From the NCBI GenBank assembly GCA_002069725.1, contig MWBW01000004.1, forward strand, positions 21,636-85,635: DNA of 64,000 nucleotides, in the 5' to 3' direction. Both the position numbers and the translations under genes were made by a program. The notes beneath the pieces were generated by a model, which made no database searches, was not told where the DNA came from, and was given only the letters and a program-made list of their open reading frames with translations. The stretch comes from Firmicutes bacterium ADurb.Bin248 (GTDB lineage Bacteria > Bacillota > Clostridia > Christensenellales > CAG-138). Shown here piece after piece: positions 1 through 64,000 of this stretch. Each line of letters opens with the position of its first letter. Position 1 is the first letter of the stretch.

Positions 1-56
1 GCCCCCTGGATTTGACGCCGTCACTATATACGACAAACGGCGTTCAGCCAATGCCG

Positions 57-85
57 TTGTCGCGCGCGCTTTGCCGTGCTATACT
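57..85 (+). promoter_or_regulatory. putative sigma-70-type promoter of the DUF567 gene
   Basis: TTGTCG (57-62), 17-nt spacer, TATACT (80-85), about 45 nt upstream of the ATG at 131. Confidence 0.35.
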
Positions 86-130
86 TTTAGACACGGGCGC
101 GCGCGCCCGAAAAGACGGGAGGCGGACGAT

Positions 131-613
131 ATGAAGCTATACATGCGCCAGAAGGTGTTTTCCTGGGCGGACAAATTCAACGTTACGGACGAGCTCGGCG
201 CGGACCGCTATTTTATCGAGGGGGAGCTTTTCTCCTGGGGCAAAAAGCTGCACGTGAGCGACGTTATGGGGCGCGAGGTCGCCTTCATCCAGCAGAAGGT
301 GTTCAGTTTCCTGCCGCGGTTTTTCGTGTTCGTGAACGGCGTGCAGGTCGCCGAGATCGTCAAGGAGTTCACCTTCTTCCGGCACAAATACCGCATCGAC
401 GGCCTCGGCTGGGAGGTCGAGGGCGACTTCTTCGCGCACGACTATGAGATCATCCAAAACGGCAGCCCCGTCGTATACATCCACAAGCAGTGGATGAGCT
501 GGGGCGACAGCTTCGAGCTGGATATCGCGGACGGCGTGAACGAGCCTTTGGCCCTCGCGGTGGTGCTTGCCATAGACTGCGTGCTCGACGCCGCGCAGCG
601 CGCGAACCACTGA
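131..613 (+). CDS. LURP-one-related / DUF567 (tubby C-terminal-like, YxjI-type) protein, 160 aa
   Basis: ORF 71..613 trimmed to the ATG at 131, preceded by GGGAGG. The pattern MRQKVFSWADKF.V.DE.G...Y.I.GE.FSWGKKL.V.D..G.EVA.I.QK is typical of this family. Confidence 0.75.
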   Translation: MKLYMRQKVFSWADKFNVTDELGADRYFIEGELFSWGKKLHVSDVMGREVAFIQQKVFSFLPRFFVFVNGVQVAEIVKEFTFFRHKYRIDGLGWEVEGDFFAHDYEIIQNGSPVVYIHKQWMSWGDSFELDIADGVNEPLALAVVLAIDCVLDAAQRANH

Positions 614-622
614 TACGAACGG

Positions 623-658
623 CATAAACGCCGGCGTCTCGAAACGCCGGCGTTTATG
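623..658. terminator. bidirectional stem-loop between convergent genes
   Basis: Perfect 15-bp stem CATAAACGCCGGCGT / ACGCCGGCGTTTATG with 6-nt loop, lying between the + gene stop (613) and the - gene stop (654). Confidence 0.6.
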
Positions 659-893
659 GTTCGAGGTTATTTTCATCGAACAAAGGCGAGCGGAAAAATT
701 CCGAAACGCTGATACCGATGCCCTGGCATATTTCGTGGATGATGCGGAGCTTCACGGAATCGTAGGAACAGTTGATCACGTTGCCGATCGTCGATTTGGG
801 TACCCCGCTTTTCATATAAAGCTGATACTGCGTCATGTTCTCCTGCTTTAACAGCTGCGCAAGCCGCGCGCTGACTGCCTGATTCAATTTCAT
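654..893 (-). CDS. XRE-family helix-turn-helix transcriptional regulator, 79 aa
   Basis: HTH signature ...LLKQENMTQYQLYMKSGVPKSTIGNVIN.... ATG at 893 preferred over the GTG at 902. Confidence 0.8.
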   Translation of the reverse strand: MKLNQAVSARLAQLLKQENMTQYQLYMKSGVPKSTIGNVINCSYDSVKLRIIHEICQGIGISVSEFFRSPLFDENNLEP

Positions 894-1231
894 GGGTATC
901 ACCGCTCATCCCTGTAACTGTACGAAAAGTATAGTTCCATGGTTTAAAAAATTAGTCCCTGAAACTGTACCATTCCGCGAATCTGTGGTATGCTGATAGA
1001 ACAAACGAGCGCCGGAGATCAGACATGGATAAATTCCGCCCGCAAAGAGCAAAAAGCATATCCGGGCAAAACGCCGGAAAACGGAACAAGCCCGCCATGC
1101 CCGGCAGGCCGGCCGACCGCGATCCGGAGATTAACGCCTGCCGGCAGAGAATCCCCTGCAAAAGGGATATTCCGACACCGGAGGAGCTGATCGCCTTCTT
1201 AGCGGATGAGGTCGGAGCCAAACAAGAATAA

Positions 1232-1249
1232 GGAACCCCGGCCGGTTCC
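1232..1249 (-). terminator. weak terminator-like hairpin downstream of the mutS2-like gene
   Basis: GGAACC-6 nt-GGTTCC, followed on the minus strand by TTATTCTTGTTT. About 50 nt past the stop at 1298. Confidence 0.35.
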
Positions 1250-1297
1250 CGAACAATCGGGGATCAGCCGGGGAACAAACATGCTTTCTTCTCGCAA

Positions 1298-3253
1298 TCA
1301 ATCATCGGGTTCCACAGAATTTGCCTGTTCCTGCCCCTGCTTGACGACCGCGACGTTATCCTCCACATGCCGCTTGCCCATCAGATGCCGCGCCTTGCGG
1401 TTGGCCACGGTGGCGAAGACGATGGAAAAATCGTAATCGTCCGGATACAGCTCCGCCGCCGCGATGTAAAGCTTGAGCCGCCTGTGCGAAACGAGTTTCT
1501 TCTGCCGCTTGACCTGCACGCCGACCTCGCCCTTCTCGTTGGCCGGGGCGTAGACGATGCCGATCTCCCGGTTCGGGTAGACGAGCACGCTGTCCCCGAC
1601 GGCGAAGCGTTGCGCGTGCGTTGAAACGGGCTTCGGAGCCTCCTCGCGCACGATGGCCGAGGCCGCGGCGCGCGGGGCGGGCGCGGTTTGCGCCGCGAAA
1701 TCCGCAAGCTCCGCCTTCGCGGGCGCGCCCGCGCCGTAAGCGGCTTTTTCCGCGTTTTTGAGTATGCGTTCCGGCATGCCGAGGCGCTCGGCGATATAGA
1801 TGGCGCAGCTCTCCCCAGCCTCGCCCATCTCGAGCCGGTAGAGCGGTTTGAGGTTCTGCCTGTCGAAGGCCATGCGCGCGTTCTCGAGCCCTTCGCGCCG
1901 CGCGGCGAACGCCTTGACCTCGGGGTAATGGGTCGTGACGACGAATAGGCACCCGCGGCAGCAGAGCTCCTCGAGTATCGCCACGGCAAGGCCCATGCCC
2001 TCGGCGGGGTCCGTGCCGGAGCCGAGCTCGTCGAGCAGCACGAGGGAATCGGGCGAAGCCTTCGCGAGCACGCCTATGATGTTGGTCATGTGCGAAGAAA
2101 AGGTCGAGAGGTTCTCCGCGATGCTCTGCCCGTCCCCGATGTCGCACAGCACGAGGTCGCGCATCGGGAACACGCTGCCCTCCGCCGCCGGAACGTGCAG
2201 CCCGCTCTGCGCCATCAGCGAGAGCAGCCCCACGGTCTTGAGCGCGACGGTCTTGCCGCCCGTGTTCGGCCCCGTGACGACGACGCCGCGCACGCCTTCG
2301 CCCAACGCGAGGTCGAGCGGGACCGCCGTCGCCCCGTCGAGCAGCGGATGCCGCGCCGCGCGCAATATAAGCCTGTTTCCGGCTTCGATCGCGGGACAGG
2401 CCGCCTTCATGGAAAGGCTCAAAGCGCCCTTGGCAAAGAGGAAATCCAGAAGTTCCATCGCCTCGATGTTCAGGCGGATGTCCGGCAGCGCGTCGGCGGC
2501 GAGGGCGGTCAGCGTATAGAGCACGCGCCGTACCTCCGCGTCCTCCTCGACCTCGAGGGAGGCGAGCTCCTTTTGGAGCCGCACGACCGCGGCGGGCTCG
2601 ATGAACAGCGTGCCGCCCGAGTTGGAAATTTCGATCACGTCGCCCGGCACGTCGTTCTTATGCTCGCGCCGCACGGGCAGCGTGTAGTGGCTGCCGCGCA
2701 GCGACACGAAGCTGTCCGAAAACCATTTGCCGTTTTTCGCGAGCAGCGCGTTCAGCTTCGCCTTGATCTGGTCTGCGACGTTCTGCATGCCCCTTCGGAT
2801 ATCCCAGAGCGCCCCCGTCGCCTTGTCGTCCACCTGCGCGCCGCGTATGCAGCGCTCGATTTCGGATTGCAGCCCGGAAAGCTCGCGGATCGAGCCTCCG
2901 TAAAAGGCGATGTCGCAGCCCGTGGATTCCGCGCGGCGCAGATACTGCTTCATGCGGCGGCAGGACGAGGCGAACAGCGCGAAACGCTCGAGCTGCTCGG
3001 GCAGGAGCATATCCCCCGCCTCTATGAGCGCGATGAGCTTTTCAAGCTCCGCCATGGCGGCGAGCGGCGGCGAGCCCGTCGCCTCGAGTAGGCGCCGCGC
3101 CTCGCCCGTTTCCGCGAGGCGGCGCTTCGCCTCGCGCTCGTCGAGCGTGGGCGCGAGCGCAAGGCATTTCGCCTTAACGCCGTCGGACACGGCCAAGTCC
3201 GAGAGCCGCTTCAATATGACGTCGAATTCGAGAAATCTATGCTGGTCGTTCAT
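1298..3253 (-). CDS. mutS2: MutS2-family ATPase (MutS domain V), 651 aa, no Smr domain seen
   Basis: Walker A GPNTGGKTVALKT, Walker B LVLLDELGSGTDP, TTHY motif. ATG at 3253 preceded by AAAGGGAA. C-terminus has a KOW-like GDSVLVYPNREIGIVY... segment but no Smr (LDLHG/HGKG) motifs. Confidence 0.85.
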   Translation of the reverse strand: MNDQHRFLEFDVILKRLSDLAVSDGVKAKCLALAPTLDEREAKRRLAETGEARRLLEATGSPPLAAMAELEKLIALIEAGDMLLPEQLERFALFASSCRRMKQYLRRAESTGCDIAFYGGSIRELSGLQSEIERCIRGAQVDDKATGALWDIRRGMQNVADQIKAKLNALLAKNGKWFSDSFVSLRGSHYTLPVRREHKNDVPGDVIEISNSGGTLFIEPAAVVRLQKELASLEVEEDAEVRRVLYTLTALAADALPDIRLNIEAMELLDFLFAKGALSLSMKAACPAIEAGNRLILRAARHPLLDGATAVPLDLALGEGVRGVVVTGPNTGGKTVALKTVGLLSLMAQSGLHVPAAEGSVFPMRDLVLCDIGDGQSIAENLSTFSSHMTNIIGVLAKASPDSLVLLDELGSGTDPAEGMGLAVAILEELCCRGCLFVVTTHYPEVKAFAARREGLENARMAFDRQNLKPLYRLEMGEAGESCAIYIAERLGMPERILKNAEKAAYGAGAPAKAELADFAAQTAPAPRAAASAIVREEAPKPVSTHAQRFAVGDSVLVYPNREIGIVYAPANEKGEVGVQVKRQKKLVSHRRLKLYIAAAELYPDDYDFSIVFATVANRKARHLMGKRHVEDNVAVVKQGQEQANSVEPDD

Positions 3254-3695
3254 GGTGTTCCCTTTCAAAAAACATAAGCCAAAACAGTAACAATGCCCGC
3301 GTCGGACGCGCCGCACGATTCCGTGCGAAACGCTCCCCGCGGGCATAAAAAAGCGCGGTCAAAACCGTGCTGCTCTTATACGTGAATCGTTGAAGCAGTT
3401 TCTCAGGCGTATCCGTCGGAAGGCGCGCGAAACGCTCCCTCCGCACCCGTATTCAGTTGGGGCGAACCCGGACCCCCGAAACCGACATCAACAATCCTCC
3501 TTTTCTTATTCGCAAACAGTATATCAGATCGGCCGGAATTGTCAAGCGCGCGGCCAAAAATCCGCCTCGCGCGATCGGTTGCGCAGGACGGAACCAAGTT
3601 TCGTTTTTCCGTTGACACGCGAAGTAAAACACGGGATGATGATAGCGTCAAGTCATTCTGTTTCTATTATGCCATAGGATCACGGAGGCGCTGCC

Positions 3696-5474
3696 ATGAA
3701 GCGAACCGGCGGAGAAATCGTCGTAGACGCGCTCATTGAAGAGGGCGTGCCGTACATACTCGGCATACCGGGCCACGGCGTCATGGGGCTGTTCGACGCC
3801 GTGCGAAGGGCGCAGGACAAGATCCGGTACATCCAGGTCAAACACGAGCAGGCAGCCGCAGCCATGGCGGACGGCTATTTCCGCATGAGCGGGAAGCCGC
3901 TGGCCTGCTTTTCCTCCATCGGCCCCGGCACGCTCAACGCCTGCATCGGCCTTGCGACGGCGTATGTGGACTCGACCGCGTTTCTCCAGCTCTGCGGCGA
4001 CACGCACGTCCACATGAAGGGCGCGGGCGTATTGCAGGAGGTCGAGCGCTATCAGGACGGCAACATATCCCGCGCGCTCGAGCCGCTCGCCAAGCGCGTC
4101 TGGCGCGCGGAGTCCGCGGGACAGCTCCCGCGCATACTCCGCCGTTCGTTCTCGCTGATGAAGAACGGCCGCCCCGGTCCCTGCGCCGTGATGCTGCCCA
4201 TGGATGTGCAGTGCGCGGCAATCGAGGCGGGCCCTTGCCGCTCCGCCGAGGCGGATTCCCGCCCCTGCGCGGACGAAGAGAGCATCGCGCGCGCGCTCGA
4301 ATTGATGAAAGCGGCCAGACGCCCCGTCATACTCGCGGGCGGCGGCGCGCTGCGCGCGCGGGCAGGCGAATCGATCGAAGCGCTCGCGGAGCAATGGGGC
4401 GCGGCCATGGTGACCACGCTCGCCGCCAAAGGGACGGTGCGCGAAACGCACCCGCTCTGCGGTTTCCACACCGGCTCGAAGGGCACGCCGGTGGGCCTCG
4501 CGCTGTGCAGGAACGCGGATGTGATACTCGCCCTGGGCACGCGCTTCGCGGACGAAACGGCCTGCTCGTACCGCAAGGGCGCAAGCTTCAGTTTCCCGGA
4601 CACGAAGCTCATCCACGTCGACATCGACCCCGCGGAACTGGGCAAGAACTACGCGGCGGACGTCGCCATCGCCGCCGATCTGACCGACGCGCTTGAAAAG
4701 TTCAGCGCAGCGTTCGCAGCGCCCGTCGAGCGCGCGGAATACCGCGCGGAAATCGCGGCGCTTCGCGCGGACTGGGCAAAGGAACTTAAAGAGAAACGCG
4801 CGGTCAGGACAGAAAAGCTCACGATCTCGCAGCTCGTGGGCGCGCTCAACGAGCATCTGCCCGCGGACGCCGTCATCGCGACCTCCTCGGGCAACACGCA
4901 GGCGCAACTCTTTCAGGAATACTGCTACGGGGAACGATACTGCAACCTTACGACGGGCGGCTTCTCCACCATGGGCTGGGCCTTCCCCGCGGCGCTCGGC
5001 GCGAAGCTCGCGCGTCCTGAGAGGACAATCGTCGCGCTCGCGGGCGACGGGGATTTGCTGATGGTGCTCCAGGAGCTTTCGACCATGGCGCAGTATGACA
5101 TCCCCGTCGTCGTGGTGCTCGCGGACAACGCGGGCTGGATGGCCATCAAGGATCTGCAACTCGACGCGCTCGGCGAGGGCGCCGCGTTCGGCAACGATTT
5201 TCTCAGGGACGGAACGCCGTACTCGCCGGATTTTGTGAAGATCGCCGAGGCGTTCGGCATCCGGGCGGAGCGCATATCGAAACTCGGGGAATGCGCGGGA
5301 GCCATATCGCGCGCGGTCGCGGCAAACGCGCCGTATTTGATCCATGCCGACGTGTGCCGGGATTACCCGTACAGCGGCGGCAAGGCGTACGGCTGGTGGG
5401 ATGTGCCCGTACCGGAGTACGAAACGGCTCTGCGCGCGGCCTACGAACGCGCGCGCGGCGAAGAGACCGTCTGA
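3696..5474 (+). CDS. thiamine-pyrophosphate enzyme, acetolactate-synthase/IolD/Xsc-like, 592 aa
   Basis: N-terminal Pyr domain (GIPGHG...HEQAAAAMADGY...GPGTLN) and C-terminal TPP motif GDGDLLMVLQEL...VVVLADNAGW. RBS GGAGG. Confidence 0.85.
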   Translation: MKRTGGEIVVDALIEEGVPYILGIPGHGVMGLFDAVRRAQDKIRYIQVKHEQAAAAMADGYFRMSGKPLACFSSIGPGTLNACIGLATAYVDSTAFLQLCGDTHVHMKGAGVLQEVERYQDGNISRALEPLAKRVWRAESAGQLPRILRRSFSLMKNGRPGPCAVMLPMDVQCAAIEAGPCRSAEADSRPCADEESIARALELMKAARRPVILAGGGALRARAGESIEALAEQWGAAMVTTLAAKGTVRETHPLCGFHTGSKGTPVGLALCRNADVILALGTRFADETACSYRKGASFSFPDTKLIHVDIDPAELGKNYAADVAIAADLTDALEKFSAAFAAPVERAEYRAEIAALRADWAKELKEKRAVRTEKLTISQLVGALNEHLPADAVIATSSGNTQAQLFQEYCYGERYCNLTTGGFSTMGWAFPAALGAKLARPERTIVALAGDGDLLMVLQELSTMAQYDIPVVVVLADNAGWMAIKDLQLDALGEGAAFGNDFLRDGTPYSPDFVKIAEAFGIRAERISKLGECAGAISRAVAANAPYLIHADVCRDYPYSGGKAYGWWDVPVPEYETALRAAYERARGEETV

Positions 5475-5486
5475 AAGGAGGACGCC

Positions 5487-6689
5487 ATGTCGGGCAAGCT
5501 CAAATTCGTACTCGTCGGCTGCGGGCGTATCGCTTCGCTGCACGCGGCGGGCTACGAAAACCACCCGGACGCGGAACTCTACGGCGTGTGCGACAAGAAC
5601 AAGGCGAGAGCCGAGGAGTTCGCGAAGGAATACGGCGCGGGAAAGGTCTATACGGATTATCGGGACGTGCTCGCCGACCCCGAAGCGGACGCCGTGGAAC
5701 TGCTCGTGCCGCATCACCTGCATTGCGAGCTGGCCGTGGCCGCGTGCGAGGCGAAAAAGCACGTATCCGTGCAGAAGCCCATGGCGCTCAACCTCGCCGA
5801 GTGCGATTTGATGATCGGCGCCGCGAAGCGCAACGGCGTGAAGCTCAAGGTATACGAGAACTTCGTGTTCTACCCGCCCTACCAGCGTGCCAAGGAGTTG
5901 CTCGACGCGGGCGAGATCGGCGCGCCGGTGTCGATGCGCTATAAAATGAATAACGGCGGCCTGTGCTCCGCGAACCGGCCGGGCGTTGAGGCGCGCGTAA
6001 AGCAGGCGAAGCAGGATACGGGCGTGGAGCTCCCCGCGACGGGCTGGCCCGTGGACGCGGCCTCGTGGCTCTGGCGGCTCAACGACACGCTCGCGGGCGG
6101 GGGCCCGCTCGTGTTCGACGACGGCTACCACAAGTTCTCGCTCATCACGCACATGTTCGGAGATGTCGAGAAGGTCAGCGCGTGGATCGACTGCTCCCCC
6201 GTGCTGCCCGGCGTGTATCAGGACTGCCCGGCCATGATCATGTGGAAGCACAGGGCGGGCAGGCTCTACGGCGTGATGGACATCGTGGATTCGCCCGACA
6301 TGTACGTGAACAGCAAGTATTATACCTGCGACGAGCGGCTCGAACTGACGGGCACGCGCGGCGTCGTCTGGGTCACACGCTGCACAGCGAGCATGATGCC
6401 CGAGGTCGCGCCGGTCGTGATGTACCGCGACGGAAAGCTCCATGAATACCGCGACATGCCCTGCGACTGGGCGGATTCGTTCAGGAATTCAACGCAGGAT
6501 TTCATCGAGGCGATCAAGCTCGACCGCGAGCCCGTGCTTTCGGGAGAGTGCGGGCGCGAGGTGCTGAAGTTCGCGCTCGCCGCCATCGAGAGCGCGCGGC
6601 AGAAGCGTGAGATCTATCTCGACGAATACGAGGATAAGGCCCTGTCAAAGAAGCGCGGCGTGCTCGGCATCTTCGGCAAAAGGAGCTGA
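5487..6689 (+). CDS. Gfo/Idh/MocA-family NAD(P) oxidoreductase, 400 aa
   Basis: Rossmann start KFVLVGCGRIASLH and ...HVSVQKPMA motif. RBS AAGGAGG. 12 nt after the upstream stop. Confidence 0.85.
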   Translation: MSGKLKFVLVGCGRIASLHAAGYENHPDAELYGVCDKNKARAEEFAKEYGAGKVYTDYRDVLADPEADAVELLVPHHLHCELAVAACEAKKHVSVQKPMALNLAECDLMIGAAKRNGVKLKVYENFVFYPPYQRAKELLDAGEIGAPVSMRYKMNNGGLCSANRPGVEARVKQAKQDTGVELPATGWPVDAASWLWRLNDTLAGGGPLVFDDGYHKFSLITHMFGDVEKVSAWIDCSPVLPGVYQDCPAMIMWKHRAGRLYGVMDIVDSPDMYVNSKYYTCDERLELTGTRGVVWVTRCTASMMPEVAPVVMYRDGKLHEYRDMPCDWADSFRNSTQDFIEAIKLDREPVLSGECGREVLKFALAAIESARQKREIYLDEYEDKALSKKRGVLGIFGKRS

Positions 6690-6693
6690 AGCC

Positions 6694-7524
6694 ATGGAAG
6701 CCGATCGCCTGACAGGAGCCGCGGCGGAGATCCGCAAGCTCACCATACGCGCCATGGCCGCGGCGGGCTACGGCCACATCGGCGGCAGCATGTCCGTCTG
6801 CGAGGTTCTGGCCGTGCTCTACGGCGCAGTCATGCGCATCGACCCCGCGCGGCCGGATTGGGAGGAGCGCGACAGGCTCGTCTTGAGCAAGGGCCACTGC
6901 GGCCCCGCGCTCTACGCGGCGCTCGCGCATTACGGTTATTTCGACCCCGCGCTCCTTTTGACGCTCAACGCGAACGGCACCCTCCTTCCCAGCCACTGCG
7001 ACCGGCTCAAGACCCCGGGCGTCGATCTGAGCACGGGTTCGCTCGGGCAGGGCGTATCGCTGGGCCTGGGCGCGGCCCTCGGCTGCCGCATGAAAGGGCT
7101 TTCGAGCCGCGCATACGTCATCGTCGGCGACGGAGAGCTTCAGGAAGGCCAGGTCTGGGAGGGCGTGCAGTTCGCCGCGCACAGGAACCTCGACAACTTC
7201 ACGCTCGTCGTGGACGCGAACAAGCGCCAGCTCGACGGTTACGTCGAGGACATCTGCCGGGGCTTCGACCTCGAGAGGAAGTTCGGGGCGTTCGGCCTCG
7301 CGGCGCTCGAAGCGGACGGGCAGGACTGCGGCTCTATTCTGGAGGCTCTCACGAAAGCGAAGGAGTGCGGCCGCCCGGCGGCGGTCATCCTCGACACCGA
7401 GAAGGGACAGGGCTGCTGCTTCGCGGAAACGGTTCCCTTCAACCACTACATGAACATATCGTCCGAGATGGCGGAAGAAGCCTGCCGGGAAATCGACCGA
7501 AAGCTTGCCGAGGTGAGGCGATGA
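6694..7524 (+). CDS. transketolase, N-terminal (TPP-binding) subunit, 276 aa
   Basis: GHIGGSMSVCEVLAVLY, SKGHCGPALYA, GSLGQG, VGDGELQEGQVWE. ATG at 6694 after AGGAG. Confidence 0.9.
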   Translation: MEADRLTGAAAEIRKLTIRAMAAAGYGHIGGSMSVCEVLAVLYGAVMRIDPARPDWEERDRLVLSKGHCGPALYAALAHYGYFDPALLLTLNANGTLLPSHCDRLKTPGVDLSTGSLGQGVSLGLGAALGCRMKGLSSRAYVIVGDGELQEGQVWEGVQFAAHRNLDNFTLVVDANKRQLDGYVEDICRGFDLERKFGAFGLAALEADGQDCGSILEALTKAKECGRPAAVILDTEKGQGCCFAETVPFNHYMNISSEMAEEACREIDRKLAEVRR

Positions 7525-8480
7525 GCGCGCTTCGATACGAACAGGATACGATCGAGATGCGCGCGCGCTACTGCGACGCGCTCGTCGAGGCCGCGCGCGA
7601 AAATCCCCGCGTCGTCGCCATGGATGTGGATACGAGCGCCTCGATGGGAACGGCGCCGTTCTACGCGGCGTACCCCGAGCGCGCGATCAACTGCGGCATC
7701 ATGGAGGCCAACGCCGTGGGCGTGGCGGCGGGGCTCTCGAGCGTGGGGTACGTGCCGTTCCTGCACGCGTTCGGCGCGTTCGCCTCGCGGCGCGCGTACG
7801 ATCAGGCGTTCCTCTCGTGCGCGTACCAGAACCTGAACGTGAAAATCATCGGCATGGATGCGGGCGTCACCGCGACCGTCAACGGCGGCACGCACATGCC
7901 CCTCGAGGACATGGGCGTCATGCGCTGCATCCCCGGCATGACCGTCGTCGAGCCCGCGGACGGCGCGATGCTGCCGTACCTCGTGCGCCATATGGCGCAA
8001 ACCTACGGCTGCTTCTACCTGCGCTTCGGGCGAAAGAAGCTCATGCGCGTCTATGGGGACGGAGAGGATTTCACGCTCGGCAGGGCGATAAAGCTGCGCG
8101 ACGGGCGCGACGCGGCAATTGTCGCCTGCGGCATACTCGTGCACGAATCGCTCGTCGCGGCAGAGCTGCTGCGGCAGGAGGGCATCGAGGTCGCGGTGCT
8201 CGACATGCACACGGTAAAGCCCGTAGACGCGGACGCCATAGAAGCGGCGGCAAGGCTGTGCGGCGCGATCGTCACCGCGGAAAACCACAATGTGATCGGC
8301 GGCCTTGGCAGCGCGGTCGCCGAAGTGCTGGGCGAGCGCCGTCCCGTCCCGCTCGAGCGCGTGGGCGTGAAGGAGAGCTTCGGCGAGATCGGCACACAGG
8401 ACTATCTGATGAAAAAATTCGGCCTGACGGCCGGGGACATCGCACAGGCCGTCAAACGGGCCGTGCGGAGGAGGAATTGA
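7521..8480 (+). CDS. transketolase, C-terminal (pyrimidine-binding) subunit, 319 aa
   Basis: ATGA overlap with the upstream stop. INCGIMEANAVGVAAGLS and FGAFASRRAYDQ motifs. Confidence 0.9.
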   Translation: MSALRYEQDTIEMRARYCDALVEAARENPRVVAMDVDTSASMGTAPFYAAYPERAINCGIMEANAVGVAAGLSSVGYVPFLHAFGAFASRRAYDQAFLSCAYQNLNVKIIGMDAGVTATVNGGTHMPLEDMGVMRCIPGMTVVEPADGAMLPYLVRHMAQTYGCFYLRFGRKKLMRVYGDGEDFTLGRAIKLRDGRDAAIVACGILVHESLVAAELLRQEGIEVAVLDMHTVKPVDADAIEAAARLCGAIVTAENHNVIGGLGSAVAEVLGERRPVPLERVGVKESFGEIGTQDYLMKKFGLTAGDIAQAVKRAVRRRN

Positions 8481-8481
8481 C

Positions 8482-9102
8482 ATGCGCGTCGCCATCGTCA
8501 GCGAGGTTTCAGCGAAGGAGAAAAACGCGGCCATACTGGAGGCGCTCGAGCCGTTCGGGCACGAGGTCATAAACGCCGGCATGACGGCGCAAGGCGGCGG
8601 GCCGGAGCTGACCTACATCCACACGGGCTTCATCGCGGCGTCTCTTTTAAACCTCGGCGCGGTTGATCTGGTCGTGGGCGGGTGCGGCACGGGGCAGGGC
8701 TTTGTGAACTCCGTCATGCAGTATCCGGGCGTGGTCTGCGGGCTTATACTCGATCCGCTCGACGCGTTCCTCTTTTCGCAGATCAACGCGGGCAACTGCG
8801 TGTCCCTCGCGCTCAACAAGGGCTACGGCTGGGCGGGCGAAACGAACCTCGCCTACGTTTTCGAAAAGCTGTTCGAAAGGGAACCCGGCGGCGGTTTCCC
8901 GCCGCACCGGAGCGGAAGCCAGGCGCAGAGCCGCGAGCGGCTTCGCGCGGTATCGAGGGCAACGCATAGGTCCTTCGGGGAGATCGTAGCGGCGCTCGAT
9001 CCTGAGATCGTCCTGACTTCGCTCTCGCACGCGCCGTTTCGCGCCCTCGTTTCGGAGCGCGGCTGGCGCTGCTTCGAGGGCTTCGGGGAGGGCGCCGTAT
9101 GA
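8482..9102 (+). CDS. RpiB/LacA/LacB-family sugar(-phosphate) isomerase, long form, 206 aa
   Basis: MRVAIVSE... and GGCGTGQG motif. Starts 1 nt after the transketolase stop. Confidence 0.8.
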   Translation: MRVAIVSEVSAKEKNAAILEALEPFGHEVINAGMTAQGGGPELTYIHTGFIAASLLNLGAVDLVVGGCGTGQGFVNSVMQYPGVVCGLILDPLDAFLFSQINAGNCVSLALNKGYGWAGETNLAYVFEKLFEREPGGGFPPHRSGSQAQSRERLRAVSRATHRSFGEIVAALDPEIVLTSLSHAPFRALVSERGWRCFEGFGEGAV

Positions 9103-9854
9103 TCCAGTCTTTGGAGCGCGGCGTCGCGGCGCTGGTGTTCCTCTCAAAGCGCGTCGCCGCGGGCGTGACCGAGGTCGCCGAGGAGCTCGGCGTCAACAAG
9201 AGCACGGCGTTTCGCATACTCGAAACGCTCGAAAGCGCGAACATGGTCTCCCAGGACAGGGACACCGCCAAATACCGGCTCGGCCCCGGCATACTGCGCC
9301 TTTCCGACCGGTTCGCGCGCAACCTCGACATACTCGCCGCCGCGCGGCCGATTATGGCCAGGCTCGTTGAGACGACCGGCGAATCCGCGCACCTGTGCAT
9401 GCTCAGCTCCGACGCGGCCGTGGTCATCGAGCAGGTGATGACCGATTCCCGCCTCGCCGTGCACGCGAAAATAGGCAACGCGGAACCCGCGCACGGTTCG
9501 TCCGTGGGCAAGTGCCTGCTCGCCTACTGCCCTGCCGAGCAGAGGGAGGCGATACTCGGCCGCCTTGGCTTCGAGCCTTACACGAAAAAGACCATCGCAG
9601 ACGCAAAAACGCTCAGAAAAGAACTCGAAGTCATCGCCGCGCGCGGCTATGCGCTCGACGACGGGGAGATCAGCGAGGACGTCGTCTGCATCGCAGCGCC
9701 CATATTCAACAGCGCGGGCGCGGCGCCTTACAGCCTCGCCATCTCCGGTCCGCGCAGCCGCATTTCCGGCGAGAAGCGCGTCGAGCGGCTCGCGCGCTTC
9801 GTGATGGGCGCCGCAAAAAAGCTCTCCGAGCAGCTCGGCTATTTCAAGGATTAG
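9099..9854 (+). CDS. IclR-family transcriptional regulator, 251 aa
   Basis: IQSLERGVAAL...VTEVAEELGVNKSTAFRILETL HTH plus an IclR effector domain. ATGA overlap with the RpiB-like gene. Confidence 0.85.
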   Translation: MIQSLERGVAALVFLSKRVAAGVTEVAEELGVNKSTAFRILETLESANMVSQDRDTAKYRLGPGILRLSDRFARNLDILAAARPIMARLVETTGESAHLCMLSSDAAVVIEQVMTDSRLAVHAKIGNAEPAHGSSVGKCLLAYCPAEQREAILGRLGFEPYTKKTIADAKTLRKELEVIAARGYALDDGEISEDVVCIAAPIFNSAGAAPYSLAISGPRSRISGEKRVERLARFVMGAAKKLSEQLGYFKD

Positions 9855-9870
9855 CCGCGAGGCGGCTTTT
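9853..9870 (+). terminator. weak stem-loop after the IclR gene
   Basis: AGCCGC-GAG-GCGGCT followed by TTT. Short stem, so possibly only partial termination. Confidence 0.3.
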
Positions 9871-9909
9871 GCAGCGAAAAAACAGAGCATACGAAAGGAG
9901 GAACGCACT

Positions 9910-11403
9910 GTGTTGAAAAAACGGCTCGGGTACGCGTGCGGCGATATCTACGGCGGAGGGTCCTTCCTGATATTCAGCATGCTGTTCATGAACTTCCTTG
10001 TGCTCGTCGAGGGGATGCCCGTCGTGCTCGCATCCGCGGTGATCTTCGCGGGCAGGCTCTGGGACGCGGTCACCGATCCCATCATGGGCAATCTGACCGA
10101 CAGGACGCGCTCGCGCTTCGGCAGGCGGCGCGTCTACTTCCTCGCGGGCATACCGCTGGTGTTCGCCTCGTTCGTGATGCTGTGGTACTCGTTCGGTATG
10201 CAGAGCGTGATGCTCAAGGTGTTCTATTATATCTTCGCCTACATGTTCCTCGACGCGGCGTTCACGGTCGTGATGGTGCCCTACAACGCAATTTTGCCCG
10301 ACATTACCTGCGACTACAACGAGCGCACGCGCTTCACTGCCACGCGCATGGCCTTCTCCGCGGGCACGGCGATACTCGCGGCGGTCGTGCCGAGCATACT
10401 GATCAAGTCCATCGGCGGCGAGGTCAACGGTCCCGCGCAAAAATCCGGCTACCTCGCGATGGGCCTCGTATTCGGCGCGATCTTCGCGCTCGGGTGGCTG
10501 TTCACTTTCCTGGGCACGAAGGAGCGCGAGGATCTGCCCGAGCCGGAGCCCTTTTCGATCAGGGAATGGTTCTCCGTGTTCCGCAACAAAACCTACCGCA
10601 TTTTTCTTGGCATATTCATCTTCGTGCAGGTCGCAATCGATCTGCTGCTCGCGATTTTCATATTTTATATTGACATTGTCGTTCTGCAGTATAAGAATTA
10701 TGAGGTAGTCATGGGCGTACTGCTCGTGTGCCAGCTGCTGTTCATGTTCATGCACAACAAAATCGCGCAGAAGAAAGGCAAGCACTACCCGCTCTTTGTC
10801 GGTATACCCGTATGGATCGCGGCCTCCGCAGGCTTTGCGTTCGTGTCGAGCACGACGCCGCTGTGGGTCATACTCGCGCTCGCGGTGCTCATCGCGGCGG
10901 GCGCGGCGGCGGGCAACCTCTCGACCTGGGCGATGCTCTCGGACACCTGCGAAGTGGACGAGCTCATCACGGGCAAGCGGCGCGAGGGCATTTACAGCGG
11001 CTTCACAACGTTTGCGCGCAAATGCGCCTCGGGCGCCGCGGTGCTGGTCATGGGCTTCGGGCTGCAGCTCGCGGGCTTCGACCAGCTCGCCTACAACCAG
11101 GCGCGCGCGAACCCGGGCTTCGATCCCGCGGCCTACGCCGAATCGAGCGCGGGCAGCACGATCAAATGGATGTTCGTCGTGATCCCCATCGTGTTCCTGC
11201 TCGCGGCGCTCGCCTTCGCGCTGCGCTACAAGCTCGACAACAAGCGCTTCGAGCGCGTGATCGGCGGCATCGAAAAACTCAAGGCCGGGCAGCCTTCGGC
11301 GGCGTTCTCCGCCGAGGAACTTGCGGACTTCGAGCTGCTCACAGGCAGGAAGGCCGGGGAGCTCTGGCCGGTCAACGGAAATCCGCCCGCGGGCGCGGGC
11401 TGA
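9910..11403 (+). CDS. GPH-family (glycoside-pentoside-hexuronide) / MFS cation symporter, 497 aa
   Basis: GTG start after AGGAGG. GYACGDIYGGGSF and DAVTDPIMGNLTDRTRSRFGRRR GPH signature. Multiple TM segments. Confidence 0.85.
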   Translation: MLKKRLGYACGDIYGGGSFLIFSMLFMNFLVLVEGMPVVLASAVIFAGRLWDAVTDPIMGNLTDRTRSRFGRRRVYFLAGIPLVFASFVMLWYSFGMQSVMLKVFYYIFAYMFLDAAFTVVMVPYNAILPDITCDYNERTRFTATRMAFSAGTAILAAVVPSILIKSIGGEVNGPAQKSGYLAMGLVFGAIFALGWLFTFLGTKEREDLPEPEPFSIREWFSVFRNKTYRIFLGIFIFVQVAIDLLLAIFIFYIDIVVLQYKNYEVVMGVLLVCQLLFMFMHNKIAQKKGKHYPLFVGIPVWIAASAGFAFVSSTTPLWVILALAVLIAAGAAAGNLSTWAMLSDTCEVDELITGKRREGIYSGFTTFARKCASGAAVLVMGFGLQLAGFDQLAYNQARANPGFDPAAYAESSAGSTIKWMFVVIPIVFLLAALAFALRYKLDNKRFERVIGGIEKLKAGQPSAAFSAEELADFELLTGRKAGELWPVNGNPPAGAG

Positions 11404-11436
11404 AGCAGCACATCAAAAAAATACAGGAGCGGTGAA

Positions 11437-12960
11437 ATGAGCGAAATCAGGAAGTTGAAGTTTTTCTCCGGCGGGAAGTGGCTCGAGACCGAAAGCGGCG
11501 CATACATGGACGTTTACGATCCGAGCACGGGCGAGGTGCAGGCGCGGGCGCCGCGCTGCACGCGCGCCGAGGTCGAGGGCGCGATCAGGGCCGCGAAGGA
11601 AGCGTTCCTCCCGTGGGCGCAGACGCCCGTCATGAAACGCGTGCAGGTGCTGTACCGTTTCCGCGACCTCGTCGTGGCGCACATGGACGAACTGACGGAG
11701 CTTTGCGCGCGCGAGCACGGCAAGGTGTGGGGCGAGGCGCAGGGCGACATACTCAAGGTCAAGGAGCCTGTGGAGCTCGCCTGCGGCGTCCCGTCCCTTC
11801 TCATGGGAGAAAGCCTGATGAACACCTCCGCGGGCTACGACACCGTGCTCTACCGCGAGCCCGTGGGCGTATATGCGGGCATCGTCCCGTTCAACTTCCC
11901 CGGCATGATCCCGATGGGCTGGATGGCGCCCCTGTGCGTCGCCTGCGGCAACACGCTCGTCATCAAGGCCGCCTCCATGACGCCCATGACCGCCATGCGC
12001 CTTTGCGAGCTTTGGCAGGAAGCCGGGCTTCCGGACGGCGTGCTCAACCTCGTGACCTGCTCGCGCAACGAGGCGGAGCTTTTCCTCACGCACCCGGACG
12101 TCGCGGGCGTGAGCTTCGTGGGCTCGACCTCGGTGGGGCTGCACGTCTACTCGACCGCCGCCGCCCACGGCAAGCGCGTGCAGGCGCTCTGCGAGGCGAA
12201 GAACCACGGCCTCGTGCTCGAGGACGCCGCACTCTCGCGCACGGCCGCGGGCATCATCAACTCCGCGTTCGGCTGCGCGGGCGAGCGCTGCATGGCGCTG
12301 CCCGTCGTGGCGGTGCAGGAATCCGTGGCGGACGAGCTGATACAGCTTCTCGTCGAATACGCGAAAAACCTCAAGATCGGCCCCGCCTACGACAAAACCT
12401 CCGAGCTCGGGCCGCTCGTGACGGCGGAGCATCGCGCCTCGGTCGTGCGCTGGATCGACAAGGGCGTCGCCGAGGGGGCGAAACTCGTGCTCGACGGGCG
12501 GAACGCCGTCGTGCCCGGCTACGAAAACGGCTTCTATCTCGGGCCGACGATATTCGACCATGTGACGGAGGATATGTCCGTCGGCCGCGACGAGATTTTC
12601 GGGCCGGTGCTGTGCGTCAAGCGCGTGAAGGACTTCGGGGAAGGACTCGAAGTCATGAACGCGAACCCGTTCGCCAACGGCTCGGTCGTCTATACGCAGA
12701 GCGGGCATTACGCGCGGGAGTTCGCGCTTCGCACGCACGGCGGCATGGTGGGCGTGAACGTGGGCATCCCGGTGCCGGTGGGCATATTCCCGTTTTCCGG
12801 GCACAAAAACTCATTCTTCGGCGACCTGCACGCGCTGGGCAAGGACGGGGTTCGCTTCTACACCGAAACCAAGTGCGTCACGACGACCTGGTTCGACGAA
12901 CAGGAGCGCAGGAAAACGCGGGTCGATACGTGGGACGGCTCGATCGGCGGGAGCACGTAA
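11437..12960 (+). CDS. mmsA: CoA-acylating methylmalonate/malonate-semialdehyde dehydrogenase (MmsA/IolA type), 507 aa
   Basis: ALDH fold with FNFPGMIPMGW, VGSTSVG and catalytic Cys in FGCAGERCMALP, characteristic of the MmsA clade. Confidence 0.88.
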   Translation: MSEIRKLKFFSGGKWLETESGAYMDVYDPSTGEVQARAPRCTRAEVEGAIRAAKEAFLPWAQTPVMKRVQVLYRFRDLVVAHMDELTELCAREHGKVWGEAQGDILKVKEPVELACGVPSLLMGESLMNTSAGYDTVLYREPVGVYAGIVPFNFPGMIPMGWMAPLCVACGNTLVIKAASMTPMTAMRLCELWQEAGLPDGVLNLVTCSRNEAELFLTHPDVAGVSFVGSTSVGLHVYSTAAAHGKRVQALCEAKNHGLVLEDAALSRTAAGIINSAFGCAGERCMALPVVAVQESVADELIQLLVEYAKNLKIGPAYDKTSELGPLVTAEHRASVVRWIDKGVAEGAKLVLDGRNAVVPGYENGFYLGPTIFDHVTEDMSVGRDEIFGPVLCVKRVKDFGEGLEVMNANPFANGSVVYTQSGHYAREFALRTHGGMVGVNVGIPVPVGIFPFSGHKNSFFGDLHALGKDGVRFYTETKCVTTTWFDEQERRKTRVDTWDGSIGGST

Positions 12961-12998
12961 AAGGGACGCAGATTATATCAACGATAAATGACTTCCGG

Positions 12999-13043
12999 CA
13001 AGGGCGTGCTATTGCAGAGTGTTGCGGCGCGCCCTTGTTTTTG
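12999..13043 (+). terminator. rho-independent terminator ending the 3696-12960 operon
   Basis: CAAGGGCG ... CGCCCTTG stem followed by TTTTT. Confidence 0.6.
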
Positions 13044-13100
13044 GTATGCTCGAAAGGGGCGGAACGGGAATTTGACACGCATACAGGACGAGGTATCCCA

Positions 13101-14057
13101 ATGTACGAAAGTATGAAGCAAATGCTTGACGGCGAATATGGCATACGGGCACTATCTTTGCAGGAAATTCCTTCGGGCTGGTCCGCGTCCGCCTGGAAAG
13201 TGCATTCCGGCTGCGGCGACTATTTCCTAAAGGTGTATGACAAGCGCAAACCCTCCGCAAAAAGCTGGATTGCGCGAATCGACAGCTATATGCCGGTTGT
13301 CCTTTGGCTGCATGGGAACACGGAGCTTCGCAGTAAAATGACCGCGCCGATTCTCGCCGGGAACGGATCCTATAAAATCGAAGATGAAGCTTATTTATAC
13401 ATGGTATTTCCCTTTATCGACGGGCAAACCATATGCGATGAAAAACTGAGGCCGGAGCAGACGCGTACACTTGCGCGGATTGTTTCGGAATTGCATTCCT
13501 ATGGCGCCGAGATACCGGTGCCCATAAACAGCTTGAAGGAAACTTTCGACGTTTCGTTTTGCATGACTTTGATCGACAGGCTTGGGAATATGCATGATCC
13601 CTCCCTTTTGAATGACGCGCTGGCGCCCCATATGGACGCGCTTGCCCGCACGGCCGCATCCCTTCAGGAAACGGCGGCGCTGCTGCGCAATTCCAAAGTA
13701 CGGTATGTCTTGTGCCACACGGACATTCACGGCTGGAATCTTATGCAGGCGGAAAGCCTTGTCCTGATCGATTGGGAGGGTTTGAAGCTTGCGCCGGCGG
13801 AGGCCGACCTCTTTTCGTTTACCGGAACGTTCTTTTTTGAATACGCATGGGAAGATTTCATTTCCGTTTACCGTGCGGCGCGCAAGGGCTATCGGGTCAA
13901 CGCCGACGCGATGCGGTTTTACAGATTGCGGCGCAGGCTGGAGGATATTGACGCGTTCGTCGAGAGCATCCTGTTTGACAATCTCGCGCAGGACGAACTG
14001 AATCGATCGCTTTATTACCTGCGGCGGGAATGCGAATTGCTGAATGCCACGCGCTGA
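13101..14057 (+). CDS. aminoglycoside/antibiotic phosphotransferase-family (APH-like) kinase, 318 aa
   Basis: Only the 3' third of track ORF 11478..14057 is real. ATG at 13101 after AGGACGAGG. Catalytic loop CHTDIHGWNLM and LIDWEG motif. Codon usage is markedly more A/T-rich than neighbours. Confidence 0.8.
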   Translation: MYESMKQMLDGEYGIRALSLQEIPSGWSASAWKVHSGCGDYFLKVYDKRKPSAKSWIARIDSYMPVVLWLHGNTELRSKMTAPILAGNGSYKIEDEAYLYMVFPFIDGQTICDEKLRPEQTRTLARIVSELHSYGAEIPVPINSLKETFDVSFCMTLIDRLGNMHDPSLLNDALAPHMDALARTAASLQETAALLRNSKVRYVLCHTDIHGWNLMQAESLVLIDWEGLKLAPAEADLFSFTGTFFFEYAWEDFISVYRAARKGYRVNADAMRFYRLRRRLEDIDAFVESILFDNLAQDELNRSLYYLRRECELLNATR

Positions 14058-14170
14058 CGGGAACGGCCCGCTTTATCAAATTCGTTTAGTCCGGAACGGG
14101 GAACGGAAATTTTCGGACCGTTTTGAAGCTGAGCATTGCTTATACAGTCTGAATTATGGGGAGAGATCTT

Positions 14171-14659
14171 ATGGGCGAATTCATAGTAGCCGTAAAATCA
14201 TTGATTGTGTACAATAAAAAAGTGCTGCTCCTGCAAAAGTCGGGCGGCGAATGGATGCACAATGAGAATAAATGGGAGTTCGCCGGCGGCTGCCTGGAAT
14301 TCGGCGAAAGCCTGTCGCAGGGGCTTGCGCGGGAGGTTTTTGAAGAAACCGGATTGACCGTTCGCACGGACAGATTGTTATGCGCGTCGACCCATGTGCC
14401 TGCGTCCCCGGCCCATCAAAAGCAATTTGTTTTTCTTTACTATCTGAGTCGCGCGGATACCGATGAAGTAAAGCTTTCCGGGGAGCATAAGAATTTTTTA
14501 TGGGCCTGCCGCGAGCAAATGATCGACCTGTTGGATAAACCTGTATGGGACGACCTCGTTTCCAATGCGATACCGGATACGTTGGACATCGAATCGCGCG
14601 TGGCGTCAGCGAATGGGCACGGCCTGCGCGGCAAACCGCTCAGGCATGCGGGGAAATGA
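14171..14659 (+). CDS. NUDIX hydrolase, 162 aa
   Basis: Nudix box GGCLEFGESLSQGLAREVFEETGL. ATG at 14171 has the GGGGAGAG RBS, whereas the ATG at 14156 has none. Confidence 0.85.
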   Translation: MGEFIVAVKSLIVYNKKVLLLQKSGGEWMHNENKWEFAGGCLEFGESLSQGLAREVFEETGLTVRTDRLLCASTHVPASPAHQKQFVFLYYLSRADTDEVKLSGEHKNFLWACREQMIDLLDKPVWDDLVSNAIPDTLDIESRVASANGHGLRGKPLRHAGK

Positions 14660-15051
14660 GCGAGGTTATGGATACGTTCACGAAAAATGAGTTAAACGAG
14701 GCCCTTCGCGCGATATCTTCAACGCTGAACAAGAGCGAGAAAGCAAGGCTGAAATTGAAAGCGGGGACGTTTCAGCACGCGATGACGACGCAGGGGATCG
14801 AGGCTTACGCCATCGCGACGGAACTGATAAAAAGAGAATCCGAAACGATTACAGCGGGTAGCTTATTTGAACAAAAATATGCGAAAGAAGATTTGGAAAA
14901 GGCTCTTCAGGCTCTGGCCTCGGCAACCGGCAGGGTTGAGAAAGCGCTGCCCAAATTTGCCCCGGGCACTTCCCAGCACACTTTGGCCGTGCGCAGGATC
15001 AAGGCGTTCCATACCGCTGCGGAATTGATAAAAAGGGAATTGGGCTCATAA
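14656..15051 (+). CDS. hypothetical helical protein with an internal ~50-aa duplication, 131 aa
   Basis: ATGA overlap with the NUDIX stop. Two repeats: ...LNKSEKARLKLKAGTFQHAMTTQGIEAYAIATELIKRE and ...VEKALPKFAPGTSQHTLAVRRIKAFHTAAELIKRE. Confidence 0.6.
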   Translation: MSEVMDTFTKNELNEALRAISSTLNKSEKARLKLKAGTFQHAMTTQGIEAYAIATELIKRESETITAGSLFEQKYAKEDLEKALQALASATGRVEKALPKFAPGTSQHTLAVRRIKAFHTAAELIKRELGS

Positions 15052-15090
15052 GAAGGGTTCACGGAAATTGGCGCAACAGGCGGTGATGAA

Positions 15091-15576
15091 ATGGAATCGT
15101 TACAATATCAGGGTTGGAGTTTTGAATTCGACAAGGCGGCGACACGGGGTTATTATGCCTCGCACCGCGACGAATGCACTTGCGCTTCATGCCGAAATTT
15201 TCATAAGACCATTGAAGAAATGCCGCCGGATGTGAAAAGGTTCCTTGAAGGGTTTGGAATCGACATCGATCATCCTATTGAACAGATGTCGGTGATCGCG
15301 CTTAAAAAAGAAAATTTAGTCGAACAGCAGGTTCAATACTGCGTGAAAGGGACCGCAATTTCAGAGGAAGGGCACGAAATCGGTATCGGGCCTGTTCAAA
15401 TTGCTCCGCTAAACAAAAACGCAATGGCAAATCATGAAATGGAGGAACCGTATTTCGGTTTTGCGTTATATAACATGTATTTTCATTGGACGGTGGAGGA
15501 CGATATCGACGAAGTCTACCCTGAGCAGCGAAGTCTGATGCAAAAAATCAAAGCGTTCCTGTCTCGGGCAAAATGA
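15091..15576 (+). CDS. hypothetical protein, 161 aa
   Basis: ORF with natural composition and a C..C motif (ECTCASCRNF). Same A/T-richer codon usage as the three genes upstream. No family recognised. Confidence 0.55.
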   Translation: MESLQYQGWSFEFDKAATRGYYASHRDECTCASCRNFHKTIEEMPPDVKRFLEGFGIDIDHPIEQMSVIALKKENLVEQQVQYCVKGTAISEEGHEIGIGPVQIAPLNKNAMANHEMEEPYFGFALYNMYFHWTVEDDIDEVYPEQRSLMQKIKAFLSRAK

Positions 15577-15708
15577 GCATAGTATGACAGCCCCGGCGGG
15601 ATCGGCGCCTCGGGCAGCGGCGCGTCCAAGCCCGCGAGAGGGCCGATGAAGATTTTCCGCAAGCGCGGCGAGGAGAACGGGATGCCGCATACTCCCTTAT
15701 TCAATCCG

Positions 15709-16314
15709 TTACCGGGCGTTGCTTTGAAACAGCGCGATCTCCTCCGCCCCGAACTGATCCCCGCAGCGCTTCACTTCGCCGAGCACGCGCGCGACGCCGT
15801 ATTCCGTGAGGAACCAGTTGTCCCTGGAGATGCCGAAACAATCGACCGGGACGGTCAGGAATTCCGCCTCCGGGAACGCCAGTTGGTAGTACATCAGGCA
15901 GCGCCGCGCGTGGAAGGACTTGCACACGAGCAGCGCGCGCCCGATATTCAGGCCGCGCTCGTCCGCGATGCGGCGCGCGAATATGGCGTTCTGCCTGGTG
16001 TAGCCCGACTGATCCTCGCCGAGTATCGCGCCCGCGTCCACGCCGTTTTTCACGAGCACGTCGCGGTAGAAATCGCACTCGGTCGCGTACGCGCCGGAAT
16101 AGACTTCCCGCTTCGACTTGGGCCCGGGAAAAACGCCCAGCTTGACGCTCACGCCGCCGCCGATGAAGATATGCGGCGCGAAGCCCGTTTTCCAAAGCTC
16201 GGCGGCCTTTTCCGGCAGTTCCGGATGCGAGCCGCCCGCGACCATTACGGCGTCCGAGGGCGCGGGCTCGTCGCGGGCGAATATAAAGTCTGTGATGGGT
16301 TGGAGTATGGTCAT
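15709..16314 (-). CDS. YdcF/DUF218-family protein, 201 aa
   Basis: ATG at 16314 (MTILQPITDF...). DAVMVAGGS...IFIGGG and LLVCKSFHARR motifs are typical of DUF218. Confidence 0.7.
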   Translation of the reverse strand: MTILQPITDFIFARDEPAPSDAVMVAGGSHPELPEKAAELWKTGFAPHIFIGGGVSVKLGVFPGPKSKREVYSGAYATECDFYRDVLVKNGVDAGAILGEDQSGYTRQNAIFARRIADERGLNIGRALLVCKSFHARRCLMYYQLAFPEAEFLTVPVDCFGISRDNWFLTEYGVARVLGEVKRCGDQFGAEEIALFQSNAR

Positions 16315-16339
16315 GGGTTCATACCGGCGGCGCGCGCCG

Positions 16340-17224
16340 TCACTCGCCAAAGTGCTTCGTCGACGCTTCCTGATACGCCTGCGAGTTGAGGTAATCGTGA
16401 ACATCCTCGGGATAGCCCGGCAGGCGCGTCATGGTGCCCTCGACCGTGAAGGCGTTGCCGTTCGAATCCGTGAAGTAGAAGATCACCTTGCGCGCGCCGT
16501 CCACCTCGGTGGAATCCGCCTGCATGTTCACGACATAGTTGATGTCGATCACCTGATCCGCGGGGAAGTCGGAATAATCGAGCTTCTCGCCCTGCGCGCC
16601 GCTGGCGTGCGCCTCGAGGAATACATTCTTGGCGACGGCCACGAAGCTGCCCCGCGCGACGGGCATATCCTGCGAGAGCGGCCGGGGATTGCCGTCCGCG
16701 TCGGGTATGGTGTAATCCATCCAGGCCTTGTCGTCCGTGATGTTGAGATAGATGCCGAAGTTGTCGCTGAGCGCCTCCCCGCCCCCCTCGAAGGCCATGT
16801 CGATGGGCGTATCCCCGAGCATTTCCTTGATGAAGTCGGCTACGTCAAGCGTGACGTTCATCCAGAAATAGCCCTCGTACGCACCGGTCGAGACGCGGTT
16901 GTCGTTGGCGTCGATCTTATGCAGGTAAAGCTCGCACTCATAGTTCGCGTAATAGCCCTCCGCGAGTTCCTGCTGCCACGTGCTCTGCGCCTGTATGACG
17001 TAGATGCTCGGGTCGAGCAGCTTGCTCTCGTCCTCGGCGGGCGCGGTCGGCGCGGGCGTCGCGGGCGTGGGCGTCGCGGCGGGCTCGCTCGAGCCGCCGG
17101 GAAGTATCGCGGCGTCCGGCGTCTCGGTCGCGGCGGGCGTGACTTGGGCGGGCTTCGCGGCTTCTCCGCACGCCGAAAGCAGCAGTAGCAGGGACAGCAA
17201 CAGCGCGAATATGCTCTTTTTCAT
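16340..17224 (-). CDS. lipoprotein of unknown function, 294 aa
   Basis: ATG at 17224 (MKKSIFALLLSLLLLLSAC) gives a signal peptide plus lipobox, then a Pro/Thr/Ala-rich linker. RBS GGGGGA. Confidence 0.75.
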   Translation of the reverse strand: MKKSIFALLLSLLLLLSACGEAAKPAQVTPAATETPDAAILPGGSSEPAATPTPATPAPTAPAEDESKLLDPSIYVIQAQSTWQQELAEGYYANYECELYLHKIDANDNRVSTGAYEGYFWMNVTLDVADFIKEMLGDTPIDMAFEGGGEALSDNFGIYLNITDDKAWMDYTIPDADGNPRPLSQDMPVARGSFVAVAKNVFLEAHASGAQGEKLDYSDFPADQVIDINYVVNMQADSTEVDGARKVIFYFTDSNGNAFTVEGTMTRLPGYPEDVHDYLNSQAYQEASTKHFGE

Positions 17225-17264
17225 AATGGATTCCCCCATATTCCGAATCGTTTCGATCAGGATT

Positions 17265-17293
17265 ATATTACCATGAATCCTCCGGGACGACAA
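17265..17293 (-). promoter_or_regulatory. putative promoter of the lipoprotein/DUF218 operon
   Basis: On the minus strand: TTGTCG, 17 nt, TAATAT (overlapping TATAAT). Confidence 0.4.
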
Positions 17294-17322
17294 TGGGGCG
17301 CGCGATCGACGGACATCCGAAT

Positions 17323-17363
17323 CCAAAAAGGAAACCGCGCCCTGCTCGAACATGAGGGCGCGG
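17323..17363 (-). terminator. rho-independent terminator after argH
   Basis: On the minus strand: CCGCGCCCT-11 nt-AGGGCGCGG followed by TTTCCTTTTTGG. Confidence 0.65.
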
Positions 17364-17400
17364 CCGTATTTTTTCGGGAAGCCGCCGAAGCGGCCGGCGG

Positions 17401-18819
17401 TCAGTCTTTCGCGCCGCGGACGCTTTGCCGGGCCTCCGCGAGCCAGGCTTCGCTTTGCCCGATATGCGCTTCGACCGCCGAGGCGGCGGGGCCTCCGGGC
17501 AGGCAGCGTCCGTCCACGCAGGCGTCGAGCGATATGCTCTCGTATACGTCGGCGCCGAACGCCCAAGATACGGCCTGCAGCTCCGGGAGCGACAGCTCCT
17601 CGATGGCCTTGCCCTTCTCCAGGCAGTTGAAGACGAGCCTTCCCACGATTTCATGCGCCGTGCGGAACGGTAAGCCCTTCCTTACGAGATAATCCGCGGC
17701 GTCGGTGGCGTTGGTGAAGCCCTTCCCCGCTGCCGCGCACATGTTCTCTTCGCGAAAGCGCAGCGACGCGAACATGCGCGTGAAAATCGAGAGGCAGCCG
17801 TTGACGGTATCCAGCGCGTCGAAAGAAGCTTCCTTATCCTCCTGCATATCCTTGTTGTACGCGAGGGGCAGGCCCTTCATCAGCGTCAGCAGCCCCATCA
17901 GATCGCCGTACACGCGGCCCGTCTTGCCTCGGATGAGCTCGGCGACATCCGGATTCTTCTTCTGCGGCATGATGGACGAGCCGGTCGAAAACGCGTCGTC
18001 CATCTCCACGAAGCGGAATTCGTCCGTGCTCCAGAGTATCAGTTCCTCGCAGAAGCGCGAGAGGTGCATCATCGCCACCGACGAAGCCGCGGCGAACTCG
18101 ATGCAAAAGTCCCTGTCGCTCACAGCGTCCATGCTGTTGCGCGAGATCGCCGAAAAGCCGAGCTGCGCGCGCACCATCTCCCGGTCGAGCGGATATGTGC
18201 TGCCCGCGAGCGCGCCCGCGCCCAGGGGCATCTCGTCCATGCGCTTTTTGCAGTCCGCAAAGCGGCCGACGTCGCGCCGGAACATCTCGAAATAGGCCAT
18301 CAGATGATGCGCGAGCGTGACGGGCTGCGCTTTTTGCATGTGCGTATAGCCGGGCATGACGGTGCGCGTATGCGCCTTGGCCGTGCTCAGCAGCGCCGAT
18401 TGCAGCGCGAGGAGGTTGCCGATCACGGCGTCCGTGCCGCGCGTCAGATAGAGCCTGAAGTCGAGCGCGACCTGGTCGTTGCGGCTGCGCCCCGTGTGCA
18501 CGCGCTTGCCCGCCTCGCCGACGCGCGCGATGAGGAGCTGCTCCACGTTCATGTGGACGTCCTCGGCGCTCTTTTTGAGCGTCAGCTTCCCCGCCTCGCA
18601 TTCCGCGAGGATTCCAAGCAGGCCTTCTTCTATTTTTTCCGCCTCCGCGGGCGGTATGATACCCTGGGCGCCGAGCATGCGCGCGTGCGCGAGAGAGCCC
18701 TGTATGTCCTCGCGCGCCATGCGGCAGTCCACGGCCACGGAGGAATGGAAATCCTCCATCGCCTCGTCCGCCGCCTTTTGGAAGCGGCCGCCCCACAGCT
18801 TTTTTTCCGTTTGCTCCAT
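17401..18819 (-). CDS. argH: argininosuccinate lyase, 472 aa
   Basis: KLWGGRFQ, GYTHMQKAQP, GSSIMPQKKNPD signature. ATG at 18819 (MEQTEKKLWGGRF). Confidence 0.95.
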   Translation of the reverse strand: MEQTEKKLWGGRFQKAADEAMEDFHSSVAVDCRMAREDIQGSLAHARMLGAQGIIPPAEAEKIEEGLLGILAECEAGKLTLKKSAEDVHMNVEQLLIARVGEAGKRVHTGRSRNDQVALDFRLYLTRGTDAVIGNLLALQSALLSTAKAHTRTVMPGYTHMQKAQPVTLAHHLMAYFEMFRRDVGRFADCKKRMDEMPLGAGALAGSTYPLDREMVRAQLGFSAISRNSMDAVSDRDFCIEFAAASSVAMMHLSRFCEELILWSTDEFRFVEMDDAFSTGSSIMPQKKNPDVAELIRGKTGRVYGDLMGLLTLMKGLPLAYNKDMQEDKEASFDALDTVNGCLSIFTRMFASLRFREENMCAAAGKGFTNATDAADYLVRKGLPFRTAHEIVGRLVFNCLEKGKAIEELSLPELQAVSWAFGADVYESISLDACVDGRCLPGGPAASAVEAHIGQSEAWLAEARQSVRGAKD

Positions 18820-18877
18820 ATGATGTTTTTTCCCTTCCGTCCGGAACCGGCCCGGCCGAAACCGCCGGGCGGCCCCC

Positions 18878-20086
18878 TTACTTCGCGGCGTTCCTGTCCA
18901 GGAGCGCGCGCACCTTGATGGGCAGGCTGAACAGGCTGATGAAGCCCGCGGCGTCCTTCTGGTTGTAGGTCTGCTCCTTCTCGAAGGTCGCCAGTATCGG
19001 GTCGTACATGCTGTACGGGCTTTTGACGCCCGCGTGGTAGGTCCTGCCCTTGAAGAGCTTGAGGCGCGCCACGCCCGTGGTCCTCTCCTGCATGACGTCC
19101 ACCGCGGCGGCGAGCGCCTCGCGAAGCGGCGTATACCATTTGCCGTCGTAGACGGTGTCGGCGTAACGCTGGGCAAGCTGGTGCTTGAAGTGCATCGTGT
19201 CGCGGTCGAGCGTGATCGACTCGAGATACTCAAGCGCGTCGTAGAGTATGGTGCCGCCCGGGGTTTCGTAGACGCCGCGGCACTTGATGCCCACAAGGCG
19301 GTTCTCCACCATGTCGTCTATGCCTATGGCGTGCTTCGCGCCCAGCGCGTTGCACTTTGAAACGAGCGCCACGGGATCGAGCGCCTCCCCGTTCACCGAT
19401 ACGGGCACGCCCTTTTCAAAGCCGATCTCGATGTAATCCGCAGCGTCCGGCGTTTTGCCGGGCGCCGTATCGACCAGATACAGGCTGTCCTTGGGCTCGT
19501 TCCACGGGTCCTCGAGGTCGAGCCCCTCGTGCGAAAGGTGCCAGAGGTTGCGGTCCATGCTGTACGTTTCCTCGGCGCTGAACTGCAGGGGAACGTTCTT
19601 CTCGCGCGCGTATTCGATTTCCTCCTTGCGGCCTTTGATGTCCCATATGCGCCAGGGCGCGATGACGCGCATCTCCGGCGCGAACGCCTTGATGGTCAGC
19701 TCGAAACGCACCTGATCGTTGCCCTTGCCCGTGCAGCCGTGCGCGATGGCGGTGCAGTTCTCCCCAAGGGCGACCTTGACGAGCCGCTTGGCGATGACGG
19801 GGCGCGCGGTGGCCGTGCCCAGAAGATATTTGTTCTCGTACTTCGCGCCCACCTTGAGCGTGGGGAACACGAAATCCCGGATATACTCCTGCCTGGCGTC
19901 CTCGATGTAGATTTTGCTCGCGCCCGTCCTGATCGCCTTCTCGCGCAGCGGCGCGAGCTCCTCCCCCTGCCCCACGTCCACGGCGACGGCGATCACCTCG
20001 CAGTCGTAGTTTTCCTTGAGCCACGGGATCATGACGGAGGTATCGAGCCCTCCCGAATAAGCCAGAGCGATTTTTTCCTTTGCCAT
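18878..20086 (-). CDS. argG: argininosuccinate synthase, 402 aa
   Basis: [10 protein letters not shown]-loop-like motif and full-length ArgG pattern. Confidence 0.95.
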
Positions 20087-20130
20087 ATGCCTGCCTCCAT
20101 TAAAACAATGCAGAGATTATAACTCTTAAA

Positions 20131-20144
20131 TGTATAAATATGCA
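20131..20144. promoter_or_regulatory. possible ARG box (ArgR/AhrC operator) upstream of argG
   Basis: TGTATAAATATGCA, whose reverse complement TGCATATTTATACA is a near-palindrome. It matches roughly 12/14 positions of the TGAATwwwwATTCA core and lies 45-58 nt upstream of the argG start. Confidence 0.3.
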
Positions 20145-20227
20145 AGACGCCGGGCAAAATATATTATCATTGCGCCGCGTAAAGCAAAGAAATATCGAAA
20201 GCGGCACCGTTCCTCCAAAACGCGCAA

Positions 20228-20252
20228 GCGCCCGCGGTTTCCCCGCGGGCGC
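20228..20252 (-). terminator. terminator after the SulP gene
   Basis: GCGCCCGCGG-5 nt-CCGCGGGCGC (10-bp stem), followed on the minus strand by TTGCGCGTTTT. Confidence 0.55.
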
Positions 20253-20276
20253 CGGATTTTATGGAGTTTACATCGC

Positions 20277-21920
20277 TTATACGTTCCCCGCGCAGCCACA
20301 CATTTCGACGAGCAGCCTGTCCACGCTGCGGTAAAACCTGCGCGCGCCGAGCTTATCGTACAGTTCGCATTCCCTGAGCTTCTCGAGCACCCTGTCCTGC
20401 GCGCCGCAAACCGCGAGCTGTATCCCGCGCTCCGCGCACGCCTCGCAGTAATCCGAAAGCGCGGTGACGGCGCTGATGTCAATGAGGGGCACGCCGCGTA
20501 TGGAAAGAATCACCGTGTCGCAGCCTTCGACGCGCCCGAGCTCGCGGATGAGCTTGCCGGAGTTGACGAAGAACAGCGGCCCCGTGATGTAGACGACGAC
20601 GGCGTTCCTGCAGGGCCCCTCGACGTCGCGCTCACACAGGTGCATCTTGCCGTTCTCCACGCGCGAGCTTGTGACCTCGAGCCGCGACACGCGGATCAGG
20701 AACACGACGAGCGCCACGGCGATGCCGAGCAGTATCGCAAGCGTCAGGTCGAAGGCGACGGTCGCCGCCATGGTCACGAGGAATTTGACGATCGGCCCCT
20801 TGAGCTTTTTGCCGAAATACTGGCGGATGTTCTCCCAGTCGTTCATGCGCCAGGCTGTGACGACGAGCACGCCCGCGAGCGCGCACAGCGGCAGGTTTCG
20901 AAACACCGGCGAGAGCGCGAGCGCGCAAAGCAGCAGCACGAGCGAATGGAACATGCCCGTCAGCCGCGTTTGCCCGCCAGATTTGATGGCCACGCTCGTG
21001 CGGGCGATGGCCGCCGTCGCGGGCACGCCGCCGAAGAAGGGCAGCAGCATGTTGCCCACGCCCTGCGAGACCAGCTCGCGGTCGGCGTCATACCCCTCCT
21101 TCTTCATGCGCGCCGCGCTCGACGCGCACAGCAGGCTTTCGATGAGCGCGAGCGCCGCGATGGAAAGCGCGCCGGGCAGGTATCCGGGCAGCTCGCCGAG
21201 GGAGAGATCGCCGAACCGCAGGCGCTGCGAGAGGAGTATGCTGCGCGGAATTTCGCCGACCGTGGCGACCGCGGGCCTGAACAGACTCACCGCGAGCGTG
21301 GCAAGCACGATGGCAACGAGCGACGCGGGAACCCGCGCGTTCCATTTCCTGGGCCAGATGAGCATAAGCGCGATCGTGCACGCGCCTATGAGCGCGCTCG
21401 CGAGGTTCACATGGAAGCCGATGGCGAAGTACGAACCGAGCTTTTCGAGTATGGATTCCCCCGCCGACGCCGTGCCGAGCAGGTTGTCGATCTGCCCGAG
21501 CGCGATCACGAGCGCGATGCCCGTGGTAAAGCCCGTGATGACGGGTATGGGGATGTACTCGACGAGCCGCCCGAGCCGGAATACGCCGCACAGCAGCAGC
21601 AACGCGCCCGCGATCAGGCAGGTGACGAACATGCCCCTGAGTCCCGATTTGGCGACGAGCGCGATCAAAACCGCGGTCATCGCGCCCGTCGGCCCCGAAA
21701 CCTGGTACGACGCGCCGGAAAGAACGCTCATCACGAACCCGCCGATGACGGCTGTGACGAGCCCCGCCGCCGCGTCCGCGCCGCTCGAGATGCCGAACGC
21801 CAGCGCGAGCGGCAGCGCGACCGCCGCGACCGTGACGCCCGCCATCAGATCCTTAACGAGCTTCGCCCCGTTATATCCCGCGAATTCGCGCCTGAGGTCG
21901 CCGATATATTTTGAGATCAT
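20277..21920 (-). CDS. SulP-family anion transporter with C-terminal STAS domain, 547 aa
   Basis: Multi-TM SulP core (GISSGADAAAGL..., PATAAIARTS) followed by a STAS-like tail (VVVYITGPLFFVNS...). Confidence 0.9.
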   Translation of the reverse strand: MISKYIGDLRREFAGYNGAKLVKDLMAGVTVAAVALPLALAFGISSGADAAAGLVTAVIGGFVMSVLSGASYQVSGPTGAMTAVLIALVAKSGLRGMFVTCLIAGALLLLCGVFRLGRLVEYIPIPVITGFTTGIALVIALGQIDNLLGTASAGESILEKLGSYFAIGFHVNLASALIGACTIALMLIWPRKWNARVPASLVAIVLATLAVSLFRPAVATVGEIPRSILLSQRLRFGDLSLGELPGYLPGALSIAALALIESLLCASSAARMKKEGYDADRELVSQGVGNMLLPFFGGVPATAAIARTSVAIKSGGQTRLTGMFHSLVLLLCALALSPVFRNLPLCALAGVLVVTAWRMNDWENIRQYFGKKLKGPIVKFLVTMAATVAFDLTLAILLGIAVALVVFLIRVSRLEVTSSRVENGKMHLCERDVEGPCRNAVVVYITGPLFFVNSGKLIRELGRVEGCDTVILSIRGVPLIDISAVTALSDYCEACAERGIQLAVCGAQDRVLEKLRECELYDKLGARRFYRSVDRLLVEMCGCAGNV

Positions 21921-22076
21921 ATTCGTCCCCCATTCATACTCGCAACAAGCATGTATGTTACCACAAAACGGATGGAAATGGAACCGCTTTTTCGAAGCCC
22001 CGCGCAGAAAAAAGCGCGCATCCCGTCGGAAGGCGCGCGTGCCGCGTTTTCGTTATGCCCGCCGCGCCCCGCGCGC

Positions 22077-22763
22077 TTACAGGTCGCCCGCGCTCAGGCC
22101 GAGCGCGTTGATGGTGTGGCGGATGTGGATGTTCATGGCGCTTTTCGCGCCCGCGCCGTCCCTCAGGCGCAGGAAGTTGCACATGTCACGGTTGTCGTAG
22201 ATCACGATGTTCTTGAGCGCTTCGGTGTTGTCGCTCATCTCCATGGCCTCGTTCACCGCGGCGGTGATGATCGGGAACATGCGTATGATGAACTCGTTGT
22301 GCGAGGCGGCGGCGATCATCTCGTGGAACTTCTGGTCCTCGCCCGGCCAGTTTCCGTCCGCGCGGACCATTCTTTCGACGAGCTGCGCCTGGTCGAAGAT
22401 GCGCTGCAGCTCCTCCTCCGTGGCGCGAAAGCACGCGAGCATGATGCAGTGCGGCTCGAACATCAGCCGGATCTCGTACATATCCCCCAGGCGCGCATGG
22501 CTCAGCGCGCCCAGGTCGTATTTGTTGAAGGCGGCAAGATCCTCGCTGATAAAGGTGCCCCGCCCCCGCTGCACGCTCAAAACGCCGCGCGCGACGAGGT
22601 AGCGCACCGCCTCGCGCAGCGTCGTGCGGCTGACGCCCAGCTTCTGCGAAAGATCGTTCTCGTTGGGCAGCTTTTCGCCCGGCGCGAACGTCTTTTGCAG
22701 CACGATCATGCTGTAGAGCTCGTTTGCCGTGCGCTCCGACAGGCTGCCGCTTCCATTTGCCAT
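22077..22763 (-). CDS. GntR/FadR-family transcriptional regulator, 228 aa
   Basis: LPNENDLSQKLGVSRTTLREAVRYLVARGVL wHTH plus an FCD-like helical domain. ATG at 22763 after GGGAGGG. Confidence 0.85.
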   Translation of the reverse strand: MANGSGSLSERTANELYSMIVLQKTFAPGEKLPNENDLSQKLGVSRTTLREAVRYLVARGVLSVQRGRGTFISEDLAAFNKYDLGALSHARLGDMYEIRLMFEPHCIMLACFRATEEELQRIFDQAQLVERMVRADGNWPGEDQKFHEMIAAASHNEFIIRMFPIITAAVNEAMEMSDNTEALKNIVIYDNRDMCNFLRLRDGAGAKSAMNIHIRHTINALGLSAGDL

Positions 22764-22844
22764 GCCGACTGCCCTCCCGGTTATATTGGCAGAATTATAC
22801 ATCATATATTCTTCCGTTTCAAGGCCGCTACGCGCTCCGTCCCC

Positions 22845-22871
22845 TTGACATACTACATCATATCATATAGT
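22845..22871 (+). promoter_or_regulatory. putative ptb operon promoter
   Basis: TTGACA (22845-50), 15-nt spacer, TATAGT (22866-71). The spacer is short, hence the low confidence. Confidence 0.35.
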
Positions 22872-22874
22872 CTG

Positions 22875-22885
22875 TTGTCGGACAA
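22875..22885. promoter_or_regulatory. candidate GntR-family operator
   Basis: Perfect TTGTC-G-GACAA palindrome fitting the generic GntR t.GT...AC.a pattern. It lies between the putative promoter and the ptb start and is flanked by two copies of CATATCATA (22859-67, 22891-99). Confidence 0.35.
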
Positions 22886-22927
22886 ATAAACATATCATAA
22901 TACATCAGTGAAATTTGGGAGCCGCAT

Positions 22928-23836
22928 ATGACCATGACTTTGGATGCCCTGACCCGCGCGCGTTACGCCGTGCGCCCGGTCGTCGCCGTCGCGGCGGCGC
23001 AGGACGCCTGCGTGCTGCACGCGCTTCGCGAGGCGGTGGACCTCGAACTGTGCGACGCGCTGCTCGTCGGCGATGCGGACGCGATACGCGGCATCGCCGC
23101 GCGCGAGGGGATCGACCTTTCCAAAATGGAGATACTCCCCTGTCCGGATGAGAAGGAGTGCTGCAAGAAGGCCGTGCGGCTCGTGCACGACGGGAACGCG
23201 CAGGCCGTGATGAAAGGCCTCGTGGGCACGGCGACGATACTCCACGAGGTGCTCGACGCGTACTACGGATTGAGGAAGAACAAGCTGCTCTCCTACGCGA
23301 GCGTATTCGAGCTGCCCGGCTTCGACCGGCCCATCTACCTGACGGACCCGGCGATGAACATGTACCCCGACCTTGAGGACAAGCGGCACATCATCGAGAA
23401 CGCCCTCGAAGTCGCCAAAGCCTTCGGCAACAGGCGGCCCGTCGTGGCCTGTCTGTGCGCCATAGAGCACGTCAACCCCAAAATGCGCTGCACGCTGGAC
23501 GCCGCGGAGCTCACGCGCATGAACCGCGAGGGCGAAATCGAGGATTGCGTGGTCACAGGCCCGCTCGCGCTGGACAACTGCCTCTACCGCGAGGCCGCGC
23601 TCCACAAGGGAATCGAGGACCCGTGCGCCGGATACGCGGACATATTGCTCGCGCCCGAGATCGAAACCGGCAACGCGCTCTACAAATCCTTCGCGCTCGT
23701 GGCGAAGGCGCCGCATGCGGGCGTGCTCGTGGGCGCGTCCGCGCCCGTGATACTCACGAGCCGCGCGGATGAGGAGAGCACCAAGCTATTTTCCATCGCG
23801 TTGGCGATGCGCATGGCATACGAAAGGATGGCCTGA
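22928..23836 (+). CDS. ptb: phosphate butyryltransferase (phosphotransacylase), 302 aa
   Basis: Full-length Ptb-like sequence (MKGLVGTATILHEV..., LTDPAMNMYPD, PEIETGNALYK). Confidence 0.9.
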   Translation: MTMTLDALTRARYAVRPVVAVAAAQDACVLHALREAVDLELCDALLVGDADAIRGIAAREGIDLSKMEILPCPDEKECCKKAVRLVHDGNAQAVMKGLVGTATILHEVLDAYYGLRKNKLLSYASVFELPGFDRPIYLTDPAMNMYPDLEDKRHIIENALEVAKAFGNRRPVVACLCAIEHVNPKMRCTLDAAELTRMNREGEIEDCVVTGPLALDNCLYREAALHKGIEDPCAGYADILLAPEIETGNALYKSFALVAKAPHAGVLVGASAPVILTSRADEESTKLFSIALAMRMAYERMA

Positions 23837-23837
23837 T

Positions 23838-24905
23838 ATGGCGTACCGCGTGCTGGCGATCAACCCCGGCTCGACCTCTACGAAAATCGCCGTCTACGAA
23901 GGAGATTCCCCCCTGTTTGAAACCACGCTCCGGCATGCGCCCGAGGAGCTGTCGGCCTGCGCAGACCTCGCGGCGGCGCTGGCGTTCCGGCGGGGCATCG
24001 TGCTCGGCGCGCTCGCGGAGCGCGGCGTGCCCATCGCCTCGCTCGACGCGGTGATCGGCCGCGGCGGCATGCTGCGCCCCATAGAGGGCGGCGTATACGC
24101 CGTGAACGAGCGCATGCTGGGCGACCTTCGCGAAAAAAGATATGGCGACCACGCCTCCAACCTCGGCGCGTTCCTTGCCAAGGAAATCGCGGCGGGCGCG
24201 AACCTGCCCGCCTACATCGCCGACCCGGTCGTGACCGACGAACTGCACGATCTCGCGCGCCTCTCGGGGCATCCGGAGATCACGCGCGTATCCGTTCTTC
24301 ACGCGCTCAACCAGAAGGCCGTGGCGAAGCGCTACTGCCGGGGCCAGAACCTTCGCTACGAGGAAACGAACCTCATCGTCGCCCACATGGGCGGCGGCGC
24401 TTCCGTGGGCGCGCACGAGAAAGGCCGCATCGTCGATGTGAACGACGGGCTCGGCGGCGACGGCCCCTTCAGCGCGCAGCGCTGCGGCGGGCTTCCCGCA
24501 ACAGGGCTCGTCAGGCTGTGCCTTCGCCGGAACCTGCCCGCCGCCGACATGATACGCGAGCTCACCACGCGCGGCGGCCTGATCGGATATCTGGGCACGG
24601 ACGACGGGCGCGAGATCCACCGGCGCGCGCTTGCGGGCGACGAACGCGCGCGCCTCGTCTACGAGGGCATGGCCTATCAGGTCTCAAAGGAGATCAGCGC
24701 GTGCGCCGCCGTGCTCAAGGGCAGCGTCGAGGCGATCATACTCACGGGCGGCTTCGCCTACGACGAGCTGATCACCGGCTGGATTACGCAGCGCGTGAGC
24801 TTCATAGCCCGGGTCGTCGTCATGCCCGGCGAGGACGAGCTGCGCGCGCTGTGCGAGGCCGCGTGCCGCGCGCTTGACGGCGGGGAGCCGATCAAGGTAT
24901 ATTAG
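23838..24905 (+). CDS. buk: butyrate (branched-chain fatty acid) kinase, 355 aa
   Basis: VLAINPGSTSTKIAVYE and AHMGGGASVGAH ASKHA motifs. ATG 1 nt after the ptb stop. Confidence 0.9.
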   Translation: MAYRVLAINPGSTSTKIAVYEGDSPLFETTLRHAPEELSACADLAAALAFRRGIVLGALAERGVPIASLDAVIGRGGMLRPIEGGVYAVNERMLGDLREKRYGDHASNLGAFLAKEIAAGANLPAYIADPVVTDELHDLARLSGHPEITRVSVLHALNQKAVAKRYCRGQNLRYEETNLIVAHMGGGASVGAHEKGRIVDVNDGLGGDGPFSAQRCGGLPATGLVRLCLRRNLPAADMIRELTTRGGLIGYLGTDDGREIHRRALAGDERARLVYEGMAYQVSKEISACAAVLKGSVEAIILTGGFAYDELITGWITQRVSFIARVVVMPGEDELRALCEAACRALDGGEPIKVY

Positions 24906-24909
24906 GGAT

Positions 24910-25581
24910 ATGGAAAACCGACTTACTATCGTCACGGGCCACTACGGCAGCGGCAAGACCGAGTTCGCGGTCAACCTCGCGGTCGCCTTCGCGCGCGAGG
25001 GGCGCGCCGTGACGCTCGCCGACCTCGACATCGTGAACCCGTACTTCTGCTCGCGCGAACGGAAGGCTGAGCTCGAGGCCGAGGGCGTGCGGGTCATACT
25101 CTCCTCGGGCGGCAACGCGGACCTGCCCGCCGTCAACCCCGCCGTAAACGCGCTGTTCGAACCGAATGTCTGCGGCGTCATGGACGTCGGGGGCGACCCG
25201 GCGGGCGCACGCGTGCTCGGACGATTCGCCGCAAGGATACGCGAAACAGACCATGAGCTCCTTTGCGTGGTGAACTTCAACCGGCCGGAAACCGCGACGC
25301 CCGAAAAGGCGGAGCGTTATCTCCGCGAGATCGAGCGCAGCGCGAAGCTTGCCGTCACGGGGCTCGTGCACAACACGCACCTGTGCGGCGACACGACGGC
25401 CGCCGACGTGCTGCGCGGCGCGGAACTCGCACGGGAGCTCGCCGGGCAAACGGGCATACCCATACGCTATCACGCGCTCGCGCGCAGGCTGATGGATCAA
25501 GTCAACATTTCCACGGGCGAACCGTTCCCGATGGATATCTATATGAAAAAACCCTGGGAAATCGAGCCGACGGAGGAATAA
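24910..25581 (+). CDS. P-loop NTPase of unknown role, 223 aa
   Basis: Walker A TGHYGSGKTEFAVNLA and MinD/CobQ-like layout. Sits between buk and the oxidoreductase genes. Confidence 0.7.
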   Translation: MENRLTIVTGHYGSGKTEFAVNLAVAFAREGRAVTLADLDIVNPYFCSRERKAELEAEGVRVILSSGGNADLPAVNPAVNALFEPNVCGVMDVGGDPAGARVLGRFAARIRETDHELLCVVNFNRPETATPEKAERYLREIERSAKLAVTGLVHNTHLCGDTTAADVLRGAELARELAGQTGIPIRYHALARRLMDQVNISTGEPFPMDIYMKKPWEIEPTEE

Positions 25582-25586
25582 ACTGC

Positions 25587-25796
25587 ATGGCAGGAAAAGT
25601 GAGCTTCGACCGGAACCGCTGCAAGGGCTGCGAGCTGTGCGTCGCCGTGTGCCCCAAGCACATCATCGCGCTGGACGCCGCCACGAACGTAAAAGGGTAC
25701 CATCCCGCGACGGTGGAGCGCATGGAGGAATGCACGGCCTGCGCCTCCTGCGCGCGCATGTGCCCCGACAGCGTCATTACCGTGGAAAGGGTGTGA
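25587..25796 (+). CDS. 2-oxoacid:ferredoxin oxidoreductase delta subunit (2x[4Fe-4S] ferredoxin), 69 aa
   Basis: CKGCELCVAVCP and CTACASCARMCP cluster motifs. Confidence 0.85.
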   Translation: MAGKVSFDRNRCKGCELCVAVCPKHIIALDAATNVKGYHPATVERMEECTACASCARMCPDSVITVERV

Positions 25797-25801
25797 GCAA
25801 C

Positions 25802-26872
25802 ATGGCAAAGGAACTCTGGAAAGGCAACGAGGCGGTCGCCGAAGCCGCCATCCGCGCGGGCTGCCGCTATTTCTTCGGCTACCCGATCACGCCGCAGAAC
25901 GAGATACCCGAGTATCTCTCCCGCCATCTGCCCGAGCACGGCGGCTGCTTCGTGCAGGCGGAAAGCGAGATCGCGGCCATCAACATGGTCTACGGCGCCG
26001 CGGGCTCGGGCGCGCGCGTGATGACGTCCTCCTCCTCCCCCGGCATCAGCCTCAAGCAGGAGGGCGTCACCTACATCGCCTGCGCGGAGCTGCCCGCGGT
26101 CATCGTCAACATGATGCGCGGGGGGCCGGGCCTGGGCAACATCGCGCCCTCCCAGGCGGACTATTATCAGGCGACGCGCGGCGGCGGCAACGGGGATTAC
26201 CGCACGGTCGTGCTCGCGCCCGCGACCATACAGGAGGCCGCGGACTTCACGCAGGAGGCCTTCGACATCGCCGATTATTACCGCACGCCCGTCGTGGTGC
26301 TCGCGGACGGCATGATCGGCCAGATGATGGAGGCCATCGAGTGGCGAAAGCCCAAAGAGCGCGCGCTCCCGCCCAAGGATTGGGCGACGGACGGCACCAG
26401 GGGCAAGCGGCCGCACAACATCATCAACTCCCTTTACATCGACGCGAAGGACTGCGCCGTGCAGAACCGGAAGCTTCAGGAGAAATACGACCGCATCACG
26501 GAAACCGAGGTCCGCTATGAGGAGTTCATGGCGCAGGATGCGGAAATCCTCTTCGTCGCCTACGGCACGACCGCACGCATCGCGCGCGCCGCCGTGCTCA
26601 AGCTCCGTAAGGACGGCGTGAAGGCGGGTCTGTTCCGCCCCGTCACGCTCTGGCCCTTCCCCGAGAAGGCGCTCCGCGAGTGCGCGGCGCACGAAAACGT
26701 CGCGGCCGTCATAGACGTGGAGTTGAGCATGGGCCAGATGATCGACGACGTGAAGATCGCGCTCGCGGGCGCGAAACCCGTCCGCTTCGTGGGGATGGGA
26801 GGCGGCGCGATACCGGCGCCGCAGGAGCTCGTCGACGAGGCGTACAAGGCTTTAGGGAGGTGCGGAAAATGA
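25802..26872 (+). CDS. 2-oxoacid:ferredoxin oxidoreductase alpha subunit, 356 aa (VOR-like by context)
   Basis: GNEAVAEAAIRAGCRYFFGYPITPQNEI N-terminus typical of KorA/VorB/PorA. Confidence 0.9.
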   Translation: MAKELWKGNEAVAEAAIRAGCRYFFGYPITPQNEIPEYLSRHLPEHGGCFVQAESEIAAINMVYGAAGSGARVMTSSSSPGISLKQEGVTYIACAELPAVIVNMMRGGPGLGNIAPSQADYYQATRGGGNGDYRTVVLAPATIQEAADFTQEAFDIADYYRTPVVVLADGMIGQMMEAIEWRKPKERALPPKDWATDGTRGKRPHNIINSLYIDAKDCAVQNRKLQEKYDRITETEVRYEEFMAQDAEILFVAYGTTARIARAAVLKLRKDGVKAGLFRPVTLWPFPEKALRECAAHENVAAVIDVELSMGQMIDDVKIALAGAKPVRFVGMGGGAIPAPQELVDEAYKALGRCGK

Positions 26873-27615
26873 GCATCGTCTATCGGAAATCAAAAGGGCT
26901 TACCGACGCGGAAATGCACTACTGCCCCGGCTGCACACACGGCGTGGCGCACAAACTCGTGGCGGAGGCGCTCGAGGAGCTCGGCCTCGTCGGCAGCGCC
27001 GTGGGCGTCGCCCCGGTCGGCTGCTCTGTGTTCGCCTATAACTACTTCGCGTGCGACATGCACGAGGCCGCCCACGGGCGCGCGCCCGCCGTCGCGACGG
27101 GCATCAAGCGCGTGCATCCGGATCTCGCCGTGTTCACCTATCAGGGGGACGGCGACCTCGCGGCCATAGGCACGGCGGAAATCGTGCACGCGGCCATGCG
27201 CGGGGAGAAGATCACGACCGTGTTCATCAACAACGCCATCTACGGCATGACGGGCGGGCAGATGGCGCCGACCACGCTCGTGGGCCAGAAGGCCACGACC
27301 GCGCCATTCGGCCGGCAAAAGGACCACTACGGCTCCCCCATCCGCATGGCGGAGCTGCTCTCGACCATAGACGGCTGCGTTTACGCGGAGCGCGTCACGG
27401 TCGTGGACGTGCCGAACATACTCAAGGCGAAAAAGGCGATCAAAAAGGCGTTCCAGCTCCAGATGGCGGGCGCGGGCTTCACGTTCGTCGAAGTCCTCTC
27501 GACCTGCCCGACCAATTGGGGGCTGACGCCGCTCGAGGCGATCGGCTGGCTCAAGGCGAACATGATCCCGTATTTCCCGCTGGGCGTTTACGCGGACAGA
27601 TCGGAGGCGAAATAG
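26869..27615 (+). CDS. 2-oxoacid:ferredoxin oxidoreductase beta (TPP-binding) subunit, 248 aa
   Basis: YCPGCTHG and YQGDGDLAAIG TPP motif. ATGA overlap with alpha. Confidence 0.9.
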   Translation: MSIVYRKSKGLTDAEMHYCPGCTHGVAHKLVAEALEELGLVGSAVGVAPVGCSVFAYNYFACDMHEAAHGRAPAVATGIKRVHPDLAVFTYQGDGDLAAIGTAEIVHAAMRGEKITTVFINNAIYGMTGGQMAPTTLVGQKATTAPFGRQKDHYGSPIRMAELLSTIDGCVYAERVTVVDVPNILKAKKAIKKAFQLQMAGAGFTFVEVLSTCPTNWGLTPLEAIGWLKANMIPYFPLGVYADRSEAK

Positions 27616-27616
27616 C

Positions 27617-28159
27617 ATGACGCACGAGATCGTCATTTCCGGCTTCGGCGGGCAGGGCGTGATGGCCATGGGCAAGACCCTCGCCGAGGCGGGCATGAAG
27701 GAAGGGCTTTGCGTGAGCTGGCTGCCCAGCTACGGCCCCGAGATGCGCGGCGGCACGGCCAACTGCTCGGTCGTTTTGAGCGGGGAGGAGATCATCTCCC
27801 CCATGGTGCAGAGCCCGACCGAGCTCATCGCCATGAACAAGCCCTCGCTCGTCAAGTTCGAGCCGCAGATGGTGCCGGGCGGTAAGCTCTTCGTCAACAG
27901 CAGCATCATCGAGCTCAAGGCTTCGCGCGCGGACATTTCGGCATACTACATCCCCTGCCTCTCCATCGCGGAGGAACTGGGCAACATCAAGGTCGCCAAC
28001 ATGGTCATGCTCGGCGCGTACATCGGCGCGACGGGGCTGCTTCAAACCGAAACCATACGCGGTATGCTCGCTCATATGTTCACGGGGCCCAAGGCGGCGC
28101 TCGTGGAGCTCAACATCGAGGCGCTGCGCAGGGGCGCGGCGTGCGTCAGGGAGGCGTAA
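27617..28159 (+). CDS. 2-oxoacid:ferredoxin oxidoreductase gamma subunit, 180 aa
   Basis: ISGFGGQGVMAMGK... PEMRGGTANC pattern. Confidence 0.9.
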   Translation: MTHEIVISGFGGQGVMAMGKTLAEAGMKEGLCVSWLPSYGPEMRGGTANCSVVLSGEEIISPMVQSPTELIAMNKPSLVKFEPQMVPGGKLFVNSSIIELKASRADISAYYIPCLSIAEELGNIKVANMVMLGAYIGATGLLQTETIRGMLAHMFTGPKAALVELNIEALRRGAACVREA

Positions 28160-28161
28160 CC

Positions 28162-29238
28162 ATGGAAATCCCCATTACACGGACTTCATTGCCCAAGCAA
28201 AAGTATACGGATGAGAGCAAGCTCGGCTTCGGCGTCGTGTTTACGGACCATATGTTCATCGCCAACCACGACGAGGAGCGCGGCTGGCACGACGCGCGCA
28301 TCGTGCCCTATCGGCCGCTCGAAATCGACCCGGCTTCGCCCGTGCTGCATTATTCCATCGAAATTTTCGAAGGCCTCAAGGCGTATCTTTACGAGGACGG
28401 CGAGGTGGGCCTGTTCCGGCCCGAACAGAACGCCGCGCGCATGAACCGCAGCGCGTACCGCATGTGCCTGCCGCCCATAGACGAGCAGTTGCAGCTCGAC
28501 GCCATCGAAACGCTCGTCGATCTCGAGCGGGACTGGGTGCCCCGCGCGCCGGGCACAGCGCTCTACCTTCGTCCGACGATGATCGGCGACGGGTGCAGGC
28601 TCGGCGTCCACTCCGCGCAGAAGCACATCTATTTCATCATCTGCTCCCCCTCGGGCGCGTTCTATCCCAACGGCATCAAGCCCGTGCGCATCCACATCGA
28701 GGATGCGTACGTGCGCGCCGTGCGCGGCGGCACCGGCAACGCCAAGACCGGCGGCAACTACGCATCGAGTCTTCTTGCGGCGGTCATGGCCCAGGAGAAG
28801 GGATTCGACCAGGTGCTCTGGCTCGACGGGCGCGAGAACCGCTACATCGAGGAGGTCGGCGCTATGAACACGATGTTCGTCATAGACGGCGTGCTCACCA
28901 CGCCCGCCATCAACGGCAGCATACTCGAGGGCATCACGCGCATGAGCGTGCTCGAGCTTGCCGGGGAGTTCGGCATTCCCGTGTGCGAGCGCGCGATACC
29001 GGTCGACGAGCTGTTCGAGGCATACGAAGCGGACGCGCTCACGGAGGCCTTCGGCACGGGCACGGCGGCGGTCATATCCCCCATCGGCGAGCTCGAATAC
29101 AAGGGAAAATCGATCTGTCTCGGCGCCGAGATCGGCCCCGTCGCCAAGCGCATGTACGATACGCTTACGGGCATACAGACCGGCCGTCTTGCCGACGCGC
29201 GCGGCTGGACAAAAATCGTGCCGAGAAAGCACGGATAG
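28162..29238 (+). CDS. ilvE: branched-chain amino-acid aminotransferase (fold type IV), 358 aa
   Basis: FTDHMF, VLHYSIEIFEGLKAY, GTGNAKTGGNYASSL, EEVGAMN motifs. Confidence 0.9.
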   Translation: MEIPITRTSLPKQKYTDESKLGFGVVFTDHMFIANHDEERGWHDARIVPYRPLEIDPASPVLHYSIEIFEGLKAYLYEDGEVGLFRPEQNAARMNRSAYRMCLPPIDEQLQLDAIETLVDLERDWVPRAPGTALYLRPTMIGDGCRLGVHSAQKHIYFIICSPSGAFYPNGIKPVRIHIEDAYVRAVRGGTGNAKTGGNYASSLLAAVMAQEKGFDQVLWLDGRENRYIEEVGAMNTMFVIDGVLTTPAINGSILEGITRMSVLELAGEFGIPVCERAIPVDELFEAYEADALTEAFGTGTAAVISPIGELEYKGKSICLGAEIGPVAKRMYDTLTGIQTGRLADARGWTKIVPRKHG

Positions 29239-29269
29239 GATACGCGATATTCAATCAAAGCGCGAAAAG

Positions 29270-29296
29270 GCAGGCCGTCCGCAATGGACGGCCTGC
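29270..29296. terminator. stem-loop between the convergent ilvE and ABC permease genes
   Basis: GCAGGCCGTCC-GCAAT-GGACGGCCTGC (11-bp stem). The T-tract (CTTTTC) is only on the minus-strand side. Confidence 0.55.
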
Positions 29297-29324
29297 GCGT
29301 TATCGGCTTGAAGCCGCGGCGCGT

Positions 29325-30176
29325 TCAGTTGACCTTCTCCCACTCCTTCTGCTTGAGGTTGGTGTAGAGGTACACCACGGCGGATACGGACGAGAACAGG
29401 AAGATCACCACCGAGAGCGCGGCGGAAAGCTCATAGTTCATATAGGTGGAGAACTGCCGCCTCAGGTATACGCCCAGCATCATAGGATGGTTGGGGCCGA
29501 TGAGGTAGGGCGTCGTGAAGGAGCTGATGTTGCTCATGAACACGAAGGTCATGGCGATGAGCACATCCTTGATGGAGAGCGGAAGTATCATCCTGAAAAA
29601 CACGCTCAGCTTGTGCGCGCCGACGTCGCGCGCGCTCTCCACCACGGAATTCGGTATGGCCGAAAGGGACGCGGAAACGATCATGGCCGCAAAGGGGATG
29701 TTGAACCACAGGTTCATCATGATGATGCCCTTCGGATTGAACAGAAGGCCGGGCTTGAAGCTGGCGCCGAAAAGCTGCGAAACCCGGTTGAGGAAGCCCG
29801 AGTCGCGCACGACCGTCATCATGGCGTAGATGGCCACGAGCGTGGGCACGAAGCGCGGCAGCAGATACAGCGAGCCGATGAGCCTCGAGATCTTCCCCTC
29901 CGAAAAGCGCAGGTAGAGCGAAAGCACGTACGCGAACGCGATGGCGAGCAGCACCGTCGCCGCCGTCACCCAGAACGTGAACCAGATGTTGTCCAGCGCG
30001 ATTTTATCCGTGAACAAAAACCGGTAGTTTTCGAGCGTAAACGCGCCCTCTGCATCCCGGAAGCTCTTGACGAGCGTGTTGAGCATGGGATACGCGATGA
30101 TGCCCAGCGAGAGTACCAGCGCTGGCAGCAGCATAAGCACGATGAACAAATTGGTTTTCCATGTGCGCTTTTGCAT
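29325..30176 (-). CDS. ABC transporter permease (PotB/PotC-like), 283 aa
   Basis: 6-TM binding-protein-dependent permease with EAA-like loop (VESARDVGAHKLSVFFRMILP). Confidence 0.85.
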   Translation of the reverse strand: MQKRTWKTNLFIVLMLLPALVLSLGIIAYPMLNTLVKSFRDAEGAFTLENYRFLFTDKIALDNIWFTFWVTAATVLLAIAFAYVLSLYLRFSEGKISRLIGSLYLLPRFVPTLVAIYAMMTVVRDSGFLNRVSQLFGASFKPGLLFNPKGIIMMNLWFNIPFAAMIVSASLSAIPNSVVESARDVGAHKLSVFFRMILPLSIKDVLIAMTFVFMSNISSFTTPYLIGPNHPMMLGVYLRRQFSTYMNYELSAALSVVIFLFSSVSAVVYLYTNLKQKEWEKVN

Positions 30177-30201
30177 GCCGTGGCCTCCTTAAAGTTCCTG
30201 C

Positions 30202-30225
30202 GCGGGGCGGCGCGGGCCGCCCCGC
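30202..30225 (-). promoter_or_regulatory. intercistronic GC-rich stem-loop (SBP gene / permease gene)
   Basis: GCGGGGCGGC-4 nt-GCCGCCCCGC (10-bp stem) with no T-tract. Position suggests an mRNA-stability or decoupling element. Confidence 0.4.
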
Positions 30226-30279
30226 CTGCTTGTCAAAAACGGCTTCTCCGCTTTGAGGGAAATCTCCGCGCCGTCCCGC

Positions 30280-31500
30280 TTACTTGATGGTGGCGATCTC
30301 CGCGTCCCACTTCTCGTTGAGCTTCTTGCCAAGGTCGCCCAGGGAGATGACGGAGAACTTGGATACGTCGAGCCCGAGCACCTTCTCCACCACATCCGAA
30401 TCGATGGCGGCCGGGTCGATCACGGGCACCGCGTAGATGGTTTCAAGGCAGATCTTCTGCCCTTCGGGGCTGATCATGAAGTTGATGAAGTCGTAACAGG
30501 CCTCGGCGTTCGCGCCGATAGAGGGGATGGCGAACACCACGTCCGTGCCGTTGAGCGAGGCGTCGCCGAGCTGCATCATGGCCGTGGTCGCGGGAAGCGT
30601 GCCGCTTGCGACGTTGGTCAGTATCTGATCCGCCCAGGCCGGGATGATGTCGACTTCCTTATTGATCAGCAGGTCGAGCGTGCCCTGGTTCTTGTTGGGA
30701 TACACGACCGCGCCGCCGGACTGATACAGGTACGGATGGATCTCCGTGAGCCAGTTGAAGCCTGCCGTCCACTCGGCCATCCATTTTTCGTCGTTGGAGG
30801 TTTTCGCCTCGACCGGCATGTCCTTATAGACCGCGGTGCTCACGAAGCCTCCGCCCGCGCCGCCGGTGCTGGGCACGTTGTACGCGAAGCGGCCGGGATG
30901 ATCCTTGATCCACTGGGTAAGCTCGGCCCATGTGGTCGGCGGGCTGGGCACGCGCTCCGTATCATAGGCGAACACGACCGTGGTGCCGCGGTACGGCACG
31001 ACCTTCTCGTTGTCGAACGCGGACTTGATCAAAACATTGTTATAGTTGGGGATCTTCGAAAAATCCATCTTGACGAACAGGTCGTCGCTGCCCGCGGCGT
31101 CCACATAGCCCTGCAGGGCCGTGCTGTTTTCCGCGATCAGGTCGAAGCCCGCGTCCGTCTGGCTGGTCTTATAAGCCGCGGCCATGCGGTCCGAGAGCGT
31201 GGCCTCGCCCGTGCCGGACATGATGAACTGCAGCTCCATGACCGCGGTGGACTCGGGGCGCGCGTTGTAGGCTTCGATCGCTTTGGCGAACAAGTCGGAA
31301 AGGTTCTGCGAGCCCGTCGTCCAGAGCGTGACGGTGGGCTTCTCGACGACGGGGGGTGCCGTTTCAACCGGCGCCGCGGTTTGCTGCTGGGGCTGCTCCG
31401 TGGGCGGCGGCGTGGTCTCCTCCGCGGCCGGCGTGCCGCAGCCCGCGAGCAAGCCGAGGGCCAGGAAGAGAACCATCGTCAGTGAAAGCAAGCGTTTCAT
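30280..31500 (-). CDS. ABC transporter substrate-binding lipoprotein, 406 aa
   Basis: MKRLLSLTMVLFLALGLLAGC lipobox. ATG at 31500 after AGGAGG. Pro/Thr-rich linker then an SBP fold. Confidence 0.85.
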   Translation of the reverse strand: MKRLLSLTMVLFLALGLLAGCGTPAAEETTPPPTEQPQQQTAAPVETAPPVVEKPTVTLWTTGSQNLSDLFAKAIEAYNARPESTAVMELQFIMSGTGEATLSDRMAAAYKTSQTDAGFDLIAENSTALQGYVDAAGSDDLFVKMDFSKIPNYNNVLIKSAFDNEKVVPYRGTTVVFAYDTERVPSPPTTWAELTQWIKDHPGRFAYNVPSTGGAGGGFVSTAVYKDMPVEAKTSNDEKWMAEWTAGFNWLTEIHPYLYQSGGAVVYPNKNQGTLDLLINKEVDIIPAWADQILTNVASGTLPATTAMMQLGDASLNGTDVVFAIPSIGANAEACYDFINFMISPEGQKICLETIYAVPVIDPAAIDSDVVEKVLGLDVSKFSVISLGDLGKKLNEKWDAEIATIK

Positions 31501-31580
31501 GTTTCCTCTTTCCTCCTGTTTCATGGTTTTATTTAGAAGGGCAGCGCCGCAGACGCGCGCCTGCGCCGCCCCGCTTCACG

Positions 31581-32543
31581 CTAAAAGCGGAAGGAGCTCT
31601 CGAACCGGAGCGCCACCGGATCGCCGCTTTTGAACTTTTCGGCCTGCTCCGCCGACACGAAGGACTTGACGATGCCGTATTCCGTATCTACGGTCAGCTC
31701 GATGTAGTGGCCGAGCATCATGATCGTGCGCACGGAGCCCGCGAGGTCGCCCTCCCCGTGCGCCGAAACGACCACGTTCTCCGGGCGCACGGCAAGCGTC
31801 TCCCCGTCCCGCTCTATGAAGTTCATCTCGCCGATGAAGTCCGCGACGTAGCGGCTCCTCGGGTGGTTGTAGACCTCGCGCGGCGTGCCCATCTGCTCGA
31901 ACGAGCCCTTGTTCATCACCACGATGCGGTCGGAGAGCGCCATCGCCTCCTCCTGGTCATGGGTGACGAACACGACCGTGATGTTCAGGTCGGTCTGGAT
32001 CTTTCTCAACTCCTCGCGCATCTGGGAGCGGATCTTTGCGTCGAGCGCGGAGAACGGCTCGTCGAGCAGCAGCACGTCCGGCTTGAGCAGGAGCGAGCGT
32101 CCTATGGCGATGCGCTGCTGCTGGCCGCCCGACATCTGCCCGGGATACTTGTGCTCCATGCCCGTCATCTTGACGAGCGCGAGCATCTCCATGACGCGGC
32201 GTTTGCGCTCCTCCCTTGGAACCTTGCGAAGCTTGAGGCCGAAGGCCATGTTCTCCATCACCGTCATGTGCGGCCAGAGGTTGTAGCTCTGGAACACCAT
32301 GGCCGTGGGGCGCTTCTCGGGCGGAAGACGGCTGATGTCCTTGCCGTCGATGAGGATCTCGCCCGACGTGCATTGGATAAAGCCCCCCACGGAACGCAGT
32401 ATGGTGGTCTTGCCGCAGCCGGAAGGGCCCAGCAGCGTCACCAGCTCGCCGGTCGCCACGCGAAGGCTGATGTCGCGCACGCCGTCGCCGTTCTTGTAGA
32501 GGGTGGTCATGTTCCGGATCTCGAGTTTCACGTTTTCGTTCAT
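31581..32543 (-). CDS. ABC transporter ATP-binding protein (PotA/FbpC-like), 320 aa
   Basis: GPSGCGKTT, LSGGQQQR variant (MSGGQQQRIAI), LLLDEPFSALD. Confidence 0.9.
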   Translation of the reverse strand: MNENVKLEIRNMTTLYKNGDGVRDISLRVATGELVTLLGPSGCGKTTILRSVGGFIQCTSGEILIDGKDISRLPPEKRPTAMVFQSYNLWPHMTVMENMAFGLKLRKVPREERKRRVMEMLALVKMTGMEHKYPGQMSGGQQQRIAIGRSLLLKPDVLLLDEPFSALDAKIRSQMREELRKIQTDLNITVVFVTHDQEEAMALSDRIVVMNKGSFEQMGTPREVYNHPRSRYVADFIGEMNFIERDGETLAVRPENVVVSAHGEGDLAGSVRTIMMLGHYIELTVDTEYGIVKSFVSAEQAEKFKSGDPVALRFESSFRF

Positions 32544-32571
32544 ATAGCCTCCTGAATGCTCCCGTTTCCGC

Positions 32572-33414
32572 TCAGCCCATCTTATAGCCTTTGGAGATCG
32601 TTTCCGCGCCCAAATACCTGCGCATGAGAAGCAGGAGCAGTATGTTCGGCACGATCAGAATCAGCGCGAACACCGCGCCCGCCGTCGCCGGATAATCGAG
32701 TATCACGCCGTACATCTCGACCGGCATGGTGCGGTAGTTCGGCAGGCCGACCAGAAGCGTGCCCTCGCTCTCGCCCAGGGAGCCTATGAAGGCGAACATG
32801 GCCGCCACGGCGATGCCGGGCCAGGCCATGGGCAGCGTCACGTGCAGAAACGTCTGCAAAGGGCTCGCGCCGACGTCGCGCGCGGCCTCCTCCTGCTGGC
32901 GCGGGACGCTGCGGAACGCCCCCGAGGGCAGCCAGATCATCATCATCATGGTGCCGAGCAGGTGTATGAGCAGCACGCCCGGGAACGTGCCCATCAGCCC
33001 GATTCGATAGAAGATGATGCCTATGGAGGTATAGATGCCGATGCGCGGGAAGGCGTTGCCCAGAAGGAACGAGAACATCACGGCCTTGCGGCCCGGAAAT
33101 TCGTAGCGCGCGAGCACATAGGCCGCGGGCAGGCAGATCACCATCGACGCGAACGTCGTGATGAACGCGATGGTGAAGGAAAGCGTGATGGAGCTCACGA
33201 GCGTGCGCTGGCCGAGCACATACTCCCACCACTGGAAGCCGAACTTCTGCGGGACCACGCCGGGCGCTTCGTATTTGTCGGCGAACGCGAGCATGAACAT
33301 GTGCAGCAGCGGCCCGTAGAAAAACAGTATGAACGCGACCAGCAGCAGCCATTCCCAGAAGCGCCTGCGCCCGAGCGAATGATAGAAACGTTTCGGGTTG
33401 AAAAAGTAGCTCAT
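32572..33414 (-). CDS. ABC transporter permease, 280 aa
   Basis: ATG at 33414 (MSYFFNPKRF...) with RBS GGAAGGA 9 nt upstream. EAA loop EEAARDVGASPLQTFLHVTLP. ATGA overlap with the GDPD gene stop. Confidence 0.85.
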   Translation of the reverse strand: MSYFFNPKRFYHSLGRRRFWEWLLLVAFILFFYGPLLHMFMLAFADKYEAPGVVPQKFGFQWWEYVLGQRTLVSSITLSFTIAFITTFASMVICLPAAYVLARYEFPGRKAVMFSFLLGNAFPRIGIYTSIGIIFYRIGLMGTFPGVLLIHLLGTMMMMIWLPSGAFRSVPRQQEEAARDVGASPLQTFLHVTLPMAWPGIAVAAMFAFIGSLGESEGTLLVGLPNYRTMPVEMYGVILDYPATAGAVFALILIVPNILLLLLMRRYLGAETISKGYKMG

Positions 33415-34223
33415 GAACGGCATCCTTCCTTTCTCGGCGGGGGTTCGGTCCGCGTCCCCGGCCCCGGCTCCATGCCGCGCCGGATGGCGAGCGCCAGGCC
33501 CACGCGGAGCGTGGTGAGGCTGGCGACGCCGCAGGCCAGCATGCTGCGGATCCATTCCTCGTCGTTGACCGTCCAAACGGAAAGCCTCACGCCGCGCGCG
33601 CGGATGCGCTCCATACGCTCCTGCGTGAGCAGCGCGTAAGGTACGTTCAGCGTCCATACGCCAAGCTCAACGCACATACCGCACGCGCGCTCGAGGTGCG
33701 CGTCCGCCTCCCCCGCCATTTCGCGCACGTACGGCCACGGCGTCCCGCGCACGAGGGCGCAGGTTTGCGCGGTCCTCTCCCGCGCGGGCAGGCCCTCGAG
33801 ATACAGCTCGGCGAGCGCCTGCTCGAGGTTGAGCGCGACGCGCGCACGTTCGAGCACGCGGGGATTCTCCCGCAGGTACGCAGGATGGACGCTTCCGGAA
33901 AGCACGAGCCGCTCGTTGTCCAATCCGTATCGCGCGGCGAGCGCGAGCACGTCCGGGATGACATCCGCCTCCTTGATGTCGCAGTTGACCTTCATCCCCG
34001 CGCGGGGGGCGACAAGGGCGAAAACCTGCTCCAACCGCGGCCGGGAAGCGTACTCCGCCTCGCCGCGCCTGTCGTGGGAGAGCACGAGGCTCCCCGCGCC
34101 GCGCCGCACATCCACCTCGGCGGCGTCCGCGCCGAGCCGTATGGCCGCCTCCACCGATTCGACGGAATCCATGGGCGTGCCCTCGCAGCCCGAATGCGCG
34201 GTGATCTCGGCAAGCTGAATCAA
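33411..34223 (-). CDS. glycerophosphodiester phosphodiesterase (GDPD) family protein, about 270 aa
   Basis: AEITAHSGCEGT...GADAAEVDVRR GDPD N-terminal motifs. Start uncertain: I favour the TTG at 34223 (GGAAAGGA 8 nt upstream) over the track start at 34337 (also TTG, no RBS). Confidence 0.65.
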   Translation of the reverse strand: MIQLAEITAHSGCEGTPMDSVESVEAAIRLGADAAEVDVRRGAGSLVLSHDRRGEAEYASRPRLEQVFALVAPRAGMKVNCDIKEADVIPDVLALAARYGLDNERLVLSGSVHPAYLRENPRVLERARVALNLEQALAELYLEGLPARERTAQTCALVRGTPWPYVREMAGEADAHLERACGMCVELGVWTLNVPYALLTQERMERIRARGVRLSVWTVNDEEWIRSMLACGVASLTTLRVGLALAIRRGMEPGPGTRTEPPPRKEGCRS

Positions 34224-34427
34224 TCGCAGCGTCCTTTCCGCGCGGCGCAATTTTTCCGGACGCGCGGGTTGCAAAACCGCGCCCGGCATTGCGCACGCTA
34301 AGAATAATCCGCCCCGCGGGGTTAAAAATACAGGCAACGTAACGCGATCGGGTAAAACGCTTAAAGCGGAAATAAAGATCGAATCGAATTTTGCCGGCTT
34401 GCAGAACGGAGCCGGGAAACCATCCGG

Positions 34428-34456
34428 TTGACAACGGCAATCCCGTTGTTTATAAT
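34428..34456 (+). promoter_or_regulatory. consensus sigma-70 promoter with embedded inverted repeat
   Basis: TTGACA, 17 nt, TATAAT (perfect). The spacer contains ACAACGG-CAATC-CCGTTGT (7-bp arms). About 100 nt upstream of the LacI-family gene. Confidence 0.6.
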
Positions 34457-34559
34457 GAAACCGGTTGCAAGAGTTTCAACTATAAACCATGACTTGATTA
34501 TACTAGCTTCACATGGAAATGCAAGCAGAAATTTACTCGAAAGAGGGGAACTTCCTCCT

Positions 34560-35657
34560 ATGAAAAAGCGGCTGATCGACATCGCGCGGCTCGCGGGCGT
34601 TTCCAAGGCGACCGCCTCGCGGGCGCTTGCCGACTCCCCCCTCGTGCGGGAGGAAACCAAGCTTCGCGTGCAGGAAATCGCGCGCTCTTTCCGCTACCAG
34701 CCCAACGCCCTCGCGCAGGCCGTGGCGACCAAGCGCTCGGGCATACTGGGTCTTTGCATCTATCAGAAGAACAGGCCCTACTTCGCGCACACCTTCTTCG
34801 GCCCCGTGCTGGACAGCGTGTTGGAGGAGGCCGGCCGCAACAACTACCACATCGTGCTCGCGATCTCCTCGAGCGAGGAGGACACGTTCGACGAGCATTT
34901 CATCAAGGACAGCATAGACGGCGCGATACTCATTTCCTTCGCGCCGCAGCACGCGGTGACGGAGTTCGCCCGCCGCGGCATACCGCTGGTGCTGGTCAAC
35001 GCCCTGATCGACTCGCCCAACAACGCCTTCATACTCGACGACAACTACGGCGGCGCGCGCGCGCTCATGGAGCACCTGATCGCCGAGCGCGGCCGCAGGC
35101 GCATCGCCATCATCACGGACCGCCTGAGCCACAGCAGCTATCTGCTGCGCTACATGGCGTATATGGATGCGCACCGCGAGCACGGCATCCCCATCTATGA
35201 AAACCCGGCCGTCCGGGCGGACGATCTCTGGCACGGCTACGCGCCGCCCGAAGCCGAGGTGCTCGCGCTGTACGGCCTCAAGCCTCCGGATATGCTCGGC
35301 ACGCCCGTCGTGCTGCGCAGCACCTCCCCCGAGGAAGGACGCCAGGCCATGCGCATGCTCCTCGGAAGCGGCGACGCGCCCGACGCCGTGTTCGCGACGA
35401 CGGACAGCATCGCCGTGGGCGTGCTGCAGGCCATACGCGAGGCGAATCTTAGAATCCCCGAGGACATCGCCGTCGCGGGCTACGACGACATCGAGGCTGC
35501 GAAATCCTGCGTTCCCCCGCTGACGACTGTGAGCGTCAACCGCTGCGAGATCGGCAGGCTCGCCGTGAGCGAGCTGCTCGCCCAGATCGCGCAGCCGTCA
35601 AGCCCGAGCCGCATGCGCATCGTGCCCAACCGCCTCGTCGTACGCGAAAGCACCTGA
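34560..35657 (+). CDS. LacI-family transcriptional regulator, 365 aa
   Basis: MKKRLIDIARLAGVSKATASRAL HTH plus a periplasmic-binding-protein-like domain. Confidence 0.9.
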   Translation: MKKRLIDIARLAGVSKATASRALADSPLVREETKLRVQEIARSFRYQPNALAQAVATKRSGILGLCIYQKNRPYFAHTFFGPVLDSVLEEAGRNNYHIVLAISSSEEDTFDEHFIKDSIDGAILISFAPQHAVTEFARRGIPLVLVNALIDSPNNAFILDDNYGGARALMEHLIAERGRRRIAIITDRLSHSSYLLRYMAYMDAHREHGIPIYENPAVRADDLWHGYAPPEAEVLALYGLKPPDMLGTPVVLRSTSPEEGRQAMRMLLGSGDAPDAVFATTDSIAVGVLQAIREANLRIPEDIAVAGYDDIEAAKSCVPPLTTVSVNRCEIGRLAVSELLAQIAQPSSPSRMRIVPNRLVVREST

Positions 35658-35705
35658 TTTCATCGCCGGAACCGCTCCATCCCGCGCGCAGAGAGGAAAA
35701 ACGCC

Positions 35706-36590
35706 ATGCAAGCACCGAGCTTCGACCTGCTGATCATCGGAGAGCCCTCCCTCGACATCAACACGGATTACGGCGGCGAAACCGTGCGCGAAACGGGCGG
35801 CGCGGTCGTGTACGCGGGCTACGCGGCCTCGGCGCTGGGAAACCGCACGGCGGTTGTGCCCAAGGCGAACCCGAAGGATATGGATATGCGCGCGCTTTTT
35901 GCCAAAGCGCGAAACGTGACGGTGTTCCCGCTCGAAAGCGCGGGCAGCACCTCCATAAAGAACGTATACCACACGGCGGACCGAGAGCGGCGCACCTGCA
36001 CCGCCGTCAGCCGCATAGAGCCTTACGCGGCGGACGAGATCCCCAAGGCGGACAGCCGCGTCATCCACATCGCGGGGCTCGTCTACGGGGATATCGGCAA
36101 CGACGTGATCGCCCTGGCCGCGCGGCGCGCCGAAGCCGCCGTGGACGCGCAATGCCTGCTTCGCCACGACGAGGGAGGCGGTATGGTATTTCGCGACTGG
36201 AAAGAAAAAAAGGAAATGCTCCCGCTCATCCGCTTCCTCAAGACCGACGCGGCCGAGGCGGAGATATTGACCGGCACGCCGGACCGCGCGCAAGCCGCGC
36301 GGCGGCTCTTCGCGTGGGGCGCGAAGGAAATTATGATCACGCACAACACGGAGGCGCTCGTCTACGACGGCAGGGAAATTTATACCTGTCCGCTCAGGCC
36401 GCGCGGGCTCGCGGGCCGCACCGGGCGCGGGGACACGTGCTTCGCCGCGTATCTCGGGGAGCGCCTGCGCGCGGGCATCCCGGAGGCGCTTCTCACCGCC
36501 TCCGCGCTGGTTTCGCTCAAAATGGAAACCCCCGGCCCTTTCATGGGCACGCGCGCCGACGTGGAGGAGTATATCCGCATGTTCTATTGA
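35706..36590 (+). CDS. PfkB-family carbohydrate kinase, 294 aa
   Basis: GGAVVYAG N-terminal motif and C-terminal GRGDTCFAAY (DTxGAGD-type) motif. Confidence 0.85.
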   Translation: MQAPSFDLLIIGEPSLDINTDYGGETVRETGGAVVYAGYAASALGNRTAVVPKANPKDMDMRALFAKARNVTVFPLESAGSTSIKNVYHTADRERRTCTAVSRIEPYAADEIPKADSRVIHIAGLVYGDIGNDVIALAARRAEAAVDAQCLLRHDEGGGMVFRDWKEKKEMLPLIRFLKTDAAEAEILTGTPDRAQAARRLFAWGAKEIMITHNTEALVYDGREIYTCPLRPRGLAGRTGRGDTCFAAYLGERLRAGIPEALLTASALVSLKMETPGPFMGTRADVEEYIRMFY

Positions 36591-36608
36591 AACGGGAGGC
36601 GGCTTCGT

Positions 36609-38033
36609 TCAGCCGCCCATAAGCCCCGAGGGGTCGAAGAAAGCCGCGAGCGCGCGCATGCGCTCCTCGCGCCGCCTGCGCGAGGCCGTATCGTCCCACG
36701 GGCGCGGGAGCTTGCCTTCCCCGTATTCGGGCGCGCGCAAGCCGCCGAACCGTTCAGCCACGCCGGCGAAGCCGCGCAGCAGCTCAACGCAGCTTTCGCG
36801 CTCGTTTTCCCCGCGGGCATGGAGCGAAACATGGAGCCTATTCTCAAACAGGTGGCCGTAGAGCGCGCCGTCGAGCCCGCTTTGCGCCAAACCCTTCCGG
36901 TAAGCGTCCAGGCACTCGGCGAAGCGCTCGGGCGCGGCCGAAAAGCAGGCGTTCAGCCTCATGCCGCCTTCCCGCGCGCCCGGCCGGGAATGGATGGCCT
37001 CCGCGAGCCTATGCCGCATTTTGCGCAGCTTTTTTACGCCGGGGCCGTTCTGCGCCCAGGTATCCTCGCCGCTCCCGCCCGCCCCGGCGAGCAGTTCGAG
37101 CAGCGCCATGAGCATGCTTTCGAGCGCCGCGGCATCGTCGCCCCGAAGCTCCGCGTAGAGCGCGGCCCGCGCGGATTTCGGAAAAGCCGGGAGCGCCGCG
37201 CGCGGATCGCCGCTTTCGCCGCCCGCCGCGATCAGCCCCAGCGCGCAATGGTTGAAATACTCGCAGGCGAACAGCGGTTCCGGCTGCGATTCCAGCCGGC
37301 CGTAAAGCCGCCGCGCGAAGGCGAGCGCCGCGCCGTCGTCCGGGAAAAAGAACACGACGCCCCAACGTTGCGCATGTTCGGGCAAAAGCCGCAGCCTGAA
37401 ATCCGCGGCGACCCCCAGGCGCCCCTCGCTGCCGCAAAGAAAATCGATGAGGTCGCAGCCCGCGCCCATTCCCGCAAGGCTTCCCTTCAGCAGCCGTCCG
37501 TCGGGCAGCATGCAGCCCGTATCGTCGAAACGGTACTCTCCCCTGCCCACGCGCCAGATTTCGCCCGGGGGCGTCACCCAACTCAGCCCCTCGACGAAAC
37601 GGCTCATACGGCCGAAACGAAGCCCGCCCATGCCCGAAGCGCCGGTCGCGTACGCGCCGCCGATCGTCGCCGTGCCCTCGGTGGGGTCAGGCGGGAAAAA
37701 CAGGCCGCACGAGGCCGCTTCCGCCTCGATTTGCTCGAGCGTGACGCCCGCCTGCGCATGCAGATGCGCGCAAGCGCCGCTCCACGCAAGCTCGGGCGCT
37801 TCGTTCATGCGCGTCAGGCTGACGATCAGCCCGCCCTGCGGCACGGCTCCGCCTGCAAGCCCCGTGCGCGCCCCCTGGACCGTGACGCGGGTCCCGTCCC
37901 GCGCCGCTTGCCGCATCGCCTCCGACAGCTCCGCCGCGTTTTCGGGAAAGACGATCGCGTCCGCACGGCCCGGAAGATGCGACTCGTCGCTCAGATACCC
38001 TTCGTATTTCGGAAAAACCGGTTCCGGCTTCAC
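36609..38033 (-). CDS. FAD-linked oxidase (GlcD/lactate dehydrogenase-like), 474 aa
   Basis: FAD-binding PCMH region IVFPENAAELSEAMRQAARDGTRVTVQGARTGLAGGAVP. GTG start at 38033 preceded by GGAGGGG. Confidence 0.8.
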   Translation of the reverse strand: MKPEPVFPKYEGYLSDESHLPGRADAIVFPENAAELSEAMRQAARDGTRVTVQGARTGLAGGAVPQGGLIVSLTRMNEAPELAWSGACAHLHAQAGVTLEQIEAEAASCGLFFPPDPTEGTATIGGAYATGASGMGGLRFGRMSRFVEGLSWVTPPGEIWRVGRGEYRFDDTGCMLPDGRLLKGSLAGMGAGCDLIDFLCGSEGRLGVAADFRLRLLPEHAQRWGVVFFFPDDGAALAFARRLYGRLESQPEPLFACEYFNHCALGLIAAGGESGDPRAALPAFPKSARAALYAELRGDDAAALESMLMALLELLAGAGGSGEDTWAQNGPGVKKLRKMRHRLAEAIHSRPGAREGGMRLNACFSAAPERFAECLDAYRKGLAQSGLDGALYGHLFENRLHVSLHARGENERESCVELLRGFAGVAERFGGLRAPEYGEGKLPRPWDDTASRRRREERMRALAAFFDPSGLMGG

Positions 38034-38120
38034 GCTGTCCCCTCCGTTTCGATCGCGGTTTCGTTTGCCTGTTTTCGCCGGGGCGAACCGGCTTGCGGCC
38101 GCGCCCCCCCGCAAAAGCTC

Positions 38121-39596
38121 CTAGCCGATGCGCGGGAATAACTCCTTCAGGCAAGGATATATCCCGCGGAATTCACGATAACGCTCCTCATATCGCGCGG
38201 CGATCCCGGGGTCCGGCTTGAGCGTGCCCTCCACGCGTACCAGGCGGGAAGCGACCTCGGACACGGAGGCATATTCGCCGCAGGCCACCGCCGCGAGCAT
38301 GGCCGCGCCAAGGCCCGGCCCTTCCTCGGAGGCGATGGTGTCGAGCTCGAGGTTCAAAACGTTTGCGAAAATGCTCCTCCAGAGGGGGCTTTTCGCGCCG
38401 CCGCCGCAGATCTTGCTGCGCGCGACGGGGATGCCGAGGGTTTTTGCAACCTCCACCGAATCGCGCACGCCGAAGGCCACGCCCTCGAGCACGGAGAGCG
38501 TCATGTCGAGCCGCGAAGTATCCATGCTCATGCCGATGAAGGTCCCGCGCGCGGCGGGATCGTTGTGCGGTGAGCGCTCGCCCATAAGGTACGGCAGGAA
38601 AAAGACGCGGTTGCGCCCGAGCATATCCTCTGTGACGCCCGCCTGTTCGGCCGCGAAATCGGAGGTCCTGAGGATGTTTTCCGCCCACCATTTGTTGCAG
38701 GAGGCGGCCGAGAGCATGCAGCCCATCAGGTGATACGCGCCGTCGGCGTGCGCGAACGCGTGCAGCGCGTTGTTGTCATCGACGCGGAAACGTTCGCTCG
38801 AGACGAACGCGGTGCCGGAAGTACCTACGGAAATGTTGCAGCGCCCCTCCCCCACGGTGTTCGTGCCCACGGCCGCAGCGGCGTTGTCCCCCGCGCCGGC
38901 GCAGACCGCGACGCTCTGCGGCAGGCCGAGCCTCCGGGCGACCTCCGGCTTGAGCGTGCCGACCGCCTCGCAGCTTTCGTACAGCCGCGGCATCTGCTCC
39001 CGCGAAACGCCGCAGATTTCAAGCATCGGCTCCGACCAGCGGCGGCGCGCCACGTCGAACAGCAGCGTGCCCGACGCGTCGGATACATCCGTGCTGTGCA
39101 CGCCCGTGAGAAGATAGACGACATAGTCCTTGGGCAGCATGATTTTATGGATTTTCGCGAACAGCTCGGGCTCGTTGGCCTTCATCCACAACAGCTTGGG
39201 CGCGGTAAAACCGGCGAAGGCGATGTTGCCCGTCCACGCGGAGAGGTTCTTTTTGCCGACAACTTCGTTGAGCCACTCGGTCTCCTTGGCGGTGCGCCCG
39301 TCGTTCCACAATATCGCGGGACGGACGACGCGATCGTCCCTGTCGAGCACGACGAGACCGTGCATCTGGCCGCCGACGCCGATGCCCGCGACGAGCGTGC
39401 GGTCGAAACCTTCGATCAGCTCCGGGATGCAGGCGAACGCCGCGTCCCGCCAATCCTGCGGGCGCTGCTGCGACCAGCCGGGATGCGGAAACTCGATGGG
39501 GTACTCGCGCGAGACGATCCTTAAAACCTTCCCTCCGCCGTCCATAAGCAGCGTTTTGACCGCGGACGTGCCCAGATCGATGCCGATGTAATACAT
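38121..39596 (-). CDS. xylB: xylulokinase, 491 aa
   Basis: YIGIDLGTSAVKT, FGGY-family motifs, ICGGGAKSPLW. ATG at 39596 after GAGGTGAAGG. Confidence 0.9.
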   Translation of the reverse strand: MYYIGIDLGTSAVKTLLMDGGGKVLRIVSREYPIEFPHPGWSQQRPQDWRDAAFACIPELIEGFDRTLVAGIGVGGQMHGLVVLDRDDRVVRPAILWNDGRTAKETEWLNEVVGKKNLSAWTGNIAFAGFTAPKLLWMKANEPELFAKIHKIMLPKDYVVYLLTGVHSTDVSDASGTLLFDVARRRWSEPMLEICGVSREQMPRLYESCEAVGTLKPEVARRLGLPQSVAVCAGAGDNAAAAVGTNTVGEGRCNISVGTSGTAFVSSERFRVDDNNALHAFAHADGAYHLMGCMLSAASCNKWWAENILRTSDFAAEQAGVTEDMLGRNRVFFLPYLMGERSPHNDPAARGTFIGMSMDTSRLDMTLSVLEGVAFGVRDSVEVAKTLGIPVARSKICGGGAKSPLWRSIFANVLNLELDTIASEEGPGLGAAMLAAVACGEYASVSEVASRLVRVEGTLKPDPGIAARYEERYREFRGIYPCLKELFPRIG

Positions 39597-39614
39597 AGCC
39601 TTCACCTCATGAAA

Positions 39615-39644
39615 AATCAGGGCGGCTGAACCGCCGTCCTGATT
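39615..39644 (-). promoter_or_regulatory. intercistronic stem-loop between xylA and xylB
   Basis: AATCAGG...CCTGATT outer stem with inner GCGG/CCGC pairs, followed on the minus strand by TTTT just before the xylB RBS. Confidence 0.45.
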
Positions 39645-39658
39645 CCGGTCGCTCCGAA

Positions 39659-40975
39659 TCATCCGAAAAGGACGCTGTTGACGACGCTCTCGAGATATTC
39701 CTGCCTGCCGCTGCCGGGAAGCTCCGGCTTCTTCAGCCGCTGCGCGTATGCGGCGCATTCGTCGAGCGTAGCCTCGCCGCTTCGGATGCGCGCGCCTATG
39801 CCCGCGCGATAGCTCGCATACCGCTCTTTAAGGAAGGAATCGATGCGCCCGTCCTCGAGTATGGCCGCCGCCTTGACAAGGCCGAGCGCGAAGGTATCCA
39901 TGCCCAGTATGAAGGCGTAGAACATATCCTCCGGCGTATAGCTCGGGCGGCGGGTCTTGGCGTCGAAGTTGAAGCCGCCGGAAAGCCCGCCCGCCTTGAG
40001 CACCTCGTACATACAAAGCGTCGCCTCGTACACGTTGAAGGGGAATTCGTCCGTATCCCAGCCGAGAAGGTCGTCGCCCTGGTTCGCGTCGATGGAGCCG
40101 AGCATGCCGTTGGCGGCGCTGACGCGAAGGTCGTGCTGGAAGGTGTGCCCTGCGAGCGTGGCGTGGTTGGCTTCGATGTTGAGCTTGAAATCGCCCTCCA
40201 GCCCGTGTTGCCGCAAAAAGCCTATGGCGGTCGCCGCGTCGTAATCATACTGGTGCTTCATGGGCTCCTTGGGCTTGGGCTCTATGTAGAAGTCGCCCGT
40301 GAAGCCGATGCCGCGGCCGTAGTCCACGGCCATGCGCATCAGGCGCGCGATGTTTTCCTGCTCGAACTTCACATCCGTATTGAGCAGCGTTTCGTAGCCT
40401 TCGCGGCCGCCCCAGAACACGTAGCCCCCGCCGCCGAGCTTCACGGTCAGGTCCAGCGCTTTTTTCACCTGCGCCGCGGCGAAACAGAACACATCCGCCG
40501 AGTTGGAGGACGCCGCGCCGTTCACGAACCTCGGGTTGCCGAACATGTTGGCGGTGCCCCAGAGACAGCGGATGCCGGTTTCCTCCATTTTGGCGAGCAA
40601 ATAATCGCTGATTTCGTCGAGGCGGCGGTTGGTTTCATTGATGTCGTCCGCCTCGGGCACGAGATCCACGTCGTGGAAGCAAAAATAACGGATCCCGAGC
40701 TTTTGCATGAATTCGAAGCCCGCGTCCACCTTCGCCCGCGCGCGGGCCATGTCCTTCTGAGGGACGCCGAAGGATTTATCCGCGGTTTCGTCCCCGAACA
40801 TATCCCTGCCCGCGTTGCACAGGCTGTGCCACCACGCCATGGCGAAGGGAAGGTGCTCGGCCATGCGCTTGCCCCGGACGATGCGCTCGGGATCGTAGTA
40901 TTTGAACGCGAGGGGATTCCGGCTGCCCGGCCCCTCGTAACGGATCTGCGGTATTTCCGGGAATATTTCGGCCAT
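39659..40975 (-). CDS. xylA: xylose isomerase, 438 aa
   Basis: [32 protein letters not shown] signature. Confidence 0.95.
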
Positions 40976-41067
40976 TGTATCGCGCCCTTTCTTATGCGTT
41001 TTATGCGTTTTTTTAGATAAATATTCAAAGACAAAGCCTAAAATATACTTTAATTCATCTTAATTAT

Positions 41068-41095
41068 ATCATACTCCGCTTTTGGTTTTTGTCAA
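41068..41095 (-). promoter_or_regulatory. putative xylA promoter
   Basis: On the minus strand: TTGACA, 16 nt, TATGAT, in the AT-rich 257-bp divergent intergenic region. Confidence 0.45.
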
Positions 41096-41169
41096 GAAAG
41101 AATCGATTCCGGCAATTTGGCAGCATTACCTTGTTAAAACGTTTGCTCGCGCCTTGTCTGTGATTGCGC

Positions 41170-41198
41170 TTTACATCTTAACGGCATCCCTGTATAAT
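41170..41198 (+). promoter_or_regulatory. putative promoter of the LacI-family gene at 41233
   Basis: TTTACA, 17 nt, TATAAT (preceded by TG). Confidence 0.55.
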
Positions 41199-41232
41199 AA
41201 TATAAATTAAGTAACGGAATACAGGGAGAAAA

Positions 41233-42285
41233 ATGGCAGACGTAACCGCGAGAGATTTGGCAAACAGGCTTGGAATTTCCACAGCCGCAGTATCCATGGC
41301 GCTCAACGGAAAGCCCGGCGTGAGCGCGGAAACGCGAAGCAGGGTCCTCGCGGCCGCGGGGGAGCTCGGTTATACGACGCCCAAGTCGCGCCAGTCGGAT
41401 CAGCAGGCGAAAAAAATCATCAGCTTCGTCATATTCACCGAGGTCGGCGCGGCGGAGCAATCCACTTTCTCCAGCTTTGTTTTGCGCGGCACGGAATCCG
41501 CCGCGAAAAGCCTCGGATACCGCGTGCTCGTCCACTACTTCCACGGGGACCGGCCCTGGAACGAGCAGGTCGGCCTCTGCCTCAACGACGCGTGCGGCGT
41601 CATACTGCTGGGCACGGACATCACCGAGTCGCAGCGCCACGCCTTCTGCCAATACTACAGCATCGTAAAAGCGCCTGTGGTCGTCGTGGATAACTTCATG
41701 TTCTCCGCCTACGTCGACAGCGTCGGCAACGACAATACATACGGCGTGAAATCCGCCGTTTCCTATCTCATCGACTGCGGCCACAGGAGGATCGGCTACC
41801 TTCGCTCCATGCAGCGCATCGTCAATTTCGCAGACCGCGAGCTCGGCGTGCAGCTCTCCCTTGCCGACCATCGGGACGTCGGCCTCGCGCCGCTGCAGGT
41901 CGTGGACCTGGATATTTCGCCGGACAAGGCCTATGAGGACATGCTCGCCTGGCTCAAGGCCGGGAACGTTCCCGCGGACGCTTATTTCGCCGAGAACGAC
42001 CTGCTCGCCGCCTCCGCCATACGCGCGCTCCAGAAATGCGGCTTCCGCGTGCCGGACGACGTTTCCGTCATCGGCTTCGACGACGTGCAGATCTGCGAAA
42101 TGATCGACCCGCCGGTCACGACCATGCACGCGTTCAAGGAACGGCTCGGCCAGCTTGCCGTCAACCAGCTCGATTACAGGATCCGCTCCGGCGACACGCT
42201 TCAGACCTGCCGGCAGTCCGGCTTATTGAAAATCGCCCTGTCTCTGCAGCTCAAGGAAAGGCGAAGCGTGCGCCGCGTCGAGTGA
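41233..42285 (+). CDS. LacI-family transcriptional regulator, 350 aa
   Basis: VTARDLANRLGISTAAVSMALNG HTH plus a sugar-binding domain. RBS AGGGAG. Confidence 0.9.
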   Translation: MADVTARDLANRLGISTAAVSMALNGKPGVSAETRSRVLAAAGELGYTTPKSRQSDQQAKKIISFVIFTEVGAAEQSTFSSFVLRGTESAAKSLGYRVLVHYFHGDRPWNEQVGLCLNDACGVILLGTDITESQRHAFCQYYSIVKAPVVVVDNFMFSAYVDSVGNDNTYGVKSAVSYLIDCGHRRIGYLRSMQRIVNFADRELGVQLSLADHRDVGLAPLQVVDLDISPDKAYEDMLAWLKAGNVPADAYFAENDLLAASAIRALQKCGFRVPDDVSVIGFDDVQICEMIDPPVTTMHAFKERLGQLAVNQLDYRIRSGDTLQTCRQSGLLKIALSLQLKERRSVRRVE

Positions 42286-42343
42286 CGCGCGGTTTCCGGG
42301 CGGCCGAACACGGCCTCTCAAAGCGACATACGGAGGTCCGGCA

Positions 42344-43052
42344 ATGAAATACGGCTTTTTTGACGACGCCGCGCGCGAGTATGTGATCACGACGCCCCAA
42401 ACGCCGCTTCCGTGGATCAACTATCTCGGATCGCGGGATTTTTTTCGGCTGATCTCCAACACGGGCGGCGGCTACTGCTTCTATAAGGACGCGAAGCTGC
42501 TGCGCCTCACGCGCTACCGCTACAACGACAGCCCGCTTGACGTGAACGGGCATTATTTCTACATACGGGACGCGGGCTGTGTCTGGAGCATCGGCTGGCA
42601 GCCCGTGCGCGCGTCGCTCGATTCCTACGTCTGCCGGCACGGGCTTGGCTATACCGTCCTGGAAAGCGCGAAAAACGGACTTCGCGCGAGGCAGGAAACG
42701 TTCGTGCCTAAGGCATATTGGACGGAACTGCTCTCCCGTTTCTTAGTGCGAACCGGCGACGGAAAGCTGGATCGCATGGTCAACATCTGGCATCAATACC
42801 AGTGCATGGTCACGTTCAACATGAGCCGCAGCGCGAGCTATTACGAGAGCGGGCTCGGCCGCGGCATGGGCTTTCGCGATTCCTGCCAGGACCTGCTCGG
42901 CTTCGTCCACCTGGTTCCGGAGCGCGCGCGCGCATACTCGACATCGCGGCCACGCAGTTCCCGGACGGGAGCGCCTATCACCAGTACCAGCCCCTGACCA
43001 AGCGCGGCAATTTCGACGCGGGCAGAGGTTTCAACGACGATCCCCTGTGGCT
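42344..43052 (+). pseudogene. degraded GH94 cellobiose/chitobiose phosphorylase
   Basis: The N-terminus MKYGFFDDAAREYVITTPQTPLPWINYLGS...RLTRYRYN matches GH94 phosphorylases up to about residue 125. It then jumps to ...YWTELLSRF...[47 protein letters not shown] (about residue 300 onward). A frameshift lies in the (GC)6 run near 42922-42933. Homology continues in another frame ([27 protein letters not shown]...FNDDPLWL) and ends abruptly near 43050. Confidence 0.8.
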
Positions 43053-43086
43053 GACGGGAGTTCCTTTATGCAGCTATCATAAAAGC

Positions 43087-43109
43087 GGACGGGTTTGCGT
43101 CACCCGTCC
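43087..43109 (+). terminator. terminator-like hairpin after the GH94 remnant
   Basis: GGACGGGT-7 nt-ACCCGTCC followed by a long T-rich tract (GTTTCCGTTTCCGCTTGTTTTTCCGTTTCTGTTTT). Confidence 0.5.
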
Positions 43110-43305
43110 GTTTCCGTTTCCGCTTGTTTTTCCGTTTCTGTTTTGGGCCGCAGGTTTTTTTCGAGCAGCTTCGCCGTCAGGTGCATCGGCAGCGACGCGC
43201 CGAACAGGAGCCGTAAGCCTTCGCCCTCGTTTCATGTTGCTTTGCCCGGCGGATCGGCGGGGCCGAAGCCGGGCTTCGGCGCGCCGTCCGGAAGAAATCT
43301 CCGGC

Positions 43306-44292
43306 TTACTTGCTGAAGGTGCCCTCCTGAAGCTGCTTGACGTAATCGAGTATCTTGGCCTGCGTGTCGGCGTCGATGAGCGCGTCGTTGAACTTGCCCA
43401 GATACACGCAGTTGTTCTCGAGCGAGCCGAAGACGACCTCGTTGCCGAAGGTGCCGGTTTCGCACTTCTCGAGGCAGATGGCGAGCATGGCCGCGTTGTC
43501 GGTGACGACGCTGCATGCGACGCAGGGGTTCTGGCCGAGCAGGTCCGCGGGCTGGCCGATGTCGATGATGCGCACGGTGTCGCCGTTGGCCTGGTCGATG
43601 GCCTGGCGCGCACCGGAGTCGACAGCCGAGGCGTCGCCGAAGAACACGTCCGCGCCCTCGTTGATCATGGAAGCGGCGAGCTCCATGCCCTTGGCGGTGT
43701 CGTTGAACGAGCCCGCGTAGGCGGAGACGGCCTTGATGGCGGGGTTGATGACCTGCGCCGCGGACTCGAAGTGCGCGAGCTTGGACTTGGTGGTGTCGAG
43801 CTCCATGCCGCCGATGAAGCCGATGACGTTGGACTTGCTCATCAGGCCCGCGATGATGCCCGCGATGGAGCCGATCTGGTCGGCGTTGGGCAGCATGCTC
43901 ATGATGTTCTCGGTGGGAAGCGAGGTCGCGCCGTTGAGCACGGCGAAGCACACGTCGGGATAATCCGCGGCGACCTGCTTGACGGCGTCGCTGTACTGGT
44001 TGCCCGGCGCGAAGATCAGGTCGTAGCCGAGGTCGCAGTAGCTGATCATGGTGTCCGCGTAGGCGGACTGATCGATCGAGTCGGTGTAGGCGGTTTCCCA
44101 GCCGCGCTTCTCGGCGGCGGCGACCATGCCGTTGTAGCAGGCGGCGCCCCAGCCGCCGTCGGAGATGCTGGAGTCGCAGATCATCGCGACCCTGTAGGTC
44201 TTTTCACCGGGGGCTTCGGGGCCCTTGGCGCAGGCGCTCAGCGCGACGAGCGCGAGGCACAGAGCGAGCAGAAGCGCAAGTGCTTTCTTCAT
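43306..44292 (-). CDS. BMP-family (Med/PnrA-like) ABC substrate-binding lipoprotein, 328 aa
   Basis: [21 protein letters not shown] lipobox, then [21 protein letters not shown], typical of the basic-membrane-protein family. Confidence 0.9.
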
Positions 44293-44391
44293 GGTATCCT
44301 TTTCCCTCCAAAGTTTAATGTTTTTGTAATCGGGCGTTCGCCCGGAATTACCTTTGTGCTTGCGGCCGGCGTGAAACCGGCCGGTCCGGCC

Positions 44392-45321
44392 TCAGCGCTC
44401 CTCGCGGTAGTAGGGCTTGCCCTTGGCCTTCGGGCCCGCGATCCTGCTGCCGAACAGCGTCAGCGCGATGAGCGTCATCACATACGGGATCATCTGGAAA
44501 AGCTGGTACGGGATCAGGTCCGTTCCGATCTGGAGCCTCAGTTGCAGCGCGTCGAAGAAACCGAAGAGCAGGCAGGCCATGAGCACGCCCGAGCCCGACC
44601 AGCGGCCGAAGATGACTGCCGCGAGCGCGATGAAGCCGCGGCCGGCGACGATGCCGTCCGAATAGGTGTTGACGTAGCAGGTGGTCAGGTACGCGCCGCC
44701 CATGCCCGCGAGGAAGCCGCAGATGACGCTCGCGAAGTACTTGTGGCGTATGACGTTGATGCCCATGGTTTCCGCGGCCTTCGGGTATTCGCCCACGGCC
44801 TTGTAGTTGAGTCCGGATTTCGTGCGGTTGAAGTAGACGGCCGTCACGACGACGAGCAGGTACACGGCGTAGACCATAGGCGTCTGGTCGAAAAGGAGCT
44901 TGCCCAGGAACGGGATGTCCTTGAGGCCGGGGATCGCGACGGTTTTCATGAGCGTCGCCTGCGCGAGCGTGGAGCTCACGCCGAACACCACGCGGTAGAT
45001 GAACGAAGCGAGCGCCGGCGCGAATATGTTGATGGCCATGCCGTAGACGATCTGCTGGCCTGCCAGGGTCACCGTGCAAAACGCGTAGATCATGTTGACC
45101 AGCACCCCGCCGAGCGCGCCGCACAACACGCCAAGGAACGGATTGCCCGTCCAGTAGCACGCGAGAAAGCCCACGAGCGCGCCGAAGGACATGAGGCCGT
45201 CTAGGCCGATGTTGACGAGGCCCGCGCGCTCCGAGTAGAGCTCGGCGAGCGCCACGAACAAAAGCGGCGTCGCCATGCGCACGGCGGAAATGAGAAGATC
45301 CGAAACTGCGATCCAATTCAT
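44392..45321 (-). CDS. ABC transporter permease (BMP-type system), 309 aa
   Basis: ATG at 45321 ([10 protein letters not shown]...). ATGA overlap with the upstream permease stop. Multi-TM. Confidence 0.85.
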
Positions 45322-46379
45322 TCTGACACGGCCTCCTTTTTCTCGAAGAGGTTGAGCATAAACGCGCGGAACTTGGGCAGATACTGCATGGACGAACCCG
45401 CGACGGCGAATATGATCACGAGCGCCTGTATGATGTCGATCACGCTCGTGGGGACGCCGGTGCCGACCTGCATGGTCGTGGAGCCCACGCGCAGCACCGC
45501 GAAGAAGTACGCGACGATCATGGTCGCGATGGGATGGAGCTGCGCGATGAGCGCGATGGCCACGCCGTCGAAGCCGTAGCCGCCGCCGTAGCCGCTGATC
45601 AGGCGGAACTGCGTGCCCAGTATGTCGCACGCGCCGCCGAGCCCCGCGATCGCGCCGGAAACGACGAAGGCCGCGAGCATGTAGCGCTTGACCGAAAGGC
45701 CGTTGTAGCTGCTGGCGGTCTGGTTGAAGCCCACCGCGCGCAGCTGGAAGCCCTTGGACGTGTTGAACAGGAAGTACCACACGGCCACGCCGAGCACGAG
45801 CGCGACCGCGATGCCCCAGGTGATGCGAAGGTCCGGGAAAACGCGGCCGATCTTCGTCATATCCGGCACGGGCGCCGTCTGAGGCACGCTGCCCTCGCGA
45901 AGCGCCGTCGTGTAGAGGTAGCCCATGAAGAGCGCGGCGACGTAGTTGAACATGATGGTCGTGATCATCTCGTTGAGCCCGCGCCAGGTTTTAAGCAGGC
46001 CGGGCAGCAAGCCCCAGAGCCCGCCCATGACCGTGCCCGCGAGCATCGCGAGTATCGTGACCCACCAGCCTTCGGAGCCTATGAGCAGCGACACCGTGAT
46101 GGCCGCCATCGCACCGCTGAGGAACTGCCCCTCGCCGCCGAGGTTGAACACGCCGCAGCGGTATGCAAAGCAGGTGCACAGCCCGGTAAAGAGCAGCGGC
46201 ATCGCGCGGACGACCGTGTTCCCGAAGTTGGTCGCCGAGCCGAACGCGCCCTTGACGAGGTAGCCTATGGCCTGGAACGGGTTCGAGCCCAGGCACAGTA
46301 TGATGATCATGCCGATCAGAAACGCGAGCAGCACGGACAGGGTCGGAATCAAAAGATTCAGGACTTTCGTTTTTTGCAT
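45318..46379 (-). CDS. ABC transporter permease (BMP-type system), 353 aa
   Basis: Multi-TM with the FNLGGEGQF motif typical of this permease family. Confidence 0.85.
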   Translation of the reverse strand: MQKTKVLNLLIPTLSVLLAFLIGMIIILCLGSNPFQAIGYLVKGAFGSATNFGNTVVRAMPLLFTGLCTCFAYRCGVFNLGGEGQFLSGAMAAITVSLLIGSEGWWVTILAMLAGTVMGGLWGLLPGLLKTWRGLNEMITTIMFNYVAALFMGYLYTTALREGSVPQTAPVPDMTKIGRVFPDLRITWGIAVALVLGVAVWYFLFNTSKGFQLRAVGFNQTASSYNGLSVKRYMLAAFVVSGAIAGLGGACDILGTQFRLISGYGGGYGFDGVAIALIAQLHPIATMIVAYFFAVLRVGSTTMQVGTGVPTSVIDIIQALVIIFAVAGSSMQYLPKFRAFMLNLFEKKEAVSE

Positions 46380-46397
46380 ACGCTTGCTTATCCCTCC

Positions 46398-47906
46398 CTA
46401 TTTGCCCGCCATGGCGAGGCTGATCGCCTGGATCGGCGGCTGCTTGCCGGAGTATTCGCCCATGATCTTGCCCTCGAACATGACCAGTATGCGGTCGGAC
46501 ATCTGCAAAATCTCGTCGAAATCGGCGCTGATGAGCAGCACCGCGCAGCCCTGGTCGCGCGCGGCGATCATCACGTCGCGCACATAGCGCGTGGCGCCGA
46601 TGTCGAGCCCGCGCGTCGGGTGCACGGCCACGAGCAGATCCGGGCGCGCCTCGAGTTCGCGCGCGAGTATCACCTTTTGCTGGTTGCCTCCCGAAAGGGA
46701 GCGGATCTCCTGCTCCGTAGACTGGCAGCGGATGTCGTATTGGGCGCGCAGGCGCTCGGCGTGCGCGCGCATCGCCTTCTTTTTAAGCTGCCAGCCGTTG
46801 AGGTTGCAGAATTCGCACTTCTGCGTGCTCTTGAGCAGCAGGTTCTCCTGCACCGTCATGTTGCCCACAAGCCCCATGCGGTTGCGGTCCTCCGGTATGT
46901 GCGAGACGCCGCGCTCGATGAAATCCGCCGGCGTGAAGTGCGCGACCTTCGCGCCCTTGAGCACGACCTCGCCCGCCTCCGCCTCGATCACGCCGGTGAC
47001 GATCTGGGAAAGCTGGCTCTGGCCGTTGCCGTCCACGCCCGCGATGCCGACGATCTCGCCGCGGCGCACGCTCAAAGAAACGTTCGAAAGCCCGTTGTGC
47101 TTGGAGGACTTGTTATAGTCCACGCCGCGAAGCTCGACCACCGGCTCGCCCGCGGATTCGACCTTCTCGTAGTCGCACTCGATGAGCTCGCGTCCGATCA
47201 TAAGGTTCGCGAGCTCCTTGCCGTCGGTTTCAGCCGCGTTGAGCGTGCGGATGGTCCTGCCCGCGCGGAGTATGGTCACGCGGTCGCTTACGTGCAGAAC
47301 CTCGCGCATCTTGTGGCTGATGAAAATGATGCTCTTGCCCTCTTGCTTGAGCTTTTCGATGACCTTGTAGAGGCCCTCGACCTCGATGTCCGTCAATACG
47401 GCGGTGGGCTCGTCCAGCACGAGTATCTCCGCGCCGCGGTAGAGCGCCTTGAGTATCTCCACGCGCTGCTGCATGCCCACGGAGATGTCCGTCACGCGCG
47501 CCTCGAGGTCGACGTTGAGGCCGTAGCGCCAGGTGAGCTCGAGTATTTCCTTCCTGCGCGCGTCGTGGCGGATAAAAAGATCCTTATCGCGTTTGTCGCC
47601 GAGTATGATGTTCTGCAGCACCGTCATGGCTTCGACCAGCATGAAGTGCTGGTGCACCATGCCTATGCCCAGGCGCACCGCCTGCGCGGGAGACTCGATG
47701 CGGACTTCCTTTCCACGCAGGTAAATGCTGCCCGCGGTGGGCTGGTACAGGCCGATGAGCACGTTCATGAGCGTGCTCTTCCCCGCTCCGTTCTCGCCGA
47801 GCAGGGTGTGCACCTCGCCTTTGCGCACGTCGAAATGGATGTCCCGGTTTGCGTAAAAATCGCCGAACTGCTTGCTGATGTGCTCCATACGCAGGATTTC
47901 TTCCAT
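46398..47906 (-). CDS. ABC transporter ATP-binding protein, duplicated ATPase, 502 aa
   Basis: Two nucleotide-binding domains (GENGAGKST...LVLDEPTA and GVDGNGQS...LSGGNQQK). RBS GGAAGGAG. Confidence 0.9.
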   Translation of the reverse strand: MEEILRMEHISKQFGDFYANRDIHFDVRKGEVHTLLGENGAGKSTLMNVLIGLYQPTAGSIYLRGKEVRIESPAQAVRLGIGMVHQHFMLVEAMTVLQNIILGDKRDKDLFIRHDARRKEILELTWRYGLNVDLEARVTDISVGMQQRVEILKALYRGAEILVLDEPTAVLTDIEVEGLYKVIEKLKQEGKSIIFISHKMREVLHVSDRVTILRAGRTIRTLNAAETDGKELANLMIGRELIECDYEKVESAGEPVVELRGVDYNKSSKHNGLSNVSLSVRRGEIVGIAGVDGNGQSQLSQIVTGVIEAEAGEVVLKGAKVAHFTPADFIERGVSHIPEDRNRMGLVGNMTVQENLLLKSTQKCEFCNLNGWQLKKKAMRAHAERLRAQYDIRCQSTEQEIRSLSGGNQQKVILARELEARPDLLVAVHPTRGLDIGATRYVRDVMIAARDQGCAVLLISADFDEILQMSDRILVMFEGKIMGEYSGKQPPIQAISLAMAGK

Positions 47907-48169
47907 AGATCACGTCTCCTTCCCGAATCGATTCGGATACGACGGCATCAATCGATGTTCCGGTCGGCAGTAAACTCGAAGCTATAGCAACTATAGCAAA
48001 CGCTCCGTACGAAAAGCGTACGGAATGCTGTTATTCTGCCCAAAAAATGCAGATTATTTGATTGCATTCTCGCGAAAGCCTGCGCGGGGACCCCGCGGCG
48101 CGGATCGGTTATAAAAAAGCCCGTTAAAAGGCTGTGGCAAACGCGTTGAAACGCCCGCTGCGCCGCATT

Positions 48170-48211
48170 TCAGCGGCGCAGCCGCTTGTTCTCGCACATG
48201 CGGCAGATCGC
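48170..48211. repeat. 42-nt direct repeat, copy 1 (3' end of the small ORF)
   Basis: tcagcggcgcagccgcttGttctcgcacatgcggCagatcgc. Differs at 2 positions from copy 2, which lies 389 bp away. Confidence 0.9.
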
Positions 48212-48559
48212 CGCGCCGTTTGCGCGGAGCTTGCCGCCGCAGGCATAGACGCGCACGATTTCGGCCTGCTCCAGGATTTTCAGCGCGTCGTCGCGAAAAC
48301 CCGCAAGCAGCTGCGGCGCGTCCTGCGAGAGCTTCCTTACGATGGCGTTGACCTCATCGGTCATCTTATCCGTCAAAACAAGGACTTTGGGCTCCGCGCA
48401 GGAGCTGCCACTGATTTTCGATAGGTGGTCGTTTTGAGCGCACAGGCGGCGGAAACCCTGCTTGAGCAAGCGCAGGAAATCCAGGCATTGCAGGAATTCT
48501 TCCGCGCCGAAAATCTCTATCCTTTCACCATCAATGTCTTTCCCTATGGCGAATTCCAT
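48170..48559 (-). CDS. hypothetical protein, 129 aa, third gene of the HK-RR operon
   Basis: ATG at 48559 shares its A with the RR stop (TGATG). No family recognised. C-terminus ICRMCENKRLRR duplicates the RR C-terminus. Confidence 0.5.
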   Translation of the reverse strand: MEFAIGKDIDGERIEIFGAEEFLQCLDFLRLLKQGFRRLCAQNDHLSKISGSSCAEPKVLVLTDKMTDEVNAIVRKLSQDAPQLLAGFRDDALKILEQAEIVRVYACGGKLRANGAAICRMCENKRLRR

Positions 48560-48600
48560 CAGCGGCGCAGCCGCTTTTTCTCGCACATGCGGTAGATCGC
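48559..48600. repeat. 42-nt direct repeat, copy 2 (3' end of the response-regulator gene)
   Basis: tcagcggcgcagccgcttTttctcgcacatgcggTagatcgc. Confidence 0.9.
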
Positions 48601-49359
48601 GGGTTCGGCCCAGGCGTAGTCGCTCATGAAACGCCCGTCGAAGCGGGCGACGGCGTCCGGCTTGCCCGCCCAGAAATCATAGTAATCGCAGGAAACGAGC
48701 TCACGCCGGATGCGGCAGCTTCCGCGCTCGCGCACGAAGATCTCCTCCAGGCCGCAGGCCTTGAGCGTATCCGTCAGTTCCTTGATGGTTCTCCGGTAGC
48801 CGGTGTTGCCGGCGGTCTTGCTCTCGCTGCCCTCGCAGAGATGCTCGATGATGTCGTGTATGCCGACGTTGCGGCCCTCGTAATACACGCACAGCGCCAT
48901 AAGCTCCTTCGCCTTGGCGGAATGGAAGCGTACGGGCCTGCCGTCCGCGAGCATCTCGAAGCTGCCGAAAGTGTGGAAGGATACGCGCTTCTGCTGGCGG
49001 CTCTGCAAAAGTTTCGCGCGCTCGAGCACGTCGAGTATGTCGTCGCGGTCGAACGGCTTGAACACCATATAATCCGCCTTCATACGGAAGGCTTCCACGG
49101 CAAAGCGCGGGTGCGCGGTGACGAACACGATGATGATATCCCGCCGAAGCCGGCGCAGGCGCATCGCGAGCTCTATGCCGTTCATGCCCGGCATGTCGAT
49201 GTCGAGCATGGCGAAGTCCACCTCGTTGCTCTGCGCGAAGGCGATCGCCGCTGCGGGGTCCGTGAACTTGCCTACGATCTCAAAATCCGGCACGTCCGCG
49301 CACTTGCGCTCGAGCAGCTGCATGTCCAGCGCCATGTCGTCCACGAGTATCGTCTTCAC
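48559..49359 (-). CDS. response regulator, REC plus SARP/BTAD-like wHTH output domain, 266 aa
   Basis: GTG at 49359 after GGGAGGG, overlapping the HK stop (GTGA). REC motifs ILVDDM...LDIDMPGMNG...KP. C-terminal half (FGSFEMLADGRPVRFHSAKAKELMALCVY...) resembles SARP-type DNA-binding domains. Confidence 0.8.
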   Translation of the reverse strand: MKTILVDDMALDMQLLERKCADVPDFEIVGKFTDPAAAIAFAQSNEVDFAMLDIDMPGMNGIELAMRLRRLRRDIIIVFVTAHPRFAVEAFRMKADYMVFKPFDRDDILDVLERAKLLQSRQQKRVSFHTFGSFEMLADGRPVRFHSAKAKELMALCVYYEGRNVGIHDIIEHLCEGSESKTAGNTGYRRTIKELTDTLKACGLEEIFVRERGSCRIRRELVSCDYYDFWAGKPDAVARFDGRFMSDYAWAEPAIYRMCEKKRLRR

Positions 49360-50831
49360 GCGCCCTCCCTGCCCAGCGAGTCCGAATAGCGAAGCAGCAC
49401 GCTCGTGCCGCGGCCCGGCCCGCTCTCGACCTCTATGGCGCAGCCCGGATATTGGTTCATGCGCGTGCGGATGTTGGAAATGCCCACCGACCGGCCGCCC
49501 GTTTCGCCCTCGGGCGTATAACCCACGCCGTCGTCGCGCACGCATACCTCGTAGCAGCCTTCGCCGCGGCGAAGCGAAATGCGCACGGTGCCGCCGCCGA
49601 CCTTGGGCTTTATGCCGTGGATGATCGCGTTTTCGACGATGGGCTGTATCGTCAGAACGGGAATGAGGAAATCCGCGTCGAACAAGTCGTACTCCATATT
49701 GAGCCTGCCGTCGAGCTGGATCTGGTTGATCTGCGCGTAGGCGCGCACGGAGCGCAGCTCCTCGCGAAACGGCACGAGGCCGCCCTCGGCGCTGACGCTG
49801 TCCACCTTAAAGCGCAAAAAACGCGAGAAGTTCTCGGTCATGCGGTAGGCGGCCTCCGGCTCGAACACGATGAGCGCCTGTATGGCGTTGAGCGTATGGT
49901 AGAAAAAATGCGAGCTGATCTGCGTGAGCAGCACGTTCGTGCGGTCGTACTCGAGCTGCCTTTGCAGCGCGTCGATGCGGCTCAGCGCGGCTTCCTTCTC
50001 CATGCGGCGTATGGTCGTATAAGCCGCCGCGCCGGACGCGGCGCCGAAGCTCAGCAGCAGGCTCAGCCCGGCGCTGAGCAGAACGCTCGCGCGCGCGTAC
50101 CAGGGCTTTTCGGGATACACGCTCACGTGCCACTGCGCGTTGTAGATCGGAAACGCGTAGTCGAACCCGTCGCCGATCACGCCGCTGCCGGAGGACAATA
50201 TGGTCTGCTCCGCGCCGGTGTCCGGGTTTACGCGCCAGAGCCTGCACGCGAAGCCCTGCGCGTGCAGGTTTTCGAAGGAGCTCATGCCGCCCAGCACATC
50301 CGGATAATTGAGCGTGACGGAAACGACGCCCCAGAACGATCCGCCGAGATAGACGGGCAGCCTGCCCGCGATGCCCATGCCGCCCTGCACAAGGCTGAAC
50401 GGGCCCGCCATGATCATGGCGCCGCGCTCGATGGCGGATTGCGCCTCCCTGTCCCCCGCGCCGACACCGGTCAGGTCGTGGCCGACGACGTCCTCGTTCC
50501 CCTTGAGCGGGTAGACGTTCGTCACGACGCCGTCCGGCGCGAGCAGAACGTTCCGGACGCCCGGGCCGGTCACGAGCAGGCGCGCCACCTTCTCAAAGCC
50601 GTCGGTGCGGCCGTTGTTCTGCACGACGAACGCCTCGAGGGTCTTGGCTTTGCTCATCTGCGCGGAGAGCGCCTCGTAGACCTGCGCGCTGACGGTGCTG
50701 GCGATGTAGCGCATCTGCTCGTCCTCGCGCGCCTGCCGCCCGTGCTCGATGTAGGCCGACATGCCGGTGAATACGGCGAGCGCGAGAAAAAAAGCAGCGA
50801 CGACCGCGCCGGAGACCCGAAGCTTTCCCAT
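49356..50831 (-). CDS. sensor histidine kinase, LytS/YehU (His_kinase PF06580-type) with about 260-aa extracytoplasmic domain, 491 aa
   Basis: Two TM segments flank a large sensor domain. H-box region LLTQISSHFFYHTLNAI, N-box IQPIVENAIIHG, G1 DDGVG. ATG at 50831. Confidence 0.85.
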   Translation of the reverse strand: MGKLRVSGAVVAAFFLALAVFTGMSAYIEHGRQAREDEQMRYIASTVSAQVYEALSAQMSKAKTLEAFVVQNNGRTDGFEKVARLLVTGPGVRNVLLAPDGVVTNVYPLKGNEDVVGHDLTGVGAGDREAQSAIERGAMIMAGPFSLVQGGMGIAGRLPVYLGGSFWGVVSVTLNYPDVLGGMSSFENLHAQGFACRLWRVNPDTGAEQTILSSGSGVIGDGFDYAFPIYNAQWHVSVYPEKPWYARASVLLSAGLSLLLSFGAASGAAAYTTIRRMEKEAALSRIDALQRQLEYDRTNVLLTQISSHFFYHTLNAIQALIVFEPEAAYRMTENFSRFLRFKVDSVSAEGGLVPFREELRSVRAYAQINQIQLDGRLNMEYDLFDADFLIPVLTIQPIVENAIIHGIKPKVGGGTVRISLRRGEGCYEVCVRDDGVGYTPEGETGGRSVGISNIRTRMNQYPGCAIEVESGPGRGTSVLLRYSDSLGREGA

Positions 50832-50862
50832 GTGCCGCCCGCCCTTCCACGCTGTTTTACCC

Positions 50863-50868
50863 ATTATA
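50863..50868 (-). promoter_or_regulatory. -10 element (TATAAT) upstream of the HK gene
   Basis: On the minus strand: TTTTTTATATAATGGG, about 30 nt upstream of the HK ATG. No clear -35. Confidence 0.35.
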
Positions 50869-51144
50869 TAAAAAACGCGCGGCCCGCGCAATCCGGCACG
50901 CGCCGCGGGAACGAGCGCGCCTTCGCGTTTTCCCGCGCGTTAAGCCGCCCTTCCCCCGTCCGTTCGCGTTCCATTCCTCTATCCCGTGCGGCTGTCTTGC
51001 GGCAGAGCGTGCGCTTCATGGCGAATCCCGGCCGTTTCAGGGAGCCGCCCCGCGCGGGGCGGCGCTTTTCCTTATAATAGAAAAAATGGGCGTATGCGCC
51101 TTTGTGCGCGCATATCGCCATACCGCCGGATGTGGAGGAGCGTC

Positions 51145-54100
51145 ATGAAAAAGCTGATGGTTGCCGCGTTGGTATTCCTGTCGATCCTGACGGCCGCGAC
51201 GGGCCTTTTCGCCCTGACGTCGCCCGTCGCCTCGGTCAACGGGACGGCCTATGATTCCCTTCAGGAAGCCGTGGACGCCGCGGCGCGCGGCCAAACGCAG
51301 GACGAGCGCGCCGTGCTGCTGCTCGCGGATGTGGATCTCGGCGGCGGCTCCGTCGTCATCGACGCCGGAGACGTGACGCTGGACCTGAACGGACATACCG
51401 TCACCGGCACGGCGCAAGCGCTGATCGTGCTCGAGGACGGCGCGCGGCTGGCCGTCACGGACGAGGGATCGGGCTGCGGCGCGATCCTCTGCGCGCTTGA
51501 GGGCGCGGGCTGCGCGATCCGGCTCGAAGGCGGGAGCAGCCTCGTGGTGGAAGCCGGCACGATCGACGCGCGCGGCGAGGACGACGAGGCGGTTCGCTGC
51601 GGCGCCGGTTCCACGGTCGTGGTCAACGGCGGCAGCGTGGATGGGATCGCGCGCGCCAAAGGCGCTGCGGAGGTGCGCAACGAAGGCGAACAGAATGTCT
51701 TGCAGTACGACCTGACGATCGGCGATCCGCCCATGGCGGGCGCCGAGGTGGCCGGCCTTTCGACGATACCGGGGCTGTCGTACCCGTACGGTCCGGCGTT
51801 CACCGGCGGCGAGGGCGTGGTCCACGTCTGGCTTCCCGAGGGGCAGACCTGGATCACCGTGCAGATCGGCTGCGCGGTTTATGCCGGTGAAATCCACGGG
51901 GAAAACCCGTATACGGCGACGCTGAGCCTGACCGGATACCTGCACGACTTCCCGCAGGGATGGCTGACGGACGCCGCCGATCATTGGAAATCGTGCCGGA
52001 ACTGCGGGGAGGAGGCATACCGCGCGCAGCATGCCGGCGGCGAGGCCACATGCACCGAACCTGCCGTGTGCCCGGTTTGCGGCGTCCCCTGCGGTGATCC
52101 GCTCGGACACGACTTCGAGGCCGAATTCACCATAGACATAGAACCCACCTGCACGGAGCCCGGCAGCAAGTCGCGCCACTGCTCGCGCTGCGACGAGGTG
52201 ACCGACGTGACGCCCATCGACCCGACCGGGCACAGGTTTTCGAAGGATTGGTCGGCAAACGACAACGGCCACTGGCGCGACGCGATCTGCGGACATGATC
52301 TGATCGACGAGGGCGGTCCGCACAATCCCGAACCGGACGACGGCGACTGCACGACGGAGATCCGCTGCGCGGAGTGCGGCTTTGTCACGACCCCGGCGAA
52401 GGAACACCTGTGGAGCGCGTGGTATACGAGCAACACGGAGCACTGGCATGTTTGCGAGCACATCAACTGCGCGCGGGAAGCCGACCGCGCGCAGCACGGC
52501 GGCGGCACGGCCACCTGCACCGAACAGGCTGTCTGCGAGGTCTGCGGCAAACTCTACGGCGCGGCTCTCGGGCACGACTTCGAGGAGATCTGGTCGGGCG
52601 ACGGAAGCGAGCATTGGCATGCCTGCACGCGCTCCGGCTGCGCCGAGGCGAGCGGGCGCGCCGCACATTCCGGCGGCACGGCCACCTGCACCGAACAGGC
52701 GGTCTGCGAGGTCTGCGGTAAACCTTACGGCGCGGCTCTCGGGCACGACTTCGAGGCGGTCTGGTCGGGCGACGGGAGCGAGCATTGGCATGCCTGCACG
52801 CGCTCCGGCTGCGCCGAGGCGAGCGGGCGCGCCGCGCATTCCGGCGGGACGGCCACCTGCACCGAACAGGCGGTCTGCGAGGTTTGCGGCAAACCCTACG
52901 GAGCGCTGCTCCCGCACGACTTCGAGGCGGATTATGCCACCGATGTCGAAGCCACCTGCACGGAGGCGGGCAGCAAGTCGCGCCACTGCGCGAACTGCGG
53001 CGCGAAAACCGACGTGACGGAAGTTCCGCCGCGCGGGCACACCTACTCCGCCTCCTGGTCGTTCGATCTCTACGGCCACTACCATAAGGCGACCTGCGAG
53101 CATGGCGGAGGCATCGGATACGCCGCGCACATCGGCGGCGCTGCCACCTGCACGCAAAAGGCCGTATGCGCGGAATGCGGCGCGGCTTACGGTTCCGCAT
53201 TGGGCCACAGCATCCCGAAGATCTGGCTGAGCGACGCAAGCGAGCACTGGCGCGCCTGCGCCCGCGCCGGATGCACGGAAACGGAAGACCGCGGCGCGCA
53301 CACCGGCGGAGAGGCCACCTGCGTCAGCGGCGCGATATGCTCGGTCTGCGGTCTTGAATACACCGCGCCTCTGGGGCATGCCCCGGATACGGAATGGACC
53401 GTGGACACCGCCGCCACCTGCACGACGCCGGGCAGCAAATCGCATCACTGTACGCGCACAGGCTGCACATACCAAACGGATGTGACGCTGGTCGATCCGC
53501 GCGGCCACGCCTGGGGCGAATGGACGACGGTCAATCCCGCGACCTGCACGGCGGAAGGCCTTGAACGGCGCGTGTGCCTCACGGGTCCCGCGCACGCCGA
53601 GGAACGCGCAATCCCGATCGATCCGAACGTGCACGACTGGGGAGAGGGCGTCGTCACCACGCAGGAAACCTGCGTAAAGGCGGGCGTGAGAACGTTCACC
53701 TGCGCGCACGACGCCGCGCATACCAAAACCGAAAGCATCCCCAGCTCGGCCCACACGCACACCCTGTCCTTCAACTCTTTTAACCAGGATCAACCCTGCG
53801 CGCTGGCGGTGACTGTCGGCGGGATTCCGCTTGACGGCGGCGACACGGCCCTCCCCTGCGGAACCCGCTTCACCGTGACGGCCGCGCCGGCCGCCGGCTA
53901 TACGCTGCGCAGCCTGGAGGTAAACGGCATGTCGATCGCCAACGGCAGCACGCAGACGCTGATGGGCGGCAACATGCATATACTGGCCTGGGTGGACCCC
54001 ATCACCTACGGCGTCACCTTCGTAAAGCCCGACCACGGAACCATATCGCCGGCCGGAACGCAAACCGTCAACCACGGCTCCGACATAGCGTTTACGATCG

Positions 54101-56280
54101 CGCCCGACACGAACTACGGCGTCCGGAACGTGTATGTGGACGGCGTGCCGATCGGCGCCGCGGCGCGCGCGCTTACCAGCGTCACGGCAAGCCACACCGT
54201 CACGGTGGATCTCGCGCGGGTGTACGGCATCGCGGCGACCACCAACAAAGACCGGTTTGGGCAGATCAGCCCGGCGGGCACGACATACGTGCTCGAAGGC
54301 GGCGACCAGACCTACGCGATCACCCCCGCCCCGGGCTGCAAGCTGACGGATGTGCTGGTGGATGACATCAGCATGGGCCCGATCACTTCCTACACGTTCA
54401 CAAACGTCACGAGGGCGCACAAGATCAGGGCGGTGTTTGAGCCGGATATGTATCGCATTACGGTCAGCGCGACCACGGGCGGCATCGTAACGCCGCCGCA
54501 GGGCATCAGTTCGGCGCCCCACGACCAGAGCCTGACGGTTACGATGACACCGGACACGGGCTACATGATCTACGATGTGAAGGTGGATGATGTGAGCGTC
54601 GGACGCCCGGAGAGCTACACGTTCGGCGATAACTGCGACCACACCATCCATGTGGAGTTCCGCCTGTGCCACACCATCACCACGCGCCTCGATACGCGGG
54701 GGGGCGGTTTCTCGCCCGCAGGCCCGTACACCGCGTGGCGGGGCGAGACGGTCGTGTTCACCGTCCTGAGCGACACGCACTATGTCGTCGATTACCTGGA
54801 GATCGACGGCACCAGGTATCCCGGCCTCACCAGCTGCACCTTTAAGGAGGTCAAGGCGAATCACACCATCGCCGTCGGGTTCATTCCCCTGATCCACGCT
54901 TACGCGGGCACAGGCGGCGCGATCTCGCCTTCAGGCGGCGTCAAGGCGGCGTTCGGGTCGGATCAGACGTTCGCCATTACGCCCGCGGAGGGCTATACCG
55001 TCGGGGATGTGCAGGTGGACGGCGCCAGCGTGGGCGCGGTCACGTCGTACACCTTCGAAAACATAGCCGCGTGGCATACCATTTCCGCGGTGTTCAACCG
55101 GATTACGTTCCCGATCGAGGCGACGGCGGGCGTGCGCGGCACCATCTCGCCCGCCGGAACCGCCAACATCCCGTCGGGCACAAACCAGACCTATACGATC
55201 ATGCCAGACGAAGGCTTCGTCGTGAAGGACGTAAGGGTAGACGGCGCCAGCGTGGGCGCGGTCACGTCGTATACCTTCAAGAATGTGACCGCCCCGCACA
55301 CCATAGAAGCGATCTTCGTTACCGGCTTGCCCATCGAGGCAACCGCCGCCGCGGGCGGCGCCATCGCCCCCTGCGGCATCACGAACGTGCCCTCGGGAGG
55401 AAGGCAGGTCTATACGATCACGCCGGACGAAGGCTACCATATACTTGAGGTCCAGGTGGACGGTAAAAAAGTCGGCCCGGCGGAAAGCTACGTCTTTGAC
55501 AATGTGACCATCCCGCACAAGATCAACGCGGTGTTCGCGAAGAATGATTATACCATCTCCTTTGCCGACGAAACGGGGCGGTTTATCAGCGCGCCCGCGA
55601 AGGCGCAATTCGAGGACCCCGTCCAACTCACCGTGACTCCCGCGGAGGGCTGGGAGCTCGCGCCCGGCTCGGTCAAGGTCAACGGCGTTTCGATCGGCGG
55701 CACTTCGTTCACGATGCCTGCGCAGAACGTTGTGATAACGGCCGCGTTCCGGCAGATTTGGTATACCATCACCATCGAAACCATGACCAACGGCATCATC
55801 ACCGCCTCCGCCGGCGCAACGAAAGGCACCGATGTGACGCTGACGGTCGCACCGGCCGCAAGGCATCGCCTGAAGGCCGGAACCCTGAAGGTCAACGGCG
55901 TAGCAATCAGCGATACGTGGTTCAGGATGCCCGCCGCGAACGTGACCATTACGGCGGAATTCGAGCTCAACGTATATTGGACGGATATCTTTCGGCCCCA
56001 CTTCGTCAGAAGGGTAGACGGCGACCGGGGATTCCCCTGCGCCGGTCCGTACAGCGAATTCGAGGGTGTGCTCATCGACGGCGCCTTGGTCGGCTCCGAT
56101 TGGTACGTCGTGACCCAAACGGACATCGGAACCCGCATCACGTTCAAGGCATATAAGCTGGATGACCTCTCCAGCGATATCATCCATTCCATCACTTTCC
56201 TGTATACAGGCGGCGTAGGTTACAATCAGATATCCGTTGGCGACCCCCGACCCGGCGACATTATGACCCGGGCGGCTTAA
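51145..56280 (+). CDS. giant secreted multi-repeat protein, 1711 aa
   Basis: ATG at 51145 after GGAGGAG, with signal peptide MKKLMVAALVFLSILTAATGLFA. An N-terminal Gly/Asp/Val-rich beta-helix-like region is followed by about 12 Cys/His-rich modules. These are followed by 10 modules of about 72 aa resembling (divergent) InlB B-repeats (..GG.ISP.G...V..G.DQTF.ITP..GY....V.VDG..VG....YTF.NV...H.I.A.F). The last ~100 aa are a unique tail. Confidence 0.85.
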   Translation: MKKLMVAALVFLSILTAATGLFALTSPVASVNGTAYDSLQEAVDAAARGQTQDERAVLLLADVDLGGGSVVIDAGDVTLDLNGHTVTGTAQALIVLEDGARLAVTDEGSGCGAILCALEGAGCAIRLEGGSSLVVEAGTIDARGEDDEAVRCGAGSTVVVNGGSVDGIARAKGAAEVRNEGEQNVLQYDLTIGDPPMAGAEVAGLSTIPGLSYPYGPAFTGGEGVVHVWLPEGQTWITVQIGCAVYAGEIHGENPYTATLSLTGYLHDFPQGWLTDAADHWKSCRNCGEEAYRAQHAGGEATCTEPAVCPVCGVPCGDPLGHDFEAEFTIDIEPTCTEPGSKSRHCSRCDEVTDVTPIDPTGHRFSKDWSANDNGHWRDAICGHDLIDEGGPHNPEPDDGDCTTEIRCAECGFVTTPAKEHLWSAWYTSNTEHWHVCEHINCAREADRAQHGGGTATCTEQAVCEVCGKLYGAALGHDFEEIWSGDGSEHWHACTRSGCAEASGRAAHSGGTATCTEQAVCEVCGKPYGAALGHDFEAVWSGDGSEHWHACTRSGCAEASGRAAHSGGTATCTEQAVCEVCGKPYGALLPHDFEADYATDVEATCTEAGSKSRHCANCGAKTDVTEVPPRGHTYSASWSFDLYGHYHKATCEHGGGIGYAAHIGGAATCTQKAVCAECGAAYGSALGHSIPKIWLSDASEHWRACARAGCTETEDRGAHTGGEATCVSGAICSVCGLEYTAPLGHAPDTEWTVDTAATCTTPGSKSHHCTRTGCTYQTDVTLVDPRGHAWGEWTTVNPATCTAEGLERRVCLTGPAHAEERAIPIDPNVHDWGEGVVTTQETCVKAGVRTFTCAHDAAHTKTESIPSSAHTHTLSFNSFNQDQPCALAVTVGGIPLDGGDTALPCGTRFTVTAAPAAGYTLRSLEVNGMSIANGSTQTLMGGNMHILAWVDPITYGVTFVKPDHGTISPAGTQTVNHGSDIAFTIAPDTNYGVRNVYVDGVPIGAAARALTSVTASHTVTVDLARVYGIAATTNKDRFGQISPAGTTYVLEGGDQTYAITPAPGCKLTDVLVDDISMGPITSYTFTNVTRAHKIRAVFEPDMYRITVSATTGGIVTPPQGISSAPHDQSLTVTMTPDTGYMIYDVKVDDVSVGRPESYTFGDNCDHTIHVEFRLCHTITTRLDTRGGGFSPAGPYTAWRGETVVFTVLSDTHYVVDYLEIDGTRYPGLTSCTFKEVKANHTIAVGFIPLIHAYAGTGGAISPSGGVKAAFGSDQTFAITPAEGYTVGDVQVDGASVGAVTSYTFENIAAWHTISAVFNRITFPIEATAGVRGTISPAGTANIPSGTNQTYTIMPDEGFVVKDVRVDGASVGAVTSYTFKNVTAPHTIEAIFVTGLPIEATAAAGGAIAPCGITNVPSGGRQVYTITPDEGYHILEVQVDGKKVGPAESYVFDNVTIPHKINAVFAKNDYTISFADETGRFISAPAKAQFEDPVQLTVTPAEGWELAPGSVKVNGVSIGGTSFTMPAQNVVITAAFRQIWYTITIETMTNGIITASAGATKGTDVTLTVAPAARHRLKAGTLKVNGVAISDTWFRMPAANVTITAEFELNVYWTDIFRPHFVRRVDGDRGFPCAGPYSEFEGVLIDGALVGSDWYVVTQTDIGTRITFKAYKLDDLSSDIIHSITFLYTGGVGYNQISVGDPRPGDIMTRAA
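51979..53762 (+). repeat. array of Cys/His-rich (zinc-ribbon-like) protein modules within the giant CDS
   Basis: Alternating module types: EHWH.C....C.E...R..H.GG.ATCTE.AVC.VCG..YG..LGHDFE and ATCTE.GSKS.HC..C...TDVT...P.GH. Confidence 0.75.
52495..52929 (+). repeat. 171-bp tandem DNA repeat, about 2.5 copies (coding)
   Basis: Units start at 52495, 52666 and 52837. Units 1 and 2 differ at about 11 of 171 positions by manual codon alignment. Confidence 0.85.
53763..55968 (+). repeat. 10 tandem B-repeat-like protein modules (about 70-78 aa each) within the giant CDS
   Basis: Each module ends in ..H.I.(A/V).F. Similarity is at protein level only, not near-identical DNA. Confidence 0.7.
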
Positions 56281-56295
56281 CCAAGGGGCTTCTCC

Positions 56296-56327
56296 GGCCA
56301 TCCGCGCGCGAAAGCGTGCGGATGGTC
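56296..56327 (+). terminator. terminator-like hairpin after the giant CDS
   Basis: GGCCATCCGC...GCGGATGGTC (one G-U pair), starting 16 nt after the stop. No clear T-tract. Confidence 0.4.
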
Positions 56328-56402
56328 GCGCTTCGTGTATAAACGCGCTGTGAATCGCCCGCGAAACCTGCTATACTGATGGAAAACAAACGAGGGGAAA
56401 CT

Positions 56403-57143
56403 ATGCTTCGCATCGCGCTGTGCGACGACGACAGGGAGGATCTCGGGCGGCTCGAACGCGACATCGGCGCGTTCCGGACCGCCTTGGGCCCGGAAGCGGA
56501 GCTCGCGTTGCGCTGCTTCACGAGCGGAACCGACCTGATTTGCGCGATCAACCGCGGCGAGCGGTTCGACATCATACTGCTCGACGTGGTGATGCCGCTT
56601 TGCGACGGCATCGAGACCGCGCGCGAGATCCGCCTCGCGGACAAGGCGGTCAGGATCATCTTTCTGAGCGCGAGCGCCGAGTTCGCGCTGGATTCCTACG
56701 ACGTGAAGGCTTTTTCCTACCTGCTCAAGAGCGGCCCGCGGGAAAAGCTGTTCCTTGCGCTGCGCGAGGCGGCCGGGGAGGTCGAAAGCGCGCCCGGCCA
56801 CTGCGCGCTCGTCAAGACCAAGACCGGTCTCGTCCGGCTCCAATACCATGCCATCGCGTACCTCGAGGTCGTCGGAAAGACGATCACGTTCACCATGAGC
56901 GGCGGGGAGAAATACGAGATGTACGGCACGCTTTCGGATGCGGAGGAAGCGTTCCTGGCCCGGGAACGGTTCCTCAAGCCCCACCGGTCCTACATCGTCA
57001 ACATGGATTGCGTGCGCAGGCTCAGCGAGCGTGAGCTTACCATGGCGGACGGAAGCCGCGTGCCCGTATCCAAGGCGAACTATACCGAGGTGAAGCGGCG
57101 CTACATCGCCTACTGCTTCGGACGGGGTGCGGCAAATGGATAG
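56403..57143 (+). CDS. LytTR-family response regulator (AgrA/LytR type), 246 aa
   Basis: REC (IALCDDD...LLDVVMPLCDG) plus LytTR domain (...IAYLEVVGKTITFTM...FLKPHRSYIVNMDCV). Confidence 0.9.
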   Translation: MLRIALCDDDREDLGRLERDIGAFRTALGPEAELALRCFTSGTDLICAINRGERFDIILLDVVMPLCDGIETAREIRLADKAVRIIFLSASAEFALDSYDVKAFSYLLKSGPREKLFLALREAAGEVESAPGHCALVKTKTGLVRLQYHAIAYLEVVGKTITFTMSGGEKYEMYGTLSDAEEAFLARERFLKPHRSYIVNMDCVRRLSERELTMADGSRVPVSKANYTEVKRRYIAYCFGRGAANG

Positions 57144-58419
57144 CGTTGTGTTATGGATCAACATCTGCCTGCTGTTTTTGTATATCGCGGCCGGCATCAT
57201 GATTCTCGAGGGCTTCGACATGCGCGCGCGCGGGCTGCGGCGCATCCTGTATCCGCTCGCGCTGGCGGCCGTGCTGACGGCCAACCTATATGTGTTCGAC
57301 GCGTACGGGCTGGAGCGGTATCTGCTCCTCTATCCGCTGCTGTCCTTCCTCCCGCTGTTCCTTACATCCCTTCTTATCACGCGCTACCGCGGCGTCAAGA
57401 CGCTGTTCGTGTTCCTGACGGCGACCATCTGGGCCTCCCCGCTGCTGCTGGCGGCGCACGCCGTGTCTCTCCTTTTCGGCCCCGCGCCGCTGGTGAAGCT
57501 CATCGCCTACATCGCGGTTTCGGTCCCGATGCTGCTGCTGCTCAAGCTGTATTTCAAGCCCCCGCTGCTGTACCTTCTGGATAATTACCATAAGGGCTGG
57601 GCGCTGTTCTGCGCCGTCCCGCTCCTGTGCGCGTCCGTATCCTATTACCAGACGCGCTATCGCTTCATGCTCGACCTGGGCACCTTTCGGGAAACCGGGA
57701 TATGGCAGTTCGCGCTGAGCCTGCTGTCGTTCATGACATATCTGCTCATCGTGCAGTACGCACGGCAGATCCGCGAACGGCTGGAAGCGAAGGGCACCTA
57801 CGAGCTGCTCCAGACGCAGCACCGCGGCGCGCTGCTGCATATCGCCTCGCTCAGGCAGTCGCAGAGGCAGTCCGCCGTATACCTGCACGACCTGCGCCAT
57901 CACCTGCGCTACATCCATTCGCTTGCCATGGCGGACAACCGCGAGGAGATCATGAAATACGTCGCGGGCATCGAGCGGGGCATCGACGCCTCGACGAAGC
58001 GGGCATTCTGTAAAAACGAAACGGTCAACCTGATACTCTCGTGCTTCGAGGCGCAGGCGGAGCGGCGCGGCGTCGCCATGGACATCCGCGCCGACATACC
58101 GGAAAAACTGAGCATACCGGACGCCGATTTGTGCGTGATCATATCCAACGCCCTCGAGAACGCGATCGAAGCCGCGGACGCGGCCGGCGACCGGCCGAAG
58201 GTCGTCGAGTTCGCCTGCCGCACGAGAAACGGGCAATTGCTTCTCGAGATCGCCAACCCCTACGCCGGAGAGGTCTGCATCGAGGGCGACACGGTCAGGG
58301 CAAACGGCGGGAGCGGCGGCCTCGGAACGAGGAGCATCGCCCTTCTCGTAGAGAAGCACGCGGGCATATTAAGCTTCGAGGCGCAGGGCGGCAGGTTCGT
58401 GCTGCGCGCCATACTCTAA
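57136..58419 (+). CDS. AgrC-like GHKL sensor histidine kinase, 427 aa
   Basis: About 6 N-terminal TM helices, H-box YLHDLRHHLRYI, N-box ISNALENAIEA, C-terminal GGLGTRSIALLVEKHAG. Overlaps the RR stop by 8 nt. Confidence 0.85.
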   Translation: MDSVVLWINICLLFLYIAAGIMILEGFDMRARGLRRILYPLALAAVLTANLYVFDAYGLERYLLLYPLLSFLPLFLTSLLITRYRGVKTLFVFLTATIWASPLLLAAHAVSLLFGPAPLVKLIAYIAVSVPMLLLLKLYFKPPLLYLLDNYHKGWALFCAVPLLCASVSYYQTRYRFMLDLGTFRETGIWQFALSLLSFMTYLLIVQYARQIRERLEAKGTYELLQTQHRGALLHIASLRQSQRQSAVYLHDLRHHLRYIHSLAMADNREEIMKYVAGIERGIDASTKRAFCKNETVNLILSCFEAQAERRGVAMDIRADIPEKLSIPDADLCVIISNALENAIEAADAAGDRPKVVEFACRTRNGQLLLEIANPYAGEVCIEGDTVRANGGSGGLGTRSIALLVEKHAGILSFEAQGGRFVLRAIL

Positions 58420-58549
58420 ACCGGAGCGCCGCATGGCAAATGAAGAACGCCGCCCGCTTCGCAAGCACAGGCGGCTGTATTTCAAACGGGCATCGCACGC
58501 TTCCCCCTCCCCGCGCCGCCGCCGTCCCGGGCGAGCGCTCATTACACGC

Positions 58550-58578
58550 TTGACAAAATGTGATCCGGCATATATATT
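58550..58578 (+). promoter_or_regulatory. promoter of the FAS-II cluster
   Basis: TTGACA, 17 nt, TATATT, followed by an AT-rich imperfect palindrome (TTAGTTAGTCTATCTAATCTA) that is a candidate MarR/FabT operator. Confidence 0.55.
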
Positions 58579-58615
58579 TAGTTAGTCTATCTAATCTATT
58601 TGACGAGGTGAGCCC

Positions 58616-59077
58616 ATGGATGCATTCGCCGCGCAGCTCAACGGCCTGCTGGTCGATACCTTCCGCACCATACTCAAGGTCGAGGAGCAGATGCTCAGGG
58701 ACCGCCATACGCTCGACCTCTCCATCAGCGAAATGCATCTGATCGAGTCGGTCGGCAAGGGCAAGGAGGAGGGCCTCACCATCAGCAGCATCGCGGAAGA
58801 CCTTTCGATCTCCCTCCCCTCCGTAACGGTGGCGATCAACAAGCTGCAGGCCAAGGGCTATGTGGAGAAGTTCCGCGGCGGGACCGACAGCCGAATGGTC
58901 TACGTCAAGCTCACCCGAAACGGCAGGCACGTGGACGCGATGCACCGCCGTTTCCACGAGATTATGGTTGAAAACATCGCCCGCGATATGGACGAGGCGG
59001 AAAAGGAAGCCCTCTCCAGGGGCATCGTCAGGCTCAACGCCTTTTTCAGGGGCAAGCTTAAGCCGGAGGTAAACTGA
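58616..59077 (+). CDS. MarR-family regulator (FabT-like by position), 153 aa
   Basis: wHTH LTISSIAEDLSISLPSVTVAINKLQAKGYV. Immediately precedes fabH, as fabT does in streptococcal/clostridial clusters. Confidence 0.85.
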   Translation: MDAFAAQLNGLLVDTFRTILKVEEQMLRDRHTLDLSISEMHLIESVGKGKEEGLTISSIAEDLSISLPSVTVAINKLQAKGYVEKFRGGTDSRMVYVKLTRNGRHVDAMHRRFHEIMVENIARDMDEAEKEALSRGIVRLNAFFRGKLKPEVN

Positions 59078-60043
59078 GTGAGTTTTTCGCTGATCGGCAC
59101 GGGCAGCGCGTATCCTGCGCGCCGCGTGACCAACGACGAGCTGGCGCGGCTCGTCGACACTTCGGACGAATGGATCCGCGCGCGCACGGGCGTATACGAA
59201 AGGCGCGTGCTCACGGACGAGTCGCTCGAGGACATCGCCTGCGCCGCCGCGCTGCGCGCGCTCGAGGATGCCGGGGTCGCGCCGCGGGAGCTGGATCTGA
59301 TCGTGTGCGCGACCATCCGCAACGACTACATCACCCCTTCCCTCGCCTGCCTGCTGCAAAAGCGGCTCGGCGCGGGCTGCATGAGCATGGATATCAACGC
59401 GGCCTGCTCGGGCTTCCTCTACGCGCTGGACGTGGCGGACGGGTATTTCGCGCGGGGCCGCATCAAAAAGGCGCTTGTCGTCGCGGCCGAGGCGATGTCC
59501 AAGATGGTGGACTGGACGGACCGCGCCACCTGCGTGCTCTTCGGGGACGGCGCGGGCGCGGCCGTGCTCTCGGAAGGGAACGACCTGCTCTCGCTTCGCG
59601 TCACCGCTAGCGGAAACGCGGAGCACCTGGGCATCCCCAACATCGAAGGGGAATGCCCGTTTTCGCTGCGCGCGGGCAAGCCCCAACACGTGTATATGAA
59701 CGGGCAGGAGGTTTATAAATTCGCGGTCAACGCGCTCTGCCGTGAGCTGGAGGCGATCATAGACGCCGCGGGCGTACGCCAGGAGGACATCGCCTTCGTG
59801 CTGCCGCACCAGGCCAACACCCGCATCATCGACGCCGCCGCGGGAAAGCTTCGGATCGGCGCGGAAAAGTACCTGAGCAACATCGAGCGCTTCGGCAATA
59901 CCTCCGCCGCGAGCATACCCATCCTGATGGACGAATGCCGCAGGAAAAACATGTTTCATCCCGGCGATCTGCTTGCGCTGAGCGCCTTCGGCGGCGGTTT
60001 CACGACCGGCGCGTGCGTGCTGCGCTGGTGCAAGCAATCATAA
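59078..60043 (+). CDS. fabH: beta-ketoacyl-ACP synthase III, 321 aa
   Basis: GTG start after GGAGG. Catalytic Cys (NAACSGF), His (LPHQAN) and Asn (GNTSAAS). Confidence 0.92.
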   Translation: MSFSLIGTGSAYPARRVTNDELARLVDTSDEWIRARTGVYERRVLTDESLEDIACAAALRALEDAGVAPRELDLIVCATIRNDYITPSLACLLQKRLGAGCMSMDINAACSGFLYALDVADGYFARGRIKKALVVAAEAMSKMVDWTDRATCVLFGDGAGAAVLSEGNDLLSLRVTASGNAEHLGIPNIEGECPFSLRAGKPQHVYMNGQEVYKFAVNALCRELEAIIDAAGVRQEDIAFVLPHQANTRIIDAAAGKLRIGAEKYLSNIERFGNTSAASIPILMDECRRKNMFHPGDLLALSAFGGGFTTGACVLRWCKQS

Positions 60044-60069
60044 ATACACCGATAAGGGAGGACCAGACC

Positions 60070-60303
60070 ATGGTATTTGACAAGGTAGCCCAGACCCTCG
60101 CGGAGTTCAAGGGCATCGACGCCGCGGGCATCGCCCCGGAAACCACGTTCGCGCAGTTCGAGCTCGACTCGCTCGACCGCGTGCAGCTCATCATGAACCT
60201 CGAGGAAACCTTCGGCATCCAAATCGACATGGAAAGCCGCATCGAATGCGTGCGCGATCTCGTGGAGATCGTCGAAAAGCAGCTCTCCGGAGGGGCGGCC
60301 TGA
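60070..60303 (+). CDS. acpP: acyl carrier protein, 77 aa
   Basis: FELDSLDRVQLIM phosphopantetheine-attachment motif. Confidence 0.9.
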   Translation: MVFDKVAQTLAEFKGIDAAGIAPETTFAQFELDSLDRVQLIMNLEETFGIQIDMESRIECVRDLVEIVEKQLSGGAA

Positions 60304-61247
60304 TGAGAACCGCGCTCTGCGAGCTGCTCGATATCGAGCAGCCCATATTCCAGGGCGGCATGGCATGGGTGGCGGACGCCTCGCTCGCCTCGGCCGTGAG
60401 CAACGGCGGCGGCCTGGGCATCATCGCGGCGATGAACGCCAACGCGGAGTGGCTTCGCAACGAGATCCGCCGCGCGCGCGCCCTCACGCAAAAGCCCTTC
60501 GGCGTGAACATCATGCTCATGAGCCCCTTTGCGGACGATGTGGCCAGCGTCGTCGCCGACGAGCGCGTGGCCGTGGTGACCACGGGCGCGGGCATGCCCA
60601 CGAAATACATGCGCGCGTGGCTCGACGCGGGCGTCAGGGTGGTGCCCGTGGTGCCCTCGGTCGCCATCGCCAGGCTCGTCGCGCGAAGCGGCGCGTGCGC
60701 GGTCATTGCCGAGGGCTGCGAATCTGGCGGGCATGTGGGCGAATTGACCACCATGACGCTCGTGCCGCAGGTCTGCGACGCGGTGGACATCCCCGTGATC
60801 GCGGCGGGCGGCATCGCGGACGGGCGCGGCGTGGCCGCGGCGTTCATGCTCGGCGCCGTCGGCGTGCAGGTCGGCACCCGCTTCCTCGTGGCGCGCGAGT
60901 GCACGATACACCAGAACTATAAGGATATGATACTCGCCGCCAAGGACATCGACACGGCCACGGCGGGCAAGCGTCTCGGACATCCCGTGCGCGCAATGCG
61001 CAACGCCTTCATGCGCGAGTTCGTCCGCCGCGAGTACGACGCGAGCATCTCCAACGAGGAGCTCGAAGCCTACGGCGCGGGCGCGCTGCGGCTTGCCGCG
61101 CGCGAGGGCGACGTGAAAAACGGCAGCGTCATGGCCGGCCAATCCTCGGGCCTTGTGAAGAAGGAGCAGCCCGCGGCGGAGATCATCCGCGAGATGATGG
61201 CCGAGGCCGAAGCGCTTTTGAAGGGAGGCGGGCCGCTTTGCGGATAG
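60303..61247 (+). CDS. fabK: enoyl-ACP reductase II (FMN, nitronate-monooxygenase fold), 314 aa
   Basis: IEQPIFQGGMAWVA...GLGIIAA N-terminus and ESGGHVG motif. TGATG overlap with acpP. Confidence 0.85.
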   Translation: MRTALCELLDIEQPIFQGGMAWVADASLASAVSNGGGLGIIAAMNANAEWLRNEIRRARALTQKPFGVNIMLMSPFADDVASVVADERVAVVTTGAGMPTKYMRAWLDAGVRVVPVVPSVAIARLVARSGACAVIAEGCESGGHVGELTTMTLVPQVCDAVDIPVIAAGGIADGRGVAAAFMLGAVGVQVGTRFLVARECTIHQNYKDMILAAKDIDTATAGKRLGHPVRAMRNAFMREFVRREYDASISNEELEAYGAGALRLAAREGDVKNGSVMAGQSSGLVKKEQPAAEIIREMMAEAEALLKGGGPLCG

Positions 61248-62155
61248 CCTTCCTGTTCGCGGGGCAGGGCGCGCAGTATACGGGCATGGGGCGGGAGCTC
61301 AGCGAGGTTTCCCCCGCGGCGCGCGCGGTGTTCGCCATGGCGGACGCCCTGCGTCCGGGCACGGGCGAACAATGCTTTTCCGCCTCGAAGCAGGAGCTTT
61401 CCATAACCCGCAACACGCAGCCCTGCGTATTCGCGGCGGATCTTGCCGCGGCGCGCGCGCTCGCGGAAAACGGCGTTACGCCGGAATTCGCGGCGGGCTT
61501 TTCCCTCGGCGAGCTCGCGGCGCTGACCTTCGCCGGCGCTTTTGAGGACGAGGACGGATTCTGGCTTGTGATGAAGCGCGCCGAGCTCATGCAGGCGCAG
61601 GCGGAACGCTTCCCCTCCGGCATGGCGGCGGCGCTCGGCCTCGCGGCGGAGCGGGTCGAGGCGCTTTGCAGGGAATGCGGCGTTTATCCGGCGAATTACA
61701 ATTGTCCCGGGCAGGTTGTCGTTTCCGGCGAAAGGGAAGCGCTCGGCGCGTTCTGCAGCAAAGCGTCCGAAGCGGGCGCGAGGGCGCTGCCGCTTGCGGT
61801 GAACGGAGGCTTCCATTCCCCCCTGATGGCGGGCGCGGCGGCGGATTTTGAAACGGAATTATCTTATTGTTCATTCCATACGCCCAAATATCCCGTCTAC
61901 GCCAACCTCACGGGAACGCCCTATCGCCCGCCCTTCGCGCCGACGCTCGCGCGGCAGATCGACTCCCCCGTGCTGTGGGAAAAGACGATCCGCGAACTCG
62001 TCGCGCAGGGCGCGGATGCGTTCGTCGAACTCGGGCCGGGAAGAACGCTTTGCGGGTTTATGAAGAAAATCGCGCCGGACGCGCGCGCGGTCTATCACGT
62101 GCAGGACCGCGCGAGCCTGAACGAAACGCTTGCGGCGCTCAAAACGGGAGGTTAG
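61238..62155 (+). CDS. fabD: malonyl-CoA:ACP transacylase, 305 aa
   Basis: TTG start after GGGAGG. IAFLFAGQGAQY and GFSLGE active-site serine motif. Confidence 0.9.
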   Translation: MRIAFLFAGQGAQYTGMGRELSEVSPAARAVFAMADALRPGTGEQCFSASKQELSITRNTQPCVFAADLAAARALAENGVTPEFAAGFSLGELAALTFAGAFEDEDGFWLVMKRAELMQAQAERFPSGMAAALGLAAERVEALCRECGVYPANYNCPGQVVVSGEREALGAFCSKASEAGARALPLAVNGGFHSPLMAGAAADFETELSYCSFHTPKYPVYANLTGTPYRPPFAPTLARQIDSPVLWEKTIRELVAQGADAFVELGPGRTLCGFMKKIAPDARAVYHVQDRASLNETLAALKTGG

Positions 62156-62156
62156 C

Positions 62157-63845
62157 ATGCTCGAGCTGGAAGGAAAAACAGCCGTCGTCACCGGCGCTTC
62201 GCGCGGCATAGGCAGGGCCATCGCGCAGGCGCTTGCGGCCAAGGGCGCAAACGTCGCGCTCATCTACGCGGGCAACGAGGCCGCGGCGGAGGAGGCGCTC
62301 TCGCTCATCCGCTGCCAAAGCGCCGCGGGCGCGCGGGCGGAGGCTTACCGCTGCGACGTTTCGGACTATGCCGCGTCGAAGATCGCCGTAGAGCGGATCA
62401 TCGGCGATTTCGGCGGCCTGGACATACTCGTAAACAACGCCGGCATCACGCGCGACGCGCTGCTGCTCACCATGAAGGAGGCGGATTTCGACGCTGTGGT
62501 CGACACCAGCCTCAAGGGCGCGTTCAACATCGCCAACCGCGGCGAGATCGCCGTAAGGATCATACGCGCGTGCAAGGAGATGGGCATCTCCACCGTGGCC
62601 GTGTTCTCGGAGGCCGACCGCGACGCGCTGCATGTGAGCCTCGCGGACGAGAGCATCTGCATCGGCCCCGCGAGGGCGAAGGACAGTTACCTCAATATGT
62701 CCGCCATACTTTGCGCCGCGACCGTGACGGGCGCCGAGGCCATCCACCCGGGCTACGGCCTGCTCGCCGAGAACGCGCGCTTCGCCGGGCTCTGCCGCGA
62801 ATGCGGCGTGGCGTTCATAGGCCCCTCGGCCGAGGTGCTCGCCCGCATGGGCGACAAGAACGAAGCGCGGCGCGCGATGCGCGACGCGGGCGTGCCCGTC
62901 ATACCCGGAAGCTCCGTCGTCCCCACGCCGGAGGCGGCGCGGGAGGCGGCGCGGGAGGTCGGCTACCCGCTGCTCGTCAAGGCGCGCGCGGGCGGCGGCG
63001 GGCGCGGCATACGCCTCGTCGAATCCGAAGCGGAGCTCGAACACGCCTATCACGCGGCCTGCGCGGAGGCGCAAAGCGCGTTCGGCGACGGCGCGGTTTA
63101 CATCGAAAAATATCTGAACCCCGTCAAGCACATCGAGGTGCAGCTTCTGTGCGACCATCACGGCAATGTCGTGTGCCTGGGCGAGCGCGAATGCTCGGTG
63201 CAGCGCAGAAACCAGAAGCTCGTCGAGGAAAGCCCCTCCCCCGCCGTGACGCCGGAGCTTCGCAGCCGCCTGACGGAGGTCTGCGCCCGCGCGGCAAAGG
63301 CCGTGGGATACGCGAACGCGGGCACCATAGAGTTCCTGCTCGACCGGGACGGCAGCTTCTATTTCATGGAAATGAACACGCGGTTGCAGGTGGAGCACCC
63401 GGTCACCGAGATGGTCACGGGCGTCGACCTCGTCAAGTGGCAGATACGCGTGGCCGCGGGCCTTCCCCTGTCGTTCTCGCAGGAGGACATCGCGCTGCAG
63501 GGCTGCGCCATCGAGTGCCGCATCAACGCCGAAAACCCCGCGCTCGGCTTTTGCCCGTCCGGCGGCCGCGTGACCCTGCTGCACGTGCCGGGCGGGCCGT
63601 GGGTCAGGATGGACACCGCGCTGTATCAGGACTACGTCGTGCCGCCCTATTACGATTCCATGATCGCCAAGCTGATCGTGCACGCGAAAACGCGCGAGGA
63701 GGCCCTTCGCAAGATGCAGGCGGCGCTGTGCGAGCTTGTCATCGAGGGCGTGGCCCACAACGGCGAGCTGCAAATGGAGATCCTCTCCGACGAGCGGTTT
63801 TGCTCGGGCAGCTATACGACCGATTTTATGACCAAGCGAGGATAA
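62157..63845 (+). CDS. fabG'-'accC: chimeric ORF: N-terminal half of 3-oxoacyl-ACP reductase (FabG, residues 1-125) fused in frame to biotin carboxylase (AccC, from about residue 8), 562 aa
   Basis: TGASRGIGRAIA and LVNNAGITRD SDR motifs are present, then ...SLKGAFNI|ANRGEIAVRIIRAC... at nt ~62531/62532. The remainder is a full ATP-grasp biotin carboxylase (EMNTRLQVEHPVTE). The SDR catalytic Ser/Tyr/Lys region is absent. Confidence 0.85.
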   Translation: MLELEGKTAVVTGASRGIGRAIAQALAAKGANVALIYAGNEAAAEEALSLIRCQSAAGARAEAYRCDVSDYAASKIAVERIIGDFGGLDILVNNAGITRDALLLTMKEADFDAVVDTSLKGAFNIANRGEIAVRIIRACKEMGISTVAVFSEADRDALHVSLADESICIGPARAKDSYLNMSAILCAATVTGAEAIHPGYGLLAENARFAGLCRECGVAFIGPSAEVLARMGDKNEARRAMRDAGVPVIPGSSVVPTPEAAREAAREVGYPLLVKARAGGGGRGIRLVESEAELEHAYHAACAEAQSAFGDGAVYIEKYLNPVKHIEVQLLCDHHGNVVCLGERECSVQRRNQKLVEESPSPAVTPELRSRLTEVCARAAKAVGYANAGTIEFLLDRDGSFYFMEMNTRLQVEHPVTEMVTGVDLVKWQIRVAAGLPLSFSQEDIALQGCAIECRINAENPALGFCPSGGRVTLLHVPGGPWVRMDTALYQDYVVPPYYDSMIAKLIVHAKTREEALRKMQAALCELVIEGVAHNGELQMEILSDERFCSGSYTTDFMTKRG

Positions 63846-63848
63846 GCC

Positions 63849-64000
63849 ATGCTCGGAAAAGGCATTTTCAAAAAACCGAAAAACACGCTGGAAGCCAGCC
63901 CTTTCGAGGCGACCGCGAAGAAGCCCGGGGCGTCCGGCGAAGTCTGCGTCAAGTGCCCCGCGTGCAGAACGGCGCTCTTTCTCGGCGACCTCGCGGCCAA
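63849..64000 (+). CDS. accD: acetyl-CoA carboxylase carboxyltransferase beta subunit, 5' partial (runs off the window)
   Basis: My translation is MLGKGIFKKPKNTLEA...VCVKCPACRTALFLGDLAA. It shows the N-terminal zinc-ribbon C..C typical of AccD and starts 3 nt after the accC stop. Confidence 0.7.
   Translation, partial: MLGKGIFKKPKNTLEASPFEATAKKPGASGEVCVKCPACRTALFLGDLAA

Follow-up and report, generated by a model that had tools for sequence, protein, structure and literature searches.

Which compound does this locus serve to break down? Within the window, by which we mean the whole 64,000-nucleotide stretch of Firmicutes bacterium ADurb.Bin248 DNA analysed here, eight genes at 3696–12960 on the forward strand form a genuine operon that is widely conserved among uncultured anaerobic Clostridia. 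Our literature search found no published description of it. The preliminary description of this DNA had offered two readings, one pointing to inositol-type chemistry and the other to a sulfosugar. The inositol-type kinship has held up, in the tail of one enzyme, an IolG-like dehydrogenase, an IolA-like MmsA and an anticorrelation with canonical iolE and iolC; sulfoquinovose as the substrate has not. We tentatively favour an IclR-controlled, kinase-free catabolic operon for an imported, non-phosphorylated inositol-type cyclitol or a very close relative.

The operon begins 56 nt downstream of a promoter-like site (TTGACA-17 nt-GATGAT; 3612–3640, forward strand) found by consensus scan only. Its genes all lie on the forward strand, and Pfam and NCBIfam back the domain assignments of all eight products. 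A ThDP enzyme with TPP_enzyme_N/M/C domains (592 aa; 3696–5474) is followed by a Gfo/Idh/MocA NAD-dependent dehydrogenase with its Pfam domains (400 aa; 5487–6689) and by a split transketolase. The latter comprises an N-terminal, ThDP-binding subunit (276 aa; 6694–7524; Transketolase_N), whose stop overlaps the next start, and a C-terminal (Pyr plus C) subunit (319 aa; 7521–8480; Transket_pyr and Transketolase_C). Next come a DhuI-type (long RpiB-superfamily) aldose-ketose isomerase (206 aa; 8482–9102; NF006753), an IclR-family transcriptional regulator (251 aa; 9099–9854; HTH_IclR and IclR_C), a GPH-family (MFS_2) cation symporter (497 aa; 9910–11403; MFS_2/PF13347) and a CoA-acylating (methyl)malonate-semialdehyde dehydrogenase, MmsA/IolA (507 aa; 11437–12960; TIGR01722). 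The intergenic gaps are, in gene order, 12, 4, -4 (ATGA), 1, -4 (ATGA), 55 and 33 nt, and a GGAGG-type ribosome-binding site precedes every start. An intrinsic terminator, a hairpin with a U tract (12997–13043, forward strand), closes the operon; its hairpin at 12997–13039 folds with -29.1 kcal/mol (z = -3.3) and runs into UUUUU, and a simple consensus scan overlooked it because of the long stem and loop. Both the ORF spacing and the hairpin fold bear out the earlier account of eight tightly spaced, co-directional genes ending in a terminator. Past the terminator, an APH-like kinase forms part of a lower-GC islet.

The gene arrangement is not a product of chance, since the same set recurs in the 85 loci retrieved by searching with the ThDP enzyme. 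Linked to it are the isomerase (68 loci), the dehydrogenase (67), the IclR regulator (51), the transketolase (50), the GPH symporter (40) and MmsA (32). No kinase is among the eight operon genes, as had been noted before, and none recurs across the 85 loci. In gene order, the transketolase genes always adjoin the isomerase, and the ThDP enzyme is often coupled with MmsA; the transketolase is dispensable in some loci, as is MmsA.

The ThDP enzyme falls below the cut-off of every model compared: 371 bits against 538 for ALS, 316 against 715 for IolD (315.6 for TIGR04377), 272 against 791 for Gcl and 266 against 620 for Xsc (NF005713/TIGR03457). The genuine IolD proteins of related genomes score 800–926 bits against TIGR04377, and the operon enzyme is 27–31% identical to three proteins annotated as IolD. 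Nevertheless, its GWWDVPVPEY tail aligns with WWDV(A/G)VPEV in those three. All 81 full-length members of the family carry a WWDVP(V/I)P tail, which elsewhere occurs only in genuine IolD, being absent from the Xsc, Gcl, IlvB and AruI proteins compared. In the tree, the enzyme lies outside the group of Xsc, Gcl, IlvB and AruI (branch support 96/97), and two Xsc sequences join AruI, Gcl and IlvB, apart from the operon family. The resemblance of the tail to IolD, first remarked by eye, is therefore real, whereas the accompanying suggestion of an Xsc-like enzyme finds no support. Judged by its sequence, the ThDP enzyme is a family of its own, related to IolD, and we propose that it catalyses a C–C cleavage, ring-opening step.

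Two further enzymes point in the same direction, as the preliminary description had anticipated. IolG (TIGR04380) is the best named model for the dehydrogenase, at 127 bits under a cut-off of 355 and with mainly the N-terminal domain aligned; K97, D211 and H215 are invariant across 42 homologues. We propose a cyclitol (IolG-like) dehydrogenase. Its predicted structure (pLDDT 91.8) has tied neighbours at Z 35–39, namely levoglucosan, scyllo-inositol and other sugar dehydrogenases, many of them sugar C3-dehydrogenases. MmsA passes TIGR01722 (564.8 bits, cut-off 448.5) and scores 455 bits against B. subtilis MSDH (1T90), with the GERCMA catalytic Cys motif kept. It is 61–65% identical, and identical in its motifs, to IolA inside the canonical iol operons of related Clostridia, with a systematic difference at one column only. 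The other basic (carboxylate-binding) position is Lys in the cluster-type and the canonical IolA alike, the mapping of residues to literature numbering being approximate.

The isomerase passes NF006753/PRK09273 (199.9 bits, cut-off 137) and reaches 26 bits, under a cut-off of 135, with the classical RpiB models (NF004051, TIGR01120). Against four PDB members (4u8e, 2ppw, 3ono, 3c5y) it scores 149–159 bits, with 150 for 4u8e, the protein gbs1892, which is presumably DhuI. DhuI is a non-homologous replacement of KduI, and KduI and IolB belong to one Pfam family; no protein of that family was found in the five transketolase-type genomes searched. We propose that the operon isomerase turns an aldehydo-acid into a ketose-acid, as an analogue of IolB and KduI. 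The GPH symporter, a putative substrate importer, scores 265 bits against PF13347 (cut-off 27) and 219 against TIGR00792, just under 231. The best named models of the IclR regulator are BhcR (201 bits) and KdgR (151 bits), both under cut-off.

In the transketolase the catalytic His residues are conserved, as are R358, S385 and R520, and in all 47 family members H461 is replaced by M, G or A and D469 by N (NGGTHM). A separate housekeeping transketolase of 664 aa is present in the genome, and the operon enzyme is a dedicated paralogue whose substrate pocket has changed. What it may replace is suggested by the distribution of canonical iol genes. IolE occurs in 5/21 genomes with the cluster transketolase versus 13/17 without it (Fisher p = 0.003), counts drawn from related, incomplete MAGs that are not independent. 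IolC exceeds its cut-off in 4/5 transketolase-less genomes versus 0/5 transketolase-type genomes. No IolE orthologue was found in the operon or the host genome, where the top match reaches 24 bits (cut-off 290), and none passes in four further transketolase-type genomes. From this anticorrelation, the transketolase seems to take over the role of both the kinase and the aldolase. The transketolase-less genomes also hold the complete canonical iolG/A/E/D/B/C set; there the module doubles the upper iol pathway and must therefore serve a different substrate.

The variant operons are compatible with a front end that handles a cyclitol and with a carboxylic acid as product. In some loci the GPH symporter is swapped for CUT2 or Opp-type ABC systems. 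Among PDB entries, the CUT2 binding protein comes closest to B. halodurans BH2323 (4yo7), with 187 bits as against 118 for the runner-up; we take this structure to be a myo-inositol complex. One variant type adds an AP_endonuc_2 protein, with IolE as best named model (48.6 bits, cut-off 290), and an extra dehydrogenase of 350 aa, for which IolG is the best named model over its full length. In another variant, the back end consists instead of a beta-keto-acid cleavage enzyme and CoA transferases.

The analysis shows directly which genes make up the operon, how conserved they are, where their products fall among known families, how the transketolase pocket differs and how the cluster co-occurs with other genes across genomes; we infer the substrate, every reaction, the order of the steps and a ring opening without the IolE dehydratase. 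The GPH symporter would bring in the substrate, and the dehydrogenase would oxidise it in the manner of IolG. The ThDP enzyme would then cut a C–C bond; the product would be a linear aldehydo-acid ending in -CH2-COO-, similar in type to 5-deoxyglucuronate. The isomerase would convert its aldose end to a ketose, which is IolB's job, yielding 5-dehydro-2-deoxygluconate or a close analogue. In place of the IolC kinase and IolJ aldolase, the split transketolase would move a C2 ketol unit onto glyceraldehyde-3-P to form xylulose-5-P. Finally, MmsA would turn the remaining acidic aldehyde into an acyl-CoA (acetyl-CoA plus CO2 if it is malonate semialdehyde). If true, an inositol-like compound would be broken down without spending ATP.

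Four proteins, the dehydrogenase, ThDP enzyme, isomerase and MmsA, thus seem to map onto steps of the canonical myo-inositol pathway of Bacillus and rhizobia (iolG, iolE, iolD, iolB, iolC, iolJ, iolA). Both have a dehydrogenase of the Gfo/Idh/MocA family, a ThDP enzyme ending in the C-terminal tail specific to IolD, a CoA-acylating semialdehyde dehydrogenase of the IolA type and, as proposed here, an aldose-ketose isomerase acting on an aldehydo-acid. Unlike that pathway, the operon has no IolE, IolC or IolJ, its ThDP enzyme is a sub-threshold relative of IolD, and its isomerase belongs to another fold family than the IolB cupin; it adds a dedicated split transketolase, an IclR-type regulator and a GPH-type transporter. 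Many genomes carry the module alongside a complete canonical iol operon.

Several points weigh against the inositol reading. Lacking IolE, the operon has no known source of the 1,2-dione that IolD needs, so that either the ThDP enzyme would need to use the inosose directly or the dehydrogenase would need to go beyond what IolG does. The carbon arithmetic also fails to give malonate semialdehyde, since a transketolase working on the C6 compound 5-dehydro-2-deoxygluconate would leave behind a C4 acid with an aldehyde group; MmsA, however, resembles an ordinary malonate-semialdehyde dehydrogenase. Further, the ThDP enzyme scores higher against the ALS models than against IolD, and the structural neighbours of the modelled dehydrogenase do not single out inositol dehydrogenases. 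An IclR regulator closest to BhcR and KdgR and a GPH transporter are unusual types for inositol. On the same side stand the doubling of the upper iol pathway in transketolase-less genomes and the non-independence of the co-occurrence counts.

The arithmetic would work out exactly if the substrate were instead 4-deoxy-hexosulose uronate (DHU/DEH), released by pectin, alginate or glycosaminoglycan lyases, or an oxidised hexuronate, an alternative that we consider rather unlikely. The ThDP enzyme would be a 2-oxo-acid decarboxylase, and the dehydrogenase would oxidise a lactol, giving the C5 aldehydo-acid OHC-CHOH-CHOH-CH2-COO-. The isomerase would form the ketose, the transketolase would free malonate semialdehyde and MmsA would yield acetyl-CoA, so that each enzyme would perform chemistry typical of its family. 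DhuI, the only characterised relative of the isomerase, acts on DHU, the regulator resembles KdgR, and GPH transporters carry hexuronides. Some loci lie amid carbohydrate esterases, a rhamnosidase, a sulfatase and a DUF4838/GH67N-like protein, although these flanking CAZymes are inconsistent from locus to locus. The streptococcal DhuI/DhuD route for unsaturated uronates (gbs1892/gbs1891) shares with the operon an isomerase of the NF006753 family, expected in the operon to act on a non-phosphorylated aldehydo-acid. However, the operon is not accompanied by a DhuD/KduD reductase, KDG kinase or aldolase, and its isomerase substrate is probably a 2-deoxy aldehydo-acid rather than DHU. An unsaturated glucuronyl hydrolase is not evident in the five transketolase-type genomes searched: four have no GH88/GH105 match over cut-off, and one (G172) has a single borderline match. 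As the KduI family is likewise absent (0/5), a source of DHU is not evident. The genome already has UxaC for hexuronates, and a uronate substrate would not account for the IolD-type tail, the IolG- and IolE-like partners or the association with canonical iol genes.

The coupling of genes across loci suggests another scheme, which we regard as improbable. Here the dehydrogenase would make a 3-keto sugar acid, and the ThDP enzyme would cleave it directly, by a phosphoketolase- or Xsc-like dehydration, into malonate semialdehyde for MmsA and tartronate semialdehyde. The isomerase would convert the latter to hydroxypyruvate, a CO2-releasing C2 donor for the transketolase. Such a division would suit the pairing of the ThDP enzyme with MmsA and of transketolase with isomerase, and the dispensability of transketolase and MmsA in some loci. 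The gcl-hyi pair is a known combination of a ThDP enzyme with an isomerase, and sugar C3-dehydrogenases are frequent among the structural neighbours of the dehydrogenase. The best named relatives of the regulator, BhcR, IclR and AllR, are glyoxylate-responsive. However, the ThDP chemistry would have no precedent in the superfamily beyond Xsc, the anticorrelation of the transketolase with iolC and iolE would go unexplained, and we found no experimental or literature support for the scheme.

In its logic, the preferred cyclitol pathway mirrors the sulfo-transketolase pathway for sulfoquinovose (SqvD/SftI, SqwGH, SqwI, SqwF or SqwD; PMC9594981, PMC11659671), with a carboxylate in place of the sulfonate. 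Both would be kinase-free, both place a split transketolase before a PF02502 isomerase, in the order sqwG-sqwH-sqwI, and both share the pocket signature NGGTHM (D469N) and an expected aldehyde end product of the type X-CH2-CHO; malonate semialdehyde and sulfoacetaldehyde are isosteric. The operon transketolase is 45% identical to the candidate SqwGH of loci L151 and L154, which are candidates by cluster content alone (SftI, DUF4867, transaldolases). NGGTHM is common to these candidates and missing from the housekeeping enzyme and from kinase-linked split transketolases. The sulfo-transketolase resemblance reported earlier thus stands at the transketolase, and one rumen variant has a distant SftI-like isomerase (38.7 bits).

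The resemblance probably does not extend to the substrate. In a sulfosugar variant, isomerase and transketolase would take sulfoquinovose in two rounds to sulfoacetaldehyde, which an Xsc-like ThDP enzyme would desulfonate or an MmsA-like acylating dehydrogenase would oxidise. The signature is also found in split transketolases without sulfo-gene neighbours, and the ThDP enzyme lacks the Xsc tail, carries that of IolD and remains far under the Xsc cut-off. The candidate SqwI of L151 is a short RpiB (about 150 aa; 144 bits against the RpiB model) with 27% identity over 108 residues to the long, DhuI-type operon isomerase. The operon has no SftI/SqvD, SqvB (DUF4867), YihQ/SqgA, SqwF or exporter, the genome has no SftI, no DUF4867/SqvB and no AsrC-type sulfite reductase, and no sulfite/isethionate exporter or sulfoacetaldehyde reductase recurs in the 85 loci. 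With an IolD-like ThDP enzyme, a Gfo/Idh/MocA dehydrogenase, an MmsA whose motifs are those of IolA, and one variant ending in the carboxylate chemistry of beta-keto-acid cleavage and CoA transferases, a sulfosugar is an unlikely substrate, and the tail group handled by the operon is most likely a carboxylate rather than a sulfonate.

Eight genes on the + strand make up the operon at 3696-12960, separated by gaps of 12, 4, -4, 1, -4, 55 and 33 nt, with a GGAGG-type ribosome-binding site at each of the eight starts. Pfam and NCBIfam models identify a 592-aa ThDP enzyme of the acetolactate-synthase superfamily, a 400-aa Gfo/Idh/MocA dehydrogenase, a two-subunit split transketolase (276 + 319 aa), a 251-aa IclR-family regulator and a 497-aa GPH symporter. 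The 206-aa isomerase belongs to the RpiB superfamily, scoring 200 bits against NF006753 (cut-off 137) and only 26 bits against classical RpiB, and the 507-aa MmsA, at 565 bits, exceeds the 448.5-bit cut-off of the CoA-acylating methylmalonate-semialdehyde dehydrogenase model. The first gene is preceded by a promoter-like site (3612-3640), and a terminator hairpin with a U tract (-29 kcal/mol) occupies 12997-13043. An inverted-repeat search for an operator across 3340-3700 found none. The preliminary description of an eight-gene operon closed by a terminator is thus borne out on every point, from ORFs and gaps to domains and hairpin. Directly past the terminator lies an islet of lower GC content (13044-15590; 52-54% versus ~65%), which is separate from the operon and whose first gene encodes an APH-like kinase.

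It had also been proposed that a kinase adjoining the cluster in related genomes would expose the operon as a fragment of a known one. We reject that reading, as no kinase or aldolase recurs beside the cluster in 85 loci, drawn from 80 species-representative genomes and five contigs reached through protein look-ups. Across these loci gene order is variable, and the neighbours of the ThDP gene are the isomerase (68), the dehydrogenase (67), IclR (51), the transketolase pair (50), GPH (40) and MmsA (32). Relatives of the ThDP enzyme at 62-86% identity fill more than 100 listed protein clusters; every one of these derives from uncultured Clostridia, and the only annotations are 'thiamine pyrophosphate-binding protein' or 'acetolactate synthase'. 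An orthologue (at least 61% identity) occurs in 5 of 399 genomes sampled evenly across the class. The family is sharply bounded, since the next best matches are ALS-like proteins at 35% identity. Metagenomes containing the window's DNA come from anaerobic digesters, sludge and wastewater in more than 10 studies; no RNA run was among the sequencing runs listed as containing it. Full-text searches of the literature library used found no paper on this gene set.

The ThDP enzyme falls under every curated cut-off: ALS (371 versus 538 bits), IolD (316 versus 715), Gcl (272 versus 791) and Xsc (266 versus 620). In alignment it is 26-33% identical to each of the reference IolD, Xsc, Gcl, IlvB and AruI sequences, which were annotated proteins from plasmid records. 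Its C-terminal G..WWDVPVPEY aligns with the IolD tail WWDV(A/G)VPEV, a correspondence restricted among the references to IolD, and this tail is kept in 81/81 full-length family members. Searching PDB with the IolD tail alone returned no match. Maximum-likelihood phylogeny splits the sequences along a branch supported at 96/97: AruI, Xsc, Gcl and IlvB lie on one side, and IolD, the ThDP family and a 40%-identical proteobacterial group on the other. Scores, tail and tree together make the enzyme a relative of IolD; of the two affinities first suggested for it, IolD kinship therefore stands, IolD membership does not, and the Xsc-like assignment falls away. Plasmids of Thalassospira marina (L090:12001-21070) and Ensifer adhaerens (L091:12001-22628) encode a ThDP protein 40-41% identical to that of the window, with the same tail in the form WWDFP. 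Its neighbours there are a HisD-like dehydrogenase, a CUT1 sugar ABC transporter, GMC oxidoreductases, a Gfo/Idh/MocA protein and a sugar-phosphate isomerase/epimerase, representing a further uncharacterised cluster in cultured, tractable bacteria.

Canonical iol operons occur in related Clostridia (IolD 800-926, IolE 389-408 and IolC 387-400 bits), and the window's MmsA is 61-65% identical to their IolA. Both share the GD(V/I/L)LK and GCAGERCMALPVV motifs, and only one column differs systematically between cluster-type (n=31) and canonical (n=2) sequences. Against the B. subtilis malonate-semialdehyde dehydrogenase, MmsA scores 455 bits, approximately the distance between members within that family. 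The isomerase belongs to the family of PDB 4u8e (gbs1892), which we take to be DhuI, the streptococcal KduI replacement that acts on a non-phosphorylated aldehydo-acid. KduI and IolB belong to one Pfam family. The predicted structure of the dehydrogenase is good (pLDDT 91.8), and its fold gives no substrate because its PDB neighbours, among them levoglucosan, scyllo-inositol, 1,5-anhydrofructose and SqgA enzymes, are tied at Z 35-39.

The split pair is a dedicated paralogue, given that the genome encodes a normal 664-aa transketolase elsewhere. Aligned to E. coli TktA, it keeps the catalytic histidines, E411, R358, S385 and R520. H461 gives way to M, G or A, and N stands in for D469, which recognises the acceptor aldehyde's 2-hydroxyl. 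NGGTHM takes the place of EDGPTHQ in 47/47 family members, and split transketolases adjoining an FGGY kinase retain Asp469. The motif marks a class and does not prove a single substrate, since it also appears in split transketolases of two other genomes, away from any iol-like or sulfo-type gene (L176:9143-10871 and L177:9736-11466). It may be the hallmark of a broader transketolase class that uses non-phosphorylated donors.

The composition of the cluster varies among genomes. In the window type, the 400-aa dehydrogenase stands alone. Four sampled genomes instead carry AP_endonuc_2, a 350-aa dehydrogenase, the ThDP enzyme, both transketolase subunits, the isomerase and MmsA, with a divergent IclR gene. 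The best named model for their AP_endonuc_2 protein is IolE, at 48.6 bits and far under cut-off, and that for the 350-aa dehydrogenase is IolG, with full-length alignment. Rumen loci have an AraC-type regulator, and a 451-aa protein in place of AP_endonuc_2 whose sole named relative is the sulfoquinovose isomerase SftI (38.7 bits). One termite-gut Lachnospiraceae locus (L083:6765-19798), directly downstream of rhamnulokinase and RhaA genes, combines the dehydrogenase and ThDP enzyme with a CUT2 ABC transporter, a fused CoA transferase, a beta-keto-acid cleavage enzyme, a cupin, an AtoDA-like pair and a second Gfo/Idh/MocA protein, a content that points to a carboxylic-acid product. Minimal loci encode only the ThDP enzyme, dehydrogenase and isomerase, plus a transporter. 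Some of these adjoin an Opp-type ABC transporter, a GH29 fucosidase, a DUF4838/GH67N-like protein, a sulfatase and a PIG-L deacetylase. In seven loci, a DUF4838 protein of 626 aa that contains a GH67-N-like domain (L087:13836-15716, the same as in L017) is encoded 3' of the isomerase; it has no match among PDB sequences and may be a glycosidase that releases the pathway substrate. Where a CUT2 system takes the place of GPH, the nearest PDB structure to its binding protein is that of B. halodurans BH2323 (4yo7; 187 bits versus 118 for the runner-up; Z 38.3), a structure that we take to be a myo-inositol complex. A literature search found no paper naming the 4yo7 ligand, and none of the binding protein's relatives at 30-35% identity in other Bacillota lies beside iol genes; as evidence for inositol, the match is a lead only. 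In four transketolase-type genomes (the type whose cluster has its own split transketolase), the cluster is flanked by a mixture of unrelated and CAZyme-like genes, among which neither a lyase nor GH88/105 was found.

Neither IolE, IolC over cut-off nor a KduI/IolB-family protein was found in the window's genome and four other transketolase-type genomes. Among five minimal-cluster genomes, IolC and IolD each occur in 4/5, as does IolE, with one further IolE fragment at a contig end. With the IolE test extended by 28 genomes, IolE is present in 5/21 genomes with a cluster transketolase versus 13/17 without (Fisher p = 0.003, a value that overstates the case, the sample being related, incomplete MAGs). 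The direction of the anticorrelation is clear. It is most simply read as the transketolase filling the role that IolC and IolJ have elsewhere, in which case the product of the three core enzymes would be 5-dehydro-2-deoxygluconate or something accepted by IolC.

We tentatively favour, at a little under even confidence, an inositol-type, kinase-free pathway. The operon combines parts of two known designs, the canonical iol pathway and the sulfo-transketolase (sulfo-TK) pathway for sulfoquinovose. Three features fit poorly. First, without IolE, no source is known for the 1,2-dione that IolD acts on, and the ThDP step may prove to be new chemistry. Conceivably, the enzyme would open an inosose, an alpha-hydroxyketone, and eliminate the adjacent hydroxyl to give 5-deoxyglucuronate, the product of IolD; phosphoketolase and Xsc eliminate a neighbouring hydroxyl. 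That the enzyme represents a new reaction class, either IolE-independent inosose ring opening or another cleavage-with-dehydration making a -CH2-COO- tail, and forms with a carboxylate-adapted transketolase the first ATP-free cyclitol 'transketolase glycolysis', is a more doubtful but still realistic prospect. Second, the carbon count is awkward. An aldolase acting on a C6 keto-acid yields a C3 fragment and malonate semialdehyde; a transketolase takes C2 from it, leaving the C4 aldehyde-acid 3-hydroxy-4-oxobutanoate, the carboxylate analogue of sulfolactaldehyde. Malonate semialdehyde formation via transketolase needs a C5 (or C7) keto-acid, which leaves three options: MmsA accepts the C4 aldehyde, one carbon is removed at an earlier step, or the pathway starts from something other than a plain inositol. 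Third, transketolase-less genomes already have IolG/E/D/B, which means that in them the module has to act on a different compound, for example a further stereoisomer, an inositol glycoside, or a methyl- or deoxy-inositol.

Phytate and plant lipids supply abundant inositols in rumen, gut and digester habitats, and to our knowledge inositol fermentation by strict anaerobes is only partly understood. For each substrate molecule, a kinase-free route would spare a fermenter one ATP, a substantial benefit to such organisms. If the inositol-type reading is true, the operon would represent a carboxylate twin of sulfo-TK among the uncultured Christensenellales and Oscillospiraceae that abound in digesters, rumen and termite guts, extending the sulfo-transketolase design past sulfosugars. 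It would also provide functions for a well-defined 'acetolactate synthase-like' family of more than 100 protein clusters, for DhuI-type isomerases beyond glycosaminoglycan use, and for a split-transketolase class in which Asn replaces the Asp that reads the acceptor 2-hydroxyl. With five soluble enzymes of ordinary size, the function is directly testable in vitro.

A uronate (DHU) route would solve the carbon count by chemistry typical of the enzyme families, but we consider it unlikely: KduI is found in 0/5 transketolase-type genomes, GH88/105 is not over cut-off in 4/5 and borderline in the fifth, UxaC is already present in the genomes, and the iol links are left unexplained. Direct cleavage of a 3-keto sugar acid by the ThDP enzyme into malonate and tartronate semialdehydes accounts for the adjacency of the genes, yet is without precedent and appears improbable.

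Stand-ins for the sulfo-TK enzymes were sought by searching the class for DUF4867 (SqvB), present in 72/399 sampled Clostridia genomes, and examining 40 loci in two batches. Split transketolases in the first 20 loci were all kinase-linked, giving no sulfo-TK candidate. The second batch supplied two candidate sulfo-TK/TAL clusters (L151:264-9031 and L154:6123-14608), with transketolase N and C subunits, a 158-aa classical RpiB (144 bits), an SftI-like isomerase (206 bits), DUF4867 and two transaldolases, one FSA-like, the gene content described for bifurcated sulfo-TK/TAL clusters (PMC11659671). Their transketolases, from candidates chosen by cluster content, are 45% identical to the window's and both carry NGGTHM. 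The candidate SqwI shares 27% identity over 108 residues with the window's isomerase, which by sequence comparison makes them related at the superfamily level only. The likeness to sulfo-TK first noted thus persists for the transketolase and fails for the isomerase and for Xsc. This transketolase resemblance aside, a sulfosugar route is disfavoured and seems improbable, given the placement of the ThDP enzyme, an isomerase of the wrong type, an IolA-like MmsA, the lack of sulfo-specific genes and of sulfite handling, and the operon variant with a beta-keto-acid cleavage enzyme. Two further Clostridia loci (L123:8478-14062 and L116:8444-13911) encode an FGGY kinase, DUF4867, a FucI-like isomerase and a split transketolase with Asp469, and look like a kinase-dependent transketolase route for a sugar substrate, distinct from sulfo-TK.
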